DNA of 63,910 nucleotides, filler included. It is 4 parts of 4 records of this genome, joined end to end, with 100 filler letters (N's around TTAATTAATTAA, not from the genome) between each part and the next. Parts side by side here need not be neighbours in the genome. Positions count along the whole stretch, not along the records: positions 23,758 to 51,943 come from SRR20825019_2213; 3 more parts are not named here. One strand, 5' to 3'. A model generated the notes under the pieces. The model saw nothing but the letters and a program-made list of their open reading frames with translations, had not been told where the DNA came from and did no database searches. The translations under genes were made by a program, and so were the position numbers. Each line of letters starts with the position of its first letter. Position 1 is the first letter of the stretch. Of this stretch, positions 1 through 63,910 are shown in pieces.

Positions 1-4
1 CAAG

Positions 5-1162
5 ATGGACCGCGAGGCCCGCGACACCTTTGAAATTCTTGACGAAGTGGCGGAAAAACTGGCGCTGGACACCGTGCCGATGACCTGGCCGATCGGACAG
101 GGCAAGAGTTTTTGCGGCACCTATCATCTGGCGGAAAGTGCCATTCGCCATGGCGATGACGAGCGGGAACTCACCAAGGTGAACGGTCCTGAATCTGTTG
201 CGGACCTGTTGCCGGAACATGAGCGTGTCGACTGGGCCGAAGGGACCGAACTCGCCATTGATGGCTATCCGGTTTTCTCCAGAGAGGCTTTTCTTGAAGG
301 CCATATGACGCCCGTTTATTTTGGCTCCGCGCTTCGTAATTATGGTGTTCGCGATCTTATTCACGCGCTTTCAGAATACGGCCCGCCGCCGCGCGCGCAG
401 GTGGCCGATACCCGCACCGTTGAGGCAACCGACCCCAAAATGAGTGCCTTCGTCTTCAAGATCCAGGCCAACATGGACCCCAACCATCGCGACCGGATCG
501 CCTTTGTGCGCGTCTGCTCCGGTGAACTGAAGCGCGGCATGAAAGCCAAGCTCGCGCGCACCGGTAAACAAATGAGCCTGACGGCACCGCAGTTTTTCTT
601 CGCCTCGCAACGCCAGATCGCTGACACAGCCTTTGCCGGCGATGTCGTTGGCATCCCGAACCATGGAGCACTTCGTATCGGCGATACGCTGACCGATGGC
701 GAGCAACTTGTGTTTCAGGGGGTGCCGAACTTTGCGCCGGAAATTCTTCGCCGTGTTCGCCTGGAGGATGCGATGAAGGCCAAAAAGCTGAAGGACGCCT
801 TGAAACAGATGGCCGAAGAAGGGGTCGTTCAACTGTTCACGCCGGAGGATGGTTCTCCGGCCATTGTCGGCGTTGTTGGTGCTTTGCAGCTTGACGTTTT
901 GAAAGAGCGCCTCCGCGCCGAATACGGATTACCGGTTTCCTTTGAAGTGGCACGTTTTTCGACCTGCCGCTGGATTTCGGCAGACAAGACGGCCGATGTC
1001 GAAAAGTTCATCAACAATCACCGCGGCGACATTGCCCGTGACCTTGATGGCGATCCGGTTTTCATGGCGCAGGATGGCTTTTCACTGAATTATGAAAGCG
1101 AACGCGCACCGGAGATCAAGATGGTGGCGATCAAGGAATATCAGCAGGCCAAGGCTGCTTGA
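5..1162 (+). CDS. prfC: Peptide chain release factor 3, 5'-truncated at the window edge
   Basis: FGSALxNxG, FKIQANMDPNHRDR and GVVGALQLDV motifs of RF3; the frame is open to the window start. Confidence 0.96.
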   Translation: MDREARDTFEILDEVAEKLALDTVPMTWPIGQGKSFCGTYHLAESAIRHGDDERELTKVNGPESVADLLPEHERVDWAEGTELAIDGYPVFSREAFLEGHMTPVYFGSALRNYGVRDLIHALSEYGPPPRAQVADTRTVEATDPKMSAFVFKIQANMDPNHRDRIAFVRVCSGELKRGMKAKLARTGKQMSLTAPQFFFASQRQIADTAFAGDVVGIPNHGALRIGDTLTDGEQLVFQGVPNFAPEILRRVRLEDAMKAKKLKDALKQMAEEGVVQLFTPEDGSPAIVGVVGALQLDVLKERLRAEYGLPVSFEVARFSTCRWISADKTADVEKFINNHRGDIARDLDGDPVFMAQDGFSLNYESERAPEIKMVAIKEYQQAKAA

Positions 1163-1171
1163 GGACAGACC

Positions 1172-2047
1172 ATGAGCAAGACGGAAGTGATTGGTATATG
1201 TGGCGTTGGCCGAATGGGCAGCGCCATGGCTGCACGGCTTGCAGCGCAAGGTTTCAAGCTGGTGCTGTGGTCGCGCAGTGGCGTGACGGATGAATTCGCC
1301 TCCGATAACGATGCTGAAATAGCCCTTTCGCCAGCCGCTCTTGCTTTCAGATCGGACATCATCATCACGTCCCTCCTCAATGATACGGCAGTCGAAGCCG
1401 TACTCGGTCAGTTGGTTGAAACCTCGCTTCCCGGCAAACTGATTGTCGAAATGTCGACGGTAAACCCGAAGACATTGAAAAAATTCTCCGAACGGATCAA
1501 GGCCAAGGGCGGCAGCGCCATTGATGCGCCGATATCCGGCGGCCCGGAATTTGTTTCAGAAGGAAAGGCCGGGATCTATATCGGCGGCGCTGACATTGAC
1601 TTTTCAAGATTCCATCCCGTCGCCCAGGCACTGTCTGACCGGATACACCATACCGGCTCACTGGGAACCGGAGCGGCCGCAAAAATCATCAATAACATGA
1701 TGCTGTGCGGCTATTGGGAAGTCTTGAAAGAGGCTCTTCTGACCGGCAAGCAAGCGGGACTTTCGGTCGAGAAAATGCTGGATGTGCTGTTGACCAGTCC
1801 CGGCGGCTCACCGGCACTGAAAACCCGCGCACCACGTATTCTGGGTGAAGACGGTACAGTCGGTTTTCCGGTAAAAGGCGCACTGAAAGACGCAAAACTG
1901 TTTGCAAGCGTGGCCGACAGTTTCGGCATCGACACACCGGCGATTGATGCCGCAGTGAAAAGCTATTCAGCCTGCCTTGAGGCCGGTCACGGTGATGAGG
2001 ATCTTTCGGCAATGGTTCGCACCGCGCTTGCTGCAAAAGACCAGTAG
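1172..2047 (+). CDS. NAD(P)-dependent oxidoreductase, 3-hydroxyisobutyrate dehydrogenase family
   Basis: GxGxMG Rossmann motif, DAPISGG, KIINN catalytic lysine region. Confidence 0.9.
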   Translation: MSKTEVIGICGVGRMGSAMAARLAAQGFKLVLWSRSGVTDEFASDNDAEIALSPAALAFRSDIIITSLLNDTAVEAVLGQLVETSLPGKLIVEMSTVNPKTLKKFSERIKAKGGSAIDAPISGGPEFVSEGKAGIYIGGADIDFSRFHPVAQALSDRIHHTGSLGTGAAAKIINNMMLCGYWEVLKEALLTGKQAGLSVEKMLDVLLTSPGGSPALKTRAPRILGEDGTVGFPVKGALKDAKLFASVADSFGIDTPAIDAAVKSYSACLEAGHGDEDLSAMVRTALAAKDQ

Positions 2048-2051
2048 CCCC

Positions 2052-2456
2052 CTACTCCGTTTTCTCACCGGGAAACGCTGAAAGATCGCCTGCCCACGAA
2101 GCTGCAGAGCGGCACCAGATCTGGCGTTTGGGTGGCAGTTGATCACGCTGGTCAATCATGCCCCAGCGGATCACCCATTGATCTGCGGCTTCCCCCTCAC
2201 CTTTTGAAAACACCGGCCCGCCGCAGGTTTCACAAAAAGTTTGCGCACGCTTCTCGCCGCTTTCGGCCATTTTCCAGTAGTCCCGGGTTACACCACCGGA
2301 AAGCGCAATATTGTCACGGGAAACCAGTACAGACACACGGTATGGCGACCCGCTTAGGCGCTGGCAATCTTTGCAATGGCAAACCACCACCTGCTCGGGA
2401 TCAACATCCGCTTCAAAACGCACACTGCCGCAAAAACAACCTCCGGTTATATTCAT
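2052..2456 (-). CDS. GFA (glutathione-dependent formaldehyde-activating) family protein
   Basis: GGCxCG, CHCxxCQR and FCxxCG zinc ligands; start moved to ATG at 2456. Confidence 0.9.
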   Translation of the reverse strand: MNITGGCFCGSVRFEADVDPEQVVVCHCKDCQRLSGSPYRVSVLVSRDNIALSGGVTRDYWKMAESGEKRAQTFCETCGGPVFSKGEGEAADQWVIRWGMIDQRDQLPPKRQIWCRSAASWAGDLSAFPGEKTE

Positions 2457-2583
2457 CCTGTTCCTCGTATCTGAACCCTGTCGGCCTAACTGCCATAGAG
2501 CACTGAAGGCAAGCAAGCTTTATGAACTTGAAGAATGATGAGGTGTGTATCAAATATATTGCACAAACACTCGGAGACGTGAG

Positions 2584-2988
2584 ATGAACATCGGACATGC
2601 GGCACAAAAATCAGGCCTGCCGCCCAAGACAATCCGCTACTACGAAGACATCGGCCTTGTGGTCGCAGACCGGGCCGAGAACGGGTACCGCAACTATTCC
2701 GATGATCATATTCACCGGCTGAACTTCATCCACCGCGCCCGCGACCTTGGCTTCTCGGTCGATGAGTGCCGTCAGCTCCTGTCACTCTATGATGACAGCG
2801 GACGGGAAAGTGCCGAAGTCAAAGCGCTGGCACTGACCAAGATTGACGAGATTGAGGAAAAGCTCACAAAACTGAACTCGCTGAAATCAACGCTTCAACA
2901 TCTGGCTGAGAACTGCCACGGCGACCACCGGCCGGATTGCCCGATCCTGGAAGAGCTTTCCGGCAGCAAAAGCGATTGTTGCGGCTGA
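2584..2988 (+). CDS. cueR: Cu(I)-responsive MerR-family regulator
   Basis: MNIG..KTIRYYEDIG helix-turn-helix and CHGDHRPDCPIL metal-binding loop; GGAG upstream of ATG at 2584. Confidence 0.92.
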   Translation: MNIGHAAQKSGLPPKTIRYYEDIGLVVADRAENGYRNYSDDHIHRLNFIHRARDLGFSVDECRQLLSLYDDSGRESAEVKALALTKIDEIEEKLTKLNSLKSTLQHLAENCHGDHRPDCPILEELSGSKSDCCG

Positions 2989-3007
2989 TACGATACGGGC
3001 TCACAGC

Positions 3008-3889
3008 TTATCGCGTCGGCACCGGTTCTTCGCCACGGTAATCGTAGAAGCCGCGACCGGCCTTGCGACCAAGCCAACCGGCATCAACATATTTCACCAG
3101 CAGCGGGCAAGGCCGGTATTTGTCATGCCCCAAACCGTCGTGCAGCATCTGAATGCCGGAAAGGCAGGTATCGAGACCGATGAAATCCGCCAGTTCGAGC
3201 GGCCCCATCGGATGACGCGCCCCAAGCTTCATAGCCGTATCAATGGAATCGACAGACCCCACGCCCTCATAAAGCACGTAGATCGCTTCGTTGATCATCG
3301 GCAACAGCACACGGTTGACGATAAAGGCGGGAAAATCTTCCGAAACCGTAGGCGTTTTTCCAAGCGAACGCACAAACACCTTCGCGGTTTCGAAGGTCAC
3401 TTCTTCCGTGGCAATGCCACGCACCAGTTCGACCAGTTCCATCACCGGAACCGGGTTCATAAAATGCACGCCCATATAGCGTTCCGGCCGATCAGTGGAG
3501 GCTGCGAGGCGTGTGATGGAAAGCGTGGACGTATTGGTTGCCAGTAACGCTTCCGGCTTCAGGATCGGGCAGATTTTGGCATAAAGCGCACGCTTTTCAC
3601 CTTCATCCTCCGTAATCGCCTCGATTGCGATATCCACGGGAGCCAGATCCTGGAGGTCGGTGGATGCGGATATGCGGCCAAGCGCCAGCTTTCGTGCCTC
3701 ATCGGTGAGTTTGTCGCTTGAAACCTGACGCGCAAGGTTTCCGTTGATGGTCGCCAGACCACGCTCAAGCTGCTCACGAGACAAATCAATGAGTTGCACA
3801 TCATAACCCGCGACGGCGCAAACATGAGCGACGCCGCAGCCCATGGCACCAGCACCGATTACACCGATCCGCCTGATCTCTTCGGCCAT
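3008..3889 (-). CDS. 3-hydroxybutyryl-CoA dehydrogenase
   Basis: GAGAMG, NTS, HFMNPVP and HPMGPLELAD motifs. Confidence 0.92.
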   Translation of the reverse strand: MAEEIRRIGVIGAGAMGCGVAHVCAVAGYDVQLIDLSREQLERGLATINGNLARQVSSDKLTDEARKLALGRISASTDLQDLAPVDIAIEAITEDEGEKRALYAKICPILKPEALLATNTSTLSITRLAASTDRPERYMGVHFMNPVPVMELVELVRGIATEEVTFETAKVFVRSLGKTPTVSEDFPAFIVNRVLLPMINEAIYVLYEGVGSVDSIDTAMKLGARHPMGPLELADFIGLDTCLSGIQMLHDGLGHDKYRPCPLLVKYVDAGWLGRKAGRGFYDYRGEEPVPTR

Positions 3890-4107
3890 CCTGCGCTCCC
3901 TTGCGGTTGTTCTTCGGCTCAAACGTCCAGCTCATCGGCCATCCGTTCTGCACGAACCAAGTGTTAGGCGCTCCGCACCCGTTTTTCCAGCATTTCGACC
4001 CGTGACAATGGTTGTGAGATGCGGAATTATCGCCAACACACTACCGCGCCAGAAGAATCTGGTCTAGGACCGATGCTGCCCGCTTCAAACGAGACTATCA
4101 GGCTATT

Positions 4108-5271
4108 ATGACACAAAGACGCATTGCCGTTTTCGGCGCAACCGGCTCCATCGGCGTCAATACGCTGGATGTGATCAACCAGCTTGGCGGACGCGATGCA
4201 TTCACAGTCACCGCACTGACGGGAAACAGCAATGTCGCAAAGCTGGCTCAACAGGCCATAGCACATAACGCGAAAATGGCTGTCACCGCTGATGAACGGC
4301 AGTATTCTGCACTGAAATCGTCTCTTGCGGGGACGGGTATAACCCCCGCTGCCGGTTCGTCAGGACTCATGGAAGCCGCCGCCATGGAAAACGATCTGGT
4401 GATGGCGGCCATTGTGGGGACAGCCGGCCTCAAACCGGCACTGGCCGCAGCCAGGTCAGGCGCTGATATCGCCCTTGCCAACAAGGAATGTCTGGTTTCC
4501 GCCGGCTCTTTGTTTCTCTCTGCTGTTCACGAAGGCGGCGGCCGTCTGATCCCGGTCGACAGCGAACATTCCGCCATTTTTCAGGTGTTTGAGGAAAGAC
4601 AGCGAAGAGCGCTGGAGCGCGTCATCATCACCGCATCAGGTGGTCCATTTCGCACCAAAACGCTGGAGGAAATGCGTCTTGTCGATGCCGCGGCTGCGCG
4701 CGCGCACCCCAACTGGTCGATGGGCCTGAAGATTTCAATCGACAGCGCGTCAATGTTCAACAAGGCGCTGGAAATGATCGAGGCGCTGCATCTTTTTGCA
4801 CTGAAGCCGGAACAGATCGAAGTGATCGTTCACCCGCAATCGATCATCCATTCCATGGTCGGCTATGCGGATGGCTCCATTCTGGCACAGCTTGGCTGCC
4901 CGGATATGCGCACAGCCATCGGTTATGCGCTCGCATATCCCAATCGCCCGGCGCTCAGCGTTGAACATCTGGATTTTGCCAGACTGGCACGGCTGGATTT
5001 CGAAGCGCCGGATGAACAGCGCTTCCCGGCACTGAAGCTGGCCCGGCTCGCAATGGAACGCGGCGGTCTTCAGGGAGCGGTTTTGAACGCCGCCAAGGAA
5101 ATCGCGCTGGAGGCCTTTATCGCTGGCCGTTGCGGCTTTCTGGAAATGGCAGACATCACCGAACACGTTATGGAAAACATGCGCGGTCTTCCCACCGCAA
5201 GCGGCATCGGCGATATCTATGCCGCTGACGAAGAAGCGCGCCGTCAGGCAGCCACACTCATAAAACCGTAA
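4108..5271 (+). CDS. dxr: 1-deoxy-D-xylulose-5-phosphate reductoisomerase
   Basis: GATGSIG, LANKE, PVDSEH, HPNWSMG and NKALE motifs. Confidence 0.97.
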   Translation: MTQRRIAVFGATGSIGVNTLDVINQLGGRDAFTVTALTGNSNVAKLAQQAIAHNAKMAVTADERQYSALKSSLAGTGITPAAGSSGLMEAAAMENDLVMAAIVGTAGLKPALAAARSGADIALANKECLVSAGSLFLSAVHEGGGRLIPVDSEHSAIFQVFEERQRRALERVIITASGGPFRTKTLEEMRLVDAAAARAHPNWSMGLKISIDSASMFNKALEMIEALHLFALKPEQIEVIVHPQSIIHSMVGYADGSILAQLGCPDMRTAIGYALAYPNRPALSVEHLDFARLARLDFEAPDEQRFPALKLARLAMERGGLQGAVLNAAKEIALEAFIAGRCGFLEMADITEHVMENMRGLPTASGIGDIYAADEEARRQAATLIKP

Positions 5272-5275
5272 CACG

Positions 5276-5983
5276 CTACCATTCTATCTCACGGCCATCA
5301 TAGGTAAGAAAAACACCTGTGTGCCCTTCCGGCACGCCATCCAGCGTGCTCAGCATATCAGCTGCGGCCACATCTGCCTCAACCCTGCGATTGCCTGCCG
5401 CAAACGGTTCGGAAAGTGACGTTGCCACCGTGCCGGGATGCAGCGCCACCAGAGAAAGTCGCGGATATTTGCGTTTCGCCTCAATCGCGCTTGTACGGAT
5501 AATCTGGTTCAGCCCGGCTTTGGCCGCACGATATGACATCCAGCCACCGATATGATTATCACCAATGGAACCGACACGCGCCGAAAGACAGGCAAAAATC
5601 GCCCGCTCATCACGGGCCATCAATGGTAGAAAATGTTTCAGCACCATGGCCGGGCCGACTGCATTCAAGGCGTACTGCTTCATCATCGCATCCTGCTCAA
5701 CGGCACGAATGGTCTTTTCCGGCCCAACACCATCAATATGCAGCGCACCGGTTGCACACAGGATCAACGTAAAGAGTTCCCCGGAAAAACGCTCCGCCGC
5801 TTCGGTAACCTTGGCCTCATCGGTGATATCAAAGCCATCAATGCTGCGGGATAATGTTGCCACGCGTTCACATAGGAAATCACCTTCAAGCGCTTTGACA
5901 AACGCTGAACCAATCCCACCAGATGCGCCAATGACCAGGGCTCTATAGCCGGGTTCGAGTGAATCCATTGCGGTAACAACCAT
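5276..5983 (-). CDS. Short-chain dehydrogenase, C-factor/CsgA-like
   Basis: GASGGIG, SARVGSIGDN, YRAAK and LHPGTV motifs. Confidence 0.9.
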   Translation of the reverse strand: MVVTAMDSLEPGYRALVIGASGGIGSAFVKALEGDFLCERVATLSRSIDGFDITDEAKVTEAAERFSGELFTLILCATGALHIDGVGPEKTIRAVEQDAMMKQYALNAVGPAMVLKHFLPLMARDERAIFACLSARVGSIGDNHIGGWMSYRAAKAGLNQIIRTSAIEAKRKYPRLSLVALHPGTVATSLSEPFAAGNRRVEADVAAADMLSTLDGVPEGHTGVFLTYDGREIEW

Positions 5984-6032
5984 TTTTTCTCCGGAACTTT
6001 GCGAGAAACTACGAAGAGCTCAGACCTTTGGA

Positions 6033-7151
6033 TTATCGATCAAAAATGGCCCGCCACAAATCAAACGGATATGCGCCATCACAGCCTTCCGGTGCTGTGT
6101 TGGTCATGGCAACAGCCACGGTTCCGCTGGCCGGGTCATAGCACCAGCGATTGCCATAAACGCCACCCCAGGACACGGCGCCATCGGGAAGTGGTGAATT
6201 ATCAAGCGCCGAATCCTCGGTCACGGCACCAAGGAAGCCAAACTTGACACCCGGGCGGACATTCAGCGCGCCAATCTGGTTGCGTGTTGCCGTTGCCACC
6301 GTCTCCGGTTTCAACACGCCATCACCACCCTTGCGGATCATCTCCAGAAGCCGGATCACATCACCGGCGGTTCCGGCCATGCCACCGCCGCCGCCCTGAA
6401 AGGCACGCGCATTGAATATCCGGGCCGGGGAAAAACAATAAACCATATCGTAAGGTCCTGGCACCCGCTCGGGTTCCCGCATCGGGCGTGGTTCAGGGAC
6501 GTCATTGACGTAAGGCACGGCAAGACGATCCGCATCTGAAACGAGAAAGCCCGTATCGGTGATCCCGAGCGGTGTAAAAATATAGCGCCGGATCGCATCC
6601 TCCACGCTGCCACCATCAATCTGCGCCAGAACAGCGCCGAGAATGTCTGTGGCAATGGAATATTCCCAGGCCTTACCAGGCGCGTAAGAGAGCGGAACCG
6701 TATTCAGACGTGAAAAGTTCTCTTCCAGCGTCAGCTCAGAGTTCTCAAGCCCGGTCAGAATCGGATCATGAGATGGAAGCACGCCAAAACCCGGTCTGTA
6801 GTTCAACCCGGCTGTGTGGGTCAGCAGATGCCGGATAGTGATCTCGGCAGCACGGCCATCCGGCATTGGAGGATGAAACCATGGCAGATAATCAATCACG
6901 CGGTCATGCAGGGAAAGTCTGCCTGCATCCATCATTGCCAGCGCAGTGGCGGCAACAAACGGCTTGGTTACAGATGCAAAACGGAAGATCGTATCCAATC
7001 CGGCGACCTTGCCCGCCTCGCGGTCAGCAAAGCCGGCAGCGCGTTGATAGACCGGCGAACCTTTCCGCCAGACCATAACCACTGTGCCGACAATTCTCGC
7101 TTCCTCAATGGCGCGGTCGACAGCCGCATCAATCCGCTCACCCAATTCCAT
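6033..7151 (-). CDS. Serine hydrolase, class C beta-lactamase/esterase family
   Basis: SVTK (SxxK), LLTHTAG, YS and WGG motifs; GGAGG before ATG at 7151. Confidence 0.9.
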   Translation of the reverse strand: MELGERIDAAVDRAIEEARIVGTVVMVWRKGSPVYQRAAGFADREAGKVAGLDTIFRFASVTKPFVAATALAMMDAGRLSLHDRVIDYLPWFHPPMPDGRAAEITIRHLLTHTAGLNYRPGFGVLPSHDPILTGLENSELTLEENFSRLNTVPLSYAPGKAWEYSIATDILGAVLAQIDGGSVEDAIRRYIFTPLGITDTGFLVSDADRLAVPYVNDVPEPRPMREPERVPGPYDMVYCFSPARIFNARAFQGGGGGMAGTAGDVIRLLEMIRKGGDGVLKPETVATATRNQIGALNVRPGVKFGFLGAVTEDSALDNSPLPDGAVSWGGVYGNRWCYDPASGTVAVAMTNTAPEGCDGAYPFDLWRAIFDR

Positions 7152-7244
7152 GGAAAATCCTCCGGACCACAACCCATATGGATTGCTTGATCCGGAACCC
7201 GGCAGCGACTGTCAAGTTAAATTCCCGGTGACGCGAGGGCGCTG

Positions 7245-8459
7245 TCAGGCAACGGCGCGCGCCAGAGCGCATTGTGACCAAAGGCTGTGCAGCGCCGAAA
7301 CCAGATGCTCGATATCCGCATCGCTGTGAAGCGGAGTCGGTGTGAAGCGCAGGCGTTCGGTTTTGCGTGGCACTGTTGGGTAATTGATCGGCTGAACATA
7401 AATGCCGAAATCATCCAGCAGGATATCGGAAATCCACTTGCACTTCGCTGCATCACCCACCATCACCGGAACAATGTGACTGGGATTATCCATATGCGGA
7501 ATACCCATCGCATCCAGCCGGTTGCGCAGACACTGCACACGCTCCTGATGGCGCATACGTTCGATCTGGCTGGCTTTCAGGTGACGGATCGATGCGACGG
7601 CACCGGCGGCAAGTGATGGCGGCAGGGCGGTTGTGAAAATAAAACCGGAAGCAAAAGAGCGGACGAAATCAACCAATGCACGCGACGCGGTAATGTAACC
7701 GCCCATAACGCCAAACGCCTTGCCAAGAGTACCTTCGATGATCGTCAGGCGATCCATCAGCCCCTCATGCTCGGCCACACCGCCACCCCGCGGGCCATAC
7801 ATGCCAACGGCGTGAACTTCATCAAGATAGGTCATCGCGCCATATTTGTCGGCCAGATCACAAATCTCCCTGATCGGTGCGATGTCACCATCCATCGAGT
7901 AAACCGACTCAAAGGCGATCAGTTTCGGCGCATCCGGATCGGCGGCCTTCAACTTAGCTTCCAGATCCTCAAGATCGTTGTGCTTGAAGATCACGCGCGG
8001 ACACTTGCCGTGGCGGATACCCTCGATCATCGAAGCATGGTTCAGCGCATCGGAAAAAATGACAAGGCCGGGGATTTTTTGACCAAGTGTGCCAAGCGTT
8101 GCCCAGTTGGACACATAACCGGAGGTGAAGATCAACGCGGCTTCCTTGTTGTGCAGATCGGCCAGCTCGTCTTCCAACTGAACGTGATAGTAATTGGTGC
8201 CAGAGATGTTGCGCGTTCCGCCCGCACCCGCGCCGCAAGAATCGATCGCCGCCTTCATGGCGTCGACCACGGTGGGACACTGCCCCATACCGAGATAGTC
8301 ATTGGAACACCAGACCGTCACATCAGATGCAACGCCATCCTTGAAACGCGAAGCACGCGGAAATTCACCGCGATGACGCTTGAGTTCGGCAAACACACGA
8401 TACCGGCCTTCCTCATGCAGTCCATCCAGTTCGCTTTTAAAAAATGCTTCGAAATCCAT
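7245..8459 (-). CDS. hemA: 5-aminolevulinate synthase
   Basis: [26 protein letters not shown] and GTLGKAFG (PLP lysine); start MDFE at 8459. Confidence 0.97.
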
Positions 8460-8572
8460 TGCTCGAGTGCTCCAACCGCAGGCCTTATGTTTTGTCAAAC
8501 AGGATTTGACGAAGTTTATCCTACGTCAACCCAGACACAGGCTAATTCCTGCCTGTGCGTCAATTGGCCCAT

Positions 8573-8589
8573 ATTTGAATTATTCCAAA
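8573..8589. promoter_or_regulatory. Putative Irr box (iron control element) upstream of hemA
   Basis: ATTTGAA-TTA-TTCCAAA compared with consensus TTTRGAA-N3-TTCYAAA: two mismatches, both in the left half. Confidence 0.5.
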
Positions 8590-8621
8590 CAGCTTTTACA
8601 CGCAACAGCTATGACCAAAAC

Positions 8622-8635
8622 TTGACCGTAATCAA
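8622..8635. promoter_or_regulatory. FNR/FixK-type box upstream of hemA
   Basis: TTGAC-CGTA-ATCAA compared with consensus TTGAT-N4-ATCAA: one mismatch. Confidence 0.7.
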
Positions 8636-8841
8636 ATCGTATCAGAAACAGTCTAGACTCTGAACATTTCCGGGCACAAGTTACAGGCGTTTCGGTTTTC
8701 ACTTCCAGCAACTTCGCTTATCCTGTATGGGAAGGGGTGGCGGCCGCATCAGCATCAGGCAGGGCGTTCAGGCGCCAGTCGGGCAGATTGCCAATGGCCA
8801 GCCGCTATGTGACCTTTTTTGGCAACCGTAGTGAGGGATAT

Positions 8842-9117
8842 ATGAAAAAGATCTTTGCTGGACTGATTATTGGCGTCTCCGCGCTGGCTGCAACGGCCTG
8901 CACTCCGACGCAGGAAGGTGCTGCCATCGGTGCAGGAACCGGTGCTGCCGGTGCACTGCTTCTCGGTGGCAATACCGGTGAAACACTGGCCGCAACAGCT
9001 GTCGGCGCCGCAGCAGGCGCGCTCATCGGACGGACCCGCGAGGGCAGCAACAAGTGCTATTACCGCGACCGCTATGGCCGCGAATACGTTGATTCCTGCC
9101 CCTCTGGCTACCGTTGA
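8842..9117 (+). CDS. Glycine-zipper lipoprotein
   Basis: Signal peptide ending in ATAC (lipobox-like) followed by GAAIGAGTGA and GAAAGALIG zipper motifs. Confidence 0.85.
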   Translation: MKKIFAGLIIGVSALAATACTPTQEGAAIGAGTGAAGALLLGGNTGETLAATAVGAAAGALIGRTREGSNKCYYRDRYGREYVDSCPSGYR

Positions 9118-9124
9118 TAATTTC

Positions 9125-9163
9125 ACAAAAGCCGCCGACACCAACGACGTTGGCGGCTTTTGT
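9125..9163. terminator. Intrinsic terminator, possibly bidirectional
   Basis: ACAAAAGCCGCCGAC-9 nt-GTTGGCGGCTTTTGT hairpin just after the stop codon. Confidence 0.8.
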
Positions 9164-9414
9164 ATATAAGATGACGATCCGGGGCTGTTCATTCGAGTAA
9201 CGAATGGTTAACGATGCTGCAAGACAGAGCAGCGCCCGGCCATGTTTTATGTGTTTTCATGGTATAGTATCACTGGGTTAACATCAGTTTTGTGCGGTCA
9301 CACAGAGACAAGCACATCACTTAATTCGTTGTTTTTTTTTGTAAGTTCGGATGCGAAACAGTATCTTTTTTCGAACTTAACTGAAAACAGACCGCAGTGT
9401 TTTTTGAGTCTCAG

Positions 9415-11343
9415 ATGGCAAACCGCTTCCGAAGAAATCCAACCAGCCATGTTTTTCCGGGCAGTCGCGGTCTGCTACTGCTGGCGGGACTGGTTGCTGG
9501 ACTGACATTCGGCTATCAGGATGCCAATGCATTTTCTCTTTTCGGCATTCACCTGTTTGGTGAAAAAGAAGAGGAAAGCCAGGATTTAAGAGACCCTGTA
9601 CGTTACACGGTTTCCTTTTCCGTTGAAGGTGGAAACAGCGAACTTGAAGGTTTTCTGAAACGGCGCTCGCTCCTCATGGATGGCAGCGACAAGCCGGTGG
9701 ACGGCGACCTTGGGGTGGTTGTCCGGGCGCGTGATGACCTTCAGCTCCTTGTCGGATCGTTGTACGAGAAGGCCTATTACGGCGGCATCGTCAACATCGT
9801 GGTGGATGGAACGCCACTGGACGAGATCGCCGGAATACCGGAGTTCGGCCGGATCGATCCGGTTCCGGTCAAGGTTCACATTCAGGCGGGGCCACAATTC
9901 AGCTTCGCACAGATCGATCTTCAGGGCGATGCAGCGAAGTTCAATCCGGCTGACATAGGCCTGGTTACAGGCGCGCCAGCCTATTCGACGGCGATTCTCT
10001 CGGCAGCAAGAAAAATCACCACCGATCTGAAAAGTGAAGGCCACCCCTTTGCAAAGATTACAAACCGCGAAGTCATCGCCAACCATGCCAACAGTTCGGT
10101 AAAGGTGATGATCGATGCCCTTGCCGGCCCGAAAGTCAATCTCGGACCGATTGCTATTCAGGGTTCGGAGGCCGTCGACCCCGGATTCATCCGGACCTAC
10201 TCACGGCTGAAAGCAGGTGAAACCTATTCACCGGAAGAACTGAACGAAGCAGCAAACCGTCTGCGCAAGCTCAACACATTTCAGACAGTCAACATTGTGA
10301 CCGGCGATACACTCGACGAAAACGGGCAGCTGCCGACCACAATCAACGTCAAGGACGGCAAGTTCCGCTATTTCGGTTTCGGCGCCCAGATTTCCTCCAT
10401 TGATGGCCTCGGTCTGGAAAGTTATTGGGGCCACCGCAATCTTTTCGGCCATGCCGAGGGCTTGCGGCTGGAAGCCGCGGTTTCACGAATCGGTGAAGCC
10501 AGCGAAATCAGCGATCTGGACCTTGCAGGTGGCATCACCTTCACCAAGCCCGGTTTCCTGACCCCTTCCGGCGTGCTGAAGGCAAGCCTGATCACCACCT
10601 CGGAAAACCCCGATCCCTATGACGCACTTTCTGTTGCGGCGACACTTGGATACACGTTTGAACAGAGCGACTACAACACGATCACGCTTTCAACGGCCAC
10701 CACCTATTCCAACATCAAGGACGCGTTCGGTACCAATGATTATCTGACGCTCTCCGCCCCGATTGGCTTTGACCGTGACACGCGTGACGATGCATTGAAC
10801 CCGACCGAAGGTGTATACCTGATCACCACGGCAGAACCGGCATACGATTTTCTCGGGAACACGTTTTTCACGAGTTTTGACGCCATCGGATCTACCTATT
10901 TCACGCCCGGCAACACAGACCGGTTCACACTGGCCGGACGTGTCGGCGTCGGAACGATTGTCGGCGGTGAAAGTCTGAAAGACATACCGGCTACAAAGCG
11001 GTTTTACGCCGGTGGCGGCGGGAGTGTGCGCGGCTATGCCTATCAGAGCATCTCACCGCGCAACGGTGAAGGGCTGGAAACCGGGGGGCGCTCTTATGTT
11101 CAGGCCAATATTGAGGCGCGGATCGGCATAACGGACAAAATTCAGATCGTTCCGTTCATGGATGCTGTCGACGTTTCAGACAAAAACTTTCCGGATTTCG
11201 GCGATATTCGTGCAAGCGCTGGGCTTGGTGTACGCTACCTGACCGGATTTGGTCCCATCCGGCTTGACGTGGCGCTGCCACTTGATCGTTATAAAGGTGG
11301 CGACCGCTATGGAATTTATGCCGGTATAGGCCAGAGCTTCTAA
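9415..11343 (+). CDS. tamA: Translocation and assembly module outer-membrane protein TamA
   Basis: POTRA-like N-terminal region, RFYAGGGGSVRGY Omp85 motif, C-terminal IGQSF; lies upstream of tamB; start uncertain. Confidence 0.9.
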   Translation: MANRFRRNPTSHVFPGSRGLLLLAGLVAGLTFGYQDANAFSLFGIHLFGEKEEESQDLRDPVRYTVSFSVEGGNSELEGFLKRRSLLMDGSDKPVDGDLGVVVRARDDLQLLVGSLYEKAYYGGIVNIVVDGTPLDEIAGIPEFGRIDPVPVKVHIQAGPQFSFAQIDLQGDAAKFNPADIGLVTGAPAYSTAILSAARKITTDLKSEGHPFAKITNREVIANHANSSVKVMIDALAGPKVNLGPIAIQGSEAVDPGFIRTYSRLKAGETYSPEELNEAANRLRKLNTFQTVNIVTGDTLDENGQLPTTINVKDGKFRYFGFGAQISSIDGLGLESYWGHRNLFGHAEGLRLEAAVSRIGEASEISDLDLAGGITFTKPGFLTPSGVLKASLITTSENPDPYDALSVAATLGYTFEQSDYNTITLSTATTYSNIKDAFGTNDYLTLSAPIGFDRDTRDDALNPTEGVYLITTAEPAYDFLGNTFFTSFDAIGSTYFTPGNTDRFTLAGRVGVGTIVGGESLKDIPATKRFYAGGGGSVRGYAYQSISPRNGEGLETGGRSYVQANIEARIGITDKIQIVPFMDAVDVSDKNFPDFGDIRASAGLGVRYLTGFGPIRLDVALPLDRYKGGDRYGIYAGIGQSF

Positions 11344-11486
11344 AGCATTTAGTCCCCCAAGAGCGACCGGGCCGGAATACTTTCAAACTCCCGATAAATA
11401 TGGTTTACGCCTATGTATTGGCATTTTCCTGCCATATGCTTGTGACTGAAATAGCCTATCTACGTTAAAAGGATGACTTCACCGCG

Positions 11487-14400
11487 ATGCGCAAGAAAAC
11501 AGGCCCTCTGAAATTTCTGTTCCGGCTGTTTGGCGGTTTGATCATTGCCATCATCCTTTTAATTGCTGCCGTCTTCGTCACGGTCGGCTTCACTGACGTC
11601 GGCGCAAATTTTGCTGTGCGTGAAATCACCAAGCGGATAGCCTCCCCCAATTTCGCTGTGCACGTCGGTCAGGTCAGCGCACCACTGACTGGACATTTCA
11701 CCGTCGATTCGGTTGAAATCGAGGACAAGGACGGCCCTTATCTTGAGATCACGAATATTGATCTCCAGTGGTCACCGATGGCGCTTTTCAGAAAACGGTT
11801 TTCCGCTTCAAGCCTTTCGGCAGCATCGATTGAACTGAAACGTCTGCCTGCAAGCGGCGAAGCGAAGGAAGAACAGCAAACCTCAGGCGGAGGCTTCTCG
11901 CTGCCTATCGAAATTGCCGTTGATCGCTTTGACTTTCCGAAGATCGATATCGATCAGCCGGTTCTGGGTGAAGCTTATCCACTGTCTGCCACCGGACGCG
12001 CCGAAGCGCTCGAGAATCGGATTTCCGGCGTTCTCGATGCCCAGCACCGTGCGCGGCCAGCCACATATGTCAGCGCCGACGTGGACTATGCACCAAACGA
12101 CAATCGTCTGAATATCAAGGCCGAGGTCAATGAACCGGAGGGGGGAGTCGTCGCAACCCTGATGAAACTGCCCGATGCGCCTGCGCTCAATATTCAGTTA
12201 AACGGCGGTGGTCCGTTGTCCGACTGGTCCGGCAAACTCGATGCAAAGCTTGCGGGCAAGGATCTTGGCTCGGTTGATGTTACGCACAAGCTGAACAACG
12301 CCGGCGACCGCTCGGTGACGGTGACCGGAACGGGGCAATTCGCACCGCTTGCGCCCGAACCCTTCAATGCGCTTGTCGAAGGAACCACCAATCTCGATAT
12401 CGCCGTCTCGATGGCACAGACGGGTCGGATCTCGATTGATAGAGGCTCCGTTTCCACCGGCAGTTTTATGCTGAATGCCAGCGGGGCTTATGATCCTGGC
12501 GGCCAGAACGACCTCAGGGCGACACTTGCCGGTATCGATGGCGCAGACATTCCGTTTTCATGGCCGCTTGGCGACGACACCCTGGATCTTGCGATTGGCA
12601 ATGCCAATGTCTCGCTTTCCGGCAGCGCCGACAATGCCAGCCTTTCGGCAAATATCGGCCTGAACCGCCTTTCCGTACCGCAGGCCACGGCTTCGGGCAT
12701 AGCACTGACCGCAAGCGGAACCGGCATCAACCTGCAGAACCAGACCGGCAAGATCGACACGGCTCTGTCTGTTGATGATGTGACGCTTGCCAATGAAAGC
12801 ATAGCCGCCTTCGTTCAGGCGCCACTGACGCTTGAAGCGCCGATAACGCTGCAGAAGGGGAGCATAGCCATTGATCCGCTCACGCTGGAAAGCGGTAGCA
12901 TCGGCGCCACGCTCAACGCTTCCTTTGACAAGAGTGCAAAAACCGTTGACGGACACGCAAAGATTTTCGTGCTGGCAGATGCTCTGCCCGCTGCTGCCGC
13001 CAAGATGATCGACGGCGTAACCCGGCTCGAAAGTAGCTTCGAGGCCACGACCGGCGGTGATGTGAAACTCTCCGATCTTCAGGTTGAAAACAATCTGCTG
13101 AAAGCCGATGGCAATGTCGCACTGGCTGAGGGAGAACTTGATGCCAACCTCAAAACGGCCTTCAAGGATCTGTCACGCCTCGCCGCGCAACTTTCCGGTC
13201 AGGCGACGCTCTCCGTCTCCGCCAAGGGTGCAGTTGCAAGCCCGGACGTGAATGCCCAGATCGAAGCGGATACGCTTCAGATTACCGGCGAAACGCTGAA
13301 GAACTTCACCCTCTCGCTCAACGGCAAGGCAGACCCGAGCGCACCGTCGGGTAACCTCAATGCCACCGGGACTTATGCCGGTGCGCCCTTGTCCCTGGCC
13401 GCAAGCGTCGCCTCATCGGATGGCTCCATCAACATTCAGGACATTGAAGGCAAGGTTGGCAGAAACAACCTCTCCGGCAATGTCGAGCTGAATGGAAAGT
13501 TTCTGCCTTCCGGCAGCCTTGATTTTGACTTTCCCGACCTGAAATTGCTTGCGGCTCTGGCAGGCCAGTCGGCCAGCGGTGGCATTTCCGGCCAGATTGC
13601 GCTGGACAACGCCTCGGACAAGCTCGGGCTTTCGCTGGATGCCAAAAGTGAAAGCGTTACCTTCTCCGACATTACCGCACGCGCAATCGATGCCGACATC
13701 ACGGTTTCAGATGCACAGGCACTGAAGGCATCCGGCAGCGTGAAAGTCGGCTCTGTCGCCGTTGCTGGAAAAACCGTTACCGATATCGCTCTGACGGCCA
13801 GCAATAATGGCTCTGCGACGAATTTCAACCTTGCCGCCAGATATGAACGCGATCCGGTGGAAGTGGCTGCCAGCGTTATTCGCGGTGAGACCATGGAGAT
13901 CGACCTGACAAAATTGCAGGGCTCGCCGATGGCGCTTGCACTCAGCCTTGCAGAACCGGGGCGCATCGTCATTTCCAATGGCACTGCCAACATCAAGAAA
14001 CTTGCAATTGGTATCGGCGGAGGAACCGTCAGCGCCAGCGGCACGGCTGGCGAGAGCCTCAATCTGAATGTCACGATCAATGGCGTATCACCGAACCTTG
14101 CCAATGTATTCGTACCCAATCTTGGGGCCGAGGGTGCAATCTCGGGAACGGTAAACGTCACCGGCAAGGCATCGAGCCCGGTCGTCGATTATGATATCCG
14201 TCTCGCCAATGGCAATGTCGCGCAAAGCAAGCGCCTCGGTGTACCTGCGATTACCGTGACCACAAGCGGCCGCTATGCTGAAAACCGTGTGACAACAAAC
14301 ACAACGATGACCAATGCCCGTGGCCTGAACATGACCGCAAGCGGCTCTGTCGGTCTTGGTGGCAGTATGCCGCTTGATCTTGCCATCAGGGGTGATTTCC

Positions 14401-15656
14401 CACTGACGGCCTTGTCGGCCATGGCGGCAGATGCAGGGTTTGCAGTGGCTGGAAAGGCCAATGCTGACCTGACAATCGGTGGACAGGTCTCAAACCCCTC
14501 ATTTGGTGGTGGTATCAATCTGAGCGTACGGTCCATTACCGACCTGAGACGAAACATCTCGCTGAACACAATCAATGGCCGCCTCACGTTTAGCGGCAAC
14601 CGTATCCTGACGGAGAACATCAAGGGTAACCTGAGTGGTGGCGGTACGATTGCCGTCGATGGCACGATTGACCTTACCGGACAGTTCCCGGCTTCGCTGA
14701 AGCTGACAGCTGACCGGGCCGTGATCACCGATGGTTCGCTTCTTTCAACGACCGCAGATGGCACTCTTTCGCTTGAGGGGCCTCTTCTCGGTGAACCCAC
14801 GATTTCGGGCCGCATCCGTCTGTCGCGCACAGCCATCACCATTCCCGAACGTCTGCCCGCCTCTATATCGGAAATCACAATCGTGCATCAAGATGCCTCT
14901 GCGGCGGTACTGCGTCAGGCGCAGGAGATACAGCCGCGCGAGGCCACGGAAGCCCGCACCGCATTCAAGCTGGACATTACTGTATCAGCACCGAATGCGA
15001 TTTTTGTCCGCGGTCGCGGCGTGGATGCAGAGTTGGGTGGCGAAGTCAGCATCTCCGGAACCACCCTCAACCCTATCGTATCCGGCGGTTTCGAACTGGT
15101 GCGTGGACGTCTTTCGGTTCTCAACCGCCGCCTGGATTTTGAAAGCGGACGGATCACCTTCGGCGGCTCGCTGGTTCCGATCATCGATCTGCGCGCAACC
15201 ACGACGGCGGACAGCACCAATATCACAATCTCGCTTCGGGGTGTCGCGAACAATCCGCAGGTTTCGCTTAGCTCCTCTCCGGCTCTGCCGCAGGATGAGA
15301 TCCTGGCGCGACTGCTGTTCAACCGCCCGTCAGCCAACCTTTCGGCTCTCCAGATCGCCCAGCTTGCCGACGCAGTGATCCAGCTAACAGGCGGCACGGA
15401 TCAGTCGCTTTTCAATTCACTGCGCGATGTTCTCGGTTTTGACAACCTAGACCTTTCAACGGACGAAAGCGGCAACACCTCTGTGAGCGTCGGAAAATAT
15501 CTCAATGAGAATACATATCTGGAAATCGAACAGAGCCAGGACACGGGTACGCAGGCGAATGTGAACATTGACCTAGGTCGCAATTTCATTCTGAAGGGGT
15601 CGGCTGGATCACGTGGCGAGGCATCAGGGGGGCTATTCTACGAGCGGGAATACTGA
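11487..15656 (+). CDS. tamB: Translocation and assembly module protein TamB
   Basis: N-terminal membrane anchor, long beta-rich body and C-terminal DUF490-like region (LPQDEILARLLF). Confidence 0.92.
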   Translation: MRKKTGPLKFLFRLFGGLIIAIILLIAAVFVTVGFTDVGANFAVREITKRIASPNFAVHVGQVSAPLTGHFTVDSVEIEDKDGPYLEITNIDLQWSPMALFRKRFSASSLSAASIELKRLPASGEAKEEQQTSGGGFSLPIEIAVDRFDFPKIDIDQPVLGEAYPLSATGRAEALENRISGVLDAQHRARPATYVSADVDYAPNDNRLNIKAEVNEPEGGVVATLMKLPDAPALNIQLNGGGPLSDWSGKLDAKLAGKDLGSVDVTHKLNNAGDRSVTVTGTGQFAPLAPEPFNALVEGTTNLDIAVSMAQTGRISIDRGSVSTGSFMLNASGAYDPGGQNDLRATLAGIDGADIPFSWPLGDDTLDLAIGNANVSLSGSADNASLSANIGLNRLSVPQATASGIALTASGTGINLQNQTGKIDTALSVDDVTLANESIAAFVQAPLTLEAPITLQKGSIAIDPLTLESGSIGATLNASFDKSAKTVDGHAKIFVLADALPAAAAKMIDGVTRLESSFEATTGGDVKLSDLQVENNLLKADGNVALAEGELDANLKTAFKDLSRLAAQLSGQATLSVSAKGAVASPDVNAQIEADTLQITGETLKNFTLSLNGKADPSAPSGNLNATGTYAGAPLSLAASVASSDGSINIQDIEGKVGRNNLSGNVELNGKFLPSGSLDFDFPDLKLLAALAGQSASGGISGQIALDNASDKLGLSLDAKSESVTFSDITARAIDADITVSDAQALKASGSVKVGSVAVAGKTVTDIALTASNNGSATNFNLAARYERDPVEVAASVIRGETMEIDLTKLQGSPMALALSLAEPGRIVISNGTANIKKLAIGIGGGTVSASGTAGESLNLNVTINGVSPNLANVFVPNLGAEGAISGTVNVTGKASSPVVDYDIRLANGNVAQSKRLGVPAITVTTSGRYAENRVTTNTTMTNARGLNMTASGSVGLGGSMPLDLAIRGDFPLTALSAMAADAGFAVAGKANADLTIGGQVSNPSFGGGINLSVRSITDLRRNISLNTINGRLTFSGNRILTENIKGNLSGGGTIAVDGTIDLTGQFPASLKLTADRAVITDGSLLSTTADGTLSLEGPLLGEPTISGRIRLSRTAITIPERLPASISEITIVHQDASAAVLRQAQEIQPREATEARTAFKLDITVSAPNAIFVRGRGVDAELGGEVSISGTTLNPIVSGGFELVRGRLSVLNRRLDFESGRITFGGSLVPIIDLRATTTADSTNITISLRGVANNPQVSLSSSPALPQDEILARLLFNRPSANLSALQIAQLADAVIQLTGGTDQSLFNSLRDVLGFDNLDLSTDESGNTSVSVGKYLNENTYLEIEQSQDTGTQANVNIDLGRNFILKGSAGSRGEASGGLFYEREY

Positions 15657-15835
15657 GGTGGCGCTGAACTTTTCCTGAAAGCCTTGAGCCGAAAATCGGT
15701 AATCTTCATGACAGTCTCCACCGCAACTTTCTTTTGAAGTGGACGCACACACCTGTTGCGAAGTGTATTACATCTCTTGATTTTCATGACCTTTCTGCTT
15801 CTCTTGTTTCGGGGTTACAAACGGAAACACAGAAC

Positions 15836-16972
15836 ATGAAAGCGGGAACCGTGCAGACACGTCCAAAGCTGACCATCGCAACAAACACTGCGGTTTGCCT
15901 GGCTGTCCTGTTGTCACTATTCGGCGGCCTTTTGGCGTCGGCAGCAGCGCAGGACAATACATCACCGCGTGAGATAACAGTTGGCTATCTGACAATACGC
16001 CCGTTTGTCACGGTCGGCCCTGATGGCGAACTCGGCGGGATGGCCGTTGAACTCTGGCAGGCTATTGAGAACAACCTGGGCTACGACTCGAGCTATGTCG
16101 AATACGGTAATGTCGCCCGTATGCTTGAGGCGACAGCGGCCGGTGATATCGATATCGCAATCGGCGCCATTTCCATCACTGAAGAGCGTACACAATCGGT
16201 CGACTTTACCCAGCCTTGGTTTGATTCCGGGTTGCGGATCCTGATTGATAATCACAGTACTTCAGCCATTGGAAATATCTGGAGCGGTCTGGCCGATGCC
16301 GGTCATCTTCGGTTTTACGGATGGCTGATCGGCTTCATTCTGGCCGGAACAATAGGGCTGACTCTGTTTGACCGTCATTTCGACAAGGCCTTCCCGCGGC
16401 GTTGGCGCGAGGGACTTTCTGAGAGCTTTTATGCAGTGATGCTGGTTGCCACCAAAGGAACACTGCCAAGCCGCTCCAAGCTTTTCGGGTGGTATGGAAA
16501 GATATTCGCGGCCTTTTGGCTGGTCGTCGGCATTGCTGTTGTCGCTTATGTAACCTCATCCGTTACGAGCGTTATGACCACCATCGCCATACAGGGTGAT
16601 ATCACCGGACCCGACGATCTTCCGGGCCACAGCGTCGGCGTTCTGGAAGGTAGTACGGCACAGTCTCTGGCTGACCGGATGAATTATGATTACACCGCAT
16701 ACGCGAATATGGACGATGCGGTCTCAGCGCTCAGCAGCAACGCGGTGGATGCAGTGGTGGGCGACGCGCCGGTACTGGAATATTACAAGGCTCAGAATGA
16801 CGATGGTGGCCTCGATGTTGTCGGTCGCTTATTTGCAAAGGAAAAATTCGGATTTGCCCTGCCCTATGCGGATAATTCGTTGATTTTCCCGGTCACCGTC
16901 GAGCTGTTGGCGCTTCAGGAGACCGGTTTCGTAAAAGAGCTTTCGCAGAAATACTTTGGAGACGAGCGGTAA
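15836..16972 (+). CDS. GluR0-like ligand-gated ion channel: amino-acid-binding domain split by an M1-P-M2 pore
   Basis: S1 with AISITEER, two transmembrane helices with an intervening pore helix, S2 with GST and VGDAPVL. Confidence 0.85.
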   Translation: MKAGTVQTRPKLTIATNTAVCLAVLLSLFGGLLASAAAQDNTSPREITVGYLTIRPFVTVGPDGELGGMAVELWQAIENNLGYDSSYVEYGNVARMLEATAAGDIDIAIGAISITEERTQSVDFTQPWFDSGLRILIDNHSTSAIGNIWSGLADAGHLRFYGWLIGFILAGTIGLTLFDRHFDKAFPRRWREGLSESFYAVMLVATKGTLPSRSKLFGWYGKIFAAFWLVVGIAVVAYVTSSVTSVMTTIAIQGDITGPDDLPGHSVGVLEGSTAQSLADRMNYDYTAYANMDDAVSALSSNAVDAVVGDAPVLEYYKAQNDDGGLDVVGRLFAKEKFGFALPYADNSLIFPVTVELLALQETGFVKELSQKYFGDER

Positions 16973-16983
16973 AACCGCTCGTC
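16961..16983. terminator. Hairpin between convergent genes, overlapping the channel gene stop codon
   Basis: Perfect GACGAGCGGT-AAA-ACCGCTCGTC stem; no strong U-tract. Confidence 0.55.
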
Positions 16984-16991
16984 CTGTGTGA

Positions 16992-18554
16992 TCATTCCCA
17001 CTCGATGGTGCCTGGCGGCTTTGATGTCACATCATAGACCACACGATTGATGCCACGAACCTCGTTGATGATGCGGGTAGCTGCCTTGCCGAGGAAATTC
17101 ATGTCATACTGATAGAAATCCGCCGTCATGCCATCCACCGAGGTCACGGCGCGCAGCGCGCAGACAAACTCATAGGTGCGGCCATCGCCCATAACGCCAA
17201 CGGTCTGAACCGGCAGGAGAACAGCGAAAGCCTGCCAGATCACATCGTAGAGACCGGCTTTGCGAATTTCATCGAGATAGATGGCATCGGCCTCACGCAG
17301 GATATCCAGTTTTTCACGGGTCACGCCACCGGGAAGGCGGATGGCAAGCCCCGGCCCCGGAAACGGATGGCGGCCGATGAAACTGTCCGGCAGCCCAAGC
17401 TCGCGGCCAAGTGTGCGCACCTCATCCTTGAACAGTTCGCGCAACGGCTCGACAAGCTGCATGTTCATGCGCTCCGGCAAACCACCGACATTATGGTGTG
17501 ATTTGATCGTAACCGAGGGGCCACCGGAGAAGGAAACACTTTCGATCACATCCGGATAGAGCGTGCCCTGTCCGAGGAAATCCGCACCTCCGAGCTTTTT
17601 GGCTTCTTCCTCGAACGTCTCGATGAAAAGGCGACCAATGATCTTGCGCTTGGCTTCAGGGTCGGCCACGCCTTCCAGCTCACCGACAAACTTGTCGACC
17701 GCATCCACATGAATGAGGTGCAGATTGTAGTGTTCGCGGAACATGGCGACCACTTCATTGGCCTCGTTTTTCCGCATCAACCCGTGGTCTACGAGAATGC
17801 AGGTCAGCTGCTCACCAACCGCCTCATGGATCAACAGCGCCGCGACAGAAGAATCAACCCCACCGGAAAGCGCGCAAATGACGCGCCGATCCCCGATCTG
17901 TTCCCGGATCTTCTGAACCATTTCGGCGCGGTAGGCTGCCATTGACCAGTCGGATTTCAACCCGGCCACATTGTGGACGAAGTTGGCCAGAAGTTTTGCA
18001 CCATCCGGCGTATGCACCACTTCCGGATGGAACTGCACACCGTAAATCTTGCGCTTCTCATCCGCGATGAAAGCAAATGGCGCATTGTCCGAGACGGCCA
18101 GAACCTCGAACCCTTCCGGCAGTGCTGTTACACGATCACCATGCGACATCCAGACCTGATGTTCAGAGCCGAGCGGCCAGAAGTCGTTGAATATTTCCGA
18201 AGGCTTTTCGATACGCAGTTGCGAACGGCCGAATTCTCCGTGATGCCCGGCTTCAACGATACCACCCAGTTGATGGCAAAGCGCCTGCTGACCGAAGCAG
18301 ATTGCAAAAGTCGGAAGCTCGCTTTTCAAAATGGCTTCCGGTACCAGCGGCGCATTTTCATCCAACGCAGAGGCCGGGCTACCGGACAAGATCAGAGCTT
18401 TGGGCTGCAGGCGCTCAAGCCCCTCTTCCGCTTTCTGAAATGGCACGATCTCGCAAAACACACCCGTTTCGCGCACGCGACGGGCGATCAGCTGCGTAAC
18501 CTGGCTGCCGAAATCGATAATAAGGACGGAATCGGGATGCGTAATCTCTGTCAT
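16992..18554 (-). CDS. guaA: GMP synthase (glutamine-hydrolysing)
   Basis: DFGSQ, ICFG, QFHPEV, SGGVDS and KPPGTIEWE motifs. Confidence 0.98.
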
Positions 18555-18597
18555 GGCAGGACCTTCTGACGGCGAATGGAAGGGCTAAAAGCTGGCT

Positions 18598-19230
18598 TTA
18601 GATTGGAATCGCGCCCGTTTCAATGGCATGATCAAGCTGATCGACGATCAACGCCAGTTTTTCATCAATTATGCTGAGATATTGTGTCCAGTCATCGATA
18701 TGCTTCAACTCTTCCCGTCCGTCGGAAATACCACGAAAGGCCAGCAATGCCACATTGAATGCCTGCGTGGCGCGCAAAAGCGAGAAGGTTTCCATGTCCA
18801 CCATATCAGCCTTGATCGCATCGTAGGCGGTGCCCGAAACGACATTGCCGCCGGTTGAAAGGCTGGCGGACGGCACACCAGGCAACCGAAATGGCAGGGC
18901 CACATCATGCGGCAGATCCAGAAACGGGGTTCGCCCTTTCTCAAAGCCCAGCGGTGAAGCATCCATGTCACGATAACAAACGGTTGAGACTTGATAGACT
19001 TCCGTTTGCTCCAGCCTGGCAGAACCGGCAGATCCCAGCGACACGACGAGATCGGGAAGCCGGCCTTCGGCTTTCATCTCTGCCAGCACCTTTGTGAGTT
19101 GAACGGCGCCCTCCACAGGACCAATCCCGGTCATCAGCGGGTTAATACGCGCGCTCAACTGCGTACCGTATTCAGCGGCGGCGGCCATCACGAACAACAG
19201 TTTCTTACCGCCGATTTCCTTAATTCGCAT
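18598..19230 (-). CDS. 5'-methylthioadenosine/S-adenosylhomocysteine nucleosidase family protein
   Basis: GIGPVE, GSAG, VDMET and RGISD motifs; start moved to 19230 to avoid overlapping the PaaI gene. Confidence 0.85.
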   Translation of the reverse strand: MRIKEIGGKKLLFVMAAAAEYGTQLSARINPLMTGIGPVEGAVQLTKVLAEMKAEGRLPDLVVSLGSAGSARLEQTEVYQVSTVCYRDMDASPLGFEKGRTPFLDLPHDVALPFRLPGVPSASLSTGGNVVSGTAYDAIKADMVDMETFSLLRATQAFNVALLAFRGISDGREELKHIDDWTQYLSIIDEKLALIVDQLDHAIETGAIPI

Positions 19231-19231
19231 G

Positions 19232-19681
19232 TTAGGCTTCAAACCCTTCCCGACCTCTGACAACCATGCTGGTTCCTGTCATCGAAGCAATCAGCTTTGC
19301 GGCTCCATCGCCAATGGCATAACCGCGCCCGTCGGTAACGATGATGTTGGTGCCGGGTTTTGTCACTTCTCCGCGAAACAGGAAACGGTTTCCACGCCCC
19401 GGCGACATCATGTTGACCTTGAATTCTATTGTAAGCAAAGCGGCATCGGTGTCGATCATGGTGTAGGCAGCATAATTGCAGGCCGTATCCAGTCCGGCAG
19501 CAATGATCCCGGCATGCAGAATGCCGTGCTGCTGCGTAAGCTTTTTATCGAAGGGCAACTCGATTTCGACCACACCATGGCTGATGCGCGTCAATTCCGC
19601 GCCGATCAGCGTCATCGCGCCCTGGCTGGCAAAGCTGTTCACGATCCGGGCGTGAAAATCGCCGTGCTGATATCCCGTCAT
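19232..19681 (-). CDS. PaaI-family thioesterase
   Basis: QQHGILHAG..LDTAC hotdog-fold motif. Confidence 0.9.
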   Translation of the reverse strand: MTGYQHGDFHARIVNSFASQGAMTLIGAELTRISHGVVEIELPFDKKLTQQHGILHAGIIAAGLDTACNYAAYTMIDTDAALLTIEFKVNMMSPGRGNRFLFRGEVTKPGTNIIVTDGRGYAIGDGAAKLIASMTGTSMVVRGREGFEA

Positions 19682-19751
19682 CCGTACCTCTCATTTTGAT
19701 CAAAGAGTGGCACGGGCGCAGGCAGTCAACAAGCTTGCGCGGCACAAATCC

Positions 19752-20207
19752 TCAGTTGAGGTAAACAATGGAACCGTTCAGGATCATCGCAAATCCGACC
19801 CAGAGCGCATAGGGAATGAACAGGATCGCAGAAAATCGTTCGCGCCGCCATGCCAGAGCGATAAACGCAAGAATGCCGACGAACATGAACAGGATGATCA
19901 AAAAGGCCATGAATGTGAAATGCAGGCCGAAGAATGCCGGGGACCAGCTGAAATTCATCACCAGGAGCACACCCCACAGCCAGAACAGGACCGCCCTTTC
20001 CTGTCGCGCCAGAAAAAGCCGTGCGCCGGCCCAGCCGATCAGGACATAAAGAACTGTCCAGGCAGGAGCGAACAACCAGTTCGGTGGATTGAACGGGGGT
20101 TTAACCAGCGCCTCATACCATTCACCGGGCATATTGGTCATGCCGATGATGAAGCCGACCACTAAAACGGCACAGATGAAAAAGGCGTGCGTGTAAATTC
20201 TTCTCAT
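19752..20207 (-). CDS. tspO: TspO/MBR family protein
   Basis: WY..LxKP..PPxW.F...WTxLY, WSxxFF and PYxxWxxFA motifs. Confidence 0.92.
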   Translation of the reverse strand: MRRIYTHAFFICAVLVVGFIIGMTNMPGEWYEALVKPPFNPPNWLFAPAWTVLYVLIGWAGARLFLARQERAVLFWLWGVLLVMNFSWSPAFFGLHFTFMAFLIILFMFVGILAFIALAWRRERFSAILFIPYALWVGFAMILNGSIVYLN

Positions 20208-20234
20208 AATCAGAACCAATGGTGCCGGTCAGGC

Positions 20235-21326
20235 CTACTGGCCTGACAATCTCTGTATATGCTGATCGAATGCGACATCATGGTGGCGATCCATGAACCG
20301 GCCATCATAGGTGCCCACGGCAAAACCGTGATCGGCAGCAGCGATTCCGGCAGCTTTCTGCCGCACATCCGAGGATATAAAGCGGCCGGTTTGTTCATCA
20401 AGTGTTACCACCATACCCTTGCCCTTCGGTGAGGCAAGTCCGATCAGTCCGTCACGCGGATTATAGGCAATTGCGCCGACATAATTTCCAAGTCCAGCGA
20501 TAATGCCTTCCGGCAGATCAGCAAATTCCAACGCCTCACCCGGGGCAAAATGACCGGCCAGCGGCGGAAGCGCATTGCGTGGTCCCTCGAACTGGCAGGC
20601 AAACCAGACCCGCCCGTTTTCGCCAATTGCCAGATGCCGCGTCGAAAGCTGACGCAGGTTCTCCGGCAGGTCATGCTTTTCGACAAGGGCACCCGAAGTC
20701 GCGTCAATCAACGCCAGCGACGGCGCCATGTGATCCAGATTGAGCTTGGTACGTCCGAAATCGGGATGGGTCTCGATACCGCCATTTGCCGCCACCAGAA
20801 AACGGCCATCCAGTGAAACCGTCAGATCATGCGGCCCGATCCCATAGGTTGAATACTCACCGATGCGGCGAAAACCATCCCACGCATCGTAAAGACCGAC
20901 GACACCGCGCCGGTTCTCATAATCGTTCTCGCTGGCATAAAGCATCCGGCCGTCCGGCGAAAACGTACCATGTCCGTAAAAATGACGCCCTTCGGCAGCG
21001 TGAAAAACAATCGGAGCACGATTCCCTGCTGGTGAAAACACCATGACAAATGTGCCGGGACGACGGGCAAAAGCCGCCGCTACGCCGGTCTGCGTGGAAA
21101 ATGCCAGACCATGAATGCGATCAGGCAGGGCGATTTCAGAAATGAAACCGCCTTCTTCGCTCATCAAAGCCAAAGCGAAGCTGCGGTCGAGCTTGCGAAT
21201 GCCGCTGGCATAAACCGCATCCGTGGCCGACAATGCAAAGGCGGCGTCAGGCGCCAACGAAAGCAGGAACGAAGCACCTGCGGCCTGCATGAAACAACGC
21301 CTGTCTATCAGCCCTGAGCGCAGCAT
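20235..21326 (-). CDS. DUF1513 family beta-propeller protein with a Tat-like signal
   Basis: IDRRCFM, ARRPG, HFYGHG, GIGPHD and NGGIETHP; sits beside an imelysin gene. Confidence 0.85.
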   Translation of the reverse strand: MLRSGLIDRRCFMQAAGASFLLSLAPDAAFALSATDAVYASGIRKLDRSFALALMSEEGGFISEIALPDRIHGLAFSTQTGVAAAFARRPGTFVMVFSPAGNRAPIVFHAAEGRHFYGHGTFSPDGRMLYASENDYENRRGVVGLYDAWDGFRRIGEYSTYGIGPHDLTVSLDGRFLVAANGGIETHPDFGRTKLNLDHMAPSLALIDATSGALVEKHDLPENLRQLSTRHLAIGENGRVWFACQFEGPRNALPPLAGHFAPGEALEFADLPEGIIAGLGNYVGAIAYNPRDGLIGLASPKGKGMVVTLDEQTGRFISSDVRQKAAGIAAADHGFAVGTYDGRFMDRHHDVAFDQHIQRLSGQ

Positions 21327-21330
21327 CAGG

Positions 21331-22419
21331 TTAGTCCCCGTCCGAAAACGAAAATCCTGCACCGAGGCCGATGGCACCACCATAATTGTCATTCAGCCGG
21401 AGAATCAGATCCTTGGTATTGATCAGCAGGAAATCGAGCCTGGCACGCTGTTCCGGTTCATCCAGAACAGTCTGAATATCCGGGTTCAACTGCTCCACGA
21501 CACCATCCAGCGAGGAAAACAGAAAATTGATGGAGGACACGATGGATTGCACACCCGGATCGAGAAGATCAACCATGCCAGAAGTGTTCATCAGCGATTG
21601 CAAGCCTTCAAGATTGGCTCGAACTGAAGACCAGGTGTTTTCCGAACGCCAGTAAATCGCACGTTTGGCAAAGTTCGGTCCCTCTTCGCCACGATAGAAA
21701 TATTCAATGCGATGATCACGCACTGTTTCCGTACCATGCACCAAAATACCGAGGAGTGCGGTCAGCGCCTCGTCATTGGTGCGAAACAGCGGATTATCCG
21801 GTCCGGGGTTCTTCCAGTTCGCGGCCACGCCGTTCGGATCGTCCCAGTCTGCTGAAAGCTCTGCGGCAATATTGTTCATATTGGTGGCGATCGCCTCACC
21901 GTAAAGGCAGCGATAGGTTTCCGGCTCAGCCATCATGGTCTCATACTGCGTGCCGAAGAGTACAAATTCCAGCGCCAGAAGCCCCTGCATGGCCACACTC
22001 TTCTGCGGCAGATAATCAGGATCGAGCGCGCTTTCATCTTTCTCGATAATAGCCGCCTGCACCTGCTTCAGGCCGATACTCTTCCTATCAGGATAAAACA
22101 GAATGCGCTCAAACCGGTGATCGCGGATCACCGGGCCGGTCCGCACGATCTCGATATTGGACCAGGCCAGAACAGTATCATCAAAAGCGGAACGCGCCGC
22201 GCCGTAAGTCCCGTCATCCGGTGCGGCGCAAAAGGCATCCATGGCTGAAACCATATTCCCGGTGGCTATCTCAAACCGCTCATAACCGGGCCGGATAAAC
22301 CCGTCGACGGCCTTTTCCAGAACCATCGGCACGGCTTTTTCATTCATGGCAGAGGCCGGATTTCCAAACAGAGGAATAGCGGCAAGGGCGGCAAGAGCAG
22401 GTCCGGCTAGATGTTTCAC
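21331..22419 (-). CDS. Imelysin family (peptidase M75-like) protein
   Basis: Signal peptide, FYPD and QGLLALEFVLF (GxxxxE); position in the cluster. Confidence 0.85.
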   Translation of the reverse strand: MKHLAGPALAALAAIPLFGNPASAMNEKAVPMVLEKAVDGFIRPGYERFEIATGNMVSAMDAFCAAPDDGTYGAARSAFDDTVLAWSNIEIVRTGPVIRDHRFERILFYPDRKSIGLKQVQAAIIEKDESALDPDYLPQKSVAMQGLLALEFVLFGTQYETMMAEPETYRCLYGEAIATNMNNIAAELSADWDDPNGVAANWKNPGPDNPLFRTNDEALTALLGILVHGTETVRDHRIEYFYRGEEGPNFAKRAIYWRSENTWSSVRANLEGLQSLMNTSGMVDLLDPGVQSIVSSINFLFSSLDGVVEQLNPDIQTVLDEPEQRARLDFLLINTKDLILRLNDNYGGAIGLGAGFSFSDGD

Positions 22420-23657
22420 AGTGACTCCAGAAATTTGATCAATGCGTCGCGGTCATCTTTCGAAGCGTTGGCGAAGGCCTGTTTAGCGTTTTCGGCTTCA
22501 CCACCATGCCACAAAATGGCTTCCGTGCGATTACGCGCACGGCCATCATGAAGGAAGAAGGAATGCCCGCTGACAACCTCTGTCAAGCCTGTTCCCCAAA
22601 GGGGAGCCGTGCGCCATTCATATCCGTCGGCAACGCCAACCTGCTGATGATCGGCCAGTCCCGGCCCCATATCATGCAACAGAAAGTCCGAATAAGGCCA
22701 GATCAGCTGGAACCGATGCGCCTCGTTTTCGGCATCCCGACTGGTGACATATTTCGGTGTATGGCAGGCAACACACCCCGCTTCGTAAAACACCTGCTTG
22801 CCACGCAGCACTTGCGGATCGTCCACATCACGGCGCGCGGGAACAGCAAGGTTTTCCGAGTAAAACGTCACCAGATCCATCACCGGGTCCGGTGCTTCGG
22901 TATCTCCCAGACGGGCCTGCGCACCATGCGGCAAAGCCAGACAATCAACCTGCGCTTCAGTGCAATCACCCCAGTTTCCAGGGGCGTCCGGCGAGGAAAT
23001 GCCGATATCACCATTGAACGCACCAGATGACTGGTCGCGAACAGAGGCATTCTGTGCCTTCCAGCCGAACCGGCCAAGCTTGATCTCGCCAGTGCGGTGA
23101 TCGCGGACAATAGCTGCCTTGCCGGAAATACCGTCGCCGTCTCGATCATCCGGGTCTGCCTGACCCAGAATATCAGCTGGGTGGATGGCCTGGATGAGAC
23201 CAAGGCCGGGCATCTGGTTTGCGATGCGCGGTGAAAGCGTCGTATCTTCGCCAAGCGGCCCGTATTGCAGGTCTTCGACACCGTAGAACGGCTCGCGCAA
23301 CATAACAACGGTACCATCGTCGAGCGTTACCGGAAAAGCCTCATAAGTGATTTTCATATGCCCTTCAGCCGCCAGACCGGGCACGGCATAGTCCTGAAAC
23401 TGGCCGCCATAAACGGTATCGGGGAAACTCACGATATCGAAATTGTCGATTTTCGCCTGTTCCTCCGGTGTGCGGGCCGGCCGTGCCAGACGCAGGAACA
23501 TCGAGGTCGCATCGCTGTCGCCTTCCGGCGGATGACCGCGACCATCTTTCAGGTGGCAGCTCTGGCAGGAACGGGCATTGAACAGCGGCCCCACCCCGTC
23601 AGATGCCTGTGTGGAAGACGGTGAAGACACCCAGAACTTGCGAAACAGCGCATTGCC
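22416..23657 (-). CDS. Di-haem oxidoreductase (DHOR/putative peroxidase), N-terminus lost at the contig end
   Basis: Two CxxCH motifs (CQSCH, CVACH), GRFGWKA, WRTAPLWG and LHDGRAR; frame runs into the gap. Confidence 0.9.
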   Translation of the reverse strand, partial: GNALFRKFWVSSPSSTQASDGVGPLFNARSCQSCHLKDGRGHPPEGDSDATSMFLRLARPARTPEEQAKIDNFDIVSFPDTVYGGQFQDYAVPGLAAEGHMKITYEAFPVTLDDGTVVMLREPFYGVEDLQYGPLGEDTTLSPRIANQMPGLGLIQAIHPADILGQADPDDRDGDGISGKAAIVRDHRTGEIKLGRFGWKAQNASVRDQSSGAFNGDIGISSPDAPGNWGDCTEAQVDCLALPHGAQARLGDTEAPDPVMDLVTFYSENLAVPARRDVDDPQVLRGKQVFYEAGCVACHTPKYVTSRDAENEAHRFQLIWPYSDFLLHDMGPGLADHQQVGVADGYEWRTAPLWGTGLTEVVSGHSFFLHDGRARNRTEAILWHGGEAENAKQAFANASKDDRDALIKFLESL

Positions 23658-23757
23658 NNNNNNNNNNNNNNNNNNNNNNNNNNNNNNNNNNNNNNNNNNN
23701 NTTAATTAATTAANNNNNNNNNNNNNNNNNNNNNNNNNNNNNNNNNNNNNNNNNNNN
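23658..23757. other. Artificial contig spacer
   Basis: N run containing the TTAATTAATTAA all-frame stop linker. Confidence 0.99.
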
Positions 23758-23758
23758 C

Positions 23759-23832
23759 TGTAGGGCGGGGATTCCGCTCCCCGCCTTGAAAGTCTTTGGA
23801 TATTCGAAAGCGGGATGTAAGACGGCGCCTCC
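23759..23832. repeat. GTAG-type REP with a degenerate partner
   Basis: TGTAG-GGCGGGGA-TTCCGC-TCCCCGCC hairpin, resembling the pair at 31851. Confidence 0.65.
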
Positions 23833-23837
23833 TTTGT

Positions 23838-23944
23838 TGTCATTGCGAGGAGGCTGCGGGCCGACGCGGCAATCCACGACTACGCGCAATTTACATCCGT
23901 CAGTGTTCATGGATTGCTTCACCGCTGCGCAACTCGCCATGACA
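23838..23944. repeat. CGTC-type palindromic repeat (GTCATTGCGAG...GCAATCC / GGATTGC...CTCGC.ATGAC)
   Basis: Terminal inverted repeats TGTCATTGCGAG / CTCGCCATGACA and inner pair GCAATCCA / TGGATTGC. Confidence 0.75.
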
Positions 23945-24012
23945 GGGCACAGTCCTTTGGCTGCCTCGTTGGAAAGATTGCAGGACGTGATCGCTAATCC
24001 CGACTCATCAGC

Positions 24013-25914
24013 TCACTCTTGGATCTTGGCGGCTTCGACTTCGAGTCGTGTGACCAATTCATCCATCTGTTCGATGACCGCCTGAATCGTTTCGGATTTG
24101 TTGAGATCCACCCCGGCTTTGAGGAGCTGGTTCATCGGTTGATCGTTTCCTCCACTGCTTAAGAGAGCAAGATAACGAGCGCGCGCCGCGGCCTGAGCCT
24201 CATCCGATCCGGTCGTCAGGTCTTTGATCAGCTGGGCCGATGACGCAAAACACGTGGCATACTTGTAAACGTAGTAGGGCGAGTTGAAGAAATGAGGAAT
24301 CCGCGTCCAAGTATAACGGTAGAGCTCATCCTTCGTGATCGCATCACCGTAGTAAGTGTCCAGCAATCCATCGTAGATCGCCGAAAGTGTGTCCGGTGTG
24401 ATCGGCTGCCCCTTCTCCACCAGCTGATGAGCCTGCCATTCGTAATCGGCAAACATCACCTGCGTGTAAAACGTGCCCACAATGCTATCGATGGCGTGCT
24501 GCAAAAGTAGAAAACGTTCCTTGGGATCGTCCGTCCGGCTGAGCAATAATTCCAACAGCAACCGTTCATTCGTCGTGGAGGCGACTTCGGCCACGAAGAT
24601 CGTATAACTCGCGGTGGAGAAAGGTTGATGCTCATACGAGAGCACCGTGTGCATCGAATGCCCCGCTTCATGCGCAAAGGTAAACACCGCATCCAGTGTA
24701 TCGTTGTAATTCATGAGCATATACGGTCCGACCCCGTAAACCCCCGCGCTGTAGGCCCCGCTGCGTTTCCCATCACTCTCGTAAACATCGAGCCAACGGC
24801 CCTCGAGAAGCTTGCTCATCTTTTCCTGATAATCGGCACCCAGTGGTTTCACCGATTCCAACACGGTCGCCTTCATCTCATCATAGGGATAGGTGCGACC
24901 ATCTTCCAGCAGGGCCAACGAACCGTCGTAGAGATGATATTCTTCCACCCCGAGCATCTTGCGCTTTACCTTGAGGTAACGCTGCAACGGCCCCGTGCCG
25001 GAGCGCACCGTTTCCACCAGGGTGCGATAAACCGACTCCGGCACATTATCCCCGTCCAAAGCGGCGGCCAGCGTGGTCGGATAACTGCGCGATTGCGCAT
25101 TGAACCAATCCCGTTGCAGAACGCCGTTATAAATCGCCGCATAGGTGTTCCTGTTCGCGGCGTAGGTTTCGTAATGCCCCTTAAAGGCCGCCGCGCGATC
25201 CGCCTGATTACGGTAGTTGGTCAGCACTTCGGAATACCCCCCGTAGGACACCTTGATCTTTTTCCCATCGGAGAGTTCCACTTCGGGAAAATTCACATCC
25301 GAAGTGCTCAACTCCTGATAAATGTTTCTCGGCGTCTGCGAAAAGAGCGAAGAGAACGACATGAGTTTCTCGCCATCGGCATTCAGCGTGTGCTCAGCCT
25401 GACGATAGGTCTCCGTGATCGGGAACCGATACGGTGAAAGACGCGGTTCCGACTCCAACCACTCCAGGACCGTCGCTTCGGGGATCTGCAAAAGCTCCGG
25501 CGTAAACCACGAAGTCGCTGTGCCAAGTTTCGCAAAGAGGGCGCCGACCTGTTGAAAGCGTCCCGATATCTCCGTGTTCCGCGTATCCACATCACGCTGC
25601 AACTGCGGGTAACGGTAGAGTTTGTATTGGAGGCGCCCGATATCGTCCTCCAATTCGTAAAGATCGGCCAGATGCGCAGCGCCTTTCGCCAGGGTGCCCT
25701 TAAAGGAAACGTAATGATCGATTTCCGTTTCCAGCACTTTCATGTCCGCTTCCCATTCCTCCCACGAAGCATAAATCGGCGTAAAATCCCATTTATACGC
25801 ATCGGCGATTTCCGCCCGATTCCGGGTCTCGGGTTTGCCGGTGGCAGTGGCGCTAAACGCCGTCAACGAGACCACGCCAACACAACAGGAAATCAATCGG
25901 GAGGGTAATGCCAT
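24013..25914 (-). CDS. pepF: Oligoendopeptidase F (M3B) with a signal peptide
   Basis: HEAGH zinc motif, GKRSGAYS, FVAEVAST and W.RIPHF. Confidence 0.93.
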   Translation of the reverse strand: MALPSRLISCCVGVVSLTAFSATATGKPETRNRAEIADAYKWDFTPIYASWEEWEADMKVLETEIDHYVSFKGTLAKGAAHLADLYELEDDIGRLQYKLYRYPQLQRDVDTRNTEISGRFQQVGALFAKLGTATSWFTPELLQIPEATVLEWLESEPRLSPYRFPITETYRQAEHTLNADGEKLMSFSSLFSQTPRNIYQELSTSDVNFPEVELSDGKKIKVSYGGYSEVLTNYRNQADRAAAFKGHYETYAANRNTYAAIYNGVLQRDWFNAQSRSYPTTLAAALDGDNVPESVYRTLVETVRSGTGPLQRYLKVKRKMLGVEEYHLYDGSLALLEDGRTYPYDEMKATVLESVKPLGADYQEKMSKLLEGRWLDVYESDGKRSGAYSAGVYGVGPYMLMNYNDTLDAVFTFAHEAGHSMHTVLSYEHQPFSTASYTIFVAEVASTTNERLLLELLLSRTDDPKERFLLLQHAIDSIVGTFYTQVMFADYEWQAHQLVEKGQPITPDTLSAIYDGLLDTYYGDAITKDELYRYTWTRIPHFFNSPYYVYKYATCFASSAQLIKDLTTGSDEAQAAARARYLALLSSGGNDQPMNQLLKAGVDLNKSETIQAVIEQMDELVTRLEVEAAKIQE

Positions 25915-26030
25915 AACCCAGAAATACGCCTCAACCCACCCTCAGGTCGAGCGCCGAGTCATGTCCAGCAGGCATCATCCCCATCTCGATCAAATCCTCC
26001 TGCCTCTCTTCCCATTTCCAATAATCATAC

Positions 26031-26047
26031 GTCAACCATTAGTTGAC
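26031..26047. promoter_or_regulatory. Palindromic putative operator upstream of pepF
   Basis: GTCAAC-CATTA-GTTGAC inverted repeat in an AT-richer intergenic stretch. Confidence 0.4.
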
Positions 26048-26104
26048 ATCCTTGTGACGACAGCCAGCCCCTCAATATTTCCTCTCTCGGCCACAAATGA
26101 ATTG

Positions 26105-26701
26105 TTAGCTGATCGGCGTGTCGATCATGGCTTCCAGATTCGCTTTCACCGCCGGCCATTCCGAGGCGATGATCGAAAACATCACGGTGTCGCGCACGAA
26201 CCCGTCGGGTAAAATCATATGCTTACGCAAAACCCCTTCGAATTTTCCTCCGATTCGTTTGATCGCGTTCTGCGAACGTAGATTGCGGCCATCACATTTC
26301 AACTGCACACGCCCACAGCCGAACGTTTCGAAGGCATGCTGCAACAGCAGGTATTTGCATTCTGTATTCATGCCGGTGCGACGGGCGGACGCGCCCAGCC
26401 ACGTCCACCCGATTTCGATGCGCTGATCGTTTGGCGAAATGTCGAGATAGCTCGTGCTCCCCACCGCGCGACCATTTCTCAGATCAATTATCGCAAACGG
26501 CAATCGCGTGCCCGCCTCCTGCGCTTGCAACGCGATCCGGATTGCCGCTGCCATATCCTCCACGGATTGCGGGGCCACCATCGGCATGTAATCCCAGATT
26601 TCGTTCTCTGCTCCGGCGACGGCCAAGTCTTCCGCATGCCTGAGCACCAAAGGCTCGAGTCGCACAAACTGACCGGACAAAGTAACGGGTTCAGGATTCA
26701 T
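26105..26701 (-). CDS. GNAT family N-acetyltransferase (RimJ/RimL-like)
   Basis: VRLEPL, IEIGWTW, N.RSQ.AI.RIG and FEGVLR motifs. Confidence 0.9.
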   Translation of the reverse strand: MNPEPVTLSGQFVRLEPLVLRHAEDLAVAGAENEIWDYMPMVAPQSVEDMAAAIRIALQAQEAGTRLPFAIIDLRNGRAVGSTSYLDISPNDQRIEIGWTWLGASARRTGMNTECKYLLLQHAFETFGCGRVQLKCDGRNLRSQNAIKRIGGKFEGVLRKHMILPDGFVRDTVMFSIIASEWPAVKANLEAMIDTPIS

Positions 26702-26789
26702 CAGATCCTCATTCGCCGCTTGTGTCGGCAACTCCGCAAACAAAAACTCCCGCAATGCCTCACCCTCTTGCCGCCACCGATCTATTCCG

Positions 26790-28004
26790 ATGAAGGAATT
26801 GCTGAGCGATTTCAGAGTCCGTCGATTATTGCTGGCCAACATCACCGGATCGGTGGGGTCCGGAGTGACGATTGTCGCGGTGCCGTGGCTTCTGGTGCAA
26901 CGTCCGGGAGGGGATCGCCTCTACGGTTACATCACCATCGCGATCACGATTGCGGTGTTCGCCTTGATCCCGCACTACGGAGCGTGGCTCGACCGGCATT
27001 CCCGCAAACTCGCGCTCCTGATCGGCGAAGCCTTTGGCGCCATGACGACGCTGACCATGGCGACGTGGATCGCGTTGGCAGGCCACGCAGACACTTGGCA
27101 GTTCCTCGTCCTCTACGCCGGTGGGATCCTCTACTACAACCTTCATTTCCCTGCGAAGGCCGCCTTCGTGCAGCAGATCTTTGATAAGAAGCACTACAAG
27201 CAATTGATTGGGCTCATGGAAATCCAAGGCCAAACCGCCTCAATGATTTCCGGCGGCGCCGCGAGCATGATGCTCGATCGCGTGCCCATCCACTGGATCC
27301 TCTTTGCCGATGCGGCGACCTACATCATCAGTTTCATCGTGCAGAGCACCATCCCCTACCGGGCCACCCACCGGCCCAAGGACATCCCGAAGGAAAGCAT
27401 GATTGCTTCGATCAAAACCGGACTCCGGTGGCTACGGGCTCATCCCCAATATACGCTGTTCTTTATCTGCACGTTAGCGCCATTCGTCGCCGTGATGACC
27501 GGGAACTACCTGTTTCCCATTTATGTGCAAAACATCCTCCAAGCGCCCGCCGCAGTCTTCGGTCGCGGTGAAATCGCCTTTGCCTTTGGCGCGCTGCTGG
27601 CCGGCGTGCTCGGACCGCGCCTGATTTCCCTCTACTCCGCTGCCAATGTCGCGATCTTGATGATGGGGATATTTATCGGCGGTCTTATTATTCTGGGATC
27701 GCTGCAAAGTGTGACGGCCTTCTACATCGCCCTCGTGCTGATTGGATTGGGAGGCGCGGGTTCCCGGGTTACCCGCAGCACGGTCCTCTACACGGTGGTG
27801 CCCAACGAGATTATGGGGCGGGTCAATGTCACGCTTTCCTCCGTTGATCGTCTGCTCCGCACACTCCTACAATTCGGCGCCATCTACGTCGTCGTCAAAG
27901 CCGATGCCGCCATGGCGTTCATCGGCCTGGTGCTGTTCGTCGGGATCGCTCTGATTGGAGCCTTTCAGACCAGGAAGGCTCTCAACTTAAACCCAATTTC
28001 CTAA
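26790..28004 (+). CDS. MFS transporter
   Basis: About 12 hydrophobic segments, G..LDRHSRK motif A and MGRV. Confidence 0.85.
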   Translation: MKELLSDFRVRRLLLANITGSVGSGVTIVAVPWLLVQRPGGDRLYGYITIAITIAVFALIPHYGAWLDRHSRKLALLIGEAFGAMTTLTMATWIALAGHADTWQFLVLYAGGILYYNLHFPAKAAFVQQIFDKKHYKQLIGLMEIQGQTASMISGGAASMMLDRVPIHWILFADAATYIISFIVQSTIPYRATHRPKDIPKESMIASIKTGLRWLRAHPQYTLFFICTLAPFVAVMTGNYLFPIYVQNILQAPAAVFGRGEIAFAFGALLAGVLGPRLISLYSAANVAILMMGIFIGGLIILGSLQSVTAFYIALVLIGLGGAGSRVTRSTVLYTVVPNEIMGRVNVTLSSVDRLLRTLLQFGAIYVVVKADAAMAFIGLVLFVGIALIGAFQTRKALNLNPIS

Positions 28005-28009
28005 GACAA

Positions 28010-28687
28010 ATGCGATCGACCATACTCTTTGATTTGGATGACACGTTGATCGATCGGACAGAGTCGATTAGAAGCTACACGGCCATCCTCGTGCGGGATT
28101 TTTCATCGGAACTTTCATCCCATGACCCTTCAAAGCTAGCCCCAATCGTGATCAATTGTGACCAAGGCGGATATCGGGCACGAGCCGAAGTCAGTGGCGA
28201 GCTCACCCGGTCCCTTCCATGGAAAACTCCACCCACGACTGAAACCCTCCTGGCGCACTGGATGGAACATTTCCCATTAGCTTCCGCCATCAGGGCTCAT
28301 GCCCTTGATGTGCTGCAAGTTCTCCAAGAACACGGGCTGACCATCGGCATGGTGACCAACGGATCGACCATCGGGCAGAATCGTAAAATTGATTACCTCG
28401 GGATCCGATCCTACTTTTCCTCCATCGTGATTTCCGAATCCGCGGGCATCAAGAAACCCGCGGCAGCCATCTTCGAGCTCGCGTTGCAGGAACTGAACAA
28501 ACCGCCTCACGACTGTTGGTTTGTGGGCGACAGCCCTCGTAACGATATCCTTGGCTCCGCCGAATATGGAATAACGCCAATCTGGTTGCGAGGCAGCCAT
28601 CCATGGCCCGAATCGCATCCACATCCGGAGCATCAAATCGATGGATTGGATGAAATCCCCGCGATTCTCGAACAGGTCTCCCGATGA
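28010..28687 (+). CDS. HAD family hydrolase
   Basis: DLDDTL, TNG, KP and VGDS..ND motifs. Confidence 0.9.
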   Translation: MRSTILFDLDDTLIDRTESIRSYTAILVRDFSSELSSHDPSKLAPIVINCDQGGYRARAEVSGELTRSLPWKTPPTTETLLAHWMEHFPLASAIRAHALDVLQVLQEHGLTIGMVTNGSTIGQNRKIDYLGIRSYFSSIVISESAGIKKPAAAIFELALQELNKPPHDCWFVGDSPRNDILGSAEYGITPIWLRGSHPWPESHPHPEHQIDGLDEIPAILEQVSR

Positions 28688-29466
28688 ATAAACCGCCGCG
28701 TTTTAACGTTCTTGGAGTGGGAGTTTCGGCATTGTCTCTGGATGAAGCCACGCAATCGATTGTCGCCGCACGGGAGCAAACACAATCGGGCTACCTCTGC
28801 GTGTGCACCGTTCATGGAATCAGCGAGGCGCGACGCGATCCGGCGCTGCTCGCTATTTTCAATCGTTCCTATCTCACCACGCCCGATGGCATGCCGCTGG
28901 TGTGGCTCGGACGGCATCACGGGCACAATTCGATCACGCGGGTTTACGGTCCGGACCTGATGCTGCGCGTCTGCGACGAAGGTCGCGCCTCGAAATTGCG
29001 TCACTACTTTTACGGCGGGGCTCCCGGAGTGGCCGACCTCTTGGCGGAAAAAATGCGCCTCCGATTCCCCGGACTCGAAGTGGTCGGAACCTATACGCCG
29101 CCCTATCGCGCGTTAAACGATTCGGAATTTGCTGCCCTGCAAGCCGACGTTAATACGAAAAAGCCCGATGTTATTTGGGTGGGCCTGAGCACACCCAAGC
29201 AGGAACGCTTTATGGCGGAAACCTGGGATAAGCTTGATGCCGGATTGATGATTGGAGTGGGTGCGGCGTTTGATTTTCACAGCGGCCGGAAAAAGCAAGC
29301 CCCACGCTGGATGCAACGTAGTGGACTCGAATGGCTATTCCGTCTCGCCTCCGAACCACGCCGCCTCGCCTTCCGCTATCTCGTGTATAATCCAATGTTC
29401 GTATTACGAACATTGGCTCAGCTCAGCGGTTTGAAACGTTATCCGCTGGAAAAATCTGATTCCTAA
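28684..29466 (+). CDS. WecB/TagA/CpsF family glycosyltransferase
   Basis: PDGMP, R..GPDL, GL..PKQE, GVGAAFD and GLEW..RL..EP.RL motifs. Confidence 0.93.
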   Translation: MNKPPRFNVLGVGVSALSLDEATQSIVAAREQTQSGYLCVCTVHGISEARRDPALLAIFNRSYLTTPDGMPLVWLGRHHGHNSITRVYGPDLMLRVCDEGRASKLRHYFYGGAPGVADLLAEKMRLRFPGLEVVGTYTPPYRALNDSEFAALQADVNTKKPDVIWVGLSTPKQERFMAETWDKLDAGLMIGVGAAFDFHSGRKKQAPRWMQRSGLEWLFRLASEPRRLAFRYLVYNPMFVLRTLAQLSGLKRYPLEKSDS

Positions 29467-30143
29467 AACAGATCGCCCTGTTGCATCGCGTCGCGCTTGC
29501 CACCATCGAGCGTGCTGAGTGCGAGGAGTTGTCTTGTCGTCATCCCGGTCAAGGTCGGTTCCTTCGCCAGCGACAACAACAGCACGGCTCCGGCCAACGC
29601 ATCGTAAAGTGCGGCGTGATATTGATTTCGCTCCGGAGGACAATGCTCCGCCGCCAGCGTATCCAGCTCCGCTTGCAATCCGCACACCGACACCAGATCG
29701 GCGAGTTTGTAGGATTCCAGTTGCGGATAGAACTGCCGGTAAAGCGCCCCCGTATCGACCCACGGCCCCCACTCCGTGGAATGGCGATCCGCACGGGCGA
29801 AATCGGGCGATGATCGCGGATAAGGCCAGACCGATTTGAGCAACGAATTTTCCACGCCCGCAAAATGCGCCGCCAACGGACCGGTTTTGCGCCACTCACT
29901 AAATGCCGAAAAATCATCCGCCATCGGAGCCGCGTCCGCCAACGTCGCTTCGTCGAGTCCATGCACTTCAATATCTTCCTTCCGCATCCGTCCCGTGGGA
30001 CGACACAGCCGCGTCTGCGTCTCCACCACGGTCCCCTGATGCAATGTCGCCACCCCGTATTCCACGATCCCCGAAGACACACTGCCTTCGAAATCGATAA
30101 AGTGAATGGGTTGATCGGTCCACATGGCAGTCACAGTCATCAC
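29463..30143 (-). CDS. DEDDh 3'-5' exonuclease
   Basis: IDFEG (ExoI), WVDT and HAALYDA (ExoIII); ExoII is degenerate (HFAGVE). Confidence 0.8.
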   Translation of the reverse strand: MMTVTAMWTDQPIHFIDFEGSVSSGIVEYGVATLHQGTVVETQTRLCRPTGRMRKEDIEVHGLDEATLADAAPMADDFSAFSEWRKTGPLAAHFAGVENSLLKSVWPYPRSSPDFARADRHSTEWGPWVDTGALYRQFYPQLESYKLADLVSVCGLQAELDTLAAEHCPPERNQYHAALYDALAGAVLLLSLAKEPTLTGMTTRQLLALSTLDGGKRDAMQQGDLF

Positions 30144-30191
30144 GGAATAGAGCGCACTTCAAAATCCGAGGATAATCTTCCGATGCTCTCC

Positions 30192-30989
30192 TCACCCCAT
30201 CAACAAGGATTGCGCTCCATCAATGTAAACCTCGGTGCCGGTGATATAGTCCGCCAAATCGGACGCCAAAAACCAGACGAGCCGGGCCACTTTTTCCGGA
30301 TCATTCCTTCCTCCTCCAAGCGGAAATTTACCTTCGGGAAACTCCACCGGTAAATGAAGCCCCGCCCGATTGCGACTGATCGTATTTCCTTGGATATTTG
30401 TTTTAAACGCCCCAGGGCAGATCGTGTTTACCCGAATATTATCCTTGGCCAGTTCCAAAGCGATCATCCGGCCAAACCCCACCATACCAGCCTTACTCGT
30501 CGAATAGGCCGTGGCTCCCGCCATACTAAACACGCGGTTACCCATCAGTGAGGCCATCAGGATGACCGAACCACCACCGCCCGCTTTCAGCAACGGCACA
30601 CAAGCCCGCACAGTCAAAAACGCTCCCTTCAGATTGATGTCGATCGTGCGATCCCATTCCTCCGGAGTAATCTCATCAATCGGAGCCCATACCCCGTTGA
30701 TCCCCGCATTGGCCACCACGATATCAATACCGCTCCAAGCCGCCTTGATTTTCCCCACCGCCGAAGCAAGATCCTCGGCGGAAGTCACATCGCAGGGCAA
30801 CGCCATCGCCGTGCCCCCCGCACCTTCAATCTCCTCCACCACTTTCCGCAGCGCCGGCTCATCGCGATCGATCATCCCGATCTTCGCGCCGCAGGAAGCC
30901 AGCAATCGGGCGATTGCCGCGCCCAATCCCGAACCAGCGCCGGTAATGACTGCGACTTTATCCGTCAAAGAGTCAGGTGGAGGATTCAT
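30192..30989 (-). CDS. SDR family oxidoreductase
   Basis: TGAGSGLG, ANAG, YSTSK and IRVNTICPG motifs. Confidence 0.92.
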   Translation of the reverse strand: MNPPPDSLTDKVAVITGAGSGLGAAIARLLASCGAKIGMIDRDEPALRKVVEEIEGAGGTAMALPCDVTSAEDLASAVGKIKAAWSGIDIVVANAGINGVWAPIDEITPEEWDRTIDINLKGAFLTVRACVPLLKAGGGGSVILMASLMGNRVFSMAGATAYSTSKAGMVGFGRMIALELAKDNIRVNTICPGAFKTNIQGNTISRNRAGLHLPVEFPEGKFPLGGGRNDPEKVARLVWFLASDLADYITGTEVYIDGAQSLLMG

Positions 30990-31086
30990 GCGGGCGAAGT
31001 TCTTTCGCAAAACCCACAGATCGCAAGCCGATAGCGACGGTTTCGTTTGGACAACAGGGCCCATTCGACACCACGTTTAAGCCAGC

Positions 31087-31848
31087 ATGGATCTGACGCC
31101 CTACCGCACCTTTTTGATCGAACTGGCCGAGACGAGTGGTGACTTCATTCGCCCCTACTTCGCGAATCCCGAACTCAAGGTCGAAACCAAGGCGGATGAC
31201 TCTCCGGTGACCGCCGCTGATCGCGGGGCCGAAAAATTGCTCCGCTCACTCATCAATAAAAAATTTCCTGATCACGGCATCATCGGTGAAGAGCACGGCA
31301 ACGAAAACGAGAATGCCGAATTCGTCTGGGTGCTCGATCCCATCGATGGAACCAAGAGCTTCATCACCGGGGTTCCACTCTGGGGCACGCTGATTGCCCT
31401 CCTCCACAATGGACAACCCGTGCTCGGTTGCATCAATCAACCGATCCTCAACCAACTCATGATCGGTGATGGCACGACCACCACGCTGAACGACAAACGC
31501 GTGCGATGCCGCACGACCAGCCGCATCGAAGACGCCACGCTCCTCACGAGCGATCCACTCAACATTCGCAAAGTTCTCGGCGATCAAGCCGATGGCTATG
31601 TTTCCCGAGCCCGACTCGTCCGCACCTGGGGCGATTGCTATGGATACCTGCTCGTCGCCTCCGGTCAGGCAGATGTGATGATCGATCCTCTGATGTGCCC
31701 CTGGGACATCGCCGCGCTCGTGCCCATCATCCGGGGCTCCGGCGGCGTGATTACCGATTGCGCCGGCAACAGCCCCTACCCCGCCGATTCAATTCTCGCT
31801 GCATCAAAGGAGTTACACCCTCAAGTGGTCGCCGCGTTGAATGCCTGA
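31087..31848 (+). CDS. hisN: Histidinol-phosphatase, inositol monophosphatase family
   Basis: SPVT.AD, GEE, WVLDPIDGTKSF, WGDCYGY and WDIAA motifs. Confidence 0.75.
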   Translation: MDLTPYRTFLIELAETSGDFIRPYFANPELKVETKADDSPVTAADRGAEKLLRSLINKKFPDHGIIGEEHGNENENAEFVWVLDPIDGTKSFITGVPLWGTLIALLHNGQPVLGCINQPILNQLMIGDGTTTTLNDKRVRCRTTSRIEDATLLTSDPLNIRKVLGDQADGYVSRARLVRTWGDCYGYLLVASGQADVMIDPLMCPWDIAALVPIIRGSGGVITDCAGNSPYPADSILAASKELHPQVVAALNA

Positions 31849-31850
31849 AC

Positions 31851-31925
31851 TGTAGAGCGGGATCGCTGATCCCGCCTTTTTAGTTTGAGATTATTCCAAG
31901 GCGGGATCAGCGATCCCGCCCTACA
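31851..31925. repeat. REPIN: inverted pair of GTAG-type REPs between convergent genes
   Basis: TGTAGAGCGGGATCGCTGATCCCGCCTT ... AAGGCGGGATCAGCGATCCCGCCCTACA. Confidence 0.85.
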
Positions 31926-31928
31926 AAC

Positions 31929-32306
31929 TTATTTCTTCCTCGTTTTGCGGGGTGCTTTCTTCGGTGACCAATCGGCCGTGATGCGCGAAGAAAAACCACC
32001 ACGGGCTTTCCAGTTGGCGATGATCGAGAGCTTGCGGGGCTTCAGTGCCGCGCCGAGATCGTCACAGATCTTATTGGTCGCCGCTTCGAAGAAGATCCCC
32101 TCGTTGCGATAGGCGTGAAAGTAGAGCTTCAGCGACTTGAGTTCCACGCAGGTCTTATCCGCCACGTAGCTGATCGTAATGTCGGCAAAATCGGGATGTC
32201 CCGTCATCGGGCACACCGAAGTGAATTCGTGATGCGTGTGCTCGATCAGAAAATCGCGATGCGCAGCAGGATTGGGGAAAGTTTCGAGAATCTTTGGATC
32301 GGACAT
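31929..32306 (-). CDS. queF: NADPH-dependent preQ0 reductase, short type
   Basis: EFTSVCPMTGHPDF (catalytic Cys) and ELKSLKLY QueF motif; RGG. Confidence 0.92.
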   Translation of the reverse strand: MSDPKILETFPNPAAHRDFLIEHTHHEFTSVCPMTGHPDFADITISYVADKTCVELKSLKLYFHAYRNEGIFFEAATNKICDDLGAALKPRKLSIIANWKARGGFSSRITADWSPKKAPRKTRKK

Positions 32307-32316
32307 GATGCTGAAA

Positions 32317-32433
32317 AGTAGTGGGCAGCGAGTAGCCAGTAGCGAGTAGAAATTCCAGCCAAGCTTCTTGTGCTATCTTCCAGATGCCCGCTGCTTGCCA
32401 CTCAATACTCGCTACTGCGCGGCTCCGCCGCGC
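32317..32433 (-). repeat. Two inverted heptamer arrays plus a GGA-triloop hairpin between rny and queF
   Basis: AGTAGTG GGCAGCG AGTAGCC AGTAGCG AGTAGAA (32317-32351); CGCTGCT TGCCACT CAATACT CGCTACT (32389-32416); GCGCGGC-TCC-GCCGCGC (32417-32433). Confidence 0.85.
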
Positions 32434-34014
32434 TCACTTCGCCGTTTCCGTGAAGCGCTGTTCGCGGATCACGGTGACTTTGATCGCACTCGGATATTCC
32501 AATTCGGTTTCGATCTTCTCCCGCAGAATTTTGGCGATCTGCCGGGCACGGTCATCGGTCACCACTTGGGGCGCTACCACCACACGGATCTCCCGCCCGG
32601 CCTGAATCGCAAAGGCCTGTTGCACGCCTTCGATATCAAGGGCCAGTTTTTCGAGATTATCCAAACGCTGCACGTAGCCGGTAATTGATTCGGCGCGAGC
32701 TCCCGGCCGCACCGCCGAAATCGTATCAGCCAAAATGACTAGTCCGGCGTAGACGGTTTCGGGCTTCACTTCCTCGTGATGCGCTTCGACCGCATTGACC
32801 ACGATGGGAGTCTCCCCGTAGCGCTTGATGTATTCCGCGCCGATATGCGCGTGACTGCCTTCGAGTTCTCCGGAAAGTGATTTGCCGATATCGTGCAACA
32901 GGCCCGCCCGCTTCGCGATGTTGGGATCGAGCCCCACTTCGCTCGCGATCATCGAAGCGAGAAACGCGGTCTCGATGGAGTGATCGAGCACGTTCTGATT
33001 ATAGGAAAACCGATATTTCAAACGGCCTAGCAGATCGATGATCTCAGGATGCAACCCGTTGATTTTGAGTTTGGCCACGGCGTCTTCACCGGCCTGTGTA
33101 GCCGTCACGCCGACTTCCTCCTGTGCGCGCTTAACGAAATCCTCGATCGTCGCCGGATGAATCCGGCCATCCGCAATCAAGGCCTCCATCGAACTGCGCG
33201 CGACCTCGCGACGCACCGGATCGAAGGATGAGATCAACACCGTCTGCGGCGATTCATCGATCAGCACGGTCACTCCGGTCGCCTGTTCAAAAGCCTTAAT
33301 ATTCCGGCCTTCGCGACCAATGATGCGCCCCTTCATCTCTTCGCTCGGCAGCTGAATAATGGTCGCGGAAAGATCGTTGTTCGGCTTGGTCGCGAGTCGT
33401 TGCATCGTGGCGATCAACTTGCGCTGCGCTTCCGTTTCCAATTCGCGCTCGGATTTTTCCAGCATCTCGCGACGCATGGCCCGCAATTCATCCTGACATT
33501 CCAACGCGATTTCCTCGCGCAAGGTCTGTTGAATTTCCTCGGCGTCCATTTGCGAAACGCCTTCCAAACGTTTGCGGACACTTTTCGACAGATCGCGGAT
33601 CGCATCGCGCGCCTGCCGCACCGCGGCGTTTTCACGATTCACGCGTTCCTGTCGCTGTTCGACCTGGTAATCCAGCAACGCGAGCGATTCTTCGTGCGCC
33701 CGAATTTCGCGCAACCGCACTTCGGCATCGATTTCCGCCCGCGCAAATTTCTTGGTCATTTCCGAGCGCTTGTGACTGATCTCCTGCGCGGCCTTTTGTT
33801 TCACCTCTTCGGCGGCCACCGCGGCCTCGCGGCGGGCCACGTTCAGCAGCTCGGCAGCTTGTTCATGAGCGACGCGACGGGTATGACGGGTAACCGCCCA
33901 AACCACGCAAAATCCAACGCCCATGCCGAGCACGAGCGCGATCGCCAGCGGCCAATCGAATTGACCACTCGTAGCAAACAACGAAGCGAAATAGACTGGG
34001 TCTGCTCCCATCAA
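32434..34014 (-). CDS. rny: Ribonuclease Y
   Basis: N-terminal membrane helix, coiled coil, KH domain (KGRIIGREGRNI), HD domain (LLHDIGK) and IQAGREIRV. Confidence 0.95.
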   Translation of the reverse strand: MMGADPVYFASLFATSGQFDWPLAIALVLGMGVGFCVVWAVTRHTRRVAHEQAAELLNVARREAAVAAEEVKQKAAQEISHKRSEMTKKFARAEIDAEVRLREIRAHEESLALLDYQVEQRQERVNRENAAVRQARDAIRDLSKSVRKRLEGVSQMDAEEIQQTLREEIALECQDELRAMRREMLEKSERELETEAQRKLIATMQRLATKPNNDLSATIIQLPSEEMKGRIIGREGRNIKAFEQATGVTVLIDESPQTVLISSFDPVRREVARSSMEALIADGRIHPATIEDFVKRAQEEVGVTATQAGEDAVAKLKINGLHPEIIDLLGRLKYRFSYNQNVLDHSIETAFLASMIASEVGLDPNIAKRAGLLHDIGKSLSGELEGSHAHIGAEYIKRYGETPIVVNAVEAHHEEVKPETVYAGLVILADTISAVRPGARAESITGYVQRLDNLEKLALDIEGVQQAFAIQAGREIRVVVAPQVVTDDRARQIAKILREKIETELEYPSAIKVTVIREQRFTETAK

Positions 34015-34060
34015 AGGCCGCAGAACCTACCCAGCCCCAAGCAAAGCTCAAGCTTTCTCC

Positions 34061-35704
34061 CTAATCTAAATTTTCGGGTGTTTTTTGAAAAACCGGCACC
34101 GTGCCATCGAGCACTTCCTGCAATCTTGCAAGGGCCGCCGCCTCACCATCGGTCGCATCGGTTTGCACCAAAACATAGGCCCAGCGATCCGCCCGGCCAT
34201 GCCGCAAACGATCCCAGGCGCCAAACAGCATCCGCTCCCAGTGAGTGGCCACCACCCGATCCGAACTCACAAACCAATAGGCGAGCAACGCCGGCAGCCG
34301 TTTCTTGCCGCCGTCGATCTCGTGTTCGATCCGCAGGATCGTCGCAGGGATAAGAATCTCCTTATCAGAGGATACCGCAAAGTCCTGACCAGAACTTCCC
34401 GTGATCGTCCATCCCTGTCCGGTCACGCACAACTCCGGGCGATGAATCGAGGTGCGATCCTTGCCGCTCAGCACAATCGAGAGAAAGACCTGATGCCCCG
34501 GCTGATGCAGCGCCACGTAGTTTCGACGCGAGTAACCGGTATCGGGAGGCAGAATCTCACGTTCAATCGCCGTGACCTTCGCCTCCCGCCCGATCCAGTC
34601 CACGCCAATAAACGCCGGGAGTTCGACCGGATTCGTGCCATCGGCTGTTAAATAGACCCCACTGTCCGTGCGCACCGGCAACGTATCGAAATGCCGAATC
34701 GCCCCGATGCTTAGCACCGCGCCAATCACGATGACGATCACACCATTCCTCGCGTTGGGGGCGTGCGTTGATTCCGGGGCCGACCAGAGTGCCTCGGGTT
34801 TAGCCAACGCGCCAACCACCGCCCCCGGGGCGATCCGTCTCAGCAGGTTCACACTCGCGAGCACCAACCCAAGCACGACGACAAACACGATAAATCCCGC
34901 CCAATCGTGCACGATCAATCCCGCCTCCTGCCCCCACCATTCCGCCACGAAGACAATCGCGGAAATCCGCACGACATTACCCACGTAAGTAAACGGGAAA
35001 CTTAATAACAAGATCAGCCCGCGCGCCCACCAGGACCGAAAGTTCAAATAGCCCACCAACAGTGAAAGCGCTGTCAGCGCCAGCAGCGAACGCACTCCCG
35101 AACAGGCTGCCGCCACATCGTATTGATAAGCGCCATCCGGCGAGAAGAGCTGCGTGCCATTGCGCACGACTTCGATGCCCGCCGTGTTTGCCAACAGATG
35201 GCTCGCCTCGATTACCCACATGCGCAGCCAAAAACCAGCCGTATCGAGGACGTTGATCGGCATCGCGAATAGCATGAACGCCAGTGGAAACGCCGCCGCC
35301 CGGCCCCAACGTCGACCACCCGCCAACACCGCCAATCCCCACATAAATAACAATAGCGCAAAAATCGAGATCCGCGACTGTTGCACCGCATAGCCGAGCA
35401 CATGCAGCGCGAGTCCGCCGAACATTGCCAGATTCGCGCGACCACGATCAGCCGGATTCGGGGCAACCGGTAATTGACGCGCGTTCTGCCAAAACAGCCA
35501 CAGGCTCAGCCCCAGAATAAACCAGCCGTGTTCCATTTCCGAACTGGGATTAGCCCATTGAAATCCCCACCAATAAAACAACGAATTCGAATCGATGTAG
35601 CCCCGCGTGGCATTACCCCAAAACTGAAACACCAGAAACCCCAGGCATGCGCAGACCAGCAACGGCCAGAAAACGATTAAGGGTGCCCGCTGGTTTCTTG
35701 TCAT
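34061..35704 (-). CDS. Exosortase fused to an EpsI-like domain
   Basis: ACSG, NxxR and HD catalytic residues; C-terminal SIHRPELC..GQGW and YWF motifs. Confidence 0.9.
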   Translation of the reverse strand: MTRNQRAPLIVFWPLLVCACLGFLVFQFWGNATRGYIDSNSLFYWWGFQWANPSSEMEHGWFILGLSLWLFWQNARQLPVAPNPADRGRANLAMFGGLALHVLGYAVQQSRISIFALLLFMWGLAVLAGGRRWGRAAAFPLAFMLFAMPINVLDTAGFWLRMWVIEASHLLANTAGIEVVRNGTQLFSPDGAYQYDVAAACSGVRSLLALTALSLLVGYLNFRSWWARGLILLLSFPFTYVGNVVRISAIVFVAEWWGQEAGLIVHDWAGFIVFVVVLGLVLASVNLLRRIAPGAVVGALAKPEALWSAPESTHAPNARNGVIVIVIGAVLSIGAIRHFDTLPVRTDSGVYLTADGTNPVELPAFIGVDWIGREAKVTAIEREILPPDTGYSRRNYVALHQPGHQVFLSIVLSGKDRTSIHRPELCVTGQGWTITGSSGQDFAVSSDKEILIPATILRIEHEIDGGKKRLPALLAYWFVSSDRVVATHWERMLFGAWDRLRHGRADRWAYVLVQTDATDGEAAALARLQEVLDGTVPVFQKTPENLD

Positions 35705-35734
35705 CTCCGCTATTCAGAACTTAACTTTCTCCAC

Positions 35735-36658
35735 TTGGCAAAACCAACTCCAGATTCCAACCGCAATCTGCTCGTGACCGAATTATGGGGATTGGGCGAT
35801 CTCGCCGTGGCGATGCCCTTTCTGCAGGTCGCTTCCCGACATGCCAAAGTCACCCTGCTCGCCAAGCCTCACGCCGCTCCACTCCTCCGCCGTTTCGCGC
35901 CCGACGTGGACCACGTTTCCTTCGTCGCGCCATGGACGTCCTTTCGCGGGAAATACCAACTGCACCGCTGGCCGTGGCGCGGGATGCGCGAAATGTTACG
36001 CCAGCTCAAGAAACAGAATTTCACACATGCCGTCTCCGCGCGACCCGATCCCCGCGAACACTTTTTCCTCAGCCGGGCAGGCGCAAACAAGCTGATCGGT
36101 TTCCCGCGCGCCGCCTCAGGGCTCTTTCTCAATCCATCTCTGCCCATTCCTGAAAATCCGCATCGTGCCGCCGCGTGGCAGCGACTCGCCGAACAATTCG
36201 ATTGGGAACTCCCTGCGGGCCCGGATAATAATCCGTCAGGACGTCACATCGTAATCCACACCGGCGCGGCCCAACCCGTGCGACGCTGGCCACGTGAACG
36301 ATTCGAAACGATCGCCGCAAAACTCCGTGAACTCAATTGGACGGTCACGCTCATCGACGAAACGCATGGCGACCTCGATTCCCTGCTCGCGACCCTCGCG
36401 ACGGCCGATCGGTTCATTGGTAACGATTCCGGCCCGGGACATCTCGCCGCCCTCCTCGGGATCCCCACTTTCACGATCTTCGGCCCGCAGCTTTCCGAAA
36501 ACTTCGCTCCGCAACATCCCCGTGCCGCGTGGATCGATGGCGCTCCTTGCCCGCACAAACCCTGCTTCGACAACTGCCGTTTCGAACGTGCGCATTGTCT
36601 GCTCGATGTGAAAGTCGAGGACGTTGCTGATCGAATCCAATCCTGGTTAACCGCCTAA
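35735..36658 (+). CDS. Glycosyltransferase family 9
   Basis: GLGD, HTGA..RRWP, GNDSGPGHLAA and FGP motifs; TTG start. Confidence 0.9.
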   Translation: MAKPTPDSNRNLLVTELWGLGDLAVAMPFLQVASRHAKVTLLAKPHAAPLLRRFAPDVDHVSFVAPWTSFRGKYQLHRWPWRGMREMLRQLKKQNFTHAVSARPDPREHFFLSRAGANKLIGFPRAASGLFLNPSLPIPENPHRAAAWQRLAEQFDWELPAGPDNNPSGRHIVIHTGAAQPVRRWPRERFETIAAKLRELNWTVTLIDETHGDLDSLLATLATADRFIGNDSGPGHLAALLGIPTFTIFGPQLSENFAPQHPRAAWIDGAPCPHKPCFDNCRFERAHCLLDVKVEDVADRIQSWLTA

Positions 36659-37714
36659 GACATTCCGCCACACCTCGGTTGTTTCTTTCGCGCAACGCGC
36701 CCAGCTGAATTGCGCCGCTCGCGCCTTACCTTTTTCGATCAGTCCTTCCCTCAATCCGTTTTCGCTCGTGAGCATACGGATCGCGTTTTGGAACCCCTGC
36801 AAAGTAATCTCCGCATAGAGCGGCGCATCACCCCCGATTTCCGGTAAACTCGCCACGCGGCCACAAATAACCGGACATCCCGCCGTCATCGCCTCGAGCA
36901 CGGGCAGACCGAATCCTTCGTATCGACTCGGAAAGAGCAATGCCCGGGCTCGGTGATATAACGCCAGAAGCACTTCGTCGGTTTGATAACCGAGGAAATG
37001 CCAATCACGCGGAGGAGGCCCTTCATGCGCCACCCCCTGCCAACGCGATCCGACAATCACCAACGGCGGCATTTTCTCCCGGCGGAGGTTCGCGTCCGCC
37101 CAGACTTCCCGCAGAAGCTTGAGATTTTTTCCGGGCTCCAATGAGCCTACGAACAGGAAAAAGTCGGAAGGCAAATCAGCCGGAATTTGTTCCGTTTCAG
37201 CCAGAGTAACCCCATGCGGCACCACCGTGATTTTCGCTGCGGGTAATTCGAGAAGCGTCATCGCTTCATCGGCCGTGAATTGACTCACGGCGATGATCTG
37301 GTCCGCGTGCCTGAGTTGCCGCAGGCGCGATTGCCCACTGAGACGTTGCCAAGGGCGGAACCGTTTCGGAGAGCGCAGCAACGCCAAATCGTGCAGCGTC
37401 ACCACATGTGGGCAGGATGGTTTCGCAATTAAGGGGAGTGCCGTCGAATGCAGCAAGTCGGCCGGTGTGTCACGCAGTTGCTTCTTCGCCGTCGTGCGCG
37501 CCCAGATCAGCTCGCGCCACGCGGTTTTCAGTGCGCGCTGCGGTTGCGCATAATCGAAATTTTCCACCGGCCACGCCCACGGTTGAACCGTAAAGTCCTT
37601 GTCTCCATTCTCCGCGAGCCCCGTCTGCAAACCACGCACATAGCGCGCCACCCCGGCACGGGTCGTATAAAGGGGATTCGTATCGAGAGCGATCTGCACG
37701 GCGAGGTGTTTCAT
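36647..37714 (-). CDS. Glycosyltransferase family 4
   Basis: GVARY, VTLHD, VGSLEPGKN and EGFGLPVLEAM motifs. Confidence 0.92.
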   Translation of the reverse strand: MKHLAVQIALDTNPLYTTRAGVARYVRGLQTGLAENGDKDFTVQPWAWPVENFDYAQPQRALKTAWRELIWARTTAKKQLRDTPADLLHSTALPLIAKPSCPHVVTLHDLALLRSPKRFRPWQRLSGQSRLRQLRHADQIIAVSQFTADEAMTLLELPAAKITVVPHGVTLAETEQIPADLPSDFFLFVGSLEPGKNLKLLREVWADANLRREKMPPLVIVGSRWQGVAHEGPPPRDWHFLGYQTDEVLLALYHRARALLFPSRYEGFGLPVLEAMTAGCPVICGRVASLPEIGGDAPLYAEITLQGFQNAIRMLTSENGLREGLIEKGKARAAQFSWARCAKETTEVWRNVLGG

Positions 37715-37810
37715 ACCGAAACAAATTGTGGCTCACCGCAAGCAGCACATCGCATTCACCTCATGGACAAATAGGCTGCCCATGCGAAGAAATCCTGCTT
37801 TCGTAAAATC

Positions 37811-38896
37811 ATGTTTTCCTCACCCCTGCTCAATCCAGAGCGCACTCGACTCCCCGCGGGATTGCGGTCATGGATTGGCGACCGATTGAGCGGACCTCCC
37901 GGAGGAATAAGGCAACGACATTTCAAAGCAGCCATTTATCATCTCGACCGGCTGGGCGATGCCGTGCTCGCCATCACCACGATTCGCACCTTGCTCAATC
38001 ATTTCGGCCCGGAGCAATGCGTGTTGGTCACTTCGGATGCTCAGGCTCCGTTATTCGCGATGGAGTTTCCCCATCTTGCCATGATCGTATTCCCCACCGG
38101 TGCGCCTGGGGTGCTCCGTGACATTCTACCGTTGTGGTTTCGGGGAAGACCGCGCGTTGGCGATATTTCCGCTGAGCATACCATTTGCCTCAGCCACAAT
38201 CGCACGCTTTACAAACAGGTCGTCCTTTCGTGGATCAAAACCAAGCACGTGCATCTGCACGACCGCGAGACTTACCCTAAAACGTTTCGCGATGGGTGGT
38301 GCTTCGAATTGGAAGCCCATCATCAATTACTCTCGAAGGCACTCCAACGTGATGTGCCCCCTGACGAGATCGTGCCTCGATTCACCACCGCAATTTCACG
38401 CGAAGGTGATGAGCTGCTGGTCTGCCCGCGATCCAGTGAGAGCATTCGGGAAATCCCCGATCAGGTCTTGCTCGATGCTTTGAAACTCTGGCAACAATCC
38501 AATCGCTCCAAGCTCATTTTCTGCGGCACACGTGAGCAGTCGGTCGGATTGCAGACCCTTGCCGAGGCCGTGAATCGCAACGCGCCGGAGTCCGCCCGCG
38601 TGATCCTCCCCGAATCAATCGCGAAGCTCGTGAGACTGATCGCCCAAGCCGGAGCCGTGATGGGGGTAGATAGTGCACCCGCCCATATCGCCACCGCACT
38701 CGATAAACGAACCACCGTGATCGGCGGCGGCGGCACCTTCGGCATGTGCTTTCCCTGGTCGCGATCAGACCGGCAGAATCTCGTGACGAATCGCATCCCC
38801 TGCTACGGTTGCGGTTGGCATTGCACGCAGCCTGAAGTTCGCTGCATGACCGGGATCACCGCCGAACAAATCGCCCGGACGATCCCTCCGCTGTAA
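37811..38896 (+). CDS. Glycosyltransferase family 9
   Basis: RLGDAV, GVDSAPAHIA and C-terminal CxxC..C. Confidence 0.85.
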   Translation: MFSSPLLNPERTRLPAGLRSWIGDRLSGPPGGIRQRHFKAAIYHLDRLGDAVLAITTIRTLLNHFGPEQCVLVTSDAQAPLFAMEFPHLAMIVFPTGAPGVLRDILPLWFRGRPRVGDISAEHTICLSHNRTLYKQVVLSWIKTKHVHLHDRETYPKTFRDGWCFELEAHHQLLSKALQRDVPPDEIVPRFTTAISREGDELLVCPRSSESIREIPDQVLLDALKLWQQSNRSKLIFCGTREQSVGLQTLAEAVNRNAPESARVILPESIAKLVRLIAQAGAVMGVDSAPAHIATALDKRTTVIGGGGTFGMCFPWSRSDRQNLVTNRIPCYGCGWHCTQPEVRCMTGITAEQIARTIPPL

Positions 38897-38902
38897 CTCC
38901 GG

Positions 38903-40171
38903 ATGAAACTTACCCTCGCCGATCTGAAGCAACGCCTCCTGCCGATCATCCTTTCGCAGGTGATCGGAATTGCCTGCGGTATTGTCGGAGTGAAAGTGAT
39001 CTCAGCCTGGGTCGAACCTTCGGCGCTGGGACTTTACGGCGTTTTTCTCACCTTCACGACTACCGGGATGTGGGTCGTTCATGTGGGGCTAATCAAATAT
39101 GTGGTGCGACATTGGGGTGGCTCGACCAACCGACGCGCGATGCTGACCACCATCGTCACACTTTGGATTCGCAAGCTGCCTTGGCTGCTGGGCATCGCGA
39201 TTATCGCTGCGATTATCATCGGACGCCCCTGGGCTGCGATCGGGTTGTTCATTGCCTCGGCTCTGCTCTCGATCACCGCCTTGGCGCAAAACGCCCTGCA
39301 GGCCGCCCGTGAACACTGGCAGGATTTTCGAGTCTCGGCCGGAGCATCGCTGACCCGGACATTTGCGCCACCACTGATTTATTTCGCGATGGGAGGTGTC
39401 TGGGCGGGTCTCTGGCTCGGCTTCGCCGGACACACGTTGATCGCCGCGTTAATCGGGGCATGGGCGCTTCGCGCGTATTGGCGTCGCACCGACGACACTC
39501 CCCAGAATCAACCGATCCGTCTCGACGGCATTTACACGGGATACTTTTTTACTCTGCTGGCGGCGGTCAGTTGGGTATTGAGCGGGCTGAATCGCTGGCT
39601 GACCGCCGCGTGTTTCGGCACGGTCGAAGCAGGCTATTTCACCCTCGCGAGCAATATCGCCCTGATCATCCCCACGATGGTCAGTGCCGTCTTCATTCAA
39701 TTCTACCAACCCCTGCTATTCGCCGGAGCGGATCAGCCTCAAACGGATCGCACCACTCTGGCCCGACAAGTCGATCTGATGGCCCTCGGGCACAATCTAC
39801 TCTCAATCATCGGCCTGCTCACGCTGGTGCAACTCGCGCCGATGCTAATCGGACCTTTGATCAATCCCACCTACACCGACGCGTTGCCGTGGATTCTCCC
39901 GGCGGGATGCTTCGGAATCGCGATTGGCACCGCGCAATTTTACCACGCCCTGCTCCTCGCCGTCCGTCGCGAAAAAAACTGTGCGCCAATGGATTTGGGA
40001 TTCACCGCGATTCTCATCACCGGCGGGATCGCCAGTGCTCTCATTGGCCCCGGATGGTTTCAACGTTGGCTGCTCATTAGTCCGCTGATACCGTGGGTGT
40101 TCAATTGCACACTCGCCCATCATTACATCAGGAGACCGGTCGCAGACCAAAAGTCTTCAGAGGTCCGGTAA
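38903..40171 (+). CDS. Polysaccharide flippase-like (Wzx) membrane protein
   Basis: Many transmembrane helices, LGLY and AGYF patterns, glycosyltransferase neighbours. Confidence 0.65.
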   Translation: MKLTLADLKQRLLPIILSQVIGIACGIVGVKVISAWVEPSALGLYGVFLTFTTTGMWVVHVGLIKYVVRHWGGSTNRRAMLTTIVTLWIRKLPWLLGIAIIAAIIIGRPWAAIGLFIASALLSITALAQNALQAAREHWQDFRVSAGASLTRTFAPPLIYFAMGGVWAGLWLGFAGHTLIAALIGAWALRAYWRRTDDTPQNQPIRLDGIYTGYFFTLLAAVSWVLSGLNRWLTAACFGTVEAGYFTLASNIALIIPTMVSAVFIQFYQPLLFAGADQPQTDRTTLARQVDLMALGHNLLSIIGLLTLVQLAPMLIGPLINPTYTDALPWILPAGCFGIAIGTAQFYHALLLAVRREKNCAPMDLGFTAILITGGIASALIGPGWFQRWLLISPLIPWVFNCTLAHHYIRRPVADQKSSEVR

Positions 40172-41117
40172 AAAACATCCGCCAAAGCACGATGATCTGT
40201 CGTGGATGCCTTAAACTCGCCGTGACTAACACTCTCCCGGCCTCAACGATCCGATGTGGACCGCGTTCGACCGAAAGCAGCTTACGCGCGAAATAGACCG
40301 CCAGCAGCGGAAATTTTTCCCGAAGGCTTCGTCTCGTAAAATACGAGTATTGCACGGCTAGACTCGGTGGCGATGACATCCACCCTCCCAATTCCGTAAT
40401 GATTTCCTCGAAGCCTTCTTCCCGTCCGTCGCGGCGGCGTGCCGTGATCAGCCGGATAATATTGGCACTTAAAATCTGGCCAATTCGGAGTTGTTGGGTC
40501 GCCTGCATCGCATGACGTCGATAGGCGATCCCCTCTTCCGGGAGAGCCGTCGTTGACATGACGTCACTCAATCGCGTGAGCACATCATAATCCGCCGCCG
40601 CATTAAAGACCTCGCGATACGGGAAACGGTTCAACGTTTCGCGACGACACATGAAAGTGGGCGTGATCGCGGGCATATCATAACCGTTGAAGAGACGGTG
40701 ATCCCTCTCGCTGAGCAAAGTAAACTCGCGACCTGTCTGCTGTCCTTCGCCATCAATCGTGCGGGCCGCCATGAACAACATCCCCAGTTCGGGTCGAGCG
40801 CGGAGCACCTCGATCTGTCGCGCAATTCTTTCCGGCAGGGCAATATCGTCGGAATCCAACAGCGCCACAAACTCCCCCCGCGCGGCTTGCACCGCACCAT
40901 TGAGTCCGGCGGAAATCCCCCGGTTTTCCGGATATGTGACCAAGCGCAAACGTTCGTCGCGCCCGAACTCGCCCAGATCCACCGGGGTCAATCCGATGCC
41001 GTTATCGACCAAAACCAACTCCAGATCGCGCCAAGTTTGCGTGAGCACACTCTGAATTGCCGGTCGCAAATACGGCGTGTCGCGGTGCGCGACCATGATA
41101 ACGGAAACCACGGGCAT
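40128..41117 (-). CDS. Glycosyltransferase family 2
   Basis: VSVIM, SVLTQT, LVDNG and LDSDD motifs. Confidence 0.92.
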   Translation of the reverse strand: MPVVSVIMVAHRDTPYLRPAIQSVLTQTWRDLELVLVDNGIGLTPVDLGEFGRDERLRLVTYPENRGISAGLNGAVQAARGEFVALLDSDDIALPERIARQIEVLRARPELGMLFMAARTIDGEGQQTGREFTLLSERDHRLFNGYDMPAITPTFMCRRETLNRFPYREVFNAAADYDVLTRLSDVMSTTALPEEGIAYRRHAMQATQQLRIGQILSANIIRLITARRRDGREEGFEEIITELGGWMSSPPSLAVQYSYFTRRSLREKFPLLAVYFARKLLSVERGPHRIVEAGRVLVTASLRHPRQIIVLWRMFFTGPLKTFGLRPVS

Positions 41118-41215
41118 GAGCCGATGCAAACGCATCCCCCGTTCGGAGCAAGCGTGCGCCACTCGTTTCAGGCTCGTCCTGATTCTCAATTTTGTCATGC
41201 GTTGATACCCTTGGC

Positions 41216-42688
41216 ATGACTCTTCCTCCCCTTTGGCGCACCCGAATTACAGCCGCCATCGCCGCAGCCATCGCGGTGTGGCTGGGTGCGGGGTTGGCGC
41301 AAGCCGAGTATTTTTGGCCCACGGTCATCACCGGTTGCCTTCTGTTGCTGACCGCCCGTCACATTCTAGCCATGCCCATCGATGCCCTGCTCGTGGGATC
41401 TATCCTCTTCGGCTATCTGGCGGGAAATCGCGGCTTCGCCCAGATCTCACTCACCGGTGGTTTTCCGCTGTTACCGGCCGAATTTGTGTTGCTGATCGCC
41501 AGCCTGATCCTCGTCGTGCAGGGGGCCATGTATCGGGTGACGATTGTGAGGCGCGAGCTGCTCAATCTCACGATTCTGGTCTGGATCATCATCGGGGCCG
41601 TGCGACTACTTTTCGATATCCGCAGCTTCGGTTTTCTGGCGATCCGCGACTTCGCCATGGTTTATTACGCCTCGTTCTTCTTCATTGCCCAGCACCTCGC
41701 CAGCACGCGTCGGCATCGTAACTGGCTGCATGCTGCCCTGATCGCCGGAACCCTCGGCATGGCAGTGGGTTATCCGCTGGTGCAGGCATTTCCCGATTTC
41801 TTTTTCGGCACCCTCACCCTGCGTGGCAATCCACTGATCTATTACAAGGGAGACCTTGTCGGCACCATGCTAGCCGCCGGAGCCGTGCTCATCTATGTGC
41901 GGCACAGCTTAAGATATCCAATCGTGGCGACGGCGTTGACGCTGCTGCTCCTCGGTCTCGCCTTAACGACCAATAATCGCTCCTCACTCGTCGGACTGGC
42001 GACTGTCACGGGATTACTCCTGCTGGCGCGCCAATGGAAATTCGCCGCCACACAGGCGGTTGCGGGATGCGTCGCGGTGATCGCGATCCTGTTTTTTGCC
42101 CATTTAACAAATACCTCGTGGCAACAGACACCTCTGCACGGCGTTTACGAGCGGGTCGTCTCGATCACTGATCCATTCGGACAGAGAAGCTATTCCGGCG
42201 AAAACACTTATTTCAAAGGAGACAACAATCGTTTCCGCGCCGTGTGGTGGGAAGCGGTTTTTCACGAAACCATCGACGGAAATCCGTGGACCGGGCTCGG
42301 TTTCGGACACGATCTGGCGCGCCAATTTGTGCGCGAATACTATCCCGAACAGGGCGAGGAATTCGATACCCGCAGTCCGCACAACATCGTGTTGACCGTC
42401 TTCGCACGGATGGGACTGCTTGGGTTGATTCCATTTCTGATGATTGGGACACTGCTCGCTTGGCGACTGTTTCTGGCCGCGAGAACCGAAAGCCCCACCC
42501 TCGGTATGTGGTGCGTGGCCTGGATCATCCTGGTGAGTGCGTGTTTCGGGGTGGTGCTCGAAGGGCCGATGGGGGCGGTGATTTTTTGGGTCGCATTGGG
42601 TGTCGCCAACGCGGGGAATGACGAAGAAATCGTAGAATCCGCGTCATTTGAAGCCGAGTCATTGCCAAACGCTTCCACGTCTGTTTGA
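41216..42688 (+). CDS. O-antigen ligase/Wzy-like membrane protein
   Basis: Multi-pass protein with R..WW, GLGFG and PHN...G..G motifs. Confidence 0.85.
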   Translation: MTLPPLWRTRITAAIAAAIAVWLGAGLAQAEYFWPTVITGCLLLLTARHILAMPIDALLVGSILFGYLAGNRGFAQISLTGGFPLLPAEFVLLIASLILVVQGAMYRVTIVRRELLNLTILVWIIIGAVRLLFDIRSFGFLAIRDFAMVYYASFFFIAQHLASTRRHRNWLHAALIAGTLGMAVGYPLVQAFPDFFFGTLTLRGNPLIYYKGDLVGTMLAAGAVLIYVRHSLRYPIVATALTLLLLGLALTTNNRSSLVGLATVTGLLLLARQWKFAATQAVAGCVAVIAILFFAHLTNTSWQQTPLHGVYERVVSITDPFGQRSYSGENTYFKGDNNRFRAVWWEAVFHETIDGNPWTGLGFGHDLARQFVREYYPEQGEEFDTRSPHNIVLTVFARMGLLGLIPFLMIGTLLAWRLFLAARTESPTLGMWCVAWIILVSACFGVVLEGPMGAVIFWVALGVANAGNDEEIVESASFEAESLPNASTSV

Positions 42689-43932
42689 TGCAGAAGAATT
42701 CCGTGAACCTTTCCTCGCCACTCGACAGACTCAGTTTCATCAAAACCACCACACGCGGGAGGTGGGATTTACTTAATCCGTTGTGTATAATATGTTTGAG
42801 TGCTTTCGGTGTCTTTTTCATCTACAGCGCCCAACTGACGGAGAATGGCATCAATTGGATCACTCAACTGGTCTGGCTGGTCGGCGGAACCGCGATCTAT
42901 CTGGCTGTTTCGATGATCGACTACCGGTTTTGGCTCACGGTGGCCCATTGGCTCTATGCACTGGCGATCCTCCCTCTCATTCTGGTGCTCATTCCCGGGA
43001 TCGGCAGTTCCGTCTATGGGGCCCAGCGCTGGATCGATTTCGGCTTCTTTGGTTTCCAACCTTCTGAAACAGCGAAAGTTGCCGTATTGCTGATCACCGC
43101 GAGCCTCTTGGTGCGCGCCAAAATCGGCACCGTCAGCCAATCCATCGGAGTATTGGGCAAATTGGCACTTGCGGTCGGTATCCCACTGGTTCTTATCCTG
43201 CTACAACCCGACCTGAAGTCGGCCATTGTGCTGCCCCCGATGGTCTTTTCCATGCTCTTCGTATCCAAGCTCTCAGCCCGATTTTTTGCGGGAGCGCTCG
43301 CGGCCTTCCTACTCATTGTGAGTCTGGTGGCGTGGGACACTTATCGCTACATAGATTACATGGATTCCAATGAGCTCTCTTACACCCGCGATAAGGGTGC
43401 TTTTGAGCCCCATTCTTGGATTCCGCTGCACGATTATCAGCGTAATCGCATCATTTCATTCGTTAAGCCCGACGAAATCGATCCCATGGGGATCGGTTGG
43501 AACCAACGCCAGTCACTCATCTCCGTCGGGAGCGGAGGAGTCTTTGGCAAAGGTTGGACGGAAGGCACGCAGGCCCAACTCGGCTACCTGCCCCGCTCTG
43601 TCGCGCATAACGATTTCATTTTCTCGGTTATCGCCGAGGAGAAAGGTTTACTGGGAAGTCTTACGGTTCTCAGCCTGTTTGGTTTAATCATGTTTAATGG
43701 AATACGCATCGCCGGAATGGCCCGCGATCGCCTCGGCACAGTTATTGCCGTGGGGGTTACGGTGTTATTCATGGTGCATGTCTTTGTTAACATCGCGATG
43801 ACCATCGGACTCGTGCCCATTACGGGCATACCGCTTCCCTTCATTAGCTACGGTGGCTCCTTTGTGCTCAGTTGCTGCTTGCTGCAAGGACTGGTTCAGA
43901 GCGTCTATCGATTCCGCAAGGACTTTACGTAA
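42688..43932 (+). CDS. rodA: SEDS family rod-shape protein RodA
   Basis: GAQRWI, QPSE, QPD, GSGG..GKG, HNDFIF and PITGIPLPFISYGGS motifs. Confidence 0.88.
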   Translation: MQKNSVNLSSPLDRLSFIKTTTRGRWDLLNPLCIICLSAFGVFFIYSAQLTENGINWITQLVWLVGGTAIYLAVSMIDYRFWLTVAHWLYALAILPLILVLIPGIGSSVYGAQRWIDFGFFGFQPSETAKVAVLLITASLLVRAKIGTVSQSIGVLGKLALAVGIPLVLILLQPDLKSAIVLPPMVFSMLFVSKLSARFFAGALAAFLLIVSLVAWDTYRYIDYMDSNELSYTRDKGAFEPHSWIPLHDYQRNRIISFVKPDEIDPMGIGWNQRQSLISVGSGGVFGKGWTEGTQAQLGYLPRSVAHNDFIFSVIAEEKGLLGSLTVLSLFGLIMFNGIRIAGMARDRLGTVIAVGVTVLFMVHVFVNIAMTIGLVPITGIPLPFISYGGSFVLSCCLLQGLVQSVYRFRKDFT

Positions 43933-44031
43933 AAATGAAGCCTCGCCTCGATATCGACCTCTCGACCGGGATTTCCTGCGCCGCAACTACCGCCCAAGGC
44001 TGCTCCGTCACATCCCCCCACATCACGCACC

Positions 44032-45792
44032 ATGAGCGACAACTCACCACGCAAACCCGGAACCCGCCAGGATTCCGCCCAGAAGTATGACGAAGAATTG
44101 GCCAATCCCCCGGAAGTCGGAGCCGCCGCCCCGATTGACTCCAAGGAACTGAAAAACGGCGCTACCGAGCGCTCCAAAAAACGCCCTTTACTCGAAAAAG
44201 TCCTGTCCGTCTTCAAAAAAGAGAAGGAATCCTACCGCGAACTCATCATCAATTCCGAGCCACTCGAAAAACGGGTGGCCCTCCTTGTTGATGGCCGGTT
44301 GGACAAATTTGAAATCGAGCGCGATGCCGACAACCGCATGGTCGGTGGTATCTACAAAGGCCGGATCAAGAACCTCGATCCCGGCCTGAAAGCCGCGTTC
44401 GTCGATATCGGTTACACCAAAAACGCCTTCCTGCACTATTGGGATATGCTCCCCGCCGCCGCCGATTCGTCGGTCGAGGTCGTGCGCGTGAACCGCAAGA
44501 AGAAGTCCAAAAACCGGAACAACAATAATAGCAACGAGCCGACGATTAAGGACATCCCCAAGATGTATCCCGCCGGTTCGGAGATCGTTATTCAGGTCAC
44601 CAAGGGCCCCATCGGCACCAAGGGGCCCCGCACCACGACCAACCTCTCCTTTCCCGGACGTTATCTTATCCTGATGCCCTACAGCGAAGGCTGCGGCATC
44701 TCGCGCAAGATCGAAGACCCGGCCGAACGCAAGCGTCTCAAGCAGATGCTCAACGAGCTCACCATCCCGGAAGGTATGGGTGTGATCGTGCGCACCGCCG
44801 GTGAAGGCAAGAAGACCCGCTATTTTGTGCGCGACCTGCACATTCTCATCAAAAAATGGGAATCGATCACCGAGCGCATGGAAACCGAACGCGCCCCGGC
44901 CTGCCTTTATCAGGAGCCCGATCTCGTCGAACGCACCGTGCGCGACTTCCTCACAGAAGAAGTGGACCGTGTGCTTATTGACGATCCGGAAGGTCACAAA
45001 CGCACGCAGGATCTCGTCGGCCTCATCTCCAAACGCTCGCGCTCGAAGATTGCCCTCTACGACGACACCATTCCGATCTTCGAACGCTTCAACATCGAAC
45101 GTCAGATCGAGCAAACCTTCCATCGTCGCGTTTCCCTCCCCTCCGGCGGTGAAATCGTGATCGAAGAGACCGAGGCGCTCATCTCCATCGATGTGAACAC
45201 CGGTTCGCATAAGAACCGTGGGGGCGACGAAAAGAACACCATCTACGCTGTGAATCTCGAATCCGCGGTCGAAGTCGCCCGTCAGATCCGCCTGCGGAAT
45301 CTCGGTGGCCTCATCATCATCGATTTTATCGACATGAAGGACCGCCGCCATCGCAACGCCATCTACGACAAGATGGTCGATGAAATGGCCCTCGATAAGG
45401 CGAAGAATCACATCCTCCCGATCTCGACGCTCGGCATCATGCAAATGACCCGCCAGCGCCAGCAGGAATCGCTCTCGAGCAATCTCTACACCGATTGTCC
45501 GTATTGTCGCGGCCGCGGTATCGTGAAGAGCGCGACCACCATGTCGGTCGAGCTGCAACGCAAACTCGCCTCCGTCATCCGTCGCCTCACGGTGCGCGAA
45601 GACAGCCCCGAGTATTCGCTCCGCGTCCTCGTCCACCCGAGCATCCTCGAACGTCTCCGCAAGGAAGACGCCGATCTCCTCGTGCGGATGGAAAAGCTTC
45701 ACAACGTGAAACTGGCCTTCCGCGCCGACCTCAACTACCACGTCGAGAACTACAAGATCATCAACGCCGACACCGGCGAAGAGTATCGGTAA
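44032..45792 (+). CDS. Ribonuclease E/G family (RNase G-sized)
   Basis: S1 domain (AAFVDIG), [22 protein letters not shown] and CPYC.G.G zinc link. Confidence 0.95.
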
Positions 45793-45831
45793 GTTCGCAG
45801 TAAGCCATAAGCTATCAGCGAGATGCTTCTC

Positions 45832-45874
45832 AGAAGCCCGTCGGGAGTCATGCTCTCAGACGGGCTTCTTTATT
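45832..45874. terminator. Intrinsic terminator after the RNase E/G gene
   Basis: AGAAGCCCGTC...GACGGGCTTCT stem followed by TTATT. Confidence 0.7.
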
Positions 45875-45901
45875 CTCGGAGCTTCTGCCGGAGAAATTTT
45901 C

Positions 45902-47974
45902 CTACAGGATTTTTTCCGGATCTTCAGAATGAACGATCAGTTCCTGGAGAATCGCTTCCTTCACGATGGAGGCGGTCACCGGATCCAATTGATCCGTTGA
46001 GGCAACCGCGGCTTGCGCGGCGGTCAGGATGGCCTCTCGTTCTGACAAGCCCAGATTGGCGGCCGCCTTTCTCGCTGCCGTGACGGCTTCCGCGGCGATC
46101 TGTCCCGGATCCAAGCCGGCTTCGCTGGCACCCACGACCGCTCCATAAGCGGCGCCACGGAGAGCATCTTTGGGATCGGCAGACGTCTTGCCGAGTGCCT
46201 CCATCGTCGTGCCGACCGCTTCCCGGGCTAACGCATTTCGTTCCTTTCGAGTCTTACCGCCGGCTATTTGAATCGCACCCCGAACGGCACCGTGTGCGAT
46301 GGCGGCAGCGTGGTGACTGATGTCTCCTGCTCCTTCACGTGCTTTGTCCAGCAATCCGCTCAATCGCGATCCCAGTTGAGTCGCGGTCTGCTTTCCCTGG
46401 CCGAGAGTCTGCGCAGTCAGTTTGATCGATGACGACAATTGATGAGCCGTTACGCCGAGGGCCACATCGAGACCGGGCACCTGGGAAAAGGGTCGCATGG
46501 AACCGAGGGGGAAATTAGCCACAAAACTCAGTCCGGGCACTGAGTTGAGAACGCGCAGATTTTGCCGGGTTTGCGACATCAGTTCGTCCATCACTTCCTG
46601 TGAGGCCACTTCACCCTTTTCGTGCATTCGGGACAACAGGCCGACCGTGAAAACCCCGAGAACGAAGGCGATCGCAAACAGGAAATCGAATCCGGTGAGA
46701 AAGAATGCCGGAAAGTCGATTACCCGGGACGGATCCATCCACTCAATCACCACTTTGAGGTGACGGACATCAAAGAAATCAGCGAAGGCACCTCCCAGGA
46801 GAGGACCGATCCCGGCACCAAGACTCGCCGAAAGAGATACCGCGGTCAGGTAGGAAGTCGCCTGGGCCGATGGCGACATCTTCATGCGAATGGTCGTCGT
46901 GGTGATATTGATACCGGCGCTGGCGATACCGATGAGCATGTGCAGAAAAACCAGGAGCGGCAGGGTCAAAAAGTGAGCCTCGGGCATTGTCGTAAAGGTC
47001 CAACCCAGGATCACCAGAAAGTAGAGCGACGACGAGAGCGTGAGCACGATCTTGCTGCCGAACCGGTCCACGATCGGTCCCCAAACCCGCAGAAAGATGA
47101 TATTGAAGACCTGACTGAGAACACCCAATCCCACCACTGCGGTCAGCGACATGTTGAGTTTCACGAGCATATAGACCGTGAAAAAAGGAACCGCCAGATG
47201 GGCCACGAAGTTCCACATGAAGGTGAACTTGATCAATTGCCGGAAGTTGGTGTCTCGCAAGGGAGCACTCAGGCTATTGAGGATCGAGGGGCGTGGGCCT
47301 TCGGGCACCGCCATCTGCGGTTCGGGCATCCGGGCCATGAATGCGACGGCCGCGAAACCGAAGATCACGCTTCCCACGAGCATGGCGTAGGAGTAACCAA
47401 AAATCTCCGCCGCCGGCCCCGATTCTTTCCACCAGTCTATGTAACCCGCCGCCAGAATGGCTGCGATGGCTGCCGCGATGGTGGCTAAACGGAGACGCTG
47501 CGCGAAAAAATTGCCCATGATATCCTGAGGAACAATATCCCTCAGCCAGCCATTCCACGCCGTGTTCACGAATGCGTTGGCCATCCCTCTCAGCGCGATA
47601 AAAACGAGCATGACCGTGATCGCAGTCGGATTCGGCACATCGATGAAGAATGGGATCAACGCGATGGGAATCCACATGGTGTAGGCGATAAAATACGCCG
47701 TGACCGTAATGAGTTTGCGCATGCGGAGTCGCTCCACGAGCAAGACGGCCAGCAGCTGCAACGGCTGCACGATAAAGGGAATCGCGGTCATCACACCTAT
47801 TTGGAAATTAGTGGCCCCCAGAATCAGGGCAAAGGCCGCCAGAAAGCCACCGGACGCCAGACCATCCGCTCCCGAGGCGGAGACCGCCTGCAGGGTCATG
47901 TTGCGCAAACCACGATCGCGGGCCTCGTCGTTGAGATCAGGAATGGGTCTGAGGAATTTGGGGATGACGTTCAT
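45902..47974 (-). CDS. MFS transporter with a long Ala-rich C-terminal extension
   Basis: About 12 transmembrane helices, WG..VDRFG motif, then roughly 200 residues of Ala/Gly-rich tail. Confidence 0.8.
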   Translation of the reverse strand: MNVIPKFLRPIPDLNDEARDRGLRNMTLQAVSASGADGLASGGFLAAFALILGATNFQIGVMTAIPFIVQPLQLLAVLLVERLRMRKLITVTAYFIAYTMWIPIALIPFFIDVPNPTAITVMLVFIALRGMANAFVNTAWNGWLRDIVPQDIMGNFFAQRLRLATIAAAIAAILAAGYIDWWKESGPAAEIFGYSYAMLVGSVIFGFAAVAFMARMPEPQMAVPEGPRPSILNSLSAPLRDTNFRQLIKFTFMWNFVAHLAVPFFTVYMLVKLNMSLTAVVGLGVLSQVFNIIFLRVWGPIVDRFGSKIVLTLSSSLYFLVILGWTFTTMPEAHFLTLPLLVFLHMLIGIASAGINITTTTIRMKMSPSAQATSYLTAVSLSASLGAGIGPLLGGAFADFFDVRHLKVVIEWMDPSRVIDFPAFFLTGFDFLFAIAFVLGVFTVGLLSRMHEKGEVASQEVMDELMSQTRQNLRVLNSVPGLSFVANFPLGSMRPFSQVPGLDVALGVTAHQLSSSIKLTAQTLGQGKQTATQLGSRLSGLLDKAREGAGDISHHAAAIAHGAVRGAIQIAGGKTRKERNALAREAVGTTMEALGKTSADPKDALRGAAYGAVVGASEAGLDPGQIAAEAVTAARKAAANLGLSEREAILTAAQAAVASTDQLDPVTASIVKEAILQELIVHSEDPEKIL

Positions 47975-48379
47975 ATCAATTGGCGACTCCGCTGCCGATC
48001 AGGAGGAACTGGCAGCAGAGGGGAAAAAAATGGAGAGGACAATCTTTCAACCAAGATTTGAGTCAGCAATCACGGGCAAGGCGGCGTCGGGAGAGCCGGC
48101 CTGTTGCTCATTAAATCATGACAACCTACCTTGGTCGGTATAGCGGATTTCGATGCCGACATCTTCAATCTGATCGTGACAGGGCCTAGCCCATCCGAGC
48201 TATCGGAAAGATGCCGCGAGTAGAATCGACCGTGTCACCTCGCAATCGCCTCTATTTATCCACGTGAAGTGTGATCCGTTAACTTTCCTTATAATGAATC
48301 ACGATGACGTTCCCTTCTGTCCTCCATAGAATCAGGTATCCGGGTTGCTTATGCCGAGAATGATCGCTAGATCAACATC

Positions 48380-48583
48380 ATGAACAAAATCACATCACTA
48401 TCCCTATTCGTCGCCGGCATCGTGTTATTGGTTTTTGGACTCAATTCCGCAGACTCGGTAACCTCGACCGTTTCGGAAGCCGTCACCGGTGCCCCTACCG
48501 ACAAAAGCATCTGGCTCATTGTTCTGGGTATCATCGCCCTACTTTCCGGAGGCTTCGGCCTCTTCTTTCGCGGTAAGTCCTGA
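48380..48583 (+). CDS. Small two-helix membrane protein (DUF3185-like)
   Basis: MNK..G..LL.FG..S....S...TG.PTD...W pattern. Confidence 0.75.
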   Translation: MNKITSLSLFVAGIVLLVFGLNSADSVTSTVSEAVTGAPTDKSIWLIVLGIIALLSGGFGLFFRGKS

Positions 48584-48690
48584 AGATATTCTCAATATCG
48601 GCGGCGCGTAATATCCGGCCTCGCTCATTCGATCTCCTCGGGAGCCCATCGCGATTGACAGGATCGGGTGCCGAGCTGTGACTTTCTTCC

Positions 48691-50058
48691 ATGGCTCACC
48701 CCGACCACGCCTCGCTCCGGATCCTGATTGCCGATGATCAATCGGATGTGCGTGAAGCGTTGCGACAGTTGCTGAAACCGGAGGGTTATCAGATCCAATC
48801 GGTGCACTCCCCCGCCGCGGTGATCAAGGCCGTCGAGTCAGACGATTACGCGCTTGCGATCATCGATTTGAATTATAACCGCGATACCACGAGCGGACGG
48901 GAAGGGCTGGATCTGTTGCAAAAATTACAGCAGCTCGATGCCACGTTACCCGTCGTTGTGATGACTGCCTGGGCCAGCGTGGAAATTGCGGTCGAAGCCA
49001 TGCGTCGGGGCGCCAGCGATTTCATTACGAAACCGTGGGACAACCCTCGCCTGCTCACCATCGTGAAAAACCAGATCGACCTTGGCCGGGTCGTGCGGGC
49101 CAATCGGCGGCTCGAACAGGAGGTTCAACTCTTGCGAGGTGGTGAGGGTCCGGCCCTCATCGCGGAATCGCCAACCATGCGCCCGATCCTCGAAATGGTT
49201 TCACGGGTGGGCCCGTCCGATGCCAATGTGCTGATCACCGGCGAAAACGGCACCGGCAAGGGACTCATCGCCAGGACGCTTCATGCCGTGAGTTCACGGC
49301 AAGCCCAGCCCTTCATCTCCGTCAACATGGGCGGACTCTCCGACGGTGTTTTTGAGAGCGAATTATTCGGGCATGTGCGCGGGGCGTTTACCGATGCGAA
49401 GAGTGACCGCTCGGGACGATTTGAACTCGCGGATAAGGGCACGCTCTTTCTCGACGAAATCGGCAACATCCCGGCCAACCATCAGGCCAAGATTTTGCGC
49501 ACGGTCGAAACCGGCGAGTTCGAACCTGTGGGTTCTTCGAAAACGCATCACGCGGATGTCAGGCTGATTTCCGCGACCAATTCCGACCTGAACCGCGCCG
49601 TCGAAGAACGCATCTTCCGGCAGGATCTGCTCTTTCGACTCAACACGATTCACATCCATTTGCCACCCCTCCGCGAGCGACGCGAAGATATCAAACCATT
49701 GGCGATGCTCGCTCTCAAAAATCAGAGCGACCGCTATCGTAAATCCATCACCGGCTTCGCCGCCGACGCATTGGATCTGATGCAAAACTATCGTTGGCCG
49801 GGCAACGTGCGCGAGCTTGAGCACTCCGTCGAACGCGCCGTTCTCATGGCCCGGGACAAGGTCATCCGCAGCGCGGATCTCGCCCTCGACGCCCGTCAAT
49901 CCTCGCCGAGTCTCGAAGACATGAATCTCGAAGACGTGGAAGCCTTCCTGATCAAGAAGACGCTCGCCCGCTGCGAAGGCAGCGCCCGTCGCGCCGCCGA
50001 AGAACTCGGCCTGAGCCGCAGCGCGTTTTATCGGCGCTTGGAAAAGTATAAGCTGTAG
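48691..50058 (+). CDS. Sigma-54-dependent response regulator (receiver, AAA+, Fis HTH)
   Basis: ADD receiver, GENGTGK, GAFTDA, LFLDEI, WPGNVREL and C-terminal HTH. Confidence 0.95.
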   Translation: MAHPDHASLRILIADDQSDVREALRQLLKPEGYQIQSVHSPAAVIKAVESDDYALAIIDLNYNRDTTSGREGLDLLQKLQQLDATLPVVVMTAWASVEIAVEAMRRGASDFITKPWDNPRLLTIVKNQIDLGRVVRANRRLEQEVQLLRGGEGPALIAESPTMRPILEMVSRVGPSDANVLITGENGTGKGLIARTLHAVSSRQAQPFISVNMGGLSDGVFESELFGHVRGAFTDAKSDRSGRFELADKGTLFLDEIGNIPANHQAKILRTVETGEFEPVGSSKTHHADVRLISATNSDLNRAVEERIFRQDLLFRLNTIHIHLPPLRERREDIKPLAMLALKNQSDRYRKSITGFAADALDLMQNYRWPGNVRELEHSVERAVLMARDKVIRSADLALDARQSSPSLEDMNLEDVEAFLIKKTLARCEGSARRAAEELGLSRSAFYRRLEKYKL

Positions 50059-50105
50059 GGCCCGCGAAGCAGGCCGCTGTAAGCCTGAAGCAATAAGCTT
50101 TTAGC
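50059..50105 (+). repeat. GAA-triloop hairpin plus heptamer array, left flank of the four-helix-bundle gene
   Basis: GGCCCGC-GAA-GCAGGCC, then TGTAAGC CTGAAGC AATAAGC TTTTAGC. Confidence 0.8.
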
Positions 50106-50135
50106 AAGACGTCTGATCAAATACGATTCTACACT

Positions 50136-50489
50136 GTGAGAGATTTCCGAGAGTTAATAGTCTGGCAGCGTAGTCACCAAATCACGCTGGAACTCTATCG
50201 ACTGAGCAAAAGTTTTCCCAATGAAGAACTCTTTGGGCTCACTAGCCAAATGCGACGTGCGGTCAGCTCCATTCCGGCCAATATCGCCGAAGGTTGTGGT
50301 CGCGATGGAGACGCAGAACTAAAGCGTTTTCTCAACATCGCCCTCGGCTCAGCATGTGAAATAGATTACTTCATCCTGCTTGCAGGTGAATTGGGATACA
50401 TCGATGCCATGACTTCAACAAAGCTAGCCTCTGAAATTTTAGAGATTCGCCGAATGCTCGGGGCTTTCATTCAAAGACTTAAAGCCTAG
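50136..50489 (+). CDS. Four-helix-bundle protein (23S rRNA IVP / Avd-like family)
   Basis: F..L.VWQ, FP.EE.FGLTSQMRRA..SI.ANIAEG.GR and FL.IA.GS..E signature; GTG start. Confidence 0.95.
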   Translation: MRDFRELIVWQRSHQITLELYRLSKSFPNEELFGLTSQMRRAVSSIPANIAEGCGRDGDAELKRFLNIALGSACEIDYFILLAGELGYIDAMTSTKLASEILEIRRMLGAFIQRLKA

Positions 50490-50540
50490 TGCTTTTCGCT
50501 TAGACCTTGAGATTTACCTGCTGATCGCTTATCACTTGAT
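50477..50540 (+). repeat. Inverted heptamer array, right flank of the four-helix-bundle gene
   Basis: ACTTAAA GCCTAGT GCTTTTC GCTTAGA CCTTGAG ... GCTGATC GCTTATC ACTTGAT, the complement of the left nnnAAGC units. Confidence 0.75.
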
Positions 50541-51885
50541 GCCCACGAAACGCCAGTTGAGCCACGACCGCCGGGTTTTTGTTTACGCGCTTTTGGCGGG
50601 ACTGCCGGCGATCATTCTTGGGCTCGTGCTTCTTTGGAACGGGGATTTCTCCGATCTGACGAAGGGGGTGTTTTCCTTTCTCGTGTTAGCGTTCTGGCTT
50701 GGCGGGGCTTCCACCGCGCGGATGCGTGTGGTGCGTCCGCTTCAAGTGTTGGCCAACCTACTCTCGGCCCTGCGCGAAGGTGATTTTTCGATTCGCGCCC
50801 GCGAAGGAAACCGCAGCAATGCTTGGGGCGACGTGGCCGCGGAAATCAACACGCTCAGCAACACCCTCCACGATCAGCGATTGGAGGTTTTGGAAACCAC
50901 GGCCCTGTTAAGCAAGATCATGGAAGAGATCGAAGTCGCCATCATCGCCTTCGATAAGGACGACCGTGTGCTGCTCGCCAATCGCGCGGCTCAGGACCTC
51001 GTGGATCTTCCCCGTCTGCGCCTCGTGGGGCAAACCGCTGACCAAGTGGGATTGAGCGAATGCCTGATCGGCAAACCCACCCGCATGCTTGAGATCAGTT
51101 TTCCGGGGAAAGCGGGTCGCTGGGGCATGCGCCGCACCGGATTTCGCGACGGCGGCCGTCCGCATCAACTCGTCGTCATCAGCGATCTGAGTCGCGCGCT
51201 CCGCGAAGAGGAAGTGAAAGCCTGGCAACGTCTCGTGCGCGTGCTCGGCCACGAGCTCAACAATTCGCTCGCACCGATCAAATCGCTCGCCGGTAGCCTT
51301 CGTCATATCCTGCGGGTTGATTCACGGGCCAGCGATTGGGAAAGCGATATGACGTCAGGCTTGGAAATCATCGAAACACGGGCTGATGGACTCAGCAAAT
51401 TCATGGAGGCCTACGCGACCCTCGCCAAACTACCGCCGCCTAAATTGGCTACCTTCGCAATCGCACCACTTATCAAACGCATCGCCACTCTGGAAAACCG
51501 ACTGCCCGTCACGGTGAACGAGGGCGTTGAAATTTCCCCACGGGGCGATGCCGCTCAAATCGAACAGGCCCTCATTAATCTGCTCTCCAACGCAGCCGAA
51601 GCCGCCCTGGAAGCTCATGAAGATAACCCCACCGAAGCCGCTGTCTCCATCTGTTGGAGCAAACAGCGATCGAATCTGGAAATCATCATCACCGACAACG
51701 GACCCGGTCTCGCCAGTGACGCCAATCTCTTCGTGCCCTTCTTCACCACCAAACCCAGTGGCACTGGAATCGGGCTCGTGCTTTGCCGCCAAATCGCCGA
51801 ACAACACGGCGGCGAACTCACCCTCGAGAATCGCGCCGACGCCTGCGGCTGCCGGGCAACCCTGCGCTTACCCCTCCAAGCCTAA
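50539..51885 (+). CDS. Sensor histidine kinase (NtrY-like, PAS-like region and HATPase)
   Basis: Two transmembrane helices, HELNN H-box, NL..NA, DNGPG, FFTTK and GTGIGL. Confidence 0.93.
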   Translation: MPTKRQLSHDRRVFVYALLAGLPAIILGLVLLWNGDFSDLTKGVFSFLVLAFWLGGASTARMRVVRPLQVLANLLSALREGDFSIRAREGNRSNAWGDVAAEINTLSNTLHDQRLEVLETTALLSKIMEEIEVAIIAFDKDDRVLLANRAAQDLVDLPRLRLVGQTADQVGLSECLIGKPTRMLEISFPGKAGRWGMRRTGFRDGGRPHQLVVISDLSRALREEEVKAWQRLVRVLGHELNNSLAPIKSLAGSLRHILRVDSRASDWESDMTSGLEIIETRADGLSKFMEAYATLAKLPPPKLATFAIAPLIKRIATLENRLPVTVNEGVEISPRGDAAQIEQALINLLSNAAEAALEAHEDNPTEAAVSICWSKQRSNLEIIITDNGPGLASDANLFVPFFTTKPSGTGIGLVLCRQIAEQHGGELTLENRADACGCRATLRLPLQA

Positions 51886-51914
51886 GAAGCCGTGAAAGGA
51901 AGTCCTCGCTACAC

Positions 51915-51943
51915 GGTGGGCGGGCACGTCCCTGTGCCCGCCG
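51915..51943. repeat. REP-like hairpin at the contig end
   Basis: GTGG followed by the GGCGGGCAC-GTCCCT-GTGCCCGCC stem. Confidence 0.55.
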
Positions 51944-52043
51944 NNNNNNNNNNNNNNNNNNNNNNNNNNNNNNNNNNNNNNNNNNNNTTAATTAATTAAN
52001 NNNNNNNNNNNNNNNNNNNNNNNNNNNNNNNNNNNNNNNNNNN
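51944..52043. other. Artificial contig spacer
   Basis: N run with the TTAATTAATTAA linker. Confidence 0.99.
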
Positions 52044-52068
52044 CGATCCAGATCAGGAGGCTTTGACC

Positions 52069-52974
52069 ATGGCCCAGGTGCCGACCTTCACCGCGAACCA
52101 GTTGCAGGTCATCAAATCGACCGTGGCAAAGGACACGAACCACATCGAGTTCGACCTGTTCATGGAAGCCTGCAAGGCCTACGGGCTGGACCCATTCCGC
52201 AAGCAGATCCACGCCGTCGTCTATTCGAAGGACAACGCGGAGCGCCGCAAGATGACGATCATCGTCTCACGCGACGGCCTGCGGGTTCTGGCGAGCCGCA
52301 GCGGCGACTACCGCCCGGCCAGCGAGCCTGCCGAGATCGTGACCGACGAGGCGCTGAAAGGCCCGACGAACCCGAAGGGCATCGTCATGGCCCGCGTCTA
52401 CCTGTGGAAGCAGGACAAGCGCGGCGAGTGGTTCAAGGTGGCGGGCGAGGCCTATTGGGACGAGTTCGCGCCGGTTGCTGACGAGTGGGCCTATGATCAG
52501 GCGCAAGGGAAGCGCGCGCCGACCGGCAGGAAGATCCTCGACCAGAGCGGCAACTGGGCCAAGATGCCGACCCTGATGATCGCCAAGTGCGCCGAGAGCC
52601 AAGCCCTGCGCGCGGGCTGGCCTGAGACATTCAGCGGCGTCTATGCCGAGGAGGAAATGGATCGCGTGACGGCGCAGGACACCGCCTCCGCCGCGCTGGA
52701 GCGCTACGAGCATGAGGAGCGCATGAAGCGCGCCGGGACCGGCCTGCTGATGGTGTTCGACGCCACGACGAGCAAGCTGGAGCAGGTTCCCCTTGGCAGC
52801 GTGGCGGATCGCTGCCTCGAATTCATCCGGGCGTCTGACCCGGTTGAGGTCCACGCCTTCCGCATCCGCAACGAGCAGAGCCTTCGCCAGTTCTGGGCGC
52901 ACAACCCGACCGATGCGCTGGAGGTGAAGAAGGCTATCGAGGCGAAGGAGCGCCTTCTGGGGGCCGCCGCATGA
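52069..52974 (+). CDS. bet: Phage single-strand annealing protein, Bet/RecT family
   Basis: GLDPF.KQI, DGLR..A.R, W..MP..M..KCAESQALR.GWP and GVY..EEM motifs; alternative TTG start at 52063. Confidence 0.9.
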   Translation: MAQVPTFTANQLQVIKSTVAKDTNHIEFDLFMEACKAYGLDPFRKQIHAVVYSKDNAERRKMTIIVSRDGLRVLASRSGDYRPASEPAEIVTDEALKGPTNPKGIVMARVYLWKQDKRGEWFKVAGEAYWDEFAPVADEWAYDQAQGKRAPTGRKILDQSGNWAKMPTLMIAKCAESQALRAGWPETFSGVYAEEEMDRVTAQDTASAALERYEHEERMKRAGTGLLMVFDATTSKLEQVPLGSVADRCLEFIRASDPVEVHAFRIRNEQSLRQFWAHNPTDALEVKKAIEAKERLLGAAA

Positions 52975-53165
52975 CCGCCCGCCTCGACAAGAAGGCCCTG
53001 TCCTGGCTCCGCCTCGCCGTCCACACCCACGGCTACACCAGCGAGAGATTGGCCGTGGACTGGTGCGCCGAGGCTCTTGTCGCGGACGGGCACGAGAGGA
53101 AGGACGCCGAGCGCGCCGCGCAGAAGGCGTGGGATCAGCACTTCGAGGTGTGGGGATCGGCATGA
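52971..53165 (+). CDS. Phage hypothetical protein
   Basis: ATGA overlaps at both ends. Confidence 0.7.
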   Translation: MTARLDKKALSWLRLAVHTHGYTSERLAVDWCAEALVADGHERKDAERAAQKAWDQHFEVWGSA

Positions 53166-53671
53166 GTGGCTACCGCGCCCGCGTCATCGGTCCCGGCGTC
53201 GTCCGCATCCTGGCGAACAACGCGCCGGATCTGGTCGAAGGCGAAACCGTCTTCATCAGCATCGAGCGGGTGCGGAGCGAGAACAGCCACCGGCACCAGT
53301 TTGCATGGATCAAGGATGCGTGGGCCAACCTGCCAGAGGCCGAGGCAATGCAGCCGTGGGCCGAGACCCCGGAAACGCTGCGCAAGCACGCCCTGATCGC
53401 GACCGGGTTCCACCGGCTCTACACGCTCGACTGCGGCAACAAGGCTGCGGCGCAGCGCGTCAGGGCCGAGCTGATCAGGGCCGAGACCAAGGCCGAGGGC
53501 TACGCGGTCGGGCAGGTCGTTGGCCCCGTGGTGCGCATCTGGACGCCGGAAAGCCAGTCCTACCGCGCCATGGGGAAGGAGCGCTTCCAAGAGAGCAAAG
53601 AGGCCATTCTGGGCTGGATCGCCGCGAAGATCGGCGTGCCGCCCGAGGAGATCAGGAGGAACGCAGCATGA
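53162..53671 (+). CDS. Phage protein, possibly NinB/DUF1367-like
   Basis: RS..SHR..FA, ETLRK and S.SY..M..E.F pattern; ATGA coupling. Confidence 0.6.
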   Translation: MSGYRARVIGPGVVRILANNAPDLVEGETVFISIERVRSENSHRHQFAWIKDAWANLPEAEAMQPWAETPETLRKHALIATGFHRLYTLDCGNKAAAQRVRAELIRAETKAEGYAVGQVVGPVVRIWTPESQSYRAMGKERFQESKEAILGWIAAKIGVPPEEIRRNAA

Positions 53672-54078
53672 GCTTTCAAAGCGAGATCACCGTGAAGTCC
53701 GGGCGCAAGGCCCATCACTGCGATTACTGCGGCGGCACGATCCCGAAGGGCGCGCCTAGCGTTAAATCCGCGCAGATCTGGGAAGGCGATTTCTACGCCA
53801 ATCGTGGGCACGTCGATTGCGTCGCCCTGTGGCGTCACGCCTTCCACGACCACGGAGACCCGCGGGAGGGCATGGGGATCGATCTTTCCGAGGCCATCGG
53901 TGGCGACGAATGCCGGGAGATCAAGCAAGCGTGCTTCGACGCCTACCGTGGGCACTTCCCGCATGCGATCTGCCGTCTCGAATTGCGCTGGCAGCGCGGG
54001 GACATCCAGCGCCGGGATCGCTATCGCGCGGAAGGACGGGATCCTGACCAGGAAGATTCCCCGGAGGTTTACGCATGA
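53668..54078 (+). CDS. Phage zinc-finger protein
   Basis: RK.H.CDYC...I.KG and H.DC; AGGAGG ribosome-binding site. Confidence 0.7.
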   Translation: MSFQSEITVKSGRKAHHCDYCGGTIPKGAPSVKSAQIWEGDFYANRGHVDCVALWRHAFHDHGDPREGMGIDLSEAIGGDECREIKQACFDAYRGHFPHAICRLELRWQRGDIQRRDRYRAEGRDPDQEDSPEVYA

Positions 54079-54281
54079 CCCACCCCTCCCGCTACGTCGA
54101 GCAACCGAACCCCGCCGCCGCGTCCTGCTGGGGCAAGGAGCGGTTCGACACATGGACCATGGCCGACCGGGCCATCACGCGCAAGCGGACGGCGCAGCGC
54201 GCCCGTGGCGACGACATGGCTGCGCTGACCGCCTATCGCTGCGAGCACTGCCGTGGCTGGCATATCGCGGGGAACGGGTGA
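54075..54281 (+). CDS. Small phage zinc-ribbon protein
   Basis: C.GK.RF and YRCEHC.GWH; GGAGG ribosome-binding site. Confidence 0.7.
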   Translation: MTHPSRYVEQPNPAAASCWGKERFDTWTMADRAITRKRTAQRARGDDMAALTAYRCEHCRGWHIAGNG

Positions 54282-54670
54282 TGGCGAGAGAACTGCCCGA
54301 ATGGATCGGCCGCACCGACGAAACGCCGCCTCCCCAACGCGTCAAGGCCCGCATCATCATGGCGCAGGACGGTATCTGCGCCTGTGGCTGCGGCGTCAAG
54401 CTGGGCATGGCTGGCGAGGGGATCGAGTTTGATCACGCGCAAGCCCTGATCCTCGGCGGCGCGAATGCCGAAAGCAACCTCCGCGCCCTGCGCCGCCCGT
54501 GCCACGCCGTCAAGACCAAGGCAGACGTGCGCCAGAAAGCCACCGAGGCCCGCAAGCGCGCCAAGCACCTCGGGATCAGACCCAAGCCCGCGCGCCCTAT
54601 CCCCGGCTCCAAGGCCTCGCCATGGAAGCGCAAGATCAACGGCGGCACCGTGCCGCGATGGGAGGAATGA
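54281..54670 (+). CDS. HNH endonuclease
   Basis: CACGC, EFDH, GG....NL..L...CH..KT. Confidence 0.88.
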   Translation: MARELPEWIGRTDETPPPQRVKARIIMAQDGICACGCGVKLGMAGEGIEFDHAQALILGGANAESNLRALRRPCHAVKTKADVRQKATEARKRAKHLGIRPKPARPIPGSKASPWKRKINGGTVPRWEE

Positions 54671-55494
54671 GCATGAGCGCTGACATGTCGAAAGATGCAA
54701 TGATTGCAGTTTGGTTCTCGCACGGGGCGCCATCGGCCGTGGCTCTGAAGCTGACCGTTGAAAAATATGGGCGGCAGAATGTCCGCGCGGTGAACAACCC
54801 TGTGGCCGAAGAAGACGACGACAACCTGCGGTTCGGCCGCGAAGTTGCCGAATGGTGCGGCGTTGAAATCGAGGAGTTCCGGGCCCCGAATTGGCCGACC
54901 GCCAGCGCCGTTGATGTGTGGGATCAGCGCGGCGCTATGTCCTTCCCGCGCGGGGCGCCGTGCACCACGCACCTGAAAAAGGAAGCCCGGCAAGAATGGG
55001 AGCGAATTCACCGTCCAGATTGGCATGTCTTCGGCTTCACCGCTGAGGAAAGGGCCAGGCACGAACGATTTGTGCTGACAGAACGCGAGAACGTACTGCC
55101 CGTACTGATCGACGCCGGTATGACGAGAGCCATGTGCGCAGAGATGCTGCAAAGCGCTGGGATCAAACTGCCCCGCATCTATTCTTGGGGCTTCCCAAAC
55201 GCAAACTGCATCGGCTGTGTAAAAGCTACCAGCCCGACCTACTGGAACTTGGTTCGCCGCGTCAAGCCGGAGGTGTTTCTCCAGCGCGCAGAACAGTCCC
55301 GGCGCATTGGGGCCAAGTTGGTAAGGGTTAAGAATGTGCGGGTCTATCTGGACGAACTGGACCCGGAGGCAAAGGGTCGCCCGCTAAAGACGATGCCGGA
55401 TTGTGGCATCATGTGCGAGGAGCGCGCGGCCCCGTTGAGGTCGAAGCCCGCCCACCTCACCCCCGCCGAACAGGAGGCCCGCCATGCCCGGTGA
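54667..55494 (+). CDS. PAPS-reductase-like (PP-loop, Cys-rich) phage protein
   Basis: WFSHGAPSAVA (SxGxxS), CT..LKK, GFTAEE..R, NANCIGCVK and CGIMC. Confidence 0.75.
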   Translation: MSMSADMSKDAMIAVWFSHGAPSAVALKLTVEKYGRQNVRAVNNPVAEEDDDNLRFGREVAEWCGVEIEEFRAPNWPTASAVDVWDQRGAMSFPRGAPCTTHLKKEARQEWERIHRPDWHVFGFTAEERARHERFVLTERENVLPVLIDAGMTRAMCAEMLQSAGIKLPRIYSWGFPNANCIGCVKATSPTYWNLVRRVKPEVFLQRAEQSRRIGAKLVRVKNVRVYLDELDPEAKGRPLKTMPDCGIMCEERAAPLRSKPAHLTPAEQEARHAR

Positions 55495-55672
55495 CAGACG
55501 CTCCCTTATGCGCCTCGCCGCTGCCTTCGCCGCAATGCCCGCGGCAGATGACCTCGGCCTCTATGCCCCGCGCGCTGTTGCTCACCAGCTGCGCCGCGTG
55601 GCCGTGAAGCCTTCCCATGCCAAGCGCGCCAAGGTGAAGGCCGCCCGCAAGCAGAACCGGAGCCGCAAATGA
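55484..55672 (+). CDS. Small basic phage protein
   Basis: GGAGG ribosome-binding site; overlaps both neighbours. Confidence 0.6.
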   Translation: MPGDRRSLMRLAAAFAAMPAADDLGLYAPRAVAHQLRRVAVKPSHAKRAKVKAARKQNRSRK

Positions 55673-55872
55673 CCCGCTGCTACCACACCGAACTGCTGGC
55701 CCGGTGGCCAGACGATCCCGACCCCATCGGCACCACCCCCGGCGAGGCCTGCAACCGGGTCCAGCCTCCCGACGAGGACGCCCCTCGCGGATACCGGCCC
55801 CGCCCGTGCGGCGGCGAGATGATCGACAGCGACGGCGTGGCCGTCTGTGATGAATGTGGAGAGACGGCATGA
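55669..55872 (+). CDS. Small Cys-rich phage protein
   Basis: C..R, PCGG and CDEC; ATGA overlaps. Confidence 0.65.
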   Translation: MTRCYHTELLARWPDDPDPIGTTPGEACNRVQPPDEDAPRGYRPRPCGGEMIDSDGVAVCDECGETA

Positions 55873-56729
55873 GCGATGATATGTCGAATGAGGCGCTGGA
55901 CGCGCTGGTTTCCCGCTTCCGTGCTGGCGCTTGCGAGCCCGACGAACGCTGCCGTGACATGCGAGCATCGAGCGGATGCCATTGCGCGCACGCCGCCGAC
56001 GCCATCACCGCCCTGCGCGCCCAGATCGAGGCGCTGACGGCCCGCGCCACCGCCGCCGAGGCCGCGCTTGCCGCCGCTATGGAAGATGTCGAGGCGCACA
56101 AGATGGCGCTGCAAGTCGCCATGCGGATGCTGTCCCCGTATATGCCGGGAGACAGTCGTGCCGTGCCAGATGAGTTCGTGGCGTGCGCTGCTGTTGAATG
56201 CGGACTTGACGATGGCGACGGCAGGGTTTTCGACTGCCTGAAAGCCGCCCTCGAACCCAACCCCGCCGCACAGGACCGGGACAGCGCGCCGGCAACGCTG
56301 ACTTATCGCAATTGGCGCGGTGAGGTATCGGATCGCGTCATTATCCCGCGCCGGGTGTGGTTCGGATCGACTGAGTGGCACCCCGAACCGCAATGGCTTC
56401 TGACCGCATGGGATGTCGAGAAGAACGCCGAGCGTGACTTCGCGCTGTGCGATTTCCTCGGCAAGCCGGGCGACCGGGAGGCGCTGATCGCGGCGACGTT
56501 GGAGAGGGACAAGTTCGGCAGGCCAGTCAATCCGGCCCAGCCCCAGACTGACGCCCTCGCAGCCGTGCGCCGAGAGGCAAGGGTCGAAGTGTGGGAGGAA
56601 GTGCTTTTGTGGATGCGCGGTATTGCCAATCCGACACTGGCGCAGTCCTCGCAGGCAATGGCCCGGAACTATGTCGAGCGCATCGCCGCCATCCTTACCG
56701 CCGCCGAGAGGGAGGCAGGCCATGACTGA
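55869..56729 (+). CDS. Modular phage protein with a coiled coil and an internal WYL-like domain
   Basis: AADAI..LRA coiled coil; TYRNWRGE...R..IP and WLL.AWD.EK.A.RDF. Confidence 0.7.
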   Translation: MSDDMSNEALDALVSRFRAGACEPDERCRDMRASSGCHCAHAADAITALRAQIEALTARATAAEAALAAAMEDVEAHKMALQVAMRMLSPYMPGDSRAVPDEFVACAAVECGLDDGDGRVFDCLKAALEPNPAAQDRDSAPATLTYRNWRGEVSDRVIIPRRVWFGSTEWHPEPQWLLTAWDVEKNAERDFALCDFLGKPGDREALIAATLERDKFGRPVNPAQPQTDALAAVRREARVEVWEEVLLWMRGIANPTLAQSSQAMARNYVERIAAILTAAEREAGHD

Positions 56730-57063
56730 TGCGCCGCGCGAAATCATCCGCTTCAAGGGAGGCACTGTGTTGGAGGGCGACATACCAGGTGGCAGCCGCC
56801 TGAGGCAGTTCAGCCACGACCGCTACGTTCGCGCCAATGCGATCCCCCTCTCCGACGCGCTCGCCATCCCGGAGGTGGCGGCGCTGGTGGAGGCTCTGCG
56901 CCCGTTCGCCAAAGCAGGCGAGCTTTTCGAGCGGCAAGGCCCGCAGCGGGATTTCTACGCCCGGCTTTATAACCCGGCTGCTGGCGATGAATACGCCATC
57001 GATGAGCCGCATGTTCGCGCGGCGTTCGCCGCCGTGCGCAAGATCGAGGAGGGCCGGGGGTGA
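56722..57063 (+). CDS. Phage hypothetical protein
   Basis: MTDAP.EI...YVRA and LVEAL.PFA patterns; GGAGG ribosome-binding site. Confidence 0.7.
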   Translation: MTDAPREIIRFKGGTVLEGDIPGGSRLRQFSHDRYVRANAIPLSDALAIPEVAALVEALRPFAKAGELFERQGPQRDFYARLYNPAAGDEYAIDEPHVRAAFAAVRKIEEGRG

Positions 57064-57398
57064 TGGAGGAATTCTACATCTGCGATCTTCGCAAGAAATG
57101 GCGCGGCAAGTGGGCTATCACCTTCTGGCGCCCTAATGACGCCGGATACGCTTTCCCCCTGTCTTGGGCTGGACGCTACACGCGGCAAGCTGTGCTAGAT
57201 GGTGGCCGATACTATACCGTGCGCGAGGGCCGGTTCCTGATGCGCTTCGCTGTCCCATGCGCGGTAGCTGACGCGTTGGCGGTCCATCCGCCGCCCGGCA
57301 AGATCGACGGCGATGCAGGCCCCATTGTTCTCAATACTCCGGAGAACCGGGCGAAGCTTCGCCGCGCCGCCTTGCTGTGCCACGCAGGCCAGCCATGA
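57060..57398 (+). CDS. Phage hypothetical protein
   Basis: ITFWRP...GY...L..AG.Y pattern; overlaps the upstream gene. Confidence 0.7.
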   Translation: MMEEFYICDLRKKWRGKWAITFWRPNDAGYAFPLSWAGRYTRQAVLDGGRYYTVREGRFLMRFAVPCAVADALAVHPPPGKIDGDAGPIVLNTPENRAKLRRAALLCHAGQP

Positions 57399-57428
57399 CC
57401 GCCCGCGCCACCATATGGGAGAACTGAC

Positions 57429-57635
57429 ATGGGCTCGATCGCCAAGCTCGCCGTCAAGGACACCACGGCCGCCCAGATGCTGGACATGAGCCCGAAGGAC
57501 TTTCGCGCGCTGGTAGAGGCCGGGGCGCTGCCCCCTGCCCTCCCCATCGGCGTGCATCAGCGCTGGCTTGTGGCCGATCTGGAGGCCATCATCACCGGCA
57601 AGAAGATCCGGCCGGATACGGGGTTTGACCTGTGA
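57429..57635 (+). CDS. Putative excisionase (AlpA/MerR-like HTH)
   Basis: AA.MLDMS...F..LV..G.LP....G...RW...DL, directly upstream of int. Confidence 0.75.
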   Translation: MGSIAKLAVKDTTAAQMLDMSPKDFRALVEAGALPPALPIGVHQRWLVADLEAIITGKKIRPDTGFDL

Positions 57636-58663
57636 AGAAGACCGAGCGCCCGCATCTGGTCTGGCGAATGAGCGGCGGCAAGCGGCGCCCGTTCTTCAGG
57701 CTACGCTGGCAGGAGAATGGCAAGATGCGCGCGCGCGAGGTGCTGATCCAGGCCGAGCCGGACACGCCTGAATTCGACGCCGAATACTGGGGCTTGCGGG
57801 CGGGCCGGTCGCCGCGCCTCCACGAGAAGGCGTCTCAGACCACCTGGGCTGTGCTGGCCAAGGAATATCGCAGCTCGGCCCGGTACAAGAAGCTGGCCGC
57901 GGGGACGCGGCGCTCCTATGACCGGCACATCGAGGCCATCCTGTCGACCAACGGAGAGCGGGACGTTGCGTCGCTCACGCGCGCCCAGGTTCGCGCTGTG
58001 CATGCCAAGTATGCCGCGACCCCACGCAAGGCGGACTGGTATGTCCAGATCATCAGCCTGCTGCTGAACTTCGCCCGGAACACGCTCGACTGGAAGGTGG
58101 AGAACGTGGCCGAGGGCATCGAGCTATTCGGAAAGCAACGAGAGTTCGAGCCGTGGCCGGCATGGATGGTGGCCAAGCTTGACGAGGCGCCCGAATCGGT
58201 ACGCACCGCGGCCGAGCTGATCCTCGGCACCGGCCAGCGCCCAAACGCGGCCATCATGATGGAGCGCGGGCAGTTCCGGGGCGAGTGGGTCGAAGTGCTG
58301 GACGAGAAGGGAGGCGAGCGGTTCGAGATCTACTGCCACCCGAAGCTGCGCGCCTACGTCGAGGGCCTTCCCAAGCGTGGCCAGCATGTGCTGGCAAAGA
58401 CCCTCCGTCAGCCCCTCGGCTACGACGCCATCGAGAAGGCTTTCCGGGCCTGGCGCACCGGCCTTGGCGCGAAGGCCAAGCCCTATTCGCTGCACGGTTT
58501 GCGGAAGGTCGCGATCATCCGGCTCGCGGAGGCTGGATGCACCGACGCTCAGATCCAGGCCGTGACGAACCAGAGCGCAGAAATGGTGCGCTTCTACCGG
58601 CAGAAGGCCTCGCGCCGCCACCTGAGTCGAGCCGCAATTACCCGAGGAACGGACGGTGAATGA
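57632..58663 (+). CDS. int: Tyrosine recombinase (phage integrase)
   Basis: TGQR (Arg), EKG (Lys), HGLRK (HxxR) and FY (Tyr); lies next to a tRNA end. Confidence 0.93.
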   Translation: MKKTERPHLVWRMSGGKRRPFFRLRWQENGKMRAREVLIQAEPDTPEFDAEYWGLRAGRSPRLHEKASQTTWAVLAKEYRSSARYKKLAAGTRRSYDRHIEAILSTNGERDVASLTRAQVRAVHAKYAATPRKADWYVQIISLLLNFARNTLDWKVENVAEGIELFGKQREFEPWPAWMVAKLDEAPESVRTAAELILGTGQRPNAAIMMERGQFRGEWVEVLDEKGGERFEIYCHPKLRAYVEGLPKRGQHVLAKTLRQPLGYDAIEKAFRAWRTGLGAKAKPYSLHGLRKVAIIRLAEAGCTDAQIQAVTNQSAEMVRFYRQKASRRHLSRAAITRGTDGE

Positions 58664-58671
58664 AACGGGAC

Positions 58672-58697
58672 GTGGTGAATAGGGGTGGTGAACAGGG
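58672..58697 (+). repeat. Tandem 13-bp direct repeat, putative integrase arm-type sites
   Basis: GTGGTGAATAGGG GTGGTGAACAGGG, with a related GGTGAAT at 58655. Confidence 0.65.
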
Positions 58698-58732
58698 CGT
58701 TTCCATCACGGGTGGAAGATCGCCTAAGTCAT

Positions 58733-58762
58733 TGGTGCCCGAGGCGAGATTCGAACTCGCAC
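58733..58762 (-). tRNA. 3' end of a tRNA, probably Leu (T-arm, acceptor stem, CCA); likely the att core; cut by the contig end
   Basis: Reverse complement reads GTGCGAGTTCGAATCTCGCCTCGGGCACCA; the anticodon is not in the window. Confidence 0.8.
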
Positions 58763-58862
58763 NNNNNNNNNNNNNNNNNNNNNNNNNNNNNNNNNNNNNN
58801 NNNNNNTTAATTAATTAANNNNNNNNNNNNNNNNNNNNNNNNNNNNNNNNNNNNNNNNNNNN
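58763..58862. other. Artificial contig spacer
   Basis: N run with the TTAATTAATTAA linker. Confidence 0.99.
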
Positions 58863-58964
58863 GAGCGGTTCACCGTTTCACGGAAACGCTGCCCCGCTCT
58901 ATCCATCAGTTTTTCCGCATTTGTGCGGACGTCAGGTGTTTCCATCTGACTGCAAAATGTCTAG
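58863..58964. repeat. Rhizobiales RIME/Bru-RS-like palindromic element
   Basis: GAGCGGTTCACCGTTTCACGGAAACGCTGCCCCGCTCTA hairpin, then a second hairpin ending in CTAG. Confidence 0.7.
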
Positions 58965-60118
58965 TCCTGCTTCGGCAGATTGTTGGCGCGTCTCGCCATT
59001 TCCGCCTCGTTGGTCGGCTGTTCGGTGAAGCCCTCGATATCGGAGACTTCCTCCACGTCGCGCTCGATCTCCATGGGGCTTGCCACGTAAGCAGTAGCAA
59101 GCTCGGCAACCGAACGCAGCGCATGAACGTGAATGCGCTCATACCCGTGGGAAGCATCGATACCGAAAGCGATCAGCGCCGTGCGCACATCATGGCCGGC
59201 CTCGATTGCGGAAGCGGAATCGGAGCGGTAGTAACGAAACACATCCTTCTGATAGCGAATGTCTTCCTCACGGCACAGTTCGACGAGCTTCTTCGTGAGA
59301 TGATAATCGAATGGCCCGGCCTGGTCGGCCATGGCGATGGTGACGCCGAATTCCGCAGAGTTCTGCCCCGGTGCTGTCGTTCCGTTGTCTATGGTCACCA
59401 TGGAGGCTATCTCTGGCGTCACGATCGAGGCGGCGCCCACCCCAACCTCTTCGGCGATAGTGAAAAGCCAGTGCGTATCGACCGGCAACGTCACCTCGTT
59501 GCCGAGAAGCGATTCCAGTGCTGCAAGCGCGATGGCAACGCCGGCCTTGTCATCGAGGTGCCGTGAAACGATGAAGCCGTTTTCAAGAAATTCAGGTTGC
59601 GGGTCGATGGCGACGAAATCGCCGACGTCGATGCCCAGATTGTGCGCGTCGGCACGGTTCCAGCACATGGCATCAACACGCAGTTCCACATAGTCCCAGC
59701 CAACCGGCATGGTGTCGACGTCGTCGTTGAAGGTGTGTCCGGACGCCTTCAACGGTAAAATTGAGCCCCGATAGGTCCCCTTTTCGGTGTAAAGCGTTGC
59801 CCGTGCGCCTTCGGCGAAGCGCGCCGACCAATGACCGATAGGGATGAGTTCGAAGCGACCATTGTCCTTGATGTATTTGACCTGAGCGCCCAGCGTATCG
59901 AGATGGGTGACGATGGCGCGTGCGCCTTCGCGACGGCCACCGCGCACAACGGCTCGAATAGCGCCTCGCCGTGTCAGCTCGGGTTCGAGCCCCAGACGCT
60001 CCAGCTCCGTCGTGACATGTCGGACGATCGTGTCAGTGTAACCAGTGGGACTGTCGATCTCCAGAAGCGCCTTGAGCTGTTCGACCAGATAGGAAACGTC
60101 GATCTTCAGTCGCGACAT
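58961..60118 (-). CDS. NAGGN system M42 family peptidase
   Basis: SPTG, HLDTLG, RHLDDKAG, EEVG and SHGYER motifs; downstream of ngg. Confidence 0.93.
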   Translation of the reverse strand: MSRLKIDVSYLVEQLKALLEIDSPTGYTDTIVRHVTTELERLGLEPELTRRGAIRAVVRGGRREGARAIVTHLDTLGAQVKYIKDNGRFELIPIGHWSARFAEGARATLYTEKGTYRGSILPLKASGHTFNDDVDTMPVGWDYVELRVDAMCWNRADAHNLGIDVGDFVAIDPQPEFLENGFIVSRHLDDKAGVAIALAALESLLGNEVTLPVDTHWLFTIAEEVGVGAASIVTPEIASMVTIDNGTTAPGQNSAEFGVTIAMADQAGPFDYHLTKKLVELCREEDIRYQKDVFRYYRSDSASAIEAGHDVRTALIAFGIDASHGYERIHVHALRSVAELATAYVASPMEIERDVEEVSDIEGFTEQPTNEAEMARRANNLPKQD

Positions 60119-60214
60119 GCATACCCCTTGAATTGCCCATTTCGCCCGGCCTCGCTTCAGCCCGGCTGCGATTATCTGAGCAGACCGTCGGGCCTGCACG
60201 CTGCGTGAAACCCG

Positions 60215-62029
60215 CTACCCTCTGGGGGCCAATGCCCGTTCCGCCGATTTAACGCCGGAGCGCGGGAAAAGCAGATCGACGAAGCGCTCTGCAGTGGGCT
60301 GCGGTTCGTGGTTCGCAAGGCCAGGCCGTTCATTGGCTTCGATGAAGACATAATCTGACTGGCCCGGCGACCGGACCATAAGGTCAATGCCGACAACCGG
60401 AATGTCAATGGCCCGCGCTGCGGTGCAGGCCGCGCGGACCAGATCCGGATGCACCTTCTCGGTAACGTCATGAATGGAGCCGCCGGTGTGGAGATTTGCC
60501 GTTTTCCGGACCACCACTTCCTGGCCTTCAGGCAAGACGCTCGACATCTCAAAGCCGAGACCAGCCACACAACGCCTCGTCTCGTCGTCAATGGGGATCC
60601 GGCTCTCGCCGCCCGTTGCCGCCGCGCGCCGGCGCGACTGCTTTTCAATCAGTTCCCCAATGGTCTTGTGACCGTCACCCACCACACGGGGCGCACGGCG
60701 CACCGCTGCGGCAACGAGACGATAATCGATCACCACCAGACGCAGGTCCTCGCCCTCGAAACAGGCCTCGATGAGAACGCGGTCGGAAAGCTCGCGGGCG
60801 ATGCGTATCGCATTCTTCGTTTCGTCGAGCGTTTCGAGACCGACGGCAACGCCCTTGCCCTGTTCACCGCGCGCCGGCTTCACCACAACACGCCCGTGCT
60901 TGTGCAGGAATGCTTCGAGCACCGCGTCATCATCCACGGCCTCCATCTGCTCCGGCACGATCAACCCCGCGCGTTCCACCACGCGGCGGGTGACGGCCTT
61001 GTCGTCGCAGATTGACATGGCGACAGCCGAGGTAAGCTCCGAGAGACTTTCCCGGCACTGGATCGAACGGCCACCGAAAGAGAGGCGGAAAAAGCCGCCT
61101 TCGGCATCCGTTACATCCACTGCGACACCGCGCCGGTGGGCCTCATCCACTATCAACCGCGCATAGGGATTAAGACGGTCAAAATCCGCAGGAGGATGTG
61201 TGAAGAGTTTTTCGTTGATGGGGTTCTTCCGCTTGACCGCAAACACCGGAACGCGGTGGAAGCCGAGCTTTTCATAGAGCGCGATGGCCTGGTCATTGTC
61301 ATGCATGACCGAGAGATCCATGAAGCCTGCACCCCGCGCGGCGAAATGCTCGGCCAGCCGTCTTACCAGCATCTCGCCCACTCCGGCGTGGCGGCACTGG
61401 GGATCGACCGCAAGACACCAAAGCGAGGAACCGTTTTCTGGGTCCTGGAACACGCGGCGGTGATCGACCCCCGTAACCGTTCCCAGAATGTCTCCGGTCT
61501 GGTCGTCTTCAGCTACGAAATAGGTGACAGCGCGGCTGTCACGGTTGGTCCAGAAGAAGTCCGGGCGCACCGTGACCATGCCGCGGCTCTGGTAGATGGC
61601 GTTGACGGCATTTGCGTCTGCCTCCGAGGTCAGGCGCCGAATGAAAAAACCGCGTGGCTGCCGCCGGCTCGGCCGATAGGTCGCAAGATCGAGCCGATAG
61701 GTGTGCGACGGATCAAGGAAGAGCTCCTGCGGCGCCATCGAAAGGAGCACATGCGGATCGCGTATATAGAAGGCGATGTCGCGCCGCGCCGGCCCCTCGT
61801 CTCGCAGCGCTCCCGCAAGTTTTTCATTGGTGTCGAAGGTCTGTGCGAAGAGAAGCCGTCCCCAACCAAGTTCCAGAGAGACATGCTTGTCCTGTTGAGC
61901 GGAGGACTGATCTGCCGGCGCACTGGTCGGCTTCATGGTTTCGCTGCGCAAACGTTTCAGGCGATAGCCGAGCGCCTTGTCACTACGCCCGCGCGAGGCA
62001 CGCAAAGCCACATCCTCTTTCTTGGCCAT
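60215..62029 (-). CDS. ngg: N-acetylglutaminylglutamine synthetase (GNAT plus ATP-grasp)
   Basis: GWGRL, GNAT domain (LWCLAVDPQ) and ATP-grasp (VVKP..GEQG, IEANERPGL). Confidence 0.93.
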   Translation of the reverse strand: MAKKEDVALRASRGRSDKALGYRLKRLRSETMKPTSAPADQSSAQQDKHVSLELGWGRLLFAQTFDTNEKLAGALRDEGPARRDIAFYIRDPHVLLSMAPQELFLDPSHTYRLDLATYRPSRRQPRGFFIRRLTSEADANAVNAIYQSRGMVTVRPDFFWTNRDSRAVTYFVAEDDQTGDILGTVTGVDHRRVFQDPENGSSLWCLAVDPQCRHAGVGEMLVRRLAEHFAARGAGFMDLSVMHDNDQAIALYEKLGFHRVPVFAVKRKNPINEKLFTHPPADFDRLNPYARLIVDEAHRRGVAVDVTDAEGGFFRLSFGGRSIQCRESLSELTSAVAMSICDDKAVTRRVVERAGLIVPEQMEAVDDDAVLEAFLHKHGRVVVKPARGEQGKGVAVGLETLDETKNAIRIARELSDRVLIEACFEGEDLRLVVIDYRLVAAAVRRAPRVVGDGHKTIGELIEKQSRRRAAATGGESRIPIDDETRRCVAGLGFEMSSVLPEGQEVVVRKTANLHTGGSIHDVTEKVHPDLVRAACTAARAIDIPVVGIDLMVRSPGQSDYVFIEANERPGLANHEPQPTAERFVDLLFPRSGVKSAERALAPRG

Positions 62030-62032
62030 CGG

Positions 62033-63808
62033 TCACACCCCGTGGGTTTGCAGCCAGAGTTCGAGCAGCCCTACCTGCCAGAGTTCGGAACCGCGCAAGG
62101 GCGTAATGTGATCAGCCGGCGCGGCGTATAGCGTATCCAGATAGTCCTGACGGAACAGGCCGCGCTCACGCGCCGACTGCGACGATAGCGCATCGCGCAC
62201 CATGTCGAGATAGGGCCCATCGACATATTTAAGTTGTGGCACCGGGAAATAACCCTTTTTCCGGTCGATGACCTCGTTTGGCACTACCTGCCTCGCGACC
62301 TCTTTCAGCACACCCTTCCCGCCCTGTTTGAGCTTTTCTTCGGGCGGGATGCGGGCAGCTAGCTCCACCAGTTCATGATCGAGGAAAGGCACCCGTGCCT
62401 CAAGCCCCCAGGCCATGGTCATGTTGTCTACCCGCTTGACCGGATCATCGACGAGCATGACGGTGGAATCGAGCCGCAGCGCGGCGTCGACCGGAGTATC
62501 GGCCCCTGCTCGCGTGAGATGTGCCGACACGAGTTCGCGGCTTGCATCACGATCCGCGATCCACTCAGGCGAGAGCTGCCTGCTCAGGGTTTCGTGCGAA
62601 CGATCGAAAAAGACCCTGGCGTAATCGTCCACCACATCATTGGAGCTCATCAACGGCGGATACCAGTGATAGCCACCGAAAATTTCGTCGGCGCCCTGCC
62701 CCGACTGCACGACCTTGATGTGTTTCGATACTTCCTTGGAGAGGAGATAGAAGCCGACATTGTCGTAAGAGACCATGGGTTCCGACATGGCCGCAAACGT
62801 GCCCGGTAGCGCATCCATCAGATCGGCCGACGGCACGAAGATCTTGTGGTGATCGGTGCCGAATTCTTTGGCGATCAGATCGGAATAAATGAATTCATCG
62901 CCCTTTTCGCCATTGGCCTCCTCGAAACCGACGGAGAAGGTCATGAGACCCTTCTGGCCGGCCTCGGCGAGAAGCCCGACGATGAGGCTGGAATCCACAC
63001 CCCCCGAAAGCAGGACGCCTACCGGAACGTCGGCCACCATGCGGCGCTTGACGGCAAGACGCAGGGCTTCCAGGGTCCGGTCCCGCCATTCATCGGGAGA
63101 AAGCGCAGCCATTTCGGGATCGCGCGCGAAGGGCGGATCCCAATAGACCCGATCCCGCTGCTTACCATCGGCTTCGATGATCCGGATGGTGGCGGGGGGA
63201 AGTTTCTTCACGCCATTGAGGATGGTGCGCGGCGGGGGGACGACCGCGTGGAATGTCATGTAGTGATGCAGCGCATGGCGATCGATGGACCTGTCCACGT
63301 CCCCGGCTGCCAACAGGGCTGGAAGCGAGGAGGCGAAGCGAATACGTTCCGGCGTTTCCGCCAGATAGAGCGGCTTGATGCCGAAACGGTCTCGCGCCAT
63401 CACCACGCGACCCGTCTCACGTTCCCGGAGAACAAAGGCAAACATGCCGTGAAACCGGTTCACACAATCTTCGCCCCAGGCGTGCCAGGCTTTGAGGATG
63501 ACCTCGGTATCGCCGGTGGAGAAGAAGCGATAGCCTCTGCTTTCCAGCTCGGCGCGCAATTCGGGATAGTTGTAGATGCAGCCGTTGAAGGCGATGGTGA
63601 GGCCCAGTTCGGCATCTTCCATGGGCTGCCGGGCCTTTTCCGACAGATCGATGATTTTCAGCCGCCGATGGCCGAACGCCGCGCTGCCATGAATGACGGC
63701 GCCGGCGCCATCAGGTCCGCGCGGCGCAAGACAGTCCATCATTTTCGAAAGAGCGACAGGTGAGGCAGGGCGGCCATCAAGCCGCAGTTCTCCGCAGATT
63801 CCGCACAT
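62033..63808 (-). CDS. asnO: N-acetylglutaminylglutamine amidotransferase
   Basis: MCGICG Ntn-amidotransferase start, RGPD, LSGGVDS and GQGADE; operon with ngg. Confidence 0.93.
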   Translation of the reverse strand: MCGICGELRLDGRPASPVALSKMMDCLAPRGPDGAGAVIHGSAAFGHRRLKIIDLSEKARQPMEDAELGLTIAFNGCIYNYPELRAELESRGYRFFSTGDTEVILKAWHAWGEDCVNRFHGMFAFVLRERETGRVVMARDRFGIKPLYLAETPERIRFASSLPALLAAGDVDRSIDRHALHHYMTFHAVVPPPRTILNGVKKLPPATIRIIEADGKQRDRVYWDPPFARDPEMAALSPDEWRDRTLEALRLAVKRRMVADVPVGVLLSGGVDSSLIVGLLAEAGQKGLMTFSVGFEEANGEKGDEFIYSDLIAKEFGTDHHKIFVPSADLMDALPGTFAAMSEPMVSYDNVGFYLLSKEVSKHIKVVQSGQGADEIFGGYHWYPPLMSSNDVVDDYARVFFDRSHETLSRQLSPEWIADRDASRELVSAHLTRAGADTPVDAALRLDSTVMLVDDPVKRVDNMTMAWGLEARVPFLDHELVELAARIPPEEKLKQGGKGVLKEVARQVVPNEVIDRKKGYFPVPQLKYVDGPYLDMVRDALSSQSARERGLFRQDYLDTLYAAPADHITPLRGSELWQVGLLELWLQTHGV

Positions 63809-63859
63809 GGATAGCGATCTGATCCCTTGTTTGTCGTTGCGTCGGAGCGTATTTTAGTT

Positions 63860-63873
63860 ATAGTTATAACTAT
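63860..63873. promoter_or_regulatory. Perfect 14-bp palindrome, putative operator upstream of asnO
   Basis: ATAGTTATAACTAT, preceded by an extra TAGTTA half-site. Confidence 0.6.
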
Positions 63874-63910
63874 TAGATGTCAAATTAATGGCGTCCGCAT
63901 GACTTCAGAG

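Follow-up and report, generated by a model that had tools for sequence, protein, structure and literature searches.

A heptamer-word hairpin between rny and queF in Opitutaceae, a probable gene-less relative of PF05635 cassettes

The rny-queF spacer and its predicted fold

The window, by which we mean the whole stretch of DNA analyzed (63,910 nucleotides), derives from a member of the Opitutaceae whose RNase Y shares 91% identity with the RNase Y of a Cephaloticoccus MAG. N blocks at 23658-23757, 51942-52045, and 58758-58867, centered on TTAATTAAT, are linkers between contigs, and features lying across a block therefore need not be neighbors in the genome. The element described here lies on the 28-kb contig of the window, in the spacer between rny and queF, and is read from the minus strand as follows.

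32434..34014, minus strand: rny (RNase Y), the upstream gene; ORF with Pfam matches to RNase_Y_N, KH_1, and HD
32436-32434, minus strand: rny stop codon TGA, from reading of the sequence
32417..32433, minus strand: GC hairpin GCGCGGC-GGA-GCCGCGC directly 3' of the rny stop, with perfect 7-bp arms
32382..32416, minus strand: 5' arm AGTAGCG AGTATTG AGTGGCA AGCAGCG GGCATCT, a decayed AGTAGCG-word array
32352..32381, minus strand: 30-nt loop without an ORF, with a small inner stem in the RNA fold
32317..32351, minus strand: 3' arm TTCTACT CGCTACT GGCTACT CGCTGCC CACTACT, the better-kept arm, preceded by a junction-specific ATTT
32316-32307, minus strand: 10-nt queF leader TTTCAGCATC, between the 3' arm and the ATG
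32306-32304, minus strand: queF ATG (leader and ATG together, 32304..32316)
31929..32306, minus strand: queF, the downstream gene; ORF with a Pfam match to QueF

An earlier reading of the sequence alone had given this layout exactly (stop codon, hairpin, 5 heptamers, 30-nt spacer, 5 inverted heptamers), including the absence of an ORF in the loop and the gap of 10 bp between the end of the 3' arm and the queF ATG. Its naming of the flanking genes agreed with the RNase_Y_N/KH/HD and QueF matches in Pfam. The arms pair imperfectly (74-77% across 22-23 nt), with a perfect 12-nt core in a shifted register.

The 3' arm had the highest period-7 score (0.71) of all non-N 35-nt windows in the 63.9-kb window. 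A crude detector of period-7 arrays was unspecific alone, as it reported 4 arrays in the window compared to 0-7 in Markov controls. The pattern of the repeat family described below matched the window 4 times, always within the element and 3 times in the 3' arm, and had 0 matches in 100 shuffles. Scored against the family consensus, the 5' arm reached 21 of 33 and the 3' arm 27 of 33, and against a longer consensus the 3' arm reached 33 of 39, where the maximum for shuffled tails was 11. The layout is likewise that of the family, with a purine-rich arm that has a GCGAGCAT-type end, a loop, and a CTACTCG... arm near a start codon. The element is thus a member of the family with arms far above chance, and by its arm scores it is a moderately decayed copy.

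Folded as RNA, the 100-nt element gave a structure that spans its full length, at -39.6 kcal/mol (z -3.36, a level reached by 1 of 200 shuffles), in agreement with the long stem proposed from the sequence alone. In this prediction, the outer stem comprises 25 pairs interrupted by single mismatches. With flanks included, the RNA fold had a z of -2.30, and 4 of 200 shuffles were as good. The DNA fold preferred the shifted register of 11-12 bp, with a z of only -1.79.

An Rfam search of the element at E values up to 10 returned 13 matches, all far under their gathering scores and none to a preQ1 family; the best had 18.5 bits against a cut-off of 90. No Rfam family therefore fits the element, and a match to a riboswitch or ncRNA model was what the sequence-only reading had named as speaking against it. 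No promoter-like or terminator-like site was found on the coding (minus) strand at 32307-32433. The GC hairpin after the rny stop was considered as an intrinsic terminator and ruled out, since it has no T-run and is thus not terminator-like. Comparable perfect GC hairpins follow the rny stop at 13 of 73 junctions, mostly in the window's clade, beside AAGC, AGTAGCG, and other word types. Because the GC hairpin occurs across several word families, it is a feature of the locus and clade that lies outside the word repeat, and its earlier assignment to the element was not upheld.

Other structures in the window were noted in passing. A near-perfect hairpin at 31847-31931 (28-nt arms, 96% complementary, 19-nt loop) lies just 3' of the queF stop, faces a convergent inositol-monophosphatase gene, and ends in a ...CCCTACA motif; it does not belong to the heptamer elements. 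Since several contigs from the source runs begin or terminate within it, it is another dispersed palindromic repeat. Its matches to miRNA families in Rfam were under gathering scores and were dismissed as spurious. Elsewhere, a single array is found as follows.

45793..45825, plus strand: single AAGC-word array GTTCGCA GTAAGCC ATAAGCT ATCAGCG, 3' of an RNase E/G stop

This array directly follows the stop codon, has no inverted partner, and is followed by a terminator-like hairpin.

A dispersed repeat family and the same junction in relatives

The rny-queF element is a member of a repeat with AGTAGCG/CGCTACT arms that is dispersed through Opitutaceae genomes. The arm pattern was counted in the genomes of five relatives with up to 3 mismatches, and the reversed pattern served as control.

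G003: 350 pattern matches; reversed control, 20
G004: 109 pattern matches; reversed control, 12
G001: 18 pattern matches; reversed control, 6
G002: 15 pattern matches; reversed control, 6
G005: 2 pattern matches; reversed control, 16

When up to 2 mismatches were allowed, the pattern was present in 107 of 151 genomes of the family, and controls mostly gave 0-2 matches. A second contig of the source sample (run X1), of equal depth, carries a copy of the window's 3' arm. Further copies, for which the sequence-only reading had proposed a scan, thus occur both in relatives and on another contig of the source sample. Family hairpins lie at unrelated junctions that include atpD-atpC, gyrB-gyrA, and pheS-pheT, among others. 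One operon (L098, G003:C8:38814-41832) has an AGTAGCG-word hairpin at each of three successive junctions.

We fetched 80 rny loci, 75 of which had queF downstream, with rny-queF spacers of 8 to 826 nt. Insert-free alleles, which had been suggested as a check on the sequence-only reading, were present in 3 of the 75 relatives (L072, 8 nt; L079, 23 nt; L074, 24 nt), and the junction is occupied in 73 of 76 cases when the window is counted with its relatives. The remaining spacers measured 61-240 nt except for the long ones of L017 and L012. The same reading had also suggested looking for a four-helix-bundle gene at this junction; a PF05635 gene was found there in 0 of the 75 relatives. L017 and L012 were considered as holders of such a gene and rejected, as the former has a ferritin-like ORF and the latter no convincing ORF. 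In L017 (5558-6383), this ORF of about 150 aa lies on the opposite strand and takes the place of a hairpin between rny and queF.

The entire spacer of insert-free L072, TTTCCGCC (8 nt), recurs in L029 after the 3' arm, which indicates that the elements have the rny stop on one side and the native queF leader on the other. The window's leader TTTCAGCATC together with the queF ATG is the counterpart of this same spacer. Most spacers were, as judged by eye, paired inverted arrays of short words, and 42 of 71 (40-300 nt, window included) had a fold z of -3 or less, a rough figure from 20 shuffles each. The words vary among relatives and include AGTAGCG, (T/A)AAGC, CACGAAA (period 9), GGGTTT, GTGACAA, AGTTGGT, CACTAAT, and others. 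In L003, L058, L020, L064, and L059, the arms have a period of 9-11 nt with a core of 6-7 nt (CACGAAA, CACGAAT, CACTAAT, CGCTAAT).

An AGTAGCG-type 3' arm was present at 25 of 76 rny-queF junctions (the window and 24 relatives; score of at least 20, compared to a null maximum of 11). Of these copies, 15 carry [AT]TT[TC]CTACTCG, which among AGTAGCG copies elsewhere was seen only in L087. This junction-specific sequence suggests that the AGTAGCG copies at rny-queF go back to one old insertion that was inherited vertically. When 18 junction copies were aligned, the arms were 80-95% conserved and the loops could not be aligned. The 3' arm scored higher than the 5' arm at 20 of 25 junctions, lower at 3, and equal at 2; only the 3' arm was kept at 5 junctions and only the 5' arm at none, in a count made with no selection on either arm. 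Decay of the 5' arm in several lineages means that the rny-queF junction can do without an intact stem.

Word labels mapped on a tree of RNase Y and QueF required at least 39 changes over 76 leaves, with labels that were partly assigned by hand and with "other" lumped as one state. Unrelated words occupy the junction in L049/L052, in L045/L050/L058/L033, and in L029/L030 despite 92-96% DNA identity of the flanking genes. The nearest relative of the window, L001, has an AAGC-type hairpin, and the window and L002 have AGTAGCG. The repertoires of further genomes are given as pattern matches, with reversed-pattern controls in parentheses.

G121: AGTAGCG, 54 (1); GCTTA (AAGC), 2 (23); CACGAAA-type, 8 (0)
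G155: AGTAGCG, 0 (0); GCTTA (AAGC), 67 (19); CACGAAA-type, 32 (0)
G156: AGTAGCG, 12 (1); GCTTA (AAGC), 1 (24); CACGAAA-type, 38 (0)
G157: AGTAGCG, 2 (1); GCTTA (AAGC), 92 (9); CACGAAA-type, 13 (0)

Six regions of G121 hold seven further AGTAGCG hairpins, and four of these hairpins (three regions) were followed to orthologous junctions. AGTAGCG was present at all four in the distant G003 and at one in G156; otherwise, G155, G156, G157, and G158 had hairpins of other words at the same four junctions. No empty site was found among the recovered orthologues of these four junctions. Chimeric and doubled copies were also seen (L101, L013, and L014). The chimera L101:1501-1660 has an AGTAGCG-word 5' arm that ends in GGGCATG and a 3' arm of another word (AATCCGC); such a copy may have formed midway through the replacement of one word by another.

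Gene-bearing PF05635 cassettes

The sequence-only reading had described the rny-queF spacer as an empty copy of the architecture of another cassette in the window.

50059..50535, plus strand: comparison cassette, a PF05635 four-helix-bundle gene between inverted AAGC/CAGC-word arrays (ORF 50136-50489)

The ORF encodes a 23S_rRNA_IVP/PF05635 four-helix-bundle (4HB) protein (Pfam E 6.7e-38), and the cassette is flanked by a sigma-54 response-regulator gene and a histidine-kinase gene. Cassettes were found at the same regulator-kinase junction in four relatives (L111 in G001, L112 in G004, L195 in G155, and L196 in G157), which indicates that the gene-bearing cassette is old and stable, whereas the gene-less hairpins turn over. 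The AGC core said to be shared with the rny-queF arms is a superficial likeness, as the AAGC/CAGC words of the 50059 cassette belong to a different word family. The description as an empty copy therefore held insofar as the element falls in a gene-less class of PF05635 cassettes; its counterparts are the AGTAGCG cassettes of relatives and not the cassette at 50059.

Seventeen PF05635 genes exceeded the Pfam cut-off in the first five genomes, and at least 13 of them, as judged by eye, lie between inverted word arrays, with a word particular to each. L113, a PF05635 gene between pheS and pheT, has AGTAGCG arms. We searched its protein in 151 genomes and examined the flanks of the best 30 loci. 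By a strict count, at least 2 AGTAGCG units were present on both sides in 20 of the 30, so that AGTAGCG/CGCTACT arms do flank a PF05635 clade, in keeping with the earlier proposal of a gene-less family member. All 25 loci at least 65% identical to the L113 ORF were at gyrB-gyrA, pheS-pheT, or gatA?-gatB, and in 18 of these 25, GCGAGC immediately precedes the ATG. The five loci from the same search at 57-63% identity had other arm words or none.

At the pheS-pheT junction of L158, L157, and L154, the PF05635 genes are only 57-62% identical to the protein of the AGTAGCG clade. L158 has AGTAGTC arms, L157 has CTAGA/AGCTAGA-type arms, and the only array of L154 is an AAGCGA one on the upstream side. 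At pheS-pheT, the protein and the word of its arms may change jointly at a constant site.

The gene-less copies at rny-queF share more with these cassettes than the arm word. The GCGAGCAT arm end (...GCAT) was found in 13 of 25 junction copies in sense orientation and in 1 in the opposite orientation. The 5' arm end of the window reads CAGCGGGCAT, and its GGGCAT corresponds to the GAGC|ATG boundary of cassettes that carry the gene. Judged by its arms, the rny-queF element is presumably a gene-less form of the AGTAGCG cassettes, since the same arms and the same arm end enclose a PF05635 clade elsewhere. No PF05635 ORF lies in its 30-nt loop, and the gene-bearing forms are at other junctions. 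The loops of the gene-less copies held no ORF remnant, and blastn against gene-bearing cassettes matched the arms only. The shared arm end is thus the one observation that points to a deleted gene, and the reverse history, in which a hairpin captured the gene, is possible.

At the level of genomes, PF05635 genes were present in 10 of 10 hairpin-bearing genomes searched and in none of the three genomes with insert-free rny-queF junctions. Two of those three, the sisters G159 and G160, were insert-free at 4 of 4 comparable junctions. At least 20 arm matches were counted by eye in 21 of 25 genomes with an AGTAGCG-clade protein (at least 65% identity) compared to 33 of 126 without one, in a set of MAGs whose kinship was ignored. 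G004 has 109 arm matches, yet no AGTAGCG-armed gene was found there. Likewise, G013 has no PF05635 match and has word hairpins at 3 of 4 junctions; its hairpin is of the type with a 9-11-nt period. The regulator-kinase cassette of G157 has CAGC-word arms and the abundant arrays of that genome are GCTTA-type, so the match between the words of gene and arrays is only approximate there. G013 and the many array genomes without a close cognate gene rule out a strict dependence of the hairpins on PF05635. Taken together, the link between hairpins and PF05635 across genomes is mixed and loose.

Proposed origin, rival explanations, and known systems

We consider it fairly probable that the spacer between rny and queF is a gene-less AGTAGCG-word hairpin, old and by now partly decayed, that is related, outside rRNA genes, to the PF05635/S23p-carrying intervening sequences (IVS) of 23S rRNA, and we propose that it acts in RNA processing. 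The element would descend from a gene-bearing cassette or its arms, with loss of the ORF. Insert-free spacers of only 8-24 nt and the lack of a terminator or promoter in the spacer argue that rny and queF are co-transcribed, in which case the element would be made as RNA and would fold into the predicted structure, a stem of about 25 bp that encloses a smaller one. If the rRNA IVS are taken as a model, RNase III would cut the longer stem, so that rny and queF would become two messages, each protected by a stem at its new end. Processing by RNase III is favored by the analogy with the Coxiella IVS, by the predicted stem of about 25 bp, and by the RNase III gene, which was present in 5 of 5 relatives searched. 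The base of the hairpin would keep the stop codon near the start codon, and this may explain why tight operons tolerate such inserts. The 3' arm may have been co-opted into the queF leader and kept by selection, and the 5' arm, hence the stem, would be decaying in the lineage of the window.

Strand comparisons bear on whether the RNA itself is under selection. The sense fold was better than the antisense fold at 43 of 71 junctions and the reverse held at 27 (Wilcoxon p 0.007; the sequences are not independent). When a fixed 25-pair structure was imposed on 18 copies, 398 of 449 cells were paired in sense compared to 389 in antisense, which was not significant (p 0.10), and of the 18 consensus pairs from RNAalifold only 3 had changes on both sides. 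Given these last two results, selection at the RNA level is not established. A count of orientations by simple ORF rules was dropped for conflicting overlaps in GC-rich loci.

A serious rival, although we regard it as unlikely, is a purely selfish palindromic repeat that acts at the DNA level, like REP/REPIN or MITE elements, and has no RNA role. Its insertion into permissive gaps between stop and start codons would outpace deletion, and the 3' arm would be kept since its deletion harms the queF start region. Dispersal of the family at high copy number, the chimeric and doubled copies L101, L013, and L014, a 5' arm in decay, and the non-significant strand test on the fixed structure all agree with such a repeat, as does the fast turnover of words, with at least 39 label changes over 76 leaves and unrelated words between near-identical flanks. 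It accounts less well for arms that are 80-95% conserved at a junction where the loops cannot be aligned, and for an RNA fold that is more significant than the DNA fold. Random insertion also fits poorly with junctions that are filled in many genomes (73 of 76 at rny-queF, and all sisters recovered at four more). We give far less weight to a regulator specific to this locus, whether a preQ1-type riboswitch, an attenuator or terminator, or a site of RNase Y autoregulation. The element does lie immediately upstream of queF with a conserved 3' arm, and queF is controlled by riboswitches in other bacteria. However, no Rfam match came near its gathering score and none was to a preQ1 family, no T-run terminator is present, the same sequence family occurs at many unrelated junctions, and relatives have spacers of 8-24 nt or unrelated hairpins. 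The riboswitch and terminator readings were rejected on the Rfam result and the missing T-run. It is equally hard to credit that local slippage and hairpin-templated repair, unrelated to the four-helix-bundle cassettes, produced the spacer; tandem heptamers can arise in this way and the arms permit register shifts, but copies from other loci and other genomes agree with the arms, including the non-repeat GAGCAT end.

Beyond the preferred reading of a gene-less hairpin with a proposed role in RNA processing, a wider scheme can be put forward, although it is doubtful. Operon junctions may be fixed, hairpin-filled "slots" that are overwritten from time to time by whichever word family is active in the genome; activity would depend on the resident PF05635 protein, a pentamer whose gene itself has these words on either side. 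The rRNA-IVS proteins and the bacterial heptamer repeats would then be halves of one protein-guided, structure-targeted copy-and-replace system that also serves as mRNA processing signals. If this were true, the AGTAGCG copy of the window would be the relic of a family inactive in its lineage, and the slot of the sister G001 would already have been rewritten with an AAGC word. The PF05635 gene of G001 itself (L111) has arms of mixed AAGC/CAGC words.

In one bacterial family, then, gene-less heptamer hairpins and PF05635 cassettes have common arms down to the boundary of arm and ATG. They fill the stop/start gaps of housekeeping operons (rny-queF, atpD-atpC, gyrB-gyrA, and pheS-pheT), and the site of a hairpin persists while its word is replaced between species with flanking genes that are 94-96% identical. 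This raises the question of whether the elements serve as signals for mRNA processing, are mobile, or combine the two. The Avd protein of diversity-generating retroelements is related to the PF05635/S23p proteins, which, to our knowledge, have no known function; we likewise know of no explanation for the tandem heptamer repeats of bacterial intergenic regions, which have been a puzzle for decades. A literature search, with supplements and subscription journals outside its scope, did not find heptamer hairpin cassettes or gene-less forms outside rRNA genes, and none among the matches listed treated heptamer repeats and the four-helix bundle together.

Several known systems share part of this organization. 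The REP/BIME and REPIN-RAYT elements of Proteobacteria are short palindromic repeats dispersed in the intergenic gaps of operons, with families that differ between related genomes; in REPIN-RAYT, one gene, an IS200-type Y1 transposase (RAYT), is flanked by the same repeats in inverted orientation. The rny-queF family resembles them in its dispersed palindromes in operon gaps and its repeat-flanked gene. In contrast, the flanked gene of the AGTAGCG family is not RAYT but encodes a PF05635 four-helix bundle of about 120 aa without a known catalytic fold, and the arms are tandem 7-nt words, unlike those of REP/REPIN.

Cyanobacterial STRR sequences are intergenic direct repeats of heptamers. TAACTGA heptamer direct repeats occur in intergenic regions of Beggiatoaceae, Cyanobacteria, and Bacteroidetes, with a patchy distribution across phyla, and the study that describes them places them on the upstream side of start codons, within a few nucleotides, where the leader lacks a canonical ribosome-binding site (PMC4679880). 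The arrays described there are mostly single and direct, with one inverted case, and the accessible text of the paper has 0 mentions of four-helix-bundle genes, IVS, or S23 (PMC4679880). The 3' arm at rny-queF is similar to the TAACTGA repeats in having 7-nt words just upstream of a start codon; the rny-queF family differs from them in that its arrays pair into hairpins and are linked with PF05635 cassettes.

The 23S rRNA IVS have the same plan as the rny-queF family, namely terminal inverted repeats, a long stem, and a loop with an optional PF05635 gene. IVS without an ORF are known in enterobacteria, and both systems thus include gene-bearing and gene-less forms. For the helix-45 IVS of Coxiella burnetii, one report describes heptamers (three full and one degenerate) directly upstream of the S23p ATG, in numbers that differ between strains, and a 28-bp stem that RNase III cleaves at the first repeat (PMC4990558). 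The predicted 25 pairs of the rny-queF element would likewise make a stem long enough for RNase III. Unlike an IVS, the element is found in an operon, with a protein-coding gene on either side, and not in helix 25 or 45 of 23S rRNA, and the arms of its family consist wholly of heptamer words, which differ by family and change from one sister species to another at a site that stays the same.
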